A DNA stretch of 64,000 bases from Macrostomum lignano (lineage: Eukaryota), in assembly GCA_002269645.1 (NCBI GenBank), contig NIVC01003285.1, positions 42,584 through 106,583 on the forward strand, read 5' to 3'. Positions 1 to 64,000 of the stretch are shown piece by piece. The notes beneath the pieces are model-generated. The model saw only the letters and a list, made by a program, of their open reading frames with translations, ran no database searches and was not told where the DNA came from. The first letter of the stretch is position 1. The number at the start of each line of letters is the position of its first letter. The position numbers and the translations under genes were made by a program.

Positions 1-16
1 AGTCAATTGTCACTAT

Positions 17-907
17 TTACTTTGGTGCACAATGTGCGCAGTAATGGCGACTCACTGTCTCTTCCATCGCAGTGTGTCTTCGGCAAGTTCCTTCGTCACA
101 CACGCAACGCTTCCTTGTTGTTGCACTCAAGGCACGCTTCTCGTCCTTTGACTTTTGTCTCGCGCATGTTGCACAGCGCTTTCTGCCACCAACTGACACC
201 ACAGCCGCCGCTTCGCGTGCCTGTTCCTTCATTTGCTCGTCGTTGATTTGACAACCTGCGAGCTGGAACATCAGCCGGTGATGATTGGACAGATTCTGAA
301 GAAGAGCGGCCGATTGCTAGCGCTCCTCGATCAGAGGTTGGAGAAGTTGCGCAGCTGCCTTGCGCTGGAACTCGTTGCGATAGTTCGGCAAGGCGCAAAG
401 TCTCCAGGTAGCGGCGGCATTCACAGCTGCTATGTTGAGTATGCCGCCGGAGAAAATTGCCTTCTCGCATGAGTCGGACTTTCGCTTGCAGTCGGATGTG
501 CGGAACATCCTGTTGCAGGTGTCCGTGCCACTCTAGGTAGAATTGTAGTACGTGCCTATTGCTACAGGCTTGCCATTGGGAAGCAATTGTCTGTCGTGAT
601 GCATAGTGAACAGCAACATCCCGTTTCGGCCCGCCTTGGGGCAGTAGTACACACACGTGAGCTCCTCAGAAAACCGGAATTCGCTCGTGTGTGGAGCCAC
701 GTTTTGAGTTGAATTCTTGAGATCGGCTAGCAGGCCACCACGACTGCGCATCACTGTTCCAAGAAACGTGAATCCCATTTCCTGTACCAGTGTCATCTGA
801 ATGGATCAGCCAAGCGGCAAACAACTTGCTCACCACTCCACACCTCTGAGCCCTTGGCCAACCGAGCATCGGATTCCTGTGATGCAAAAGTAATGGACAG
901 CAGTGTT
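17..907 (-). pseudogene. piggyBac (PGBD-type) transposase remnant, 3' part
   Basis: Minus-strand frames give SGEQVVCRLADPF, GFTFLGTVMRSR, KPVAIGTYYNST*SGTD (piggyBac KPxxIxxYNxTKGGVD with K replaced by a stop), AIFSGGILNIAAVNA, and a C-terminal Cys-rich domain (KRCATC...CVC...C..H...YCAHC, stop at 17-19). The DNWF/second-Asp segment appears to be deleted. Nonsense and frameshift lesions are present. Confidence 0.85.
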
Positions 908-1029
908 CACGCCTATGCAGAAGCTGAAAAATGGGGAAAGAAAATTCCCTAAGAAACTGATGCTTTTCCCAGCCCCAATGACCTATGCAGATTTTAAAAA
1001 CAGTGTCAGACAAATCTAATCGCCTTGTC
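908..1029 (+). repeat. Left TIR (122 bp)
   Basis: Reverse complement of 3756-3877. Contains CCTATGCAGA twice (912-921, 982-991). Confidence 0.93.
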
Positions 1030-1415
1030 CAAAAATAATAGAATGGAAAATTGAAATTATGTGTTCTCAGCTGCATGTTCAGTATTAGATTCGTCAGTTG
1101 CGCCATTGCAAGTAGTGAAAACAATTGCGTAACAAGAGCAGGCATCAATTGCAAAGTTTAGAGCATAAATTTAAGGGCGTCATAAAATGCTGTACATTAT
1201 TAGATAGAAATTTTGGCAGACAACTCAAATGTACATATTTATTGAGATCTATTGTGATTAAGGGATTGAGAAACAATGAACAGACTATGTACATTCATAA
1301 AGTAGAACATGCCTCTTATCACAAGTTTGCTAACACGCAGACTTCCTTTGAAAATAAAGTTGCAGTCAATTGAAACAATTACCCTCAGTACTCAAATCAG
1401 TTCTCTGGCCTCGCG

Positions 1416-3476
1416 ATGCCAAACTTTCGACGCACACATGAAGAGAATCGTATCTGGTGCTGCATCCTCTGCTTCCGCAAAGCCGATCGCGTTATTTCAG
1501 CTGCTCAGGCAGAACTCATCGAGCAATTTATCCTGCCAGAATTCTGTCATGCCTACATCCGTAATACTCTGCCAGGAGGCATGTGCAGCTGCTGCAGCAA
1601 GAAATTGCAGTCACAGACGTCACCTGTACCGCAAGAACTGCCTGCTCGACTGCCATACCTTCAAATTGTTGCAGATTTGGAGGTTTTGCCACAACTCACA
1701 CGTGAGCATCCGCACTGCTCCTGCTGTATCTGCCAGGTAGTTTCCAGCCCATCAAACAAGCGGGTGGCGGTCTGGCACCCATACATGTCTGACAGCAGCC
1801 GGGCCAACCATAAATTGCCCCAAGGACGACCTGCAGAAACAACTCGAAGCCAGGACAGAGACTCGGAGAAGCGCTGCACTAGGTGCCACTCACTTGTGGG
1901 CAAAGGCCTAAGGCACGAGTGCAGCGTCTCCAGCAAGTTGCAGTACCTGCGCACGCTCAGCCCTACATCAAAAGAGCACATCGCTCATGACGTGATGCGT
2001 GAAAAGCTAAGAGCAGCAGCAGCATCAGGACATGGATCAACGGCTTCTATTTCCAGCGCCACCGGTGGCCCACCAATGCAGCTGAGGCATGCAAGTGATT
2101 CAAATGAGCAGAGAGCGCTGAGGACCGAGACACTAGTAACGTTAAAGACATCTCTCAATCTGAGTGACCGGCAGACAAACATGGCAGCCACAATTATCAG
2201 GCAGGCGGAGGGCAGTCGTAAGGCCGTGCAACCCGGACTGCGGGCAGCTCTGGCAGCCGCAGGCAGCATCGCGGAGAGTTTTTTTGAGATGCGGCAGCTC
2301 AAATTCACTCAAAAGTCCTCAGGTGGCAGCTTTACTGATACCACAAGATGTTCCGTCATATGCCCCGATCTGCAGGGCCTGCTGAGCTTCATTTGCTCAA
2401 AGCGAGGATTTAGTGAGTTCGATGTGAGATTGAAGCTGGGGATGGACGGAGGTGGTGGCTCGCTAAAAATCTGCCTTAGTGTCGCCCCAGTACTGCCTAC
2501 CGAACCACAGGCAGAGTCCACACCTAAGAAGCTGAGCAGGGAGTCGCGAATAAGCAACTTTGGCGTAAAAAAACTGTTTATCATCGCGATTGCTGAGGAT
2601 GTCCAGGAGAACTATGCAAATGTGCGAGCACTTCTAGATGAGCTAGACTTGACATCGATTAAGTTCACAGTCGCTTGCGACTTCAAGCTAGCCAACATCC
2701 TGTGTGGCCTTCAAAGTCATGCCGCAGCTCATCCTTGTCTCTACTGTGAGGGGCAGGCGCCGTGGCAAGTTGCCGGTTCCATAAGAACCCTTGGATCCAT
2801 TCGTCGGATGGCCACGGCATTCGAGGCTGCTGGTAGCTGCCAGCGACTGGCAAGAAACTACGCAAGCTGTGTCAGACAGCCTCTTCTCCCTGGGGCTGAT
2901 TCTACGCCAATGCTGGACCTCGTGCCACCACCAGAGCTGCACATCATGCTTGGTGTGACCAACAAACTGCTCGATCAGCTGAACTCAGCTTGGGGCGACG
3001 ACAAGGCATACAAGTGGGCGCATTCAGCTGGAATCTGTCGCGAGCAGTACCACGGCGGGTGTCTGGAAGGCCCTGCGTGTGTCAGATTGCTGCTTAAAGC
3101 TCAAGAGCTCAAGAGCAACCTGCCATCAAGGCTCCAGGGCTATGCGTCTGCTCTCATGGCATTCGATGCTGTTCGCCAAGCATGCTTTGGGCAACAGCTG
3201 ATGAGCGACTTTTGCCAGAAGATTGCCCAGCTGGAATCCTGCTGCGCTGAACTGAAGCTGGTGCCGACACCTAAGATGCACGCCCTTTTCCACCATGTTC
3301 CGGAGTTCTGCGAGCGATTCAACTCAGGCCTTGGGACCTTCAGTGAGCAGGCAGTCGAGTCTGCACACAGCGACTTTCGTTCGACGTGGCAGCGGTTTCG
3401 CAGGCCTCTGGGGCATGTGCAGTATGCAGAATGCCTGCTGCGCGCAGTTGTTAGCTACAATTCCAGCCATATTTGA
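1416..3476 (+). CDS. DDE transposase, 686 aa, Chapaev-like N-terminal Zn motif plus Transib/RAG1-like core
   Basis: N-terminal H-x7-CxxC...P-x3-CxxC (HEENRIWCCILC...PGGMCSCC). Core motifs GMDGGG (D344), ACDFKLANILCGLQSHAAAHPCLYC (D422, CxxC), PELHIMLG, TPKMHALFHHVPEF and GTFSEQAVESAH (E648). These parallel RAG1/Transib GMD..YDEK..ICTLC..LHCDIG..HKTLAHVPE..ASEGNES. Confidence 0.88.
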   Translation: MPNFRRTHEENRIWCCILCFRKADRVISAAQAELIEQFILPEFCHAYIRNTLPGGMCSCCSKKLQSQTSPVPQELPARLPYLQIVADLEVLPQLTREHPHCSCCICQVVSSPSNKRVAVWHPYMSDSSRANHKLPQGRPAETTRSQDRDSEKRCTRCHSLVGKGLRHECSVSSKLQYLRTLSPTSKEHIAHDVMREKLRAAAASGHGSTASISSATGGPPMQLRHASDSNEQRALRTETLVTLKTSLNLSDRQTNMAATIIRQAEGSRKAVQPGLRAALAAAGSIAESFFEMRQLKFTQKSSGGSFTDTTRCSVICPDLQGLLSFICSKRGFSEFDVRLKLGMDGGGGSLKICLSVAPVLPTEPQAESTPKKLSRESRISNFGVKKLFIIAIAEDVQENYANVRALLDELDLTSIKFTVACDFKLANILCGLQSHAAAHPCLYCEGQAPWQVAGSIRTLGSIRRMATAFEAAGSCQRLARNYASCVRQPLLPGADSTPMLDLVPPPELHIMLGVTNKLLDQLNSAWGDDKAYKWAHSAGICREQYHGGCLEGPACVRLLLKAQELKSNLPSRLQGYASALMAFDAVRQACFGQQLMSDFCQKIAQLESCCAELKLVPTPKMHALFHHVPEFCERFNSGLGTFSEQAVESAHSDFRSTWQRFRRPLGHVQYAECLLRAVVSYNSSHI

Positions 3477-3755
3477 TGTCAAGCATTTTCATGCCTGCAA
3501 AGATTTCTAGGATTTAGCTTGTGTACTTAATATCCATGCACACTTTATTCCATACGGACATTAGCAATAATAAGTGCATGGTTCTCATTTTATAATATTA
3601 ATACTAATACAGTTGCACGTTCCTTTAATGATTAAAATTAATATTAAAACTACGAACTTATATTAACATTAATATTATCGATGGGTTTCGCCTTAAATAC
3701 CTATCATATTACATGTAATTTGCATATAATATAAAAAATTCATATTACCATTTTT

Positions 3756-3877
3756 GACAAGGCGATTAGATTTGTCTGACACTGTTTTTGAAATCTGCAT
3801 AGGTCATTGGGGCTGGGAAAAGCATCAGTTTCTTTGGGAATTTTCTTTCCCCATTTTTCAGCTTCTGCATAGGCGTG
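3756..3877 (-). repeat. Right TIR (122 bp)
   Basis: Reverse complement of 908-1029. Confidence 0.93.
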
Positions 3878-4480
3878 TGTTCCTTTGCCAGTGCAGATTT
3901 CCGCATTGAACACATGTCCATGTCATCCTGAATCTTTGGATTCCCAGCCGATGTCAGCAGGAACAGCTTGGCACCATTGCGATCGGGCTTCTCCTTCAGA
4001 AAGACCGTGAAGTCACAGTCCACACGCCAGTAGACAACCAGAGTTTCGTCGACGCAGAGGTACGGCCCGGAAAGAGCAGGATGGCGCAGCTGATCTACAG
4101 GCGTCGGATGCCGTAGAGCTTGTCCGTTGCGGCAGTCCGCTGACGATGTTCGGCAGTTTCGAATTTAACATGGTGCAAAAGCACTGTATAATATGCAGAC
4201 ATGCCTGGTTTGGTGCCTTGATAGAAAAATCACGATGTTGGGGGTGCCAGCTCGTCAGGGCCGCGTGGTGCCATAACGTTGAAGGTCTTGAAGGTCGCCT
4301 GTAGGTCTACAGGTCAGCCTAGAGGGTCGCCATCGTCCATTTCATTCACCGATTGTGTCTACTGACTGAATGCTGCATACAGAAGCGGATTCTTCCATTT
4401 CAGTTTTGGGAACGCAGCCATCTCTGAGATACCGATCGGGTGCTTTTGTTGAAGGTCCCGACGGTCGCCGCCGATGCTCC
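3878..4480 (-). pseudogene. piggyBac transposase remnant, 5' part
   Basis: Frames give VKFETAEHRQRTAATDKLYGIRRL*, then GPYLCVDETLVVYWRVDCDFTVFLKEKPDRNGAKLFLL (first catalytic D; piggyBac VDE..F..Y...KP.KYGIK), then GHVFNAEICTGKGT. The upstream limit is approximate and no TTAA/TIR end was found. Confidence 0.85.
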
Positions 4481-4879
4481 AGACGGTGATGAAGGGGACC
4501 CTGTTGCCTGGGATGCTGAGAGTAAAAGTCCCTACGACTGATATGCATAGTTTGTTGAGCCGACGTGGTTTCATGATGAGATTTTGTGAGCAGAAAAAAT
4601 TTGCCAATGTTGGTGGTTTTTGCCACCAGACACCCCGAGGAGAATCGTTGAATATCTCGACGATGCCGATTTTTCGTGATTCTCAAAGTTGCTTCATCGA
4701 ATAAAGCGGAAATTTTTAGCCAGTGTTCTGGATTTTCATGGCAATCAGTTGAATATTTTTGGAGAGCCAGACAAAGTGAAATATGTGTATTTGAAATACA
4801 CCCCCATGGTCTTTCTACTGTTAAGCCATGACTTAACGTCAACCCCGGCCTATCCTCCCTTCGATGCTTGGCCTAAAAA

Positions 4880-5110
4880 ATTCCCTCATGAGCCTTGACA
4901 TCTCAGCAATTCCCGGCCCTATGACCACAACACTTCAGCGCCAATCCCCGGTGAGTCTCAATCATCCCAGAAACTCCCCACACGAGCGTTGACATTAGCA
5001 ATTCCTCCTGTGAGCCATGCACAGAATTTCAGCAATCCCCTCATGAGCCGTAGCATTTCAGCAACTCCCCGTGAGCATTGAACTTTCAGCAATTCCTTCA
5101 TGAGCTCGTA
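4880..5110. repeat. Degenerate ~40-bp repeats (CCTCATGAGC...TCAGCAATTCC)
   Basis: About 5 imperfect copies visible. Possibly subterminal repeats of the piggyBac element. Confidence 0.45.
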
Positions 5111-6147
5111 CTCTCGGTTAAATTTACTTCCACTACATATCGGACGCGACGCTATAGGAATTTTATATATTTGCTTCCAACACAGTACGTAGATGTTTAT
5201 ACTCGTAACAGCTTGTGCAAGGAAAGATCACCGCGGACTACTTACGATCTAAATAGAAGGACGCACAAAGCATACAAATTTTATTGGAGACTGATTATTC
5301 AATTTGATGTAGCCCGGGCTCCAGAAACTCGTCGAAATGTAGTTTGTCTACATGTAATTTAGGGTAAACGACTCTTATATAGTAGTCTGTGGGAAAGTTG
5401 CGAATAAAAATATTTCGCACACGCAAAAAAACCAGTAAAATATCCAAATATGATGCACACAGAAATCTGCAGACTGCAGCATGGGACGAGGAGATAAAAA
5501 GTAGCTTTTCAACTCTTCAAGGTCTTCTACGTCTTCAAGATAAAACTGGTTCGCCCATGCGCTGTGGATTCACGCTAAAAGCCTTCTCCATGTCTGCACG
5601 ACCTAAAAAGGAAATGATTGACAAATTTGGACCGGAACAGAAACTGTTTTACAACTAAATTATTCAACAAGTGTTTGCCCTTGTCATTTTCTCCTTGTTA
5701 AGATCGGTGGCTCATCTTCTAACTGCCAACCAAGAAGAAAGCAAAAAGTCATCAAAAGACTAAATTTTAGTTTTTGAATGGGTCCAAATGAACAATAATG
5801 ATAAAATGATAATTTGATAAAATGAAATTTTAACAAAGGCAAGGCACTCATTTTAATTTGAATCATTTTAATTTGTGCTGCAAACGAGCATAATGAAACC
5901 ACGAAGAACCTACGGTCAATTTCTGGCATAAAAGTTCCCGGTGTACTGGCTGCCATTACGGCGGGGAGTTTGCTTGAAGTTTGAAGTCGTGCTTATTCTT
6001 GTCCTAGCAAACATCGCAAAGAGCGTCTTTCCCGTTTTAACAATCGAGCCAGCATGAATTATTGAAGATGCAAGCATCGACTCGGCTCGCTGTCAAAAGA
6101 TCCAGTCGAGAAGCTGTTGAGCAACGCAGCGCACTCAAGCTCGGCTG

Positions 6148-6153
6148 TATAAA
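6148..6153 (+). promoter_or_regulatory. Candidate TATA box of the prohormone gene
   Basis: TATAAA about 125 nt upstream of the ATG. Supported by position only. Confidence 0.3.
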
Positions 6154-6274
6154 TGCGCCGGTCCAGTCCGAGAACCCGGAGTCCTCGCAGAGAACATTTT
6201 TTGCAGAACAAGCTGCTGCAGACACAGAGAGTCGGTCTCAATTCCAAACCACTGAAGCCCGTAGAAGCTGCAAC

Positions 6275-6975
6275 ATGATCTCAGGCCCCCTACTGCTGCT
6301 CCAAGTGATGCTGGCGGCATTCGCTATTCAGGAAACCATGGTAAGCATCTGGTTCTGCATCAGTGGCAATTTAAAATGGCCAATTGCAGCTTCACTTGAA
6401 TGGCCCCTCTGTTGTACAAATTGCAGGCGAGCCCGTCGCATTCCGCCCTAGACAGAAGAGAGTACCTGCTGCAGTCGCTGATTCAGTCCTTCATCGATCA
6501 GGAAGTGCACTACGATGGCCAGCGCAAACGGGCCGCAGCCTTGGAGCGCCTGGTGAACCTTGATGTGCTGCCGGACGGCCGGCGCAAGAGAGGCGGCAGC
6601 ATCAGCGAGCTGGAACGGCTCCTGAAGATAATGGAGGTGGAATCGCGCGGCAACAGCCCCATCCGCCGGGCGGCCTATTTCCCGCCCAACCTGCCGCTGG
6701 ATCTGGACGTCCTGCCAGACGGCCGACGCAAGCGAGACATGCCCGATTGGACCCGAATCATCGGCATGAACACCAACTACGACGGACGTCGCAGGAAGCG
6801 ATCCAACTACAAGAAGAGCCTGGCCGTCTACAGCAACCTGCGCCCCCTGATCGCGCCCGACATCATCCACATGGGCAAGCGCCACACTGACACGGTTGGC
6901 GGCGGCCACCGGCGCAAGCGACTGCTGGACACTCTGGTCAGGGCGCGGCCGATTTTCGATGGCAAGCGAGGCTGA
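6275..6975 (+). CDS. Secreted neuropeptide/prohormone precursor, 204 aa; join(6275..6340,6427..6975)
   Basis: Exon 1 MISGPLLLLQVMLAAFAIQETM is signal-peptide-like and ends at GTAAGC. Acceptor TTGCAG at 6426 is in phase 0. Exon 2 has repeated Gly plus basic cleavage sites (DGQRKR, DGRRKR x2, DGRRRKR, MGKR, DGKR). Confidence 0.82.
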
Positions 6976-7025
6976 GCAACAGCTGCATGCCTCATCAAAT
7001 CAACAAAATTTGAATGCCGAACCCC

Positions 7026-7031
7026 AATAAA
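7026..7031 (+). terminator. AATAAA polyadenylation signal
   Basis: Canonical hexamer about 50 nt after the prohormone stop codon. Confidence 0.55.
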
Positions 7032-7353
7032 AGACAGATGACAAATAAGTAGCTTTCATAGCAACGAGAGCGCAGTTTGAGCTCGAAAAATACACGGGTA
7101 ACACGGATCTCATTTTTTTGAAGAGATCTACTATGCGGAATGCTTCTTCTGGCTAAGAAATGTTAAAATTGTCACCGAACCAGTCGCTCTGCAACGCGCC
7201 AGCTGGCAAGTTAAAAGCCCAATCTGAAAAGCTGAATTCATGAAAGCTCGTATAAAGTAAGGACCATGCGAGATAACCGAATGACTGAACACTACGAATA
7301 ATCTGTTTCGAATGATTAAATCTTGATTTTAAACCAAATTTCGATTGCTAATA

Positions 7354-7838
7354 CCAAATCCCTATGATCCCAAACAACCGAATCCCGATTATCCCAAATA
7401 CCGAATCCCGATTATCCCAAATACCGAATCCCGATGATCCCAAATAACCGAATCCCCATGATCCCAAATAACCGAATCCCGATTATCCCAAATACCGAAT
7501 CCCCATGATCCCAAATAACCGAATCCCGATTATCCCAAATACCGAATCCCGATTATCCCAAATACCGAATCCCCATGATCCCAAATAACCGAATCCCGAT
7601 TATCCCAAATACCGAATCCCGATGATCCCAAATAACCGAATCCCGATGATCCCCAATACCGAATCCCGATGATCCCAAATAACCGAATCCCGATGATCCC
7701 CAATACCGAATCCCGATGATCCCAAATAACCGAATCCCGATGATCCCAAACACCGAATCCCGATGATCCCAAATAACCGAATCCCGATGATCCCAAATAC
7801 CGAATCCCGATGATCCCAAATACCGAATCCCTATGATC
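7354..7838. repeat. Minisatellite, 23-24 bp (CCGAATCCCGATGATCCCAAATAA)
   Basis: About 20 tandem copies seen. Confidence 0.95.
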
Positions 7839-8424
7839 TCATGTCACGCAATGCAGATTTTAAGTATTTTATCATATCAATATCAACCAGTATTTACCTC
7901 AAAAAATTGTAAACTATTACTAATGAAAATAACTAACACAGTGCAAACCAATAATTAAATTTGAACACGAAAGCAAAGGCAAAAAGCAAAACCCAACTGC
8001 ACGTTTAGAAAGCGAAAAAGAAATTCACTAATTTATTAATAAAGAAGCGTTAATGGAATTATTAATGTATAAATCTTAAATCTTAAATTTCGTCTAGCAC
8101 TCAGTTTGGCATGCACAAATTTAATATTACTCTTGTAAACTGACGCAACTTGAAAAGCAACAAAATCTGTCAATTAAATTCGTACTGAACAAAAAATCAT
8201 TCAAAACGGATAAAGAAGCTACAGGCAACAAGAGAACGGCAAAGATGAATGAGCAAGTCGCGGATGGTGAAGGAATCACAGAGATTAGACGGTTGGAAAT
8301 TTTTGCACAATTAATTCTGTTTAGTGCGAGTTACCTTAAAAACTTTTCACTGGACCTTTTGATGGGAATGTTGTACCGCTTGATGATGATAAAGCAATTG
8401 TGAAAAAATGAGCACGTTCAGTCG

Positions 8425-9075
8425 AAGGGGATAGTTTGCATTCTAAGGGGATAATGTGCATTCTGAAGGGATAATGTGCATTCTGAAGGGATAATGTGAA
8501 TTCTGAAAGGATAATGTGCATTTTGAGGGAATAATGTGCATTCTGAAGGTATAATGTGCATTCTGAGAGGATAATGTGCATTCTGAATGTATAATGTGCA
8601 TTCTGAAGGGAAAATGTGCATTCTGAAGGGACAATGTGCATTCTGAGAGGATAATGTGCATTCTGAAGGTATAATGTGCATTTTGAAAGGATAATGTGCA
8701 TTCTGAGAGGATAATGTGCATTCTGAGAGGATAATGTGCATTCTGAGAGGATAATGTGCATTCTGAGAGGATAATGTGCATTCTGAGAGGATAATGTGCA
8801 TTTTGAAAGGATAATGTGCATTCTGAGAGGATAATGTGCATTCTGAGAGGATAATGTGCATTCTGAGAGGATAATGTGCATTCTGAGAGGAAAATGTGCA
8901 TTCTGAGAGGATAATGTGCATTCTGAGAGGATAATGTGCATTCTGAGAGGAAAATGTGCATTCTGAGAGGATAATGTGCATTCTGAGAGGATAATGTGCA
9001 TTCTGAGAGGAAAATGTGCATTCTGAGTGGATAATGTGCATTCTAAGGGAATAATGTGCATTCTAAGGGAACAAT
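8425..9075. repeat. Minisatellite, 20 bp (ATAATGTGCATTCTGAGAGG)
   Basis: More than 30 tandem copies. Confidence 0.95.
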
Positions 9076-9974
9076 GTAGGAATATAACGTGCAGTCAATG
9101 GTGCACGCAGATTGGATGAGGACAATGTATACTCAATAGGGACAATAAGCACTAAATGAGGACAATGCGCATTCGATGGAGGGCGAATCTGCACTCTGCA
9201 GTAGGCTTACAGAAAAATATTTCCACTAAAGCCAAAACAAACGGCCATTGGCCAACCAGTTAGAAACCATTGGCACAGAAAGAAACACATGGATTCCAAA
9301 TAAAATCTCTGATAGCACTTAGAAAAGAAATGTTAACGGAAGAAAGAAGCGCAGGTTTCTATAGGACTTTCAATATTGAGCCAGAGATAGTGAGAAATAA
9401 GCGGAGAGCATTGAGTATCGATTTTTAGCCTCTGATGGTCGGCAGTGAGGCGGTCAGGGCAGCCGAGTTGAAGAATTCGCATTAGACTAAACATAATGCA
9501 CAGGTCTGACAGATGGTCAGCATTATTTCTAAATAAATAAATAGGAACATGTTGCAAACTGTGCTACTGTCAGTAGGCAAATTAACAAAGAGTAACAATA
9601 ATAGAAAAATGCGCGCAAAATATAACCGAAAACAGGCCGGCGCGAACTGGTGATTTCTTGGAAAAGGCCAACAAAACAGCTCTGCGAATAATGGACAGAC
9701 AGGCAGGAAGACAAACGTATTAGATTGGAAGAATAAACAACTTTTTTTTAAAAAGGAAAAGCAAAGCCAATTCACCTGCTGCAAGAAAGTTGGCGGTTAA
9801 CTATCATACAATAAGCATGGCTTATAAAAAAACATTATTTTCTAATAACACTTTTTTCACTGCAAATTTTTAAAACAGCCTCAACGGAACCAGAAGACTT
9901 CCTTAGCAATAGTTCAGAGGGACTTGAGAGACGCAACACTGAAGGACCTAAGATATGTATGGGCATAGGTGGCT

Positions 9975-10445
9975 CATTGAGGACCTCGGAAGGGGGAAGA
10001 GGGAAGCAGCGGCCCATTGAAGGACCTCGGAAGGAGGAAGAGGGAAGCAGCGGCCCATTGAAGGACCTGGGAAGGCAGAAGAGGGAAGCAGCGGCCCATT
10101 GAAGGACCTGGAAAGGAGGAAGAGGGAAGCAGCGGCCCATTGAAGGACCTCGGAAGGAGGAAGAGGGAAGCAGCGGCCCATTGAAGGACCTGAGAAGGGG
10201 GAAGAGGGAAGCAGCGGCCCATTGAAGGACCTGGGAAGGGGGAAGAGGGAAGCAGAGGCTCATTGAAGGACCTGGGAAGGGCGAAGAGGGAAGCAGCGGC
10301 CCATTGAAGGACCTGGGAAGGGGGAAGAGGGAAGCAGAGGCCCATTGAAGGACCTGGGAAGGGGAAGAGGGAAGCAGAGGCTCATTGAAGGACCTGGGAA
10401 GGGGGAAGAGGGAAGCAGCGGCCCACTGAAGGACCTGGGAAGGGG
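9975..10445. repeat. Minisatellite, 40 bp (GAAGGACCTGGGAAGGGGGAAGAGGGAAGCAGCGGCCCATT-like)
   Basis: About 11 copies just downstream of the ICA1 stop codon. Confidence 0.93.
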
Positions 10446-10542
10446 AAGCCAGTTTAGGACAAGAAAATGGTCACGCCGAATAAAAACGCAGGCAGCACAA
10501 GAGCTGGAATATAGGATGATAAAACGAGAGACCAGGCAGTGT

Positions 10543-17613
<7,071 letters not shown>

Positions 17614-18140
17614 AGCAAATTTGAGTCCGTTGACAGTTTGCACTGAAAAATATGCTGATTGGCCGAATCTCGACTACAAAGACAATCTCTTGCTGCACTC
17701 TGCCTCTCTCTCTTCTTTCTTGCTCGTAGATGTTGCAGAAAAAGCAGTAACTGATATTGTGTTGACAGCACAGACACACGGCGGCCGCGCAACAACTTGA
17801 AATCAAGTTGATTTATGATTCAAAATTTAGAGCCTGAAAATGCAGTACCGTTTTGCAGTTACCGTCTAGAATTGCTTTATTATGTTTCCGCAAAAAATAA
17901 TAACACTGGCTCTTGTCGCTACTTGCTAAGTAGGCAAGTTCAATCGATATGAATTGAATATTTCGATTCTTTCTCAACTTGATTAATTGCAAACTTATGA
18001 GAGTGCTTGAGTTTGCCATGTTGGCATAATATGTTTTTCCCCTATCCAAAAATGTAGTTTGACTATGAAAAATTATTAAATAAACTTAGGAAACGAAAAT
18101 ACAAAAGAAACGAAAATACTACTTGTTCAAGTAAGTAGAG

Positions 18141-18323
18141 CAGGGGTCGGCAAACGCCGGCCCGCGAAGACTCTCTATCCTAATTATGTTTTGAAACTCC
18201 ACAATAGCCACCCGACCCGCTTAAGATAATGTTTGTGTCTCTTCTCAGCTCTGTCCTCTTCTCTCATCTTCTATTCCCTATCTTTTTCTTTCTCAGCTGG
18301 CCCCTGAGTTTTGCCGGCCCCTG
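18141..18323. mobile_element. hAT-like MITE, 183 bp
   Basis: TIRs CAGGGGTCGGCAAA / TTTGCCGGCCCCTG. Perfect 8-bp TSD AAGTAGAG at 18133-18140 and 18324-18331. Confidence 0.88.
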
Positions 18324-18389
18324 AAGTAGAGCATTTATTTAAACAATATCATAGACTGCACAATAGCATTAAATGCATTCACTAGCTAG

Positions 18390-19523
18390 TTAGAATCGAT
18401 ACTCAATAGTCTCCACGCCGCCAGTTGAGCACACCTGATAGTGCACGCTGGCATCGTCAACTATGGCAAACAGAAGGTCCACGCCGATGCCGGCCGAACC
18501 GCCAGCAGCCAGCAGCTGCAGAGCGCGCACCCCGACGGGGCAGGGCGGAGTTGAGTCAACGTCTACAACAGCCAGTCGATAGTCGGGCAGAGCCGCCCCG
18601 GCTGCCGTGCGTCGCCGCCGGTGCCCCGGCCGGAAGACGTCGAAATCAACGCGAGCGAGCTGGCCGCTGCAAACCGAGCATCGGCAATCTTCACCCGACT
18701 CTGAGCCAACTGGAATCTCTGGCAATGACATTCGTTGAAGAGCTTCGCGAGTTGTTAAACAAGCCAGGTCCTGCCAGGGCAGCAGCGGCCCGGGCAGCGA
18801 CTCGCCCATAGGAAAACTAGCCGACTGAAGCTCGCGAGCGATCGCTGGAACTACAATGGCCGAGCTTGCTGCCCGATATTCGGACCAAGAGGCGGCTCTG
18901 CTAGGATCAATTTCAGCAGCGGCACCGGTTGAGGAAGGCAGACCGGCGTCAATACGCCGTTTGGGCCGATTTGACAGATCAATAAAGAACTGGCGCGACT
19001 CAGCCACAGCTGAGGGTGGAGCCTGAGCTGCCGCTGTAGGCCCCCTGGGTGACGGCGAATGCCTGACCAGCCTGTAACCAGCTCGAACCAGTCTGGCATA
19101 CGCTAACCAACGTTTAAACTCTAAAGGCGACGTTAGAAAAGTCTGATAGGCCTGCTGTATGGACAGCGGCAATCCGCCAAATTCTACTAGCAATTTGCCC
19201 AGCTCCATCAGCACTAGCGCCTCCTCCGGGTGCAGCAGAGTGGCGCCATCTGTTTGGCGCCGCCAGCCAAACTGGCCAGAGAATTTGGCGCGGCCGGACA
19301 CAAGCACTTGGCACTGATTGGGCAGCCATTCGCCTTTGGCTAATTGATTTGGCGATGCGCTGCGCTCCTCTGTTAAGGTGAGCCGCCACCTGGCCATTGC
19401 CAAGTCAACTTCTGATTTGCTACTGTCAGAGTTGGCGTCGCGCCAATGCCGTTTGAGTCCGCCAGTCTCTGGCAGGCTGCTGGACTTTGGCTGGCGGGCC
19501 AGCAGATCGCGGCCAACTAGCAT
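18390..19523 (-). CDS. TSEN54: tRNA-splicing endonuclease subunit Sen54, 377 aa, single exon
   Basis: Sen54 N-domain motif FGW...LLHPEEALVLMELGKLLVEFGGLPLSIQQAYQ...LAYARLVRAGYRLVRH. C-terminal FDVFRP...PDYRLAVV...LFAIVD. Confidence 0.8.
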   Translation of the reverse strand: MLVGRDLLARQPKSSSLPETGGLKRHWRDANSDSSKSEVDLAMARWRLTLTEERSASPNQLAKGEWLPNQCQVLVSGRAKFSGQFGWRRQTDGATLLHPEEALVLMELGKLLVEFGGLPLSIQQAYQTFLTSPLEFKRWLAYARLVRAGYRLVRHSPSPRGPTAAAQAPPSAVAESRQFFIDLSNRPKRRIDAGLPSSTGAAAEIDPSRAASWSEYRAASSAIVVPAIARELQSASFPMGESLPGPLLPWQDLACLTTREALQRMSLPEIPVGSESGEDCRCSVCSGQLARVDFDVFRPGHRRRRTAAGAALPDYRLAVVDVDSTPPCPVGVRALQLLAAGGSAGIGVDLLFAIVDDASVHYQVCSTGGVETIEYRF

Positions 19524-22099
19524 TTAGTTAGTGGGATAAATGTTCTACCTTGTTATAGGATTCATGAATCATGTGTAACTGATGTATAGTCTCTGTTCTG
19601 TAGTCAAACCATATTGAACTCATCAAGAGAAGCTTCTTGCCAAGCTATTAGCATTAATGTAAACTAGTGTTTAGACAGAGTTAAACAATGGACTGTACTC
19701 AAGATTAAAATTTTTATGGGCACCCATGAAAATATTTTAATACTTGGTTAATAAACATTCTTTTACTGTAATTTGTTTAAATGTATTTGAGCACAATAAT
19801 CTCGGGATTCTAGCATTCTAAATCCTAGGGTCTTAATTGTCTAGGATTTGAAAATTATTAATATTAACTATCAGCATCCAAATGTTGCTTTGCAATAAAT
19901 TCAATCATTTATTCTCAAATAATATCTATATCTAAACTACTTCTCAAATGAAAATCAAAAGGAATCATAAGGTCCTGCTTTGATTCATTATCTTTTAACA
20001 TAAAAACTAACGAATAAAAGGCTAAGGCTACAAGGATACACAACAGAAGCTATTGGCAGACTATAAAGAGATTTAAAGTATAATAATATATGCTATATGC
20101 ATATATTTATAGACTACTATAATTATAATTCTAAAACATATATACATAGTATATAAAGCCTAAAGCAATAAAAGATAATCCTTCATTGTTTCTTATCCCT
20201 TTATGTCAAAAACATTATTCTTAATGCTTAAAAAATCCTAAGACTAGGATAGAATCTTTGCATAGCAATTTTAGAATAGAAAGTTACACATAATTTTTTG
20301 CAAGTTTTTACTTTAAAATATACAATTTTTGGCACTTATCTGAAATTTGAAAAATCTGAAAAATTATTCTGAAATATTATTAACTTTAAATTTTTTGTAA
20401 TGTTAATATAGTACTTAATGGCTTTGCTTTCAAATGTAATAACTTTGTTTTAAATGTAATAAGTAATATAATAATATAATATTGTAATATATAACAATAT
20501 GCAACATTTTCAAATGAAACCATGTAAGTTTATTTTTATTTGCAAAAAACCTACACATAAACCTCATAGAGTTGTATAAGTTTGCCAAAAATATGTATAG
20601 AAATATGTAACTATAAGTGCTTGTTAGCATATATGGAATGGGCTAAAGATTTGGTTTGGTACAAAAATTTAATAATGGCTTTTACATTTTAGATGCCTAC
20701 TAGAATAGAGATAAAAATAATAAAACTACTTTAAGCAATCCCTATCTTTAAAACCTTTTGGTCATAATTAAAATTAGAATATTGGGGCTTTGTTATTACC
20801 AATAGACCACAATCCCAAGTTTACAATTTTCTATCTAAGCCAAATGCCCTTAGAGGGTCTGATCTTTTTTATCCTATTACTTTAGACCATAGGCTTAGCT
20901 TTATAAGCTATTGTTTCCTAGGTTATATTATAATCAAGTGGCAATGTTGCAGTTTGTTACACATAATTATTTTTACTTTTGAATACATGCCAATGTGTCA
21001 CAGAGGGTTTAAATATATGCAGACTTGTCATGCCACATCATCCTAAAAGGCCATAGACACTTTTGGGCAAGTTTTAGTAAGTCCCTTTGCGCTACATTTA
21101 TGATGTGACTTGCAACACAGTATCAATGATTCGTTGGCTAGCTAAGTTCCACCTGCTGTCCAATCAAGTGACCTGTCAACAATGTGAGTATTTGAGTTCT
21201 GAGACTTGTTTTGAGGAACTTTTGAGGATTCAGTGACTAAGGAATGATGTTATAGTCCTGTTAATGTTCACTTGTTTGATTGTTCATGGTGTTGGCATAT
21301 ATTCAAAAGTAAAAATAATTACGCAAAACAAACTGCAACATTGCCAATCAAGTTTGTTTTTCAAAATAACACTGTTTTCAATGACACTGTTTTCAACCTG
21401 TTGTGATGCAATCTTTATCAGAATTGAAATTCAGTTAGCACGCACGCACAAATACAGTGCAAAATTAGTTTATAAAAAGAAAAGATATTACAGGTTCCTT
21501 TCTAGAATATTCTAGAATGAAAGGAACATCTAAGGTGCATACATAATATATAATACATATGTACATTTAATACACAGGTGTATATGGCAGTGAAAAGTGA
21601 AATGTACGTGCTCTGGGAGTCCACTTTATTGGCACTAAGTCTTAGAGAGCCTTGCAGCTGGCCAGGCGGGGGTTGATTGGCTGGGGGTGGTAGTGAGATG
21701 AATCAGCATCTGGTATTAGCTGTATAGCTATATTATTACTTGCTATGTGGCCCATAAAGATTTGGGTATGGGTAAGTATGGGGGTTTTCTGATTTGCTAG
21801 AAGCTTAAATCTTATTTTATTCTGTTAACCATTTGTTTGCCGAGCTAACTTCCCAGAAATTCAAATCAAGTGTACCAAATAATTTACTTAAATCTTTCAT
21901 TGCAGTCTTTCATCTGTTATTCATCTCATTCTCAAGTTTGCAATATTCATCAGCAATCATTTTCTCGTAAGTTAAACTTATTTTTTGTTGCTTAAAGAGC
22001 AAAATTTTGAATCGATACATACATGTAATCTTTTTCAGCATCAAATTTATTAAGTATATTAATTGATTTTACTGTCAATTTTCGAATCAATTTCAAGAA

Positions 22100-23250
22100 A
22101 TGGCCACCAGTACCGATTACGCGAGCGAGTCCCAGCGTCCAAAGCTGTCCATCAAAGGCTTGCGGCTAGGCCCTATGCAAGGTTCTGTTACTGGCTGAGT
22201 GATTAGAGAGCCCTGCAATGTTTTGGACTTTAAAAGCAAAGGAGGCAAAGCACAGGTGTTCTCCTTTGTTCTGGGAGACAAGACTGCCAACATTTGGGTC
22301 AGTGTTTGGCAAAGAGCTACGGCCACTGCATGACATCTGCAAGAGCGCCCAGGTTGTTCACATTGCTGGCGGGTTTGTGAAGTCATTGCATCCAACCTAC
22401 AACAGAACTGACAACAAGTTGGAGGTGTCCCTGTCTATGGATTCCAAAGGCAGTATCGTTTTAAGCAATGAGTTAGTGAGCTCTTATCAAGTTGAGTTCA
22501 CAGACATTTTTGAATTAGGCAATTTGGCTTTGAAGAAGTAAGCAAATATTATATGCTAATTTTTATTCTATAGGCAATAAAAATTTTGCTAAATTTATAT
22601 ATTTATTATCCAAATTCAAATTTTACAGGCTTGTAAATGTGTCGGGGGTGATAACTGCTCAGAAGTCCAGAAGAAGGACCAGAGCATGGTTGCCTTAAGT
22701 AAGGTGACCCTGGTGGACAGTTCAAAGTCATCCATGGAATGCGCATTCTGGGGCAACAAAGCTGACCAGGTTCAATGGTGGTCCATCAGTGACATTCTGG
22801 AGATCAGAAGAGCTGCAATGCATGAATATGCCAGGATGGTGACGCTAACCTGCATGGAAGCTAGAAAATGCGACTCTGATGATTACAAATTGTTGAACAA
22901 GTGGTTTGATGAAGCCCAAAAAGAGGAACTAGGGTTCTCTCCCATTATGGCGTCGCAGTCCATGATGGAACAGCAGTCGCAAACACATCAGCCTGATAGT
23001 ACAAGGGTTTTGGTCTATGAGAATCCACCAGAAGCTCTGCAGCACTACGGGAGTGTTGAGCAGATCCAGCAACGATTTGGAGAAATATTGGTAAGCTTTA
23101 TTTAATTGCTATTTATATAATAAAAAAGTAATTCATATAACAAGTCAATTTGTATATATTTACTGAACTCCTTTTGTTATAGTTAACATTCAATTGAAAT
23201 GAACAGCAGCCAGTGACCAGCACTCCAGAGCCATCAACTAGGCGTAAGCA
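22100..23250 (+). pseudogene. RPA1/RPA70-like tandem OB-fold pseudogene
   Basis: LSIKGLRLGPMQGSVTG*VI...KGGKAQVFSFVLGDKTANI..(frameshift)..VVHIAGGFVKSLHPTYNRTDNKLEV (DBD-A-like), then VTLVDSSKSSMECAFWG (DBD-B-like). In-frame TGA at 22196 and a frameshift near 22305. Intron-like GT..AG gaps near 22540-22628 and 23091-23181. Confidence 0.65.
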
Positions 23251-24962
23251 GAATCAAGATTCAACTTATTGTGTGAGTGAATTCCTAGAAAGCCTGTGAA
23301 ACTCTTGCAATGTTTGTGATATTGTGAGTCACATAGAGGCTTTTTTGCTCAACTGAGTGGTTTGAAGGAATTAAAATATAAAATATAAATATATAATATG
23401 TTTGCATCATTGAAATCAAAATATAAATATAGATACTGACAGTCTTTGTTTGGTTCTTTGGTGTTTTTTTTATCTTTCGATTATTTTTTAATATGAAATT
23501 TTGGAAGTCTAATCTATGGGTCTTAACCATAGATCTTATATTCCCTAGATATGCCACTCTTGGTGCATTCAATAGGAAAAGACTGACCACGTGAATTGCA
23601 AGAAAAATTTATTTAAGCCGACAGCTTTTGAGAAAGTCTGAGGTCAATAGCTTAAAGGGACATAGACATATTTCTTTCGTGGTTACAAGAATATTCGCAA
23701 CAGACACAAAGTTCACAGGTTGTCGCGACCTTGCGCTTTGCTATCAAACAAATGGGCAAAAGAGCGCTGAATTTGGGGCTGCAGCATATACAAATTGCCA
23801 CCACCAACAAGTAATTGAATCAAAATGTCGCTGCACAACTTCCCTAGGAGTGGCTCTACTGCTCAGAAGTAGATTAAATTGTTAAGCAACCTTGAAGTCG
23901 ATTTCCTTTCAGTCATAGGATTTAGGCATAGCCTTTTTCCGAAACAAGGGCTACATAGACTACAAGCAAGTATGGCTTGCGCCTGCCATCTAATTATTAA
24001 AAAACCATTAATACGCGCACAAGCTACTGACCTGATATTGTAGTTGCAAAATCTTCAAGAAAGATGAAGGCTCTATGGGTGTGCTTATGGTTGTGAGTGG
24101 CTTATCTAGGGAATATAAGATCTATGGTCTTAATTATGCATCGGGATATTAATAAGCAAACTGAATTTAAGTACTGATGCTTGAAGGAGGAATTTGTCTT
24201 CCTATGGAGTCATTTGTCATGGGTGAATGAGTTTTCTTCTTATTGCTACAGTATTTTAAGTGATAGACAAATAGGTATTTGTATTTCAATTTATTTATTA
24301 ATTTCCATTAGTCCATGTTTTTACTAATACATGTTAAAACTTCTATTTTTTTAAATAGTGCCCCCCAAGGAGGGCTCAATATGCTAGTCTAGTCTAATTT
24401 TGATTACAAAGATTTTTTATTATCTAGCTATATTAGCTACATTACATTTAACAAAGGTGATTAAAAAACTTTTTTCAATCCTAGGATCTTGGCCTAGGCC
24501 TAACTCATTAGGATACTTAGATACTAGGATTGGCAAGGTCTAGGATATCCTAATCCTAAGAATCCTAATATTGACAAAACTTAGATTTTATATTTATAGG
24601 CCTATTGTCATTGTAGATATATAGGTGACATAGGCTTATACAGTGTTAATTATAGTATGATTACTAGTATAGGCCTACTTTTGACTAAATTGTAATTTTT
24701 ATGCTTTGTTTATTCAATTCGAATTTGACTAAACTTGCTAAAAATGTCAATATTTGAATTACTAATTAAATTAGTAATTATACTTCCAATAAATATAAAA
24801 AGGCCTAGGCCCTAGTCAATAGAATATAGTATAAATTTATAATTAATGCATTCTGTATTGTCAAATGCTCATAAGCTCATGCTCTATCATAAGCTAATAT
24901 AGCTAAGCATAAAGCAAAAGAGATAACAACTGCTAGGTATAGGCCCTAGTCCATAGCCAGGT

Positions 24963-25158
24963 CAGGCATGGATCCAGAAAATTTTTGAGCGGGCCAAGCT
25001 ATACCAAGCACTACAAGTACAAGTACAACCCCATATTGGAAAATAGACCTGGCATAGTGGCAGGCTAAAAAAGCATGACCAAAAATTTTTTGGCCGCGGC
25101 TGAGGGGAGGGCCATGGCCCCCTTGGTTCCCCCCCCCCCACCTCTGGATCCGCCCCTG
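24963..25158. mobile_element. Small MITE-like element
   Basis: Imperfect TIRs CAGGCATGGATCCAGA / TCTGGATCCGCCCCTG. Flanks AGCCAGGT / AGCCAGGA form a 7/8 TSD. Confidence 0.6.
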
Positions 25159-25656
25159 AGCCAGGAATGGAATCGATGTAGGTCTAGGCCCCTACAAATG
25201 TTTTGCCAATGTTACACGTTAACAGCTTACATGATATTTGAAAGAAATAAGCCAAAAAGGTTAATTAAATGGCTAAAAGTCAGGTTGAAATTACTAAAAG
25301 GTTAAACGAACTATGGATAATTCGCTAGATTAAATCCACCAGTGTGGGGTCAACTATGACCTCAGAAATTGTCAATGACGTTTTTGTACAACTTTCCAGT
25401 CCTGGAAAGGTTTCACTTGGTTTTGAATAAGTTTTGAATTTACTTTAACTTACGTGTAAAGGTATAAAGTTTACAGGCTCAGTTTCTCGTACGCTCTTAA
25501 ATATACTACAAGAAATATATTTTGTTATAAGCCACACGAAAACTAGATTTGCACGAAATCATTTCAAATCAAAATTCAAATCAAACCAAATCATCAGGCT
25601 TCAGCTGCGCTATCGTGAACAGCACACGTTTAGTATTGCACAAATTACAGGATAAT

Positions 25657-26644
25657 ATGGTTTTCGGATGCACAACATGCAAGCCCAACGAAGCGCTAAT
25701 TATTACAGGCAAGAAATTAAAACCGACGTCCTAAATTCAGAACAAATTAAAACTCGTATATTAGTTTAGACTTATACTCGGATATATAGTTTTTATCCTC
25801 AACACTTTAACATACCAAAAGAAACAAACAGTCGAAGAAACTCTGAAACAGATATCTAAGATAATCTAACCAATGATTCGTGACGTCGTGCGAGGCTTGA
25901 GTCACTACAGTCTACAGAGATAAATACTCTGCAGAAAAAATGCAATTATTATCTGTTGCTTTTAGAGTAATACTTTTTTCATCTAAAGAAAAATGTGGCT
26001 CAGATCACGCCTATTCGAGCGCTATTTATATTGCACTCAAAGTTGACATTTCTTTGAAAAATTATATATACGAGCGTACTGTATTGATACTTTTACCATG
26101 TACATGTGCATTATTCTATCAGATATATGCCGACGAATTTATTTCATCAACTCAATGCTTTCCTACAGGTTGCTGTTATCAATCACCGGTGTTCGTTACC
26201 AATGGATGGAAATGTACGATTCCTGGCATACATAAAGTCCAACGGATGCCTCTGAACGTAATGAAAATCACAGTTGAATCGCCAAGAATTTATGCCAAGC
26301 CGGGTGTAACTATTTCTGTAAACGGCCTATCAGAAGTTCGAATAAATGGCTGGAATCAAGACATGCTGGCAGTGGCTTTCGACAATTTTTTAGGTAAGAA
26401 AGAACACGAGATTGAAGCAATCGTCAAAGAGAAATTGGAGGCCCAGCAAAGCGCTATCATTAGGCAAATGTCAATTGACGAAATCTACATGGATAGAAGA
26501 AAGTTCTGCACAGCCTTCTTCAATGCCGCCTCGGCAGATCTCGAACGAATTGGCATTTCCGTGTTGTCCTACAGGCTGGAAGAAGTCAGCGATGAGGATG
26601 GCTACCTGAAAGCACTGGGAGAGGCGCGTCTCCGGCTCAGCTGA
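25657..26644 (+). CDS. Divergent truncated flotillin paralog (SPFH domain only, 175 aa; possibly a pseudogene); join(25657..25708,26169..26644)
   Basis: MVFGCTTCKPNEALIITG|CCYQSPVFVTNGWK...LERIGISVLSYRLEEVSDEDGYLKALGEARLRLS*. Collinear with FLOT1 up to the start of the coiled coil. GC-AG intron at the same 52-nt position as in FLOT1. Confidence 0.7.
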
Positions 26645-28055
26645 ACATTCACCAGACTCTTGAAATCAATTTGTCCAGTTGCGAATGTTTTTGTCCCACC
26701 GAACTTCGGTGAAATTTTTGTGCGATTATCAAGTGTGGAGTCTTTCCCCGCAGTTTTCAAATATGGTTTTGGATTTTCATAATTCTGTGTGAGGTCTGAT
26801 AAAAACTCATTAATCTCATAAAAGCATCATTGATTTTGTACTCGAGTTCGATTAACGTTCTTATTTCCATTTTCCAGAAATGGAAAATATTTTTTAAATA
26901 GAACTTATATAGCAAATAAATTCTTAACTTCGATCGTACCCACAGTGTACAGTGTGAGTGTACATTTGTACACAGTTTTGCGTGCCATTTATCTCCGTTT
27001 AATACTGGAAACGGTTTATCTCGCTCATGAGCTCAAAACAGCTGAGGCAAGCAAGCAGTGCATTCCTGGCTTCTCTTATCTGGATTTTATTAGATTTTAT
27101 TACTAGACTAGAAAATCCTCCGAGAACTCGCTTACCAAGCATTAAGATTTTCAGAATACTACTGTAAGTAGGTTAGAACGTTCCCGATTCTTTTCAAGCA
27201 GTCCTGCATGAGATTTTTCAAGACCTCGATCGGCTCTGACGGAATCGTTCGAACGTCAGGTTGACACGGCGCCAGCCAGCACTCCAAAGCCTGGCGTCAG
27301 AAAAAATCGCCGAGTGCGCTTCTGCACGAGCTTTATGCCGTACGACTCGACGTGGATGATGTGGCCTGCAACTGGAGTCGCCGAATCACTTCAATAGATT
27401 GGAGCCAATGAATTAGGTTGCCGCGTTGGTGACTAAACTTCAATCTGCTTTTTCTAGTGGTTTGGCCAATCGTCCAAGTCGATCTAGGCGTTGTTCGACA
27501 GGACGGTCTCAACCACAGCTTTGAACAACGCCGCCCTGCAAGATTGCCCTGAGCAAAACAAACAGCTGCCGTGAGAAAATCCCAGGATCCTTGCAGACGT
27601 CTGACCCTTACGTCTGACACATTGGAGAAGCAACGACGGCTATTTGGAAATTAAAGCCAGACTTCCAATATTTCTACTGAAAGTAATGTAGTAAGTAAAA
27701 ATATCTCCAGCTTGAAAATATCCGTTGAAAAGTTCTAGATACTGGATTTATTTAAAATTTTACACTCGTTACTTCTGAGGCTAAAATTTAATTAGAAAGT
27801 TGAAAGATTATTCTTAGCTCGTATAAAAACTTATTATTTGACATTGATAATTATAAATTCCTAAATCTTGTTTTTTCATTTTTAAAACTCGTTAACATAT
27901 TAGTATCTATTCGTTTTGTTTTTGTTTTAAACCAGCTTAAAAGTTGATATAAGTTCACGCGCGAATTCAAAAGTGTGTGAAAATTATGAAACAAGTGTGA
28001 AAATTGTGTCGTTTTGTAGCATCAAGCAAACAAGCATAAAGAAAAATTAAAAAAG

Positions 28056-30353
28056 ATGGTGTTCGGTTTTCATACCTGCGGTCCGAATGAGGCACTCGTC
28101 ATTTCAGGTAAAATATCAACAATTCTGACTGAAATCATTCTACGTGTATGGAGGTTCGTTTACTAAGAGCAATATGAAATTAGACACTGGTGAAGAGTAC
28201 ATTACATCCCTTCCCTTCACAACCGTCGCTAGGATGCTTTCATACTACGCCAACTTTCATCCCTGGCGGGCGCAAATTCGTGTTCCCGGTCATCCAGCAG
28301 GTGCAGAGGATCATGCTCAACACCATGACCATCACCATTGAGTCGCCCAGGATTTACACCCAGCTGGGAGTGCCCATCACTGTCACCGGGGTGGCCCAGC
28401 TGCGCATCAAAGGTCAAAACAGAGACATGCTGGCTGCCGCTTGCGAACAGTTTCTATCAAAATCTGAGCAACAAATCCAGGAGATTGCGAAGGAGACGCT
28501 GGAAGCTCACCAGCGGGCAATCATGGGCAACATGACGGTCGAAGAGATCTATAAAGACAGAAAGAAGTTCAGCAAAGCCGTATTTGAAGTGGCCTCATCC
28601 GACCTGGTGAACATGGGCATCAGCGTGGTGTCCTACACCCTGAAGGTGAGTGACTGAATCAGTTTGCAATGGAGCTTTTTTAGCATCCAGCATGTACAGT
28701 TCATTCTTAGTCTTGAAGGGTTGACCCTCCTGAGCGCCAGATGAATGTGGCGTTGAATGCATCAGGAGGTAACGTTCTCTCGTTCTATGGAAATTGGAGC
28801 AAAAGCACCGATCCTTCCCATCTCTTTAATGTACTTTTTCTAGCAAAATTTTGTCTGTGGTAGATATCAGGGGTTTGTGGTAGCCATGGATTTTATGGTG
28901 GGAGGGCAAAGCCGAGAATTCTACATCACTCGATTCCTGCAGTATTTTGGGAATCGGTGATATTAGCTCTCATTTTGGCGCCGCAGACGCTCATTTTGGC
29001 GCCGCAGACACTCATTTTGGCGCCGCAAAAACTCATTTTGGCGCCGCAGACACTCATTTTGGCGCCGCACACACTCATTTTGGCGCCGCAAAAACTCATT
29101 TTGGCGCCGCAGACACTCATTTTGGCGCCGCAAAAACTCATTTTGGCGCCGCAGACACTCATTTTGGCGCCGCAGACACTCATTTTGGCGCCGCAAAAAC
29201 TCATTTTGGCGCCACAGACACTCATTTTGGCGCCACAGACACCCATTTTGGCGTCCTGAAGCAAAGTTATTTAATTTACATAACGAGTCAAAAGGTGGGG
29301 CGGGGGGATAAAACATTGGTATGCCCCCCCCCCTAGCTTTTACTGGCGGACGCCCCCCCCCCCGGTCCCCCGGTGGCGACGCCGCTGGTAGAAACCCAGT
29401 TCGCGCAATGAATTTTGCAATAATCTTCCCAATCCGTTTGGGAGAACACACTGTACTTCCTATTTGCGCGGTGGTCAGACACGCCAATCACTGTGCCATT
29501 CTGTGCCCCCCCCTCCTACACCCTGAAGGACATCAACGATGACGAGGGCTACCTGAAGGCGCTGGGCTTGGCTCGCACAGCGCAGGTTAAGCGAGACGCC
29601 CGAATCGGCGAGGCTGAGGCTCAGAAGGAGTCCGGCATCAAGGAGGCCATCGCCGTGCAGACTCGCATGGCGTCCCGATACGAGAATGAGGTGCAAATCG
29701 CCAAGGCGCAGCGCGACTTCGAGCTCAAGAAGGCCGCCTTCGACAAGGAAGTGCAGGCCAAGAAGGCCGAGTCGGACTTGGCCTACGAGCTGCAGGCGGC
29801 CAAAACTCGCCAGCTGATCAAGGAGGAGGAGATGCAGATCAAAGTGGTGGAGCGCACCCAGCAGATCAGCGTCCAGGAGCTGGAGATTGTGCGTCGGGAG
29901 CGTCAGCTGGACGCCAGCGTCCGCAAGCCGGCGGAGGCGGAGCGCTACCGGCTGGAGCGAATCGCCGAGGCGGAGAACTCCAAGATCATCCTGGAGGCTC
30001 AGGCCGACGCCGAGACCGTCCAGCTGAAAGGCGAAGCCGAGGCCTTCGCCATCGAAGCCAGGGCAAAGGCGACAGCCGAGCAGATGGCGAAGAAGGCGGA
30101 TGCATGGAAAGAGTACGGCGAGGCCGCCCGACTCGACCTGGTGCTCAAGGCGCTGCCGAAGCTCGCGGCCGAGGTGGCGCAGCCGCTGGCCAGCGCCACG
30201 AAGATCACCATGGTGAGCAACGGCGGTCGCAACGCGGAGCTGGGAGCGGCCAAGATCACAGGGGAAGTCATGGACATCATGGAGCGACTGCCGGCGATGC
30301 TGCAGTCCATGACTGGATCGGAAACTGGCCTGACAAAGATCACGCCTAAGTGA
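28056..30353 (+). CDS. FLOT1: Flotillin-1, 429 aa; join(28056..28107,28233..28645,29529..30353)
   Basis: [80 protein letters not shown] and AEA/EA coiled-coil repeats. Junctions are phase-consistent. Confidence 0.93.
28868..29387. mobile_element. Degenerate CAG-terminated MITE carrying a minisatellite, within FLOT1 intron 2
   Basis: Ends CAGGGG..GGTAGCCA / TGGCGACGCCGCTG. Flanks GTAGATAT / GTAGAAAC (6/8 match). Confidence 0.5.
28965..29250. repeat. Minisatellite, 21 bp (CTCATTTTGGCGCCGCAGACA)
   Basis: About 13 copies. Confidence 0.95.
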
Positions 30354-30514
30354 TGGCGAACTTCTCGTGACTCTCAACATTGAGGACTGTAGCTTATTGT
30401 ACTAAATTCAAGGACTTTAAAAAATCGAAAAGTTAAAGTAACTTATAGAGAAAAAAATACAAGCTGGACTGGAGGTTAATTTTCACTGCTAAAAGCATTG
30501 GTTGGTACCCCTGG

Positions 30515-30975
30515 AGCTGGCGTACCCGGGTGCTAAAACCCCTGGTGCTAAAATCCTTAGTGCTAAAACCCCTGGTGCTGGCGTACCCTGGTGCTAAAAC
30601 CCCTGGTGCTAAAACCCCTGGTGCTGGCGTACCCTGGTGCTAAAACCCCTAGTGCTAAAACCCCTGGTGCTGGCGTACCCTGGTGCTAAAACCCCTGGTG
30701 CTAAAACCCCTAGTGCTAAAACCCCTGGTGCTGGCGTACCCTGGTGCTAAAACCCTAGTGCTAAAACCCCTAGTGCTAAAACCCCTAGTGCTAAAACCCC
30801 TGGTGCTGGCGTACCCTGGTGCTAAAACCCCTGGTGCTGGCGTACCCTGGTGCTAAAACCCCTGGTGCTAAAACCCCTAGTGCTAAAACCCCTAGTGCTA
30901 AAACCCCTGGTGCTGGCGTACCCTGGTGCTAAAACCCTAGTTCTAAAACCCCTGGTGCTAAATCCCTGTAAAAGA
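30515..30975. repeat. Mixed ~15-bp repeats (ACCCCTGGTGCTAAA / ACCCTGGTGCTGGCGT)
   Basis: Tandem array downstream of FLOT1. Confidence 0.9.
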
Positions 30976-31599
30976 CGCCGCTTCCCCAACCCCTTATCAT
31001 TTAGCAGCGAGGTCAGTAGTACTCTAGCTTGTCTGTGTTCATCATACTTGCTATTATGTTTGATAGAATGTGAGTATGTAAATTTAAAATACTGTAGACT
31101 TTTGTTATAACAATATTAAATGATTCTAAACATTTTTGCGTTGGCTCTTGCTTGAGTAAACTGAATTGCAGAGAGTCTTAAGTTCAGCTTTCTGTCAATA
31201 TAAAAAGTTGGTTACTCAGTGGTCAGTCCTGGCCAAATACATGAGCGAATAGATAAAGCAATCACCTGTGGAGCCCCACCAACGGCAGTTGTCGCCATGG
31301 CTTCAGCCTATCAGCTATTCACTGTGGTATCACTAATCGAGCTGAAATACTTTGAACTCTCTGAAGATAATTTGATCATTAGCGCAATATAGAGTATTGC
31401 TATCCTACTCATTAGTAGAGCATGCGAGCTGTTGAATTATTATGATTTATTTTTATAAAGGTTATAAATTAGCCAAAATACAGAAGAACAATGCATTTAA
31501 ACAAATTCTCTAATTGATAGTGCGAACTGAGAAAATATCCTCCAGAACACAAACAAAGAAATGCCCCCGGGACAGTCTGTTAAAAAAGTCAAAGATAAA

Positions 31600-31850
31600 A
31601 AACTCTCTGGGAATCCCCCTTAAAATCCCCCAGGGAAATCCCCCCAGAAAATCTTCAGGGAATCCCTCAGAAAATTCCTTAGAAAGTCCCTCAGCAGATC
31701 CCTGTGGATATCTCTGGAGAATTCCCTAAGGAAATCCCCAGGAACTCCCCCAGGAAATCTACCAGGAATTCCCTAAGGAATTCCCTCGGAAATTGCCCAG
31801 GGACTCCCTCACGAAACCCCTCGTGGAATCCCCAAGGAAATCCCAAGAAG
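31600..31850. repeat. Low-complexity GGGAATCCC/GGAAATTCC-type repeats
   Basis: Imperfect short quasi-palindromic units. Confidence 0.6.
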
Positions 31851-32134
31851 TGGAGCAACAGAGGCTTCGGTTTTCTTGAATTAAAGAGTTAAGATATTGA
31901 AGAATTTCTTTTGCAAAACGAATTTTACCTTGTTCTTCAAAGTATTTCTCGTCTTTTTTGTTCAATTTTAAGATAGACAAATTTGGCACTATAATTGCTA
32001 CGTGGCAAAAACTTACAGGTAATTCATTTTTCCAATTGTGAAAGAATACTGACGCATGACAAAGCATTCGCTGCTAACCTTTAAGAGAACCTTTAATTTA
32101 TGCTTGCAAGCCATGCATAGAATTTCTACTGTGC

Positions 32135-32395
32135 TGTATGACCTTCCGGAAGCCAGCCTCTATGACCTTACGGGAGCCAGCCTCTATGACCTTCCGGAAG
32201 CCAGCCTCTATGACCTTACGGAAGCCAGCCTCTATGACCTTACGGGAGCCAGCCTCTATGACCTTCCGGAAGCCAGCCTCTATGACCTTACGGAAGCCAG
32301 CCTCTATGACCTTACGGGAGCCAGCCTCTATGACCTTCCGGAAGCCAGCCTCTATGACCTTACGGAAGCCAGCCTCTATGACCCTGCAGAAGCCA
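32135..32395. repeat. Minisatellite, 24 bp (CTTCCGGAAGCCAGCCTCTATGAC)
   Basis: About 10 copies. Confidence 0.92.
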
Positions 32396-32413
32396 GCATC
32401 TGTCAGAAACTGT

Positions 32414-34474
<2,061 letters not shown>

Positions 34475-35712
34475 CCTCTGAGCAGATGTTTGAGCTCTGC
34501 TACCAGTATCTGCCTATATGCCTTCAGCCCGGTCCTCGCCCTCGCCCTCGCCCTCGTTTGTTTCTGGGATTTTACCACCTCCGCTGTTTCCCCGGCATTC
34601 AGGTTGGCTTTGGTCTTTTTTCGCTCCACCGGAACAGCCTCCCCCCCCCTCAAAACCCTGCCCCACCTCCCCACTCAGTGTCAGAGGAATCTCTCAGCTC
34701 CCCCTCAGTCACTGAGCTGCGGGCTTCAAAGACGCACTCCATGCCTCACTATCCCAACCAAGTGGCTGAGCTGAGCCCTGGCTGTACAAATTCCATCGAG
34801 CTGCTGGTATTTATCTTCGCCTTTGAGTGAGACAGAGATAGAGTGATGAAGGATAATGGAGACTGCGGGAGGCTGGGCAGGCTGTGTCGGCGACGGAGGG
34901 AAGTCAAAGAGTAAAACAAAAGGCTTGGGGTGGAATTGGGATTCCGCTGAGGAGGGGGGAGACTGAGAGATGAAGAGGGAGAAGAGAGGCTGGATGGGGA
35001 AGGCGAGACTCTGCAAGCAGCCTAGTCAAAAGGAATCCGAAGGGATGATGGAGGGAGAGCATAGGCTGAGCAAAATCGAAGCCCAAACAGAACAGAACGA
35101 CTGTGAGAACGAAAATGATGACGGAGGAGAGACTGGAAGCTGCAGTTCATCTATTTTTTTCCTTCCATTTGTTGCATCCATCTCAATTACACCAGTTTCC
35201 ACACACAAATTCAATAAACTCATTGCCCTGTTTCATACAATTCTCGTCGGCATATTCCAACTGTGCTACTGTAAGTAAAAATATAGGAATTCGCGTTACG
35301 CATAGAATAAAATAAAATCGTTGCCCCCTATTAGCGAGAAAAGAAGAAATATCTGATTTTAATTTTTTTTTCAACTGCGCAAAACAATATCGGCCGCCCA
35401 CGCTCGGTGCGTAAAATGATGCGGTAAAAACACAATAAAATACAGTGTTGAAGATATGGCGTTTCGTTGCGCAGAATGACGAAGCGTGGAAGAAGATTTT
35501 TGGAAGAAGAAGACCTCACAGTTTTGCCTATAATCTTTCAACTCAATGGAGCATAAGTTCCGCTACATTAATTTTAATAATAATTAAACATGCTTACATA
35601 TCTGACAAAAACATCTTTGACAGGCGGTCTGACTTGTCTTATTTCTTTTCTTGTTGCCTTTTTGCTTTTGATTTGACAAGGAAAGCGAGATGGGCTCTTT
35701 ATATGCTTGTCA

Positions 35713-35769
35713 ATACACAGACACAGACACAGGCACAGGCACAGGCACAGGCACAGACACAGACACAGA

Positions 35770-35804
<35 letters not shown>

Positions 35805-36570
35805 ACACAGGCACAGGCACAGACACACGTACAGGCACAGACACAGACACAGACACAGACACAGGCACAGGTACAGACACAGACACAGACACAGACACAG
35901 ACACAGACACAGACACAGGCACAGGCACAGGCACAGACACAGGCACAGGCACAGGCACAGACACAGACACAGACACAGGCACAGGCACAGGCACAGGCAC
36001 AGACACAGACACAGACACAGGCACAGGCACAGGCACAGGCACAGACACAGACACAGGCACAGGCACAGACACACGTACAGGCACAGACACAGACACAGAC
36101 ACAGACACAGGCACAGGCACAGACACAGACACAGACACAGACACAGACACAGACACAGGCACAGGCACAGGCACAGGCACAGACACAGGCACAGGCACAG
36201 GCACAGACACAGACACAGGCACAGACACAGGCACAGACACAGGCACAGACACAGGCACAGGCACAGGCACAGGCACAGATACAGACACAGGCACAGACAC
36301 ACGTACAGGCACAGACACAGGCACAGACACAGACACAGGCACAGACACAGACACAGGCACAGACACAGGCACAGGCACAGGCACAGACACAGACACAGGC
36401 ACAGGCACAGGCATGGACACAGACACAGACACAGACACAGACACAGACACAGGCACAGGCACAGGCACAAACACAGGCACAGATACAGACACAGACACAG
36501 GCATAGACACAGACAGACACAGACGCAGACACAGGCACAGGCACAGGCACAGGCACAGACACAGAGAGGC
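35713..36570. repeat. Hexamer array (ACAGAC/ACAGGC)n
   Basis: Seen directly. Source of the poly-QT/QA, HR and TD/TG ORFs. Confidence 0.96.
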
Positions 36571-37773
36571 AGAGAGACTGATGAAAGACCTCTAACTGTC
36601 ACCTCACAAAAGGATTATGAGGGGATTAAAGGCACACGGCAGTTAGCTATGCCCCGCGGGGCCCAGGAGCAGCCATAGACTGGGTGCTGCTCTGCTCTCC
36701 ATTGTGTCCGGGGCAGAGCGGACACTCGCTGGCCTCACACCCTGCGACCTCCTGGCACGGGAAGTGGCTGGCACGGCCAGCCCCATACTTTTTTGGCAGA
36801 GCTGCAAGGTGCGACCACTGAGCAGGGCCGCTTCTCCAAGTGTCGGGATTCAATTTCTAAGAATCTCGCTCTCCATCTCTTAGAGACGCAGCCGGCTCCT
36901 CCATCGCCCACTCCAGCCTCCCAAGGAGTCGCCCTTTATCGGCCTCTCTTCTCTGATTGACAGGGGGCGGTGAGGGGAATAAAGTGGGCTACTAGATGAG
37001 AGGGGCTTTCGTTCCCAGAATCTCCAACGCCTGCCAGGCTCCCCACTGCGAGTTAAAAAATCCCCTCATCGGGATCTCGGTTTCGTGAAACGATTCGAAA
37101 TTCTGTTTACAATTAGCGAGGCCAAATCAAGATTATGGACAATTAAAAAGTTTTTTACAATCAATAGTAAATTTCGTTTACGAACATATAAAATATTTCC
37201 CCAAAAATTGTTGCCATAAACTAGAACTAATAAACTCATTTTTAAAAAATTGCGTTTGAAGCAAATTACGATGCTTTTCTCTGACCGATTGACTGACTGA
37301 CTGACTGACTTCTTCTATTAGCGGAGAAATCAGAGAGAGCGAGAGCCGCCATTTCCGGGTGTGCCGGTGTGCCTAGTTGCCGCCCAACCACCACCAGGGT
37401 GACGGCGGATTCTGAAATTGGAAGTTGGGAAGTTCGCACCTTTCCTGAAGTCCCCCAGCCCCCTCCCCCACCCCCACTTTGCCGGGACAGATTTAATAGA
37501 CGAACGAATCTGATTGGCTGGCCCGGGCAGCCAATGAGAGAGCTTCCCTGGCCTGCATAATAGTTATATAGATTTTTATCAGCGCTTTAAAAGAGAGCTG
37601 TGAAATTCCGGCAAGGGTTGCCATCTGCTGGTTAAAATGGTTTACCGATTCATGTTAGCGCATTCTTGACTCCTGCATGCTATGCCGGCAACATCTAATT
37701 AGGCATTTATTAATACGATAAATTAATTAATAATTTATTGCCGAATTGAACAAGCAGCACCAGCTTGCGAGTT

Positions 37774-61363
<23,590 letters not shown>

Positions 61364-61529
61364 AGACGTCACCGCGCATCCCGCCGCTGCCCGACATCAA
61401 CTCTTCCGCATTAAAAATTAAACTTCATGCACTGAATGCGAAACTGTCAATACGCTTGTACAAAAGAGACTTGGCTCAGGCTTCAGAATCTGGAGAGGGA
61501 ATTCGAGGAGAAGTCATTTTAAGTCGTTT

Positions 61530-62070
61530 TTAGGGCCAGTTCTCATGACATCTTAGGGCCAGTTCTCATGACATCTTAAGGCCGATTCTCATGACATCTT
61601 AGGGCCAGTTCTCATGACATCTTAGGACCGATTCTAATGACATCTTAGGGCCAGTTCTCATGACATCTTATGACCGATTCTCATGACATCTTAGGACCGA
61701 TTCTCATGACATCTTAGGGCCGATTCTCATGACATCTTAGGACCGATTCTAATGACATCTTAGGGCCGATTCTCATGAAATCTTAGGGTCAGTTCTCATG
61801 ACATCTTAGGGCCAGTTCTCATAACATCTTAGGGCCAGTTCTCATGACATCTTAGGGCCGATTCTCATGAAATCTTAGGGTCAGTTCTCATGACATCTTA
61901 GGGCCAGTTCTCATAACATCTTAGGGCCAGTTCTCATGACATCTTAGGGCCGATTCTCATGAAATCTTAGGGCCAGTTCTCATAACATCTTAGGGCCAGT
62001 TCTCATGAAATCTTAGGGCCAGTTCTCATGACATCTTAGGGCCAGTTCTCATGACATCTTAGGGACGATT
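61530..62070. repeat. Minisatellite, 23 bp (CTTAGGGCCAGTTCTCATGACAT)
   Basis: About 23 copies downstream of ANOS1. Confidence 0.95.
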
Positions 62071-62779
62071 CGAAAATGATTCATGTACTGTAAGGTATTC
62101 TCTAGGAAGCTGGCGAGCCTGGGCCAATCCATAAATCATATCTGATTTCTGATAAACACGCAACCAACCTTACAACCAACCACCCGGCATTTAGACTGGC
62201 AATAAAAACTGTCACGCCACCCCTTGAACAGGTGGATCATAATCCACATGTACAGCAATAATCAGCGAACTCGATCAGCCTACACCTGTATCCATGCCTA
62301 AACTACCATAGCCGCTATACTTCCGTTGGACATCTGTGATTTTATTTTCAAGTTTCGATGATGGAGGCGTCTGAAAATGTTTTTTTGGCACCCCACTTGG
62401 CTCAAATATCGTGCTCACAATCTAGCAGTGCTGTGTAACATTGACTTGACAAGTACATGTATGTTTTTGTTGTTTGACTGCGAATATGGCTAAGATGGAA
62501 AATAGTGATTCTTGCGATCCGTTGCTTATCCTCTCGTCACTCTATACAAACTCTAACTCTACATGCAGTTAGTGTACTGCACTATTTAATTAAAAATACT
62601 AAATATACGCTCGTACTATTAACTCCAAACAATGCACATTTTTTTCAATGCACCTACGTTTCTGCAACTTTGGCGTTACGAGCTAAAGCAATATGATTGC
62701 CAATGCGCGGTTTGATATTTGATTTATTGATTTGCCATGCGAGCATGTAGTAGGGTTAGCGCTGCTACACCAGCCTCAT

Positions 62780-63850
62780 CTTTGACGTATCCTCAAACTC
62801 GGCCTCATCTACCCCGAACTCGGCCTCACCTACCCCGAACTCGGCCTCACCTATCCCCTAATTCGGCCTCATCATCCCTCATCAATAAGCCTCATCAAAC
62901 TCCTTAATCAACCAGCCTTATCAACTTTCAGTCAGCTTCATAACCCTAAAAATCAGCCTCAGCACCTCTCAGAAACTCGGCACCCCTCATTAACCTTCAT
63001 AAATCAGCTTCATCAACCCATTTGTAGGTCAACCGTAAAAATCAGCCTCATCAATCAACCCTAAAAATCAGGGCTTCATCAGCCCAAACAATTAGCCTCA
63101 TTACCCCCTCCAAAAATCAGCCTCATCACCCCTGATAAATCAGCCTCATCACCCCTCATAAATCACCCTTATCAACTCTCCATATATCAGTCCCATCACC
63201 CCCCATACAGGCCTAATCAACCCTTCATAAATCAGCCTCATCAGCCCTATGACTCCTCATCAAACAGCCTCATGACCCCTCATAAATCAGCCTCATCACC
63301 CCTCCAAAAAATCAGCCTCATCACCGCTCATAAATCAGCCTCATTAGCCCTAATAAATCAGCCTGATCACCCCCTCATAAATCAGCCTCATCATCCCTCA
63401 TCAATCAGCCTCATCACCCCTCATCAATCAGCCTCATCACCCCTCATCAATCAGCCTCATCATCTCTCATCAATCAGCCTCATGACCCCTAATAAATCAG
63501 CTTCATCACCCCCTCCAAAAATCAGCCTCATCACCCCATCAAAAAATCAGCCTCATCACCCCTCATAAATCAGCCTCATCACCCCATCCAAAAATCAGCC
63601 TCATCACCCCTAATCAATCAGCCTCATCACCCCTCATAAATCAGCTTATCACCCCTCATAAATCAGCCTCATCACCCCTCATCAATCAGCCTCATCACCC
63701 CTCATAAATCAGCCTTATCACCCCTCATCAATCAGCCTCATCACCCCTCATCAATCAGCCTCATCACCCCTCATAAATCAGCCTTATCACCCCTCATAAA
63801 TCAGCCTTATCACCCCTCATAAATCAGCCTTATCGCCCGTCCAAAAATCA
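62780..63850. repeat. Degenerate ~23-bp repeat (AATCAGCCTCATCACCCCTCAT)
   Basis: Seen directly. Confidence 0.9.
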
Positions 63851-64000
63851 GCGTCAAAAACAGAGGCATAAAAATAACTAAGGAACAAGACAAAAGTGCT
63901 CAGCCAAGCGCCAATTTCAATCCACTCAGGGAATTCAAACAGGCCCGGGAAAATTCAGTGAAAAATTTCCCACGTGAAACAAGTTGCACTGAATCATAGC

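What the first reader, a model, noticed from the sequence alone, without database searches (positions are those of the whole stretch)
6275..6975. Prohormone predicted to release several peptides ending in Asp-amide
After a signal peptide, convertase sites would release AAALERLVNLDVLPD-G, AAYFPPNLPLDLDVLPD-G, DMPDWTRIIGMNTNYD-G, LLDTLVRARPIFD-G and ...PDIIHM-G. A further peptide ends HYDGQ and may escape amidation. Gly before basic residues is the established amidation signal. C-terminal Asp-amide is uncommon among neuropeptide families I know, and the tetrabasic RRKR sites are furin-like. I recognise no named family; resemblance to PDF/cerebrin-like peptides is weak. This is a candidate new peptide signalling system.
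Basis: partly seen in the sequence, partly recalled or inferred. Interest (0 to 1): 0.75.

Follow-up and report, generated by a model that had tools for sequence, protein, structure and literature searches.

The report
Flatworm prohormone for Asp-amide peptides
This is a real two-exon gene of the flatworm Macrostomum lignano that encodes a small secreted precursor built to release five C-terminally amidated peptides, four of them ending in the unusual Asp-amide; it has no named family or published study, but it is otherwise an ordinary kind of neuropeptide gene.

Summary
Window 6275-6975 (+) is a two-exon gene: exon 1 at 6275-6340, an 86-nt GT..AG intron, and exon 2 at 6427-6975. It encodes a 204-aa protein with a hydrophobic leader, then peptide units each ending in Gly plus a di- to pentabasic site. 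The protein is 100% identical to Macrostomum lignano PAA59577.1 (BOX15_Mlig009364g2). NCBI calls it 'hypothetical protein'; UniRef calls it 'Neuropeptide'. G-basic-basic motifs occur 5 times against 0.6 expected, and D-G-basic-basic 4 times against 0.05. The two LDVLPD-G-RRKR copies differ by 6 synonymous and 0 non-synonymous changes. Only one distant homologue exists in about 5.8 billion proteins, a probable mRNA contig from an unidentified organism. It keeps the same architecture, with ends such as ...PDITHD-G, ...PDIIHD-G and LLDSLVRARPIYN-G. No Pfam family matches. None of the 51 planarian prohormones carries a D-G-K/R site. Resemblance to PDF/cerebrin is limited to a Pro-Asp pair in the same register and is not significant. 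Asp-amide has a mass-spectrometry precedent in the annelid Platynereis (THDamide). Best reading: a lineage-restricted, multi-copy amidated neuropeptide precursor. Expression, processing and receptor remain untested. It is a new member of a known kind, of moderate interest.

The parts
6148..6153 (+). TATAAA box, the probable core promoter. It overlaps the upstream ATG (6153-6155) that public gene models use as a start codon.
   Evidence: Read directly from the sequence. There is no further ATG between 6156 and 6274. Its function as a promoter is inferred.
6180..6274 (+). Probable 5' untranslated leader; boundaries are approximate and assume a transcription start about 30 nt after the TATA box.
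   Evidence: The paralogous copy L002 carries a 2-bp deletion at 6222-6223, which changes the reading frame here. This region therefore cannot be conserved coding sequence.
6275..6340 (+). Exon 1: start codon plus 22 codons, MISGPLLLLQVMLAAFAIQETM, forming the signal peptide.
   Evidence: hydrophobic maximum at residues 6-16. The homologue L001 starts directly with a signal peptide after an in-frame stop.
6341..6426 (+). Intron: 86 nt, GT..AG, phase 0.
   Evidence: Intron GC is 0.44 against 0.63 for exon 2. The junction is used in public models P0001, P0003 and P0004.
6427..6975 (+). Exon 2: the propeptide with all peptide units and the stop codon (TGA at 6973-6975).
   Evidence: GC at third codon positions is 0.81. 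The exon is identical in copy L003 and differs by one synonymous change (6432) from copy L002; exon 1 carries the other two.
6460..6522 (+). Unit 0: EYLLQSLIQSFIDQEVHYDGQ, followed by RKR. It is the same kind of unit, but Gly is followed by Gln, so it is predicted not to be amidated.
6532..6579 (+). Unit 1: AAALERLVNLDVLPD-G, followed by RRKR. Predicted product is AAALERLVNLDVLPD-NH2.
   Evidence: The core LDVLPDGRRKR (6559-6591) differs from its second copy by synonymous changes only.
6592..6663 (+). Spacer GGSISELERLLKIMEVESRG-NSPI, followed by RR. It looks like a decayed copy of unit 1: it shares LERL and ends in Gly, but no basic site follows the Gly.
   Evidence: right-justified alignment. 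This is an inference.
6670..6723 (+). Unit 2: AAYFPPNLPLDLDVLPD-G, followed by RRKR. Predicted product is ...LDVLPD-NH2.
   Evidence: core at 6703-6735.
6736..6786 (+). Unit 3: DMPDWTRIIGMNTNYD-G, followed by RRRKR. Predicted product is ...NTNYD-NH2.
6817..6876 (+). Unit 4: SLAVYSNLRPLIAPDIIHM-G, followed by KR and preceded by SNY-KK. Predicted product is ...PDIIHM-NH2. It corresponds to ...KKSLQ...LLRPDIIHD-G in the homologue.
6922..6963 (+). Unit 5: LLDTLVRARPIFD-G, followed by KR-G-stop. This is the best conserved unit; the homologue has LLDSLVRARPIYN-G.
7026..7031 (+). AATAAA, the probable polyadenylation signal, beginning 51 nt after the stop codon.
   Evidence: Read directly from the sequence. 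Its function is inferred.

Best explanation
The gene is a classical secretory prohormone of Macrostomum lignano, and its family has so far been seen in only one other, unidentified organism.

Proposed mechanism:
- The 22-residue exon-1 leader takes the protein into the ER and is removed.
- In the regulated secretory pathway, subtilisin-like convertases (furin/PC2 type) cut after the RR, RKR, RRKR, RRRKR and KR sites.
- A carboxypeptidase removes the basic residues.
- The amidating enzymes use the exposed C-terminal Gly to leave an amide.

Predicted products:
- AAALERLVNLDVLPD-NH2
- AAYFPPNLPLDLDVLPD-NH2
- DMPDWTRIIGMNTNYD-NH2
- (SNYKK)SLAVYSNLRPLIAPDIIHM-NH2
- LLDTLVRARPIFD-NH2
- non-amidated by-products, including EYLL...HYDGQ

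The units are paralogous copies of one ancestral unit of roughly L-x-x-L-[LIV]-x-P-D-[IV]-[IL]-[HYF]-D-amide. The peptides are most likely released by neurons or neuroendocrine cells and act on an unidentified receptor, by default a GPCR.

Shown here: the gene structure, the motif architecture and its enrichment, purifying selection on the peptide core plus its processing site, and conservation of the architecture in one relative.

Inferred, not shown: signal-peptide cleavage, the actual cleavage and amidation, the cell type, the receptor and the physiological role.
For: - Gene and species: the protein is 100% identical to M. lignano PAA59577.1, and UniRef names it 'Neuropeptide'. Three near-identical genomic copies keep the protein unchanged; copy L002 differs by 3 substitutions in the CDS, all synonymous.
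- Architecture: a hydrophobic leader, no Cys, no Pfam domain, and 204 aa. G-basic-basic occurs 5 times against 0.59 expected, and D-G-basic-basic 4 times against 0.05.
- Selection: the two LDVLPD-G-RRKR copies differ at 6 of 33 nucleotides, all synonymous. The chance of that is about 5e-4 if changes fell at random. Meanwhile the N-terminal halves of the same two peptides have diverged.
- Conservation: the only relative is L001/P0002 (239-aa ORF; E = 8.7e-7; BLASTP 1e-10). It has a signal peptide and eight units ending in Gly followed by a basic residue; seven have a cleavable two-to-four-residue basic site and the eighth...PLPD-GK, has Lys then Ser. The final unit is nearly identical: LLDSLVRARPIYN-G against LLDTLVRARPIFD-G. 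Right-justified on the amidation Gly, the 14 units of the two species share L(-12), L(-9), P(-6), D(-5), I(-3), H/Y/F(-2) and D(-1). Nine of the 14 end in Asp.
- Machinery: M. lignano has a PC2 homologue expressed in the nervous system whose knock-down is lethal. GYIRFamide-type staining of its nervous system has been described (PMC4490696). PAM needs only a C-terminal Gly (PMC6313938).
- Asp-amide is feasible in a spiralian: Platynereis ARGGPIAAPLWFLKTHD-amide, from a D-G-K-R site, was detected by mass spectrometry (PMC3890597 supplement).
Against: - No expression, peptidomic or receptor data for this gene were found in the held literature.
- Only one relative is known and its organism is unidentified, so conservation rests on two sequences.
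- The penultimate residue can strongly affect enzymatic amidation efficiency (PMC11608224). From my own recollection of PAM substrate studies, acidic residues are poor substrates. Some product may therefore stay Gly-extended.
- The tetrabasic R-R-K-R sites fit furin, an enzyme of the constitutive pathway, so processing does not by itself prove a neuronal origin.
- The signal peptide was judged without a dedicated predictor.
Confidence: 0.75

Rival explanations
1. It is a highly divergent, multi-copy orthologue of the protostome PDF/cerebrin precursor. The peptides would then act on a class-B PDF-type receptor.
For: - Register: spiralian PDF/cerebrin peptides (13 precursors from the PMC8557429 supplement; oyster NLGTVDSLYNLPDLLYRamide) carry Pro-Asp-[Leu/Phe] at -6/-5/-4 from the amidated end. 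This is the register of ...LRPDIIHD-NH2 and ...LGPDITHD-NH2.
- Other likenesses: the lengths are similar (13-19 against 17-18 residues). 'LLDSL'/'ALERL' recall the conserved 'TVDSL'.
- Co-linearity: the PDF HMM aligns residues 14-57 of the M. lignano protein with the PDF-associated region ending at the KR before the peptide.
- No competitor: no canonical cerebrin from a flatworm turned up in a profile search of 5.8 billion proteins, so the orthologue's place is not visibly taken.
Against: - HMM scores are 1.9 and 1.1 bits, and about 2.5% of shuffled sequences do as well.
- hhalign probabilities are 0.4%, 1.3% and 10.5%. The aligned stretch is mostly the generic Gly-basic site.
- The Pfam scan, which would be expected to include any PDH/PDF model, reported no family at all even at E = 10.
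- The invariant N-x-G-T-x-D start and the N-[LM]-P-D core are absent.
- PDF/cerebrin precursors carry one peptide each in all 13 examples; this one carries six to eight units.
- The C-terminal residue is aliphatic in PDF/cerebrin and Asp here.
Confidence: 0.1
2. It is a prohormone-like precursor of a non-neuronal secretory gland, for example prostate, adhesive, rhabdite or epidermal glands. Its amidated peptides would act outside the body as defensive, antimicrobial, seminal or pheromonal peptides, not as neuropeptides.
For: - The R-X-K/R-R sites are optimal for furin, which works in many cell types (established knowledge).
- The best-known natural Asp-amide, the frog-skin opioid dermenkephalin/deltorphin A, is a gland product (my recollection, not tested here).
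- The family is taxonomically very narrow, as is common for secreted effector peptides.
- No neuronal expression data were found.
Against: - The peptides are neither cationic-amphipathic nor Cys-rich; they are acidic or neutral and Leu/Pro/Asp-rich.
- The architecture of many different short amidated peptides with a conserved C-terminal core matches flatworm npp/spp neuropeptide genes (PMC2953531).
- One source already labels it 'Neuropeptide', though the basis for that name is unknown.
Confidence: 0.12
3. The motif pattern is a coincidence in a gene whose product is not processed, or the open reading frame is not a real gene.
For: No direct transcript or peptide evidence for the M. lignano gene could be examined here.
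Against: - Motif enrichment is far beyond shuffles.
- Only synonymous differences separate the paralogous gene copies and the internal repeats.
- GC at third codon positions is 0.81.
- The TATA box, GT-AG intron and AATAAA are all in place.
- A homologous contig in another organism, probably a transcript, has the same layout.
Confidence: 0.03

Closest known systems
Flatworm multi-copy amidated prohormone genes (the npp/spp genes of Schmidtea mediterranea and parasitic flatworms; Collins et al. 2010, PMC2953531; McVeigh et al. 2009, not readable here)
   Same: The same kind of gene: a small precursor with a signal peptide, several related short peptides flanked by basic sites with Gly amidation donors, no other domain, conservation concentrated in the peptide cores, and many families restricted to flatworms. 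PC2-dependent processing has been shown in planarians, and a PC2 homologue is essential in M. lignano.
   Different: No sequence relationship was found. None of the 51 planarian prohormones has a D-G-K/R site or the LLDSL/RPIY/PDII words. The planarian family list has RL/RM-, RF-, RRVV- and W-amides but no Asp-amide. Exhaustive profile searching finds no flatworm relative other than the one unidentified contig.
Platynereis dumerilii THDamide proneuropeptide (Conzelmann et al. 2013, PMC3890597)
   Same: A spiralian precursor whose peptide ARGGPIAAPLWFLKTHD-amide comes from a D-G-K-R site and was detected by mass spectrometry. It shows that Asp-amide neuropeptides exist in spiralians. Its -THD-NH2 end is identical to two units of the homologue L001 (...PDITHD-G). 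It was also reported as species-restricted.
   Different: It has two peptide copies rather than six to eight. Smith-Waterman similarity to either precursor is no better than shuffles: 697 and 219 of 2000 shuffles reach the observed score. Homology is not supported.
PDF / cerebrin family (pigment-dispersing factor of arthropods and nematodes; cerebrin of molluscs, annelids, brachiopods, phoronids and nemerteans)
   Same: Amidated peptides of 17-18 residues with a Leu-rich N-terminal half and Pro-Asp at -6/-5 from the amidated end. A helical-looking segment lies between the signal peptide and the first peptide.
   Different: PDF/cerebrin precursors carry a single peptide. Their N-x-G-T-x-D...N-[LM]-P-D-L signature is absent here. 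They end in an aliphatic rather than an Asp amide. Profile tests are not significant.
Lineage-specific multi-copy peptides (MCPs) of acoels and other xenacoelomorphs (review PMC13551398)
   Same: Conceptually the same phenomenon: taxon-restricted multi-copy peptide precursors with no bilaterian orthologue.
   Different: A different phylum. No sequence comparison was made or claimed.

Membership tests
Classical neuropeptide / peptide-hormone precursor (prohormone) | N-terminal cleavable signal peptide | tested here: met
   Hydrophobic maximum at residues 6-16 (Kyte-Doolittle 2.55), with A-F-A and T-M-A candidate sites. The homologue has MLLSRATVLLLAQLLLAAGLVSA|S. No SignalP was available, so this was judged by hydrophobicity and the -3/-1 rule only.
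Classical neuropeptide / peptide-hormone precursor (prohormone) | Several related peptides flanked by mono-, di- or polybasic convertase sites | tested here: met
   Ten basic sites and six to seven related units. The basic-pair count is 14 against 6.4 in shuffles.
Classical neuropeptide / peptide-hormone precursor (prohormone) | Gly immediately before the basic site, acting as amide donor | tested here: met
   Five G-basic-basic sites against 0.59 expected. The homologue has seven against 0.61.
Classical neuropeptide / peptide-hormone precursor (prohormone) | Conservation concentrated in the peptide cores and processing sites rather than in the spacers | tested here: met
   6 synonymous and 0 non-synonymous differences between the two LDVLPDGRRKR copies. 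The cross-species alignment is conserved at unit ends and in the last unit.
Classical neuropeptide / peptide-hormone precursor (prohormone) | Mature peptides detectable; expression in neurons or endocrine cells; a cognate receptor | not testable with these tools
   No expression, peptidomic or receptor data for this gene in the held literature.
PDF / cerebrin | Significant match to a profile of PDF/cerebrin precursors | tested here: not met
   The HMM of 13 spiralian precursors gives 1.9 and 1.1 bits, and 127 and 117 of 5000 shuffles do as well. hhalign probabilities are 0.4-10.5%. Pfam reports no family at E up to 10.
PDF / cerebrin | Peptide signature N-x-G-T-x-D-[SA]-[LM]-x-N-[LMI]-P-D-[LF]-x-x-x-amide, one copy per precursor | tested here: not met
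   Only P-D-[IL] at -6 to -4 is shared, and only by some units. There are six to eight units per precursor rather than one.
PDF / cerebrin | Signals through a class-B PDF receptor | not testable with these tools
   No receptor assay or M. lignano receptor inventory was available.
Known planarian prohormone families (51 Smed genes, Collins 2010) | Shared peptide motif or sequence similarity | tested here: not met
   String searches of the supplementary sequence tables found no DGKR, DGRR, DGRKR, DGKK, HDG, LPDG, DGK, LDSL, RPIY or PDII. The single DGR is the tail of npy-1. The HMMER profile search of 1.84 billion representatives finds no planarian or parasite protein.
Platynereis THDamide | Precursor-level sequence similarity | tested here: not met
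   Smith-Waterman scores of 28 and 36 against shuffle means of 26.6 and 29.3. Only the terminal -THD-NH2 and the D-G-K-R site are shared.

The most novel reading that the evidence does not exclude
The gene founds a peptide family restricted to macrostomorph flatworms (or a slightly wider clade). Its pharmacophore is a C-terminal [H/Y/P]-Asp-amide, and it acts through its own, still orphan receptor. That would make it a new ligand-receptor system, not a divergent copy of a bilaterian one. A less likely but more interesting variant is that it is the missing flatworm PDF/cerebrin gene, expanded to multiple copies.
Probability: 0.45. Interest if true: 0.5.

Novelty: new member of a known kind. Interest (0 to 1): 0.35.

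Why it matters
Macrostomum lignano is a transgenic, RNAi-amenable flatworm model, but no neuropeptide catalogue for it could be found in the literature available here. This gene offers concrete, synthesisable candidate ligands for receptor de-orphanisation and for behavioural or regeneration assays. It also adds a second spiralian case, after Platynereis THDamide, in which a C-terminal Asp-amide appears to be the conserved end of a bioactive peptide. That bears on how tolerant invertebrate amidating enzymes are of acidic penultimate residues. Finally, the public gene models carry artefactual N-terminal extensions that bury the signal peptide, which would hide this gene from secretome or neuropeptide-prediction pipelines. 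Beyond that, it is one more lineage-restricted neuropeptide gene in a phylum already known to have dozens, and it does not change any general picture.

Tried and rejected
- Pfam scans of both precursors at permissive thresholds: no family.
- Word-seeded searches of 5.8 billion proteins with the M. lignano protein and with the homologue: only the M. lignano cluster and one Logan contig.
- Exhaustive HMMER profile search of 1.84 billion representatives: only those same two.
- JGI metagenome scan with back-translated motifs: 90 pattern matches, none confirmed.
I scored both precursors against 10,000 shuffles and ran hhalign three ways. None of these was significant. A PDF/cerebrin profile search for a canonical flatworm gene found only molluscs, an annelid and unnamed contigs.
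- Platynereis THDamide homology: not significant.
- Planarian prohormone tables: no D-G-K/R site and no shared words.
- Literature searches for the peptide strings, gene and protein accessions, the SRA run and M. lignano neuropeptide catalogues: nothing.
- McVeigh et al. 2009, which mined M. lignano ESTs, could not be read. I cannot exclude that this gene was given an npp number there.
- By-eye resemblances to pedal peptide/orcokinin/FCAP (N-terminal xLDSL) and to insect NPLP1 (xLAR) were considered and dropped as leads from memory. They cover three to four residues only, and no profile for these families was built or scored.
- The antisense ORF at 6448-6909 was dismissed as a shadow of the GC-rich coding frame.
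- Structure prediction was not attempted, because a processed, Cys-free prohormone has no fold to compare.
Full report
**What is there**

Window 6275-6975 (+) holds a compact two-exon gene.
- Exon 1 (6275-6340) encodes MISGPLLLLQVMLAAFAIQETM.
- An 86-nt phase-0 intron (6341-6426, GTAAGC...TTGCAG) follows.
- Exon 2 (6427-6975) encodes the remaining 182 residues and the TGA stop. The protein is 204 aa.
- A TATAAA box lies at 6148-6153 and an AATAAA at 7026-7031.
- No ATG lies between 6156 and 6274.
- Exon 2 has GC 0.81 at third codon positions, against 0.41 overall in the flanks and 0.44 in the intron. That is a clear coding signature.

**Whose gene it is**

- The protein is 100% identical over its full length to Macrostomum lignano PAA59577.1 (BOX15_Mlig009364g2, 'hypothetical protein').
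- It is also identical to UniRef entries A0A1I8IQX0 and A0A1I8GNF9, which are named 'Neuropeptide'. So the window is M. lignano, a free-living flatworm.
- Two further genomic copies were fetched (L002 and L003). Both are about 98% identical to the window over several kilobases.
- L003 is identical to the window from 6149 to 7340.
- L002 differs by three substitutions in the CDS (6334, 6337, 6432). All are synonymous, since the proteins are identical.
- L002 also has a 2-bp deletion at 6222-6223 in the leader.
- That indel explains why the public models disagree upstream of MISGPLLLL. Each model simply extends the open frame to a different upstream ATG.
- One of those ATGs (6153) overlaps the TATA box.
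- The homologue in another organism starts directly with its signal peptide after an in-frame stop.
- I conclude that translation starts at 6275 and that the annotated N-terminal extensions are artefacts.

**Checking the observation**

  - AAALERLVNLDVLPD-G
  - AAYFPPNLPLDLDVLPD-G
  - DMPDWTRIIGMNTNYD-G
  - (SNY-KK-)SLAVYSNLRPLIAPDIIHM-G
  - LLDTLVRARPIFD-G
  - EYLL...HYDGQ, where Gln follows the Gly
- Against 20,000 residue shuffles of the mature region, G-basic-basic occurs 5 times versus a mean of 0.59 (2 shuffles reach it).
- D-G-basic-basic occurs 4 times versus 0.05 (none reach it).
- The most hydrophobic stretch of the protein is residues 6-16, followed by A-F-A and T-M-A, either of which fits the -3/-1 rule.
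- The protein has no Cys and no Pfam domain.

**Evidence that the peptides, not just the frame, are under selection**

- The 11-residue block LDVLPD-G-RRKR occurs twice, at 6559-6591 and 6703-6735.
- The two DNA copies differ at 6 of 33 positions, and all six differences are synonymous.
- Only 28% of possible single-base changes in these codons are synonymous, so six out of six has a probability of about 5e-4.
- The N-terminal halves of the same two peptides have diverged (AAALERLVN against AAYFPPNLPLD).
- This is the pattern expected when the C-terminal core and its processing site carry the function.

**Relatives**

- The word-seeded search of 5.8 billion proteins found one relative besides the M. 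lignano cluster: P0002 (E = 8.7e-7, 30% identity). It comes from a Logan assembly of run SRR30276812.
- The 1085-nt contig (L001) has no intron at the position of the M. lignano intron and ends in an Illumina adapter, so it is probably a transcript.
- Its full ORF (129-848, 239 aa) begins MLLSRATVLLLAQLLLAAGLVSA and yields these units:
  - ...GILGPDGIHE-G
  - ...LLLGPDITHD-G
  - ...LLRPDITHD-G
  - ...KKSLQ...LLRPDIIHD-G
  - ...PLPD-GK
  - LLDSLAMARPIHS-G
  - FLETLARVRPIHQ-G
  - LLDSLVRARPIYN-G
- The last unit is almost the same as the M. lignano one.
- Right-justified on the amidation Gly, the 14 units of the two species share Leu at -12 and -9 and an aliphatic residue at -8. They also share Pro/Asp at -6/-5, Ile/Leu at -3, His/Tyr/Phe/Pro at -2 and Asp at -1. 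Nine of the 14 units end in Asp.
- The spacer GGSISELERLLKIMEVESRG-N looks like a decayed copy of AAALERLVNLDVLPD-G.
- A HMMER profile of the family, run without any word index against 1.84 billion representatives, returned only these two proteins.
- A JGI metagenome scan gave nothing.
- I could not identify the organism of SRR30276812.

**Comparison with known families**

*Planarian prohormones.*
- The supplementary tables of Collins et al. 2010 list 51 Schmidtea prohormones.
- They contain no DGKR, DGRR, DGRKR, DGKK, DGK, HDG, LPDG, LDSL, RPIY or PDII. The only DGR is in the tail of npy-1.
- Their family table has no Asp-amide class.

*Other spiralian precursors.*
- Thiel et al. 2021 collected about 1300 nemertean, brachiopod and phoronid precursors.
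- DGKR occurs 11 times and DGRR once in that collection.
- The contexts displayed were insulin-like, achatin-spacer and PTTH sequences. None was the end of a repeated peptide.

*PDF/cerebrin.*
- Spiralian cerebrins (N-x-G-T-x-D-[SA]-L-x-N-[LM]-P-D-[LF]-x-x-x-G) put Pro-Asp-Leu at -6 to -4, the same register as ...RPDIIHD-G.
- The cerebrin 'TVDSL' also recalls 'LLDSL'.
- I built HMMs from 13 published precursors. The two flatworm-type precursors score 1.9 and 1.1 bits, values reached by 2.5% and 2.3% of shuffles.
- The best alignment is co-linear but worth only 0.5 bits.
- hhalign gives probabilities of 0.4%, 1.3% and 10.5%, and what aligns is mainly the Gly-basic site.
- A profile search with the cerebrin alignment found 16 proteins. 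All the named ones are mollusc or annelid, and no flatworm was among them.
- Membership is therefore not supported. It stays a lead at about 10%.

*Platynereis THDamide.*
- ARGGPIAAPLWFLKTHD-amide, from a D-G-K-R site, was observed by mass spectrometry (PMC3890597).
- This is direct evidence that a spiralian makes Asp-amide neuropeptides.
- Its last three residues equal those of two L001 units.
- Precursor-level similarity is no better than chance.

**How it most likely works**

- Shown: a secretory-type leader; repeated, selected peptide cores each followed by Gly and a convertase site; the same architecture in a second organism.
- From established knowledge of the regulated secretory pathway: convertases cut after the basic sites, a carboxypeptidase trims them, and the amidating enzymes convert -X-Gly to -X-amide.
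- PAM requires only the C-terminal Gly (PMC6313938), although the penultimate residue can strongly affect efficiency (PMC11608224).
- M. lignano has a nervous-system PC2 homologue whose knock-down is lethal, and it has amidated FLP-type immunoreactivity (PMC4490696).
- Inferred: release from neurons or neuroendocrine cells and action on an unknown receptor.
- I put 0.75 on this reading, about 0.10 on a divergent PDF/cerebrin orthologue, about 0.12 on a non-neuronal gland peptide precursor, and about 0.03 on coincidence or a non-gene.

**Novelty and verdict**

- The gene is already deposited, and one source labels it 'Neuropeptide'.
- I found no family assignment, no paper and no experimental data.
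- I could not read McVeigh 2009 or Koziol 2016, where it might carry an npp number.
- It is a new, lineage-restricted member of a very well-known kind of gene.
- The Asp-amide ends are a real but not unprecedented oddity. Interest is 0.35.

Noticed in passing
window 908-3877: A 2.97-kb insertion that is absent from both paralogous loci L002 and L003. It is bounded by 127-nt terminal inverted repeats (98% complementary) and contains a 686-aa ORF (1416-3476, +) with no Pfam match. It looks like a DNA transposon that is polymorphic between gene copies or haplotypes.
   Followed up: partly
window 6062-6274, and proteins P0001, P0003, P0004: The public gene models extend the protein 34-69 residues upstream of the signal peptide, in different frames in different copies. 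A 2-bp indel at 6222-6223 separates the copies, and the upstream ATG at 6153 overlaps the TATAAA box. The extensions are probably annotation artefacts that would hide the signal peptide from secretome predictors.
   Followed up: yes
whole window, e.g. 7353-7838, 8429-9064, 11288-12149, 32854-34221, 48457-50135, 56602-58005: The window is packed with about 45 distinct minisatellite or microsatellite arrays (periods 4-47 nt, up to about 340 copies). They produce strong local GC/AT skews and many spurious long ORFs.
   Followed up: no
window 10543-11130 (-); L002 10839-12821; L003 10384-12803: The next gene downstream, on the opposite strand, encodes an ICA69/arfaptin-domain protein. Its position next to the prohormone gene is kept in all three copies. 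From general knowledge, ICA69 is linked to dense-core vesicle biogenesis, so the adjacency is a curiosity, probably a coincidence.
   Followed up: no
window 18390-19523 (-), 25940-26644 (+), 60287-61363 (+): Other recognisable coding pieces in the window are a Sen54 tRNA-splicing endonuclease subunit N-terminal domain, a Band 7/SPFH domain and a fibronectin type III domain.
   Followed up: no
window 6592-6663: The 'spacer' GGSISELERLLKIMEVESRG-NSPI shares LERL and a terminal Gly with the preceding peptide AAALERLVNLDVLPD-G but has lost the basic site. It appears to be a decayed repeat unit.
   Followed up: partly
window 6199-6206: A strong acceptor-like tract (TTTTTTGCAG) sits in the 5' leader. 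From memory, M. lignano trans-splices many mRNAs to a spliced leader, so this could be a trans-splice acceptor. This was not tested.
   Followed up: no

Follow-up and report, generated by a model that had tools for sequence, protein, structure and literature searches.

The DNA analysed here (the window) is a 64-kb stretch of contig NIVC01003285.1 from the Macrostomum lignano assembly Mlig_3_7, and it holds a flotillin-1 gene, gene A, on the forward strand (coordinates are window positions on that strand, and a slash within a motif marks a splice junction). Coding exon 1 (28056-28107) runs from the ATG to a phase-1 donor (CAG/GTAAAA) and is followed by a 125-bp intron 1 (28108-28232, site SG/C), coding exon 2 (28233-28645, ending ...TCC TAC ACC CTG AAG, i.e., S Y T L K155), intron 2 (28646-29528), and coding exon 3 (29529-30353), which extends without further introns from D156 to K429 and the TGA. 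Spliced in this way, gene A encodes a full 429-aa flotillin-1 identical to the GenBank protein P0122. Intron 1 has no flanking repeat and is an old intron, because its SG/C position recurs in two M. lignano paralogs (B and T, below) and in Patiria. Intron 2, which is the subject of this report, is 883 bp long, lies in phase 0 between K155 and D156 (K/D), has GTGAGT...AG borders, and is spliced out in the transcript-derived models P0121 and P0122; its retention is predicted to append VSD and then a stop codon.

Upstream of gene A, on the same strand, lies a truncated tandem paralog (paralog T, 25657-26644), which encodes 175 aa in two exons (25657-25708 and 26169-26644) separated by a GC-AG intron (25709-26168), and which appears in the annotation of a second contig of the assembly (L006) as a Band_7 gene of 175 aa. 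The other paralog, gene B, encodes a protein 85% identical to that of gene A, with a divergence of ~0.7-0.8 at 4-fold sites.

The borders of intron 2

An earlier note on this DNA had described intron 2 as bracketed by a perfect 15-bp direct repeat of exon sequence. The 64-kb window indeed contains just two occurrences of the 15-nt sequence TCCTACACCCTGAAG (28631-28645 and 29514-29528), and the match is perfect at the claimed site, but identity runs one base further to the right, making the repeat 16 bp long (16/16 matches). Copy 1 (TCCTACACCCTGAAGG, 28631-28646) comprises the last 15 nt of exon 2 and the G of the donor GT, while copy 2 (the same 16 nt, 29514-29529) comprises the last 15 nt of intron 2, including the acceptor AG, and the first G of exon 3. 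The splice sites are thus drawn in part from the duplicated sequence, which supplies the entire acceptor AG and the first base of the donor GT. The earlier note had the insert begin with GTGAGT; this is the donor that directly follows exon 2, but its first G belongs to the repeat and only TGAGT to the insert. As that note had also observed, copy 2 supplies the acceptor AG directly after a run of eight cytosines (C8, 29506-29513; C9 in the other two gene copies described below), and this run together with the pyrimidine-rich copy 2 makes up the polypyrimidine tract.

The repeat is far beyond chance. For one given intron, with the AG held fixed, the probability of a 15-nt match is ~4^-13 = 1.5e-8, and GT..AG borders are possible in 1 of the 17 registers of the repeat. 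Across the whole window, no other non-tandem direct repeat spaced within 6 kb matches it in length, and no other pair of at least 13 nt is compatible with splice borders. A search for a second repeat-flanked intron covered the window together with two further sequences (L001 and L002), and the additional pairs of at least 9 nt with open reading frames on both sides were array read-throughs or chance matches. Among those rejected, a 13-nt, GT..AG-compatible pair (450/736 in L002) is the junction of two diverged Crypton-like copies and not a target-site duplication, and a 15-nt pair flanking another array (10646/12225) lies in GCC-rich, coding-like sequence and was judged chance or low complexity.

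The intron position in paralogs and distant animals

The earlier note had stated that the neighbouring paralog has no intron at this site, which is correct, with the qualification that this neighbour is the truncated 175-aa gene: paralog T retains intron 1, yet is uninterrupted at the K/D site, where it reads SYRLEEVSDEDGYLKALGEAR. Because intron 1 was kept, paralog T must be a DNA-level duplicate and not a retrocopy, and its uninterrupted sequence serves as an empty-site witness for intron 2. Gene B is likewise uninterrupted at the K/D site, reading TCCTACACGCTGAAGGACATC, and retains old introns at E137/V and Q271/E that gene A lacks. The K/D intron is also absent from the flotillin genes of Nematostella, Schistosoma, and Patiria, and the mapping of intron positions anticipated by the earlier note thus places K/D outside the ancient set. 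These three animals instead have in common an old phase-0 intron 18 nt downstream, at ...D(E/N)/GYL (E/G). That intron is gone from every M. lignano flotillin-1 copy examined; in gene A, exon 3 runs uninterrupted through its site (GACGAG/GGCTAC). Absence of the K/D intron from gene B, paralog T, and the three distant animals argues that its presence in gene A is the derived state. In a protein-collection search whose query was the reading frame of exon 3 together with its continuation into the intron, no other Macrostomum sequence was among the best matches, and only the two M. lignano clusters exceeded 72% identity; the polarity of the gain hence rests on the paralogs and the distant animals.

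This distribution bears on two readings in which intron 2 would be older than it seems. In one, the old E/G intron persisted in gene A and was relocated 18 nt upstream, e.g., when a spliced cDNA, truncated at its 5' end so as to start TCCTAC..., recombined with the gene and the donor subsequently changed; there would then have been no new insertion into an uninterrupted exon. The ancient intron does lie only 18 nt away, the 3' repeat copy joins exon 3 directly and in frame, as expected of the 5' end of a cDNA, and gene A shows 3'-biased intron loss of the type ascribed to cDNA recombination, with exon 3 devoid of all old introns and those at 137 and 271 missing from gene A while kept by gene B. 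We nevertheless consider relocation quite unlikely, since the E/G intron is missing from gene B and paralog T as well, so that its loss most simply preceded the divergence of gene A, and since a precise removal of the 18 nt upstream would also be required, while the first 18 nt of the intron do not resemble GACATCAACGATGACGAG. Proximity itself carries little weight: with ~12 old sites in 1.29 kb, chance alone would bring a position this close (18 nt) to one of them about 1 time in 3.

In the other reading, which we judge very unlikely, the K/D intron predates the M. lignano flotillin-1 copies, whose common ancestor would have carried it, and gene B and paralog T each shed it precisely; the repeat would then have some other origin. 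Intron loss is frequent in this family in M. lignano, and the search described above placed no other Macrostomum sequence among the best matches, both of which leave room for an older intron. Yet this reading needs two independent precise losses at a position found in no distant animal examined, and it leaves a perfect 16-nt repeat (~1e-8 per intron) unexplained; moreover, a repeat that old (A/B 4-fold divergence of at least 0.7) would be expected to have accumulated mismatches, the end of an intron being mostly unconstrained.

The inserted DNA and the three gene copies

Between the two repeat copies, the insert proper (867 bp, 28647-29513) starts with TGAGT, ends in the C8 run, and consists of a left arm (28647-28968) and a right arm (29254-29513) separated by 13.6 copies of a 21-bp minisatellite, CTCATTTTGGCGCCGCAGACA (28969-29253). 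Related minisatellite arrays occur in the window at 54657-54747, 56602-58005, and 59118-59828 and elsewhere in the genome; a near-identical satellite is present in another M. lignano gene model (P0190). The idea that the window's arrays sit inside a shared mobile element was rejected, as almost no dispersed repeats were found outside the arrays in this window.

Local alignment of the insert arms with the exons, intron 1, the paralog, and intergenic DNA gave scores within the range of shuffled controls, so the insert is foreign to the gene. This bears on a further possibility, that the intron is a copied piece of the gene itself, arising when an exon segment with AGGT was duplicated in tandem, a route by which introns are said to be created in the accounts of Rogers (1989) and Hellsten and colleagues (2011). 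Intron 2 resembles such introns in that duplicated exon sequence with AG/G, here a repeat ending AAGG, supplies both borders from its two copies. The body of the intron is exon-derived in that model, whereas just 16 nt are doubled here and the intervening 867 nt are foreign, being no more like exon 2, exon 3, intron 1, or the flanks than shuffled sequence, and we regard this origin as extremely unlikely.

Searches of the insert for a recognisable source gave null results. We found no terminal inverted repeats; an Rfam scan returned a single, chance-level miRNA match (E = 0.25); a tRNA scan returned nothing, and there was no tRNA-, 7SL-, or 5S-like head; and a reading-frame scan showed neither a mobile-element frame nor a reverse-transcriptase fragment. 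No poly(A) or LINE-type simple-repeat tail adjoins the duplication, the insert ending ...CCCCCCCC on the forward strand and ...GTCACTCA on the reverse. When the reading frame spanning the right arm and the array was searched against a representative protein library, all 702 of 702 matches fell on the 7-residue repeat encoded by the array and none indicated a protein-level relative of the right arm. Neither arm has a second copy in ~165 kb of M. lignano DNA (~110 kb non-redundant), a sample size that rules out very high copy numbers only.

The same intron, with the perfect repeat at both ends, is present on two more contigs of the assembly (L005 and L006). Across the three copies of gene A, the arms are 97-99% identical, the two additional copies diverging by 1-2.5% in this unique sequence, and they carry independent substitutions. 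Homopolymer C/G runs differ by 1-2 bases, and the arrays differ in length, with many more minisatellite units in the two longer introns (1575 and 1428 bp, compared with 883 bp). The minisatellite thus seems to have expanded or contracted after the gain. Arm identity fits the SNP frequency reported between M. lignano subgenomes, 1.9-2.4% (PMC10733133), and the three contigs match the S, L1, and L2 subgenomes reported for this species. Intron 2 is already fixed in all three assembly copies, which makes the gain older than the recent polyploidisation.

Gene models from transcripts agree on the junction. Those of Mlig_3_7 in GenBank come from RNA-seq transcript assemblies (PMC5730564), and the transcript-derived CDS models on all three contigs (including P0121 and P0122) excise intron 2 exactly, while an independent model from the ML2 assembly, P0001, uses the identical junction. 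Splicing of intron 2 is thus supported, on the basis of transcript-derived gene models and not of junction reads themselves. An assembly or annotation artefact, in which the genome would not really contain the duplication or insert, or no splicing would occur here, is scarcely credible. In favour of one, the genome is polyploid and rich in repeats, chimeric scaffolds were reported to account for 36% of the assembly length (PMC10733133), and the C/G runs vary as described above. Against it, three contigs carry the identical structure and the same perfect repeat, with independent substitutions and differing array lengths, so that a one-contig assembly artefact is excluded, and all these models share the junction.

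Probable intron gain by insertion and its known counterparts

Together, the absence of the position elsewhere, the intron-free paralogs, the three contigs, and the transcript-derived models bear out the earlier note's view of intron 2 as a candidate gain, and we conclude that it is very likely a lineage-specific gain by insertion with target-site duplication. The ancestral exon of gene A would have been unbroken, ...GTG TCC TAC ACC CTG AAG GAC ATC AAC.... We infer that this exon was cut with a 16-nt stagger, that the cut took up ~0.6-0.9 kb of unrelated, non-coding sequence, and that fill-in of the overhangs doubled the 16-nt target. The target ends in the proto-splice motif AAG/G and the insert starts with TGAGT, so the left junction became an optimal donor (AAG/GTGAGT), while target copy 2, which is pyrimidine-rich, ends in AG, and lies behind the terminal C-run of the insert, provided the acceptor. 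As donor and acceptor fall at corresponding points of the two repeat copies, splicing removes the insert and one repeat copy (883 nt) exactly; the original reading frame is restored and the protein is unchanged. The gain postdates the split from paralog B and predates the separation of the three subgenome copies, and may, most simply, also have come after paralog T arose.

Unambiguous animal intron gains that still show their mechanism are scarce, with most known from Daphnia and few from tunicates, nematodes, and flies. The flatworm flotillin-1 intron is among the few animal cases that show cleanly how a new intron originates: every junction is intact, from the duplicated proto-splice target to the donor formed half by target and half by insert and the acceptor taken from target copy 2, and paralogous empty sites survive in the same M. 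lignano genome. In this one gene an old intron has been lost and, 18 nt away, a new one gained, a pattern that a coarse comparison would take for intron sliding. Transgenesis is established in M. lignano, which makes the sufficiency of insert and repeat for splicing directly testable.

As to its source, the inserted DNA may represent a non-autonomous mobile element of no known class or a retroposed RNA that arrived via LINE-type target-primed reverse transcription, and it could equally be filler DNA captured in the end-joining repair of a staggered break. Target-site duplications of ~15-16 bp are typical of the staggered nicks of LINE endonucleases, and the 16 bp here fit the variable duplications (~7-20 bp) of LINE-mediated retroposition (non-LTR elements, SINEs, or retroposed RNAs), as does a homopolymer run at one end of the insert, adjoining the repeat. 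Unlike such insertions, the run is C8-9 instead of poly(A) or a known LINE microsatellite tail, and the insert lacks a recognisable RNA source, a reverse-transcriptase fragment, and other copies.

Neointrons of Daphnia pulex, which Li and colleagues reportedly found in 2009 to have formed at staggered double-strand breaks, share with intron 2 a position novel to the lineage, an insert of unidentifiable origin, and splicing that restores the original mRNA. Their exon-end/intron-end repeats measure 4-12 bp (PMC4202315) compared with 16 nt here. They also form a genome-wide series with presence/absence polymorphism, whereas the flatworm intron is a single case, fixed in all three subgenome copies.

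Introners, reportedly characterised by Huff and colleagues in 2016 as intron-generating transposable elements, are alike in the target-site duplication at insertion, in splice sites partly provided by the duplicated target, and in exact splicing that leaves the coding sequence unchanged. They take splice sites from their own target-site duplications, which are reported at 3-9 bp (PMC9860276) in contrast to the 16 nt in the flatworm. Introners further appear as many similar introns at unrelated sites, whereas the flatworm insert has no second copy in the ~165-kb sample and lacks terminal inverted repeats. Flatworms go unmentioned in the introner surveys of Gozashti et al. 2022 (PMC9860276) and 2025 (PMC12130899). 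It is possible, though unlikely, that the insert is one copy of an undescribed Macrostomum intron-generating mobile element, i.e., an animal introner with a TGAGT head, a C-run tail, and ~16-bp duplications at AAG/G, which has seeded other introns in this repeat-rich genome; if so, it might help explain lineage-specific introns in flatworms. As a gain, intron 2 of gene A is a further case of a known class, the Daphnia-type or introner-type neointrons.

A probable target-site duplication at flotillin-1 intron 2

Translation combined with tblastn resolved the flotillin-1 gene of the window (gene A) into three exons (28056-28107, 28233-28645, and 29529-30353) separated by intron 1 (28108-28232) and by intron 2 (28646-29528; 883 bp), which lies in phase 0 between K155 and D156 (the K|D site). 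Its product of 429 aa shares 98-100% identity with Macrostomum lignano proteins and matches GenBank PAA52202.1 / BOX15_Mlig021169g1 (P0122) exactly; the locus of that protein (L007; assembly Mlig_3_7, GCA_002269645.1, contig NIVC01003285.1) agrees with the window at every base. Retention of intron 2 would take the frame through VSD into a stop codon, so function depends on splicing. The K|D junction annotated in GenBank derives from transcripts, since the Mlig_3_7 gene models were built on genome-guided RNA-seq assemblies (StringTie/TACO; PMC5730564).

An earlier note had described this intron as bounded by a perfect 15-bp direct repeat of exon sequence, starting with GTGAGT, and taking its acceptor AG from the second repeat copy after a C-run. 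Exact search placed TCCTACACCCTGAAG at 28631-28645 and 29514-29528 and nowhere else in the window, so the perfect match and both positions stand, while extension of the match (no base to the left, one to the right) lengthened it to a 16-bp repeat, TCCTACACCCTGAAGG. Copy 1 is followed by TGAGTGACTG..., giving the junction AAG|GTGAGT; GTGAGT does follow exon 2, with the correction that its first G still belongs to repeat copy 1, as the final base, and that the insert itself begins with TGAGT. AAG|G, a proto-splice motif, closes the target. The acceptor is indeed supplied by copy 2, whose TCCTACACCCTGAAG is pyrimidine-rich and AG-terminated with C8-9 ahead (C8 at 29506-29513, directly before the repeat), and ACATCAAC... 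follows. Both splice sites fall at the identical register of the duplicated target, so that splicing out the insert together with one copy of the repeat recreates the ancestral mRNA without change. With tandem arrays masked, the window contains five exact direct repeats (13 nt or longer, copies no more than 6 kb apart); the flotillin pair exceeds the others in length and alone permits a GT..AG intron, in one register only. Given an intron with its AG fixed, the chance of a 15-nt match is ~1.5e-8.

We consider it likely that intron 2 arose specifically in this lineage through a clean insertion that duplicated its target site and is now fixed; a staggered cut would have been followed by insertion and fill-in, and later by expansion of the minisatellite within the insert.

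Intron position in paralogs, distant animals, and subgenomes

A second flotillin-1 gene (gene B; P0002/P0124), 85% identical to gene A in protein, lies at 17460-20528 of locus L001 and 14875-16921 of locus L002. An fn3/ANOS1-like gene adjoins both A and B downstream, marking them as old segmental or whole-genome duplicates; their 4-fold-site divergence is ~0.7-0.8. Gene B carries introns at SG|C (common to gene A), E137|V, and Q271|E, and reads uninterrupted through the K|D site (TCCTACACGCTGAAGGACATCAAGGACGACGAAGGCTAC). The latter two introns are old, both being common to Nematostella, and were lost in gene A; gene B intron lengths vary strongly between subgenome copies (intron 1, 7.4 vs 4.8 kb; intron 2, 1187 vs 286 bp).

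Paralog T, the truncated tandem neighbour upstream of gene A (25657-26644), has an intact reading frame of 175 aa comprising the SPFH/Band_7 part only. It retains intron 1, with a GC-AG border, and is therefore a DNA-level duplicate, not a retrocopy. It stands beside all three copies of gene A and is absent beside gene B, and its synonymous sites are almost saturated in comparison with A and B alike, so that it may have branched off before or after the A/B split. At the other gene A copies it is annotated as a gene, and an ML2-assembly model (P0001) fuses it with the main gene; its length is near that of the 158-aa product predicted from intron 2 retention. Paralog T, too, reads ...SYRLEEVSDEDGYLKALGEAR through the K|D site, confirming that the neighbouring paralog has no intron there.

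Exons were mapped on genomic DNA of Nematostella vectensis, Schistosoma rodhaini, and Patiria miniata, and the K|D intron was found in none of the three; the position is not shared with these distant animals. All three have in common a phase-0 intron with clear GT..AG borders 18 nt downstream, at ...D(E/N)|GYL (the E|G site), where every M. lignano flotillin-1 copy is uninterrupted, so this old intron was lost. That E|G lies only 18 nt from K|D, and that cDNA-type intron loss is evident in gene A, would suit a relocation of the old intron by 18 nt; however, this would require gene B and T each to have lost the intron on their own, as well as a precise 18-nt removal, the intron start bears no trace of those 18 nt, and with ~12 old positions in 1.29 kb the chance of lying within 18 nt is ~1 in 3. 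We regard relocation as improbable, and slightly more so an older intron lost twice, which leaves the perfect repeat unexplained. The candidate intron gain of the earlier note is supported by paralogs and distant animals without a K|D intron and by the perfect repeat in three copies.

The two further gene A copies (L005, NIVC01000017.1; L006, NIVC01002249.1) have the intron at the identical place, with the GTGAGT start and the perfect repeat at both ends. Their introns measure 1575 and 1428 bp, respectively, the whole length difference being minisatellite copy number, and among gene A copies the unique arms flanking the minisatellite are 1-2.5% divergent with the 16-nt repeat unchanged. M. lignano is a neopolyploid with three subgenomes (S, L1, L2) and SNPs at 1.9-2.4% of sites (PMC10733133), which the arm divergence fits. 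The same intron and repeat on three contigs, with subgenome-like divergence, indicate that the structure is real and older than polyploidisation; an assembly artefact, which would have undone the earlier note's reading, is contradicted by these contigs and by transcript models and is very remote.

In the simplest history, the E|G intron would have been lost before A, B, and T diverged, the A lineage would have lost introns 137 and 271, and the K|D intron would have been gained in gene A after its split from B and before subgenome separation. Assuming, as a rough estimate, that ~13 intronic and 4 synonymous exonic repeat positions are free to change, the perfect repeat suggests fewer than ~0.18 substitutions per site since insertion, which would place the gain in the younger part of that interval.

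Inserted DNA and other repeats

The 867 bp between repeat copies comprise a left arm (322 bp), a minisatellite (28969-29253; 13.6 units of the 21-bp CTCATTTTGGCGCCGCAGACA, 92% matches), and a right arm (260 bp) with several G and C homopolymer runs. Those at 29294-29371 (G4CG6 ... C10 ... C12 ... C5) make hairpin pairing possible, and the three copies of gene A differ from one another by 1-2 bases in right-arm run length, a difference that could reflect either true variation or sequencing error at homopolymers. Judged against shuffled controls, the arms showed no excess similarity to exons 2 and 3, to intron 1, to the paralog, or to intergenic sequence, which excludes a tandem exon-duplication model. 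Nor does the insert bear any hallmark of a mobile element: no terminal inverted repeats were found in it, scans of it gave no tRNA, no mobile-element reading frame, and no Rfam family (one chance-level match), and poly(A) is absent at both ends.

No second copy of either arm was found in the window, L001, L002, and the L005/L006 flanks (~165 kb of M. lignano DNA, ~110 kb non-redundant), and the window holds almost no dispersed repeats outside tandem arrays. Minisatellite arrays do recur: related ones sharing the TTGGCGCC core occupy 54657-54747, 56602-58005, and 59118-59828, so the minisatellite belongs to a dispersed family, unlike the arms, which look unique. An exhaustive HMMER search with a reading frame over the right arm and array matched only the array-encoded 7-residue repeat, the best array-like match being another M. 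lignano gene model (UniRef A0A1I8IGW9). The source could be an unclassified mobile or retroposed sequence, or filler DNA captured at a staggered break.

Tandem arrays make up ~35% of the window (22.2/64 kb), most of them strongly strand-skewed minisatellites whose periods span 12-47 bp (e.g., 7353-7838, 8429-9064, 11288-12149, 32854-34221, 48457-50135, and 56602-58005), alongside a 1.4-kb (GTCT)n tract; they have no common flanking arms, and the TTGGCGCC core is found in those starting at 28969, 54657, 56602, and 59118. At 908-3877, terminal inverted repeats of 127 bp (CACGCCTATGCAG..., 97.6% identity) bound a 2.97-kb element that contains a 700-aa open reading frame; with TGTT on either side as the presumed 4-bp target-site duplication, it probably represents a DNA transposon of the cut-and-paste type. 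As a target-site duplication, the 15-nt repeat GAGGCGCCGCCGCCA (10646-10660 and 12225-12239) was rejected as low complexity or chance; both copies lie in GCC-rich, coding-looking minus-strand sequence flanking a 20-bp array (11288-12149). Also rejected was a 13-bp repeat-flanked intron mimic at L002 200-1300, where a Crypton-like frame, whose weak matches to DUF3504 and Phage_integrase both fall short of the Pfam cut-off, breaks off at the point where another, diverged copy of that segment adjoins. In line with the earlier note, which saw no such duplication at the other introns it checked, no second convincing repeat-flanked intron was found in the ~120 kb scanned, a sample far too small to judge generality.

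Comparison with known intron gains

In literature searches we came across no published intron gain from Macrostomum, and the text of neither of two large introner surveys mentions flatworms; this is apparently the first such intron gain described in a flatworm. For LINE-endonuclease-type insertion a 16-nt stagger is typical; to our knowledge, no cut-and-paste transposase makes one as long. The 16-nt flotillin repeat is longer than both the repeats of Daphnia neointrons (4-12 nt) and the target-site duplications reported for introners (3-9 bp).
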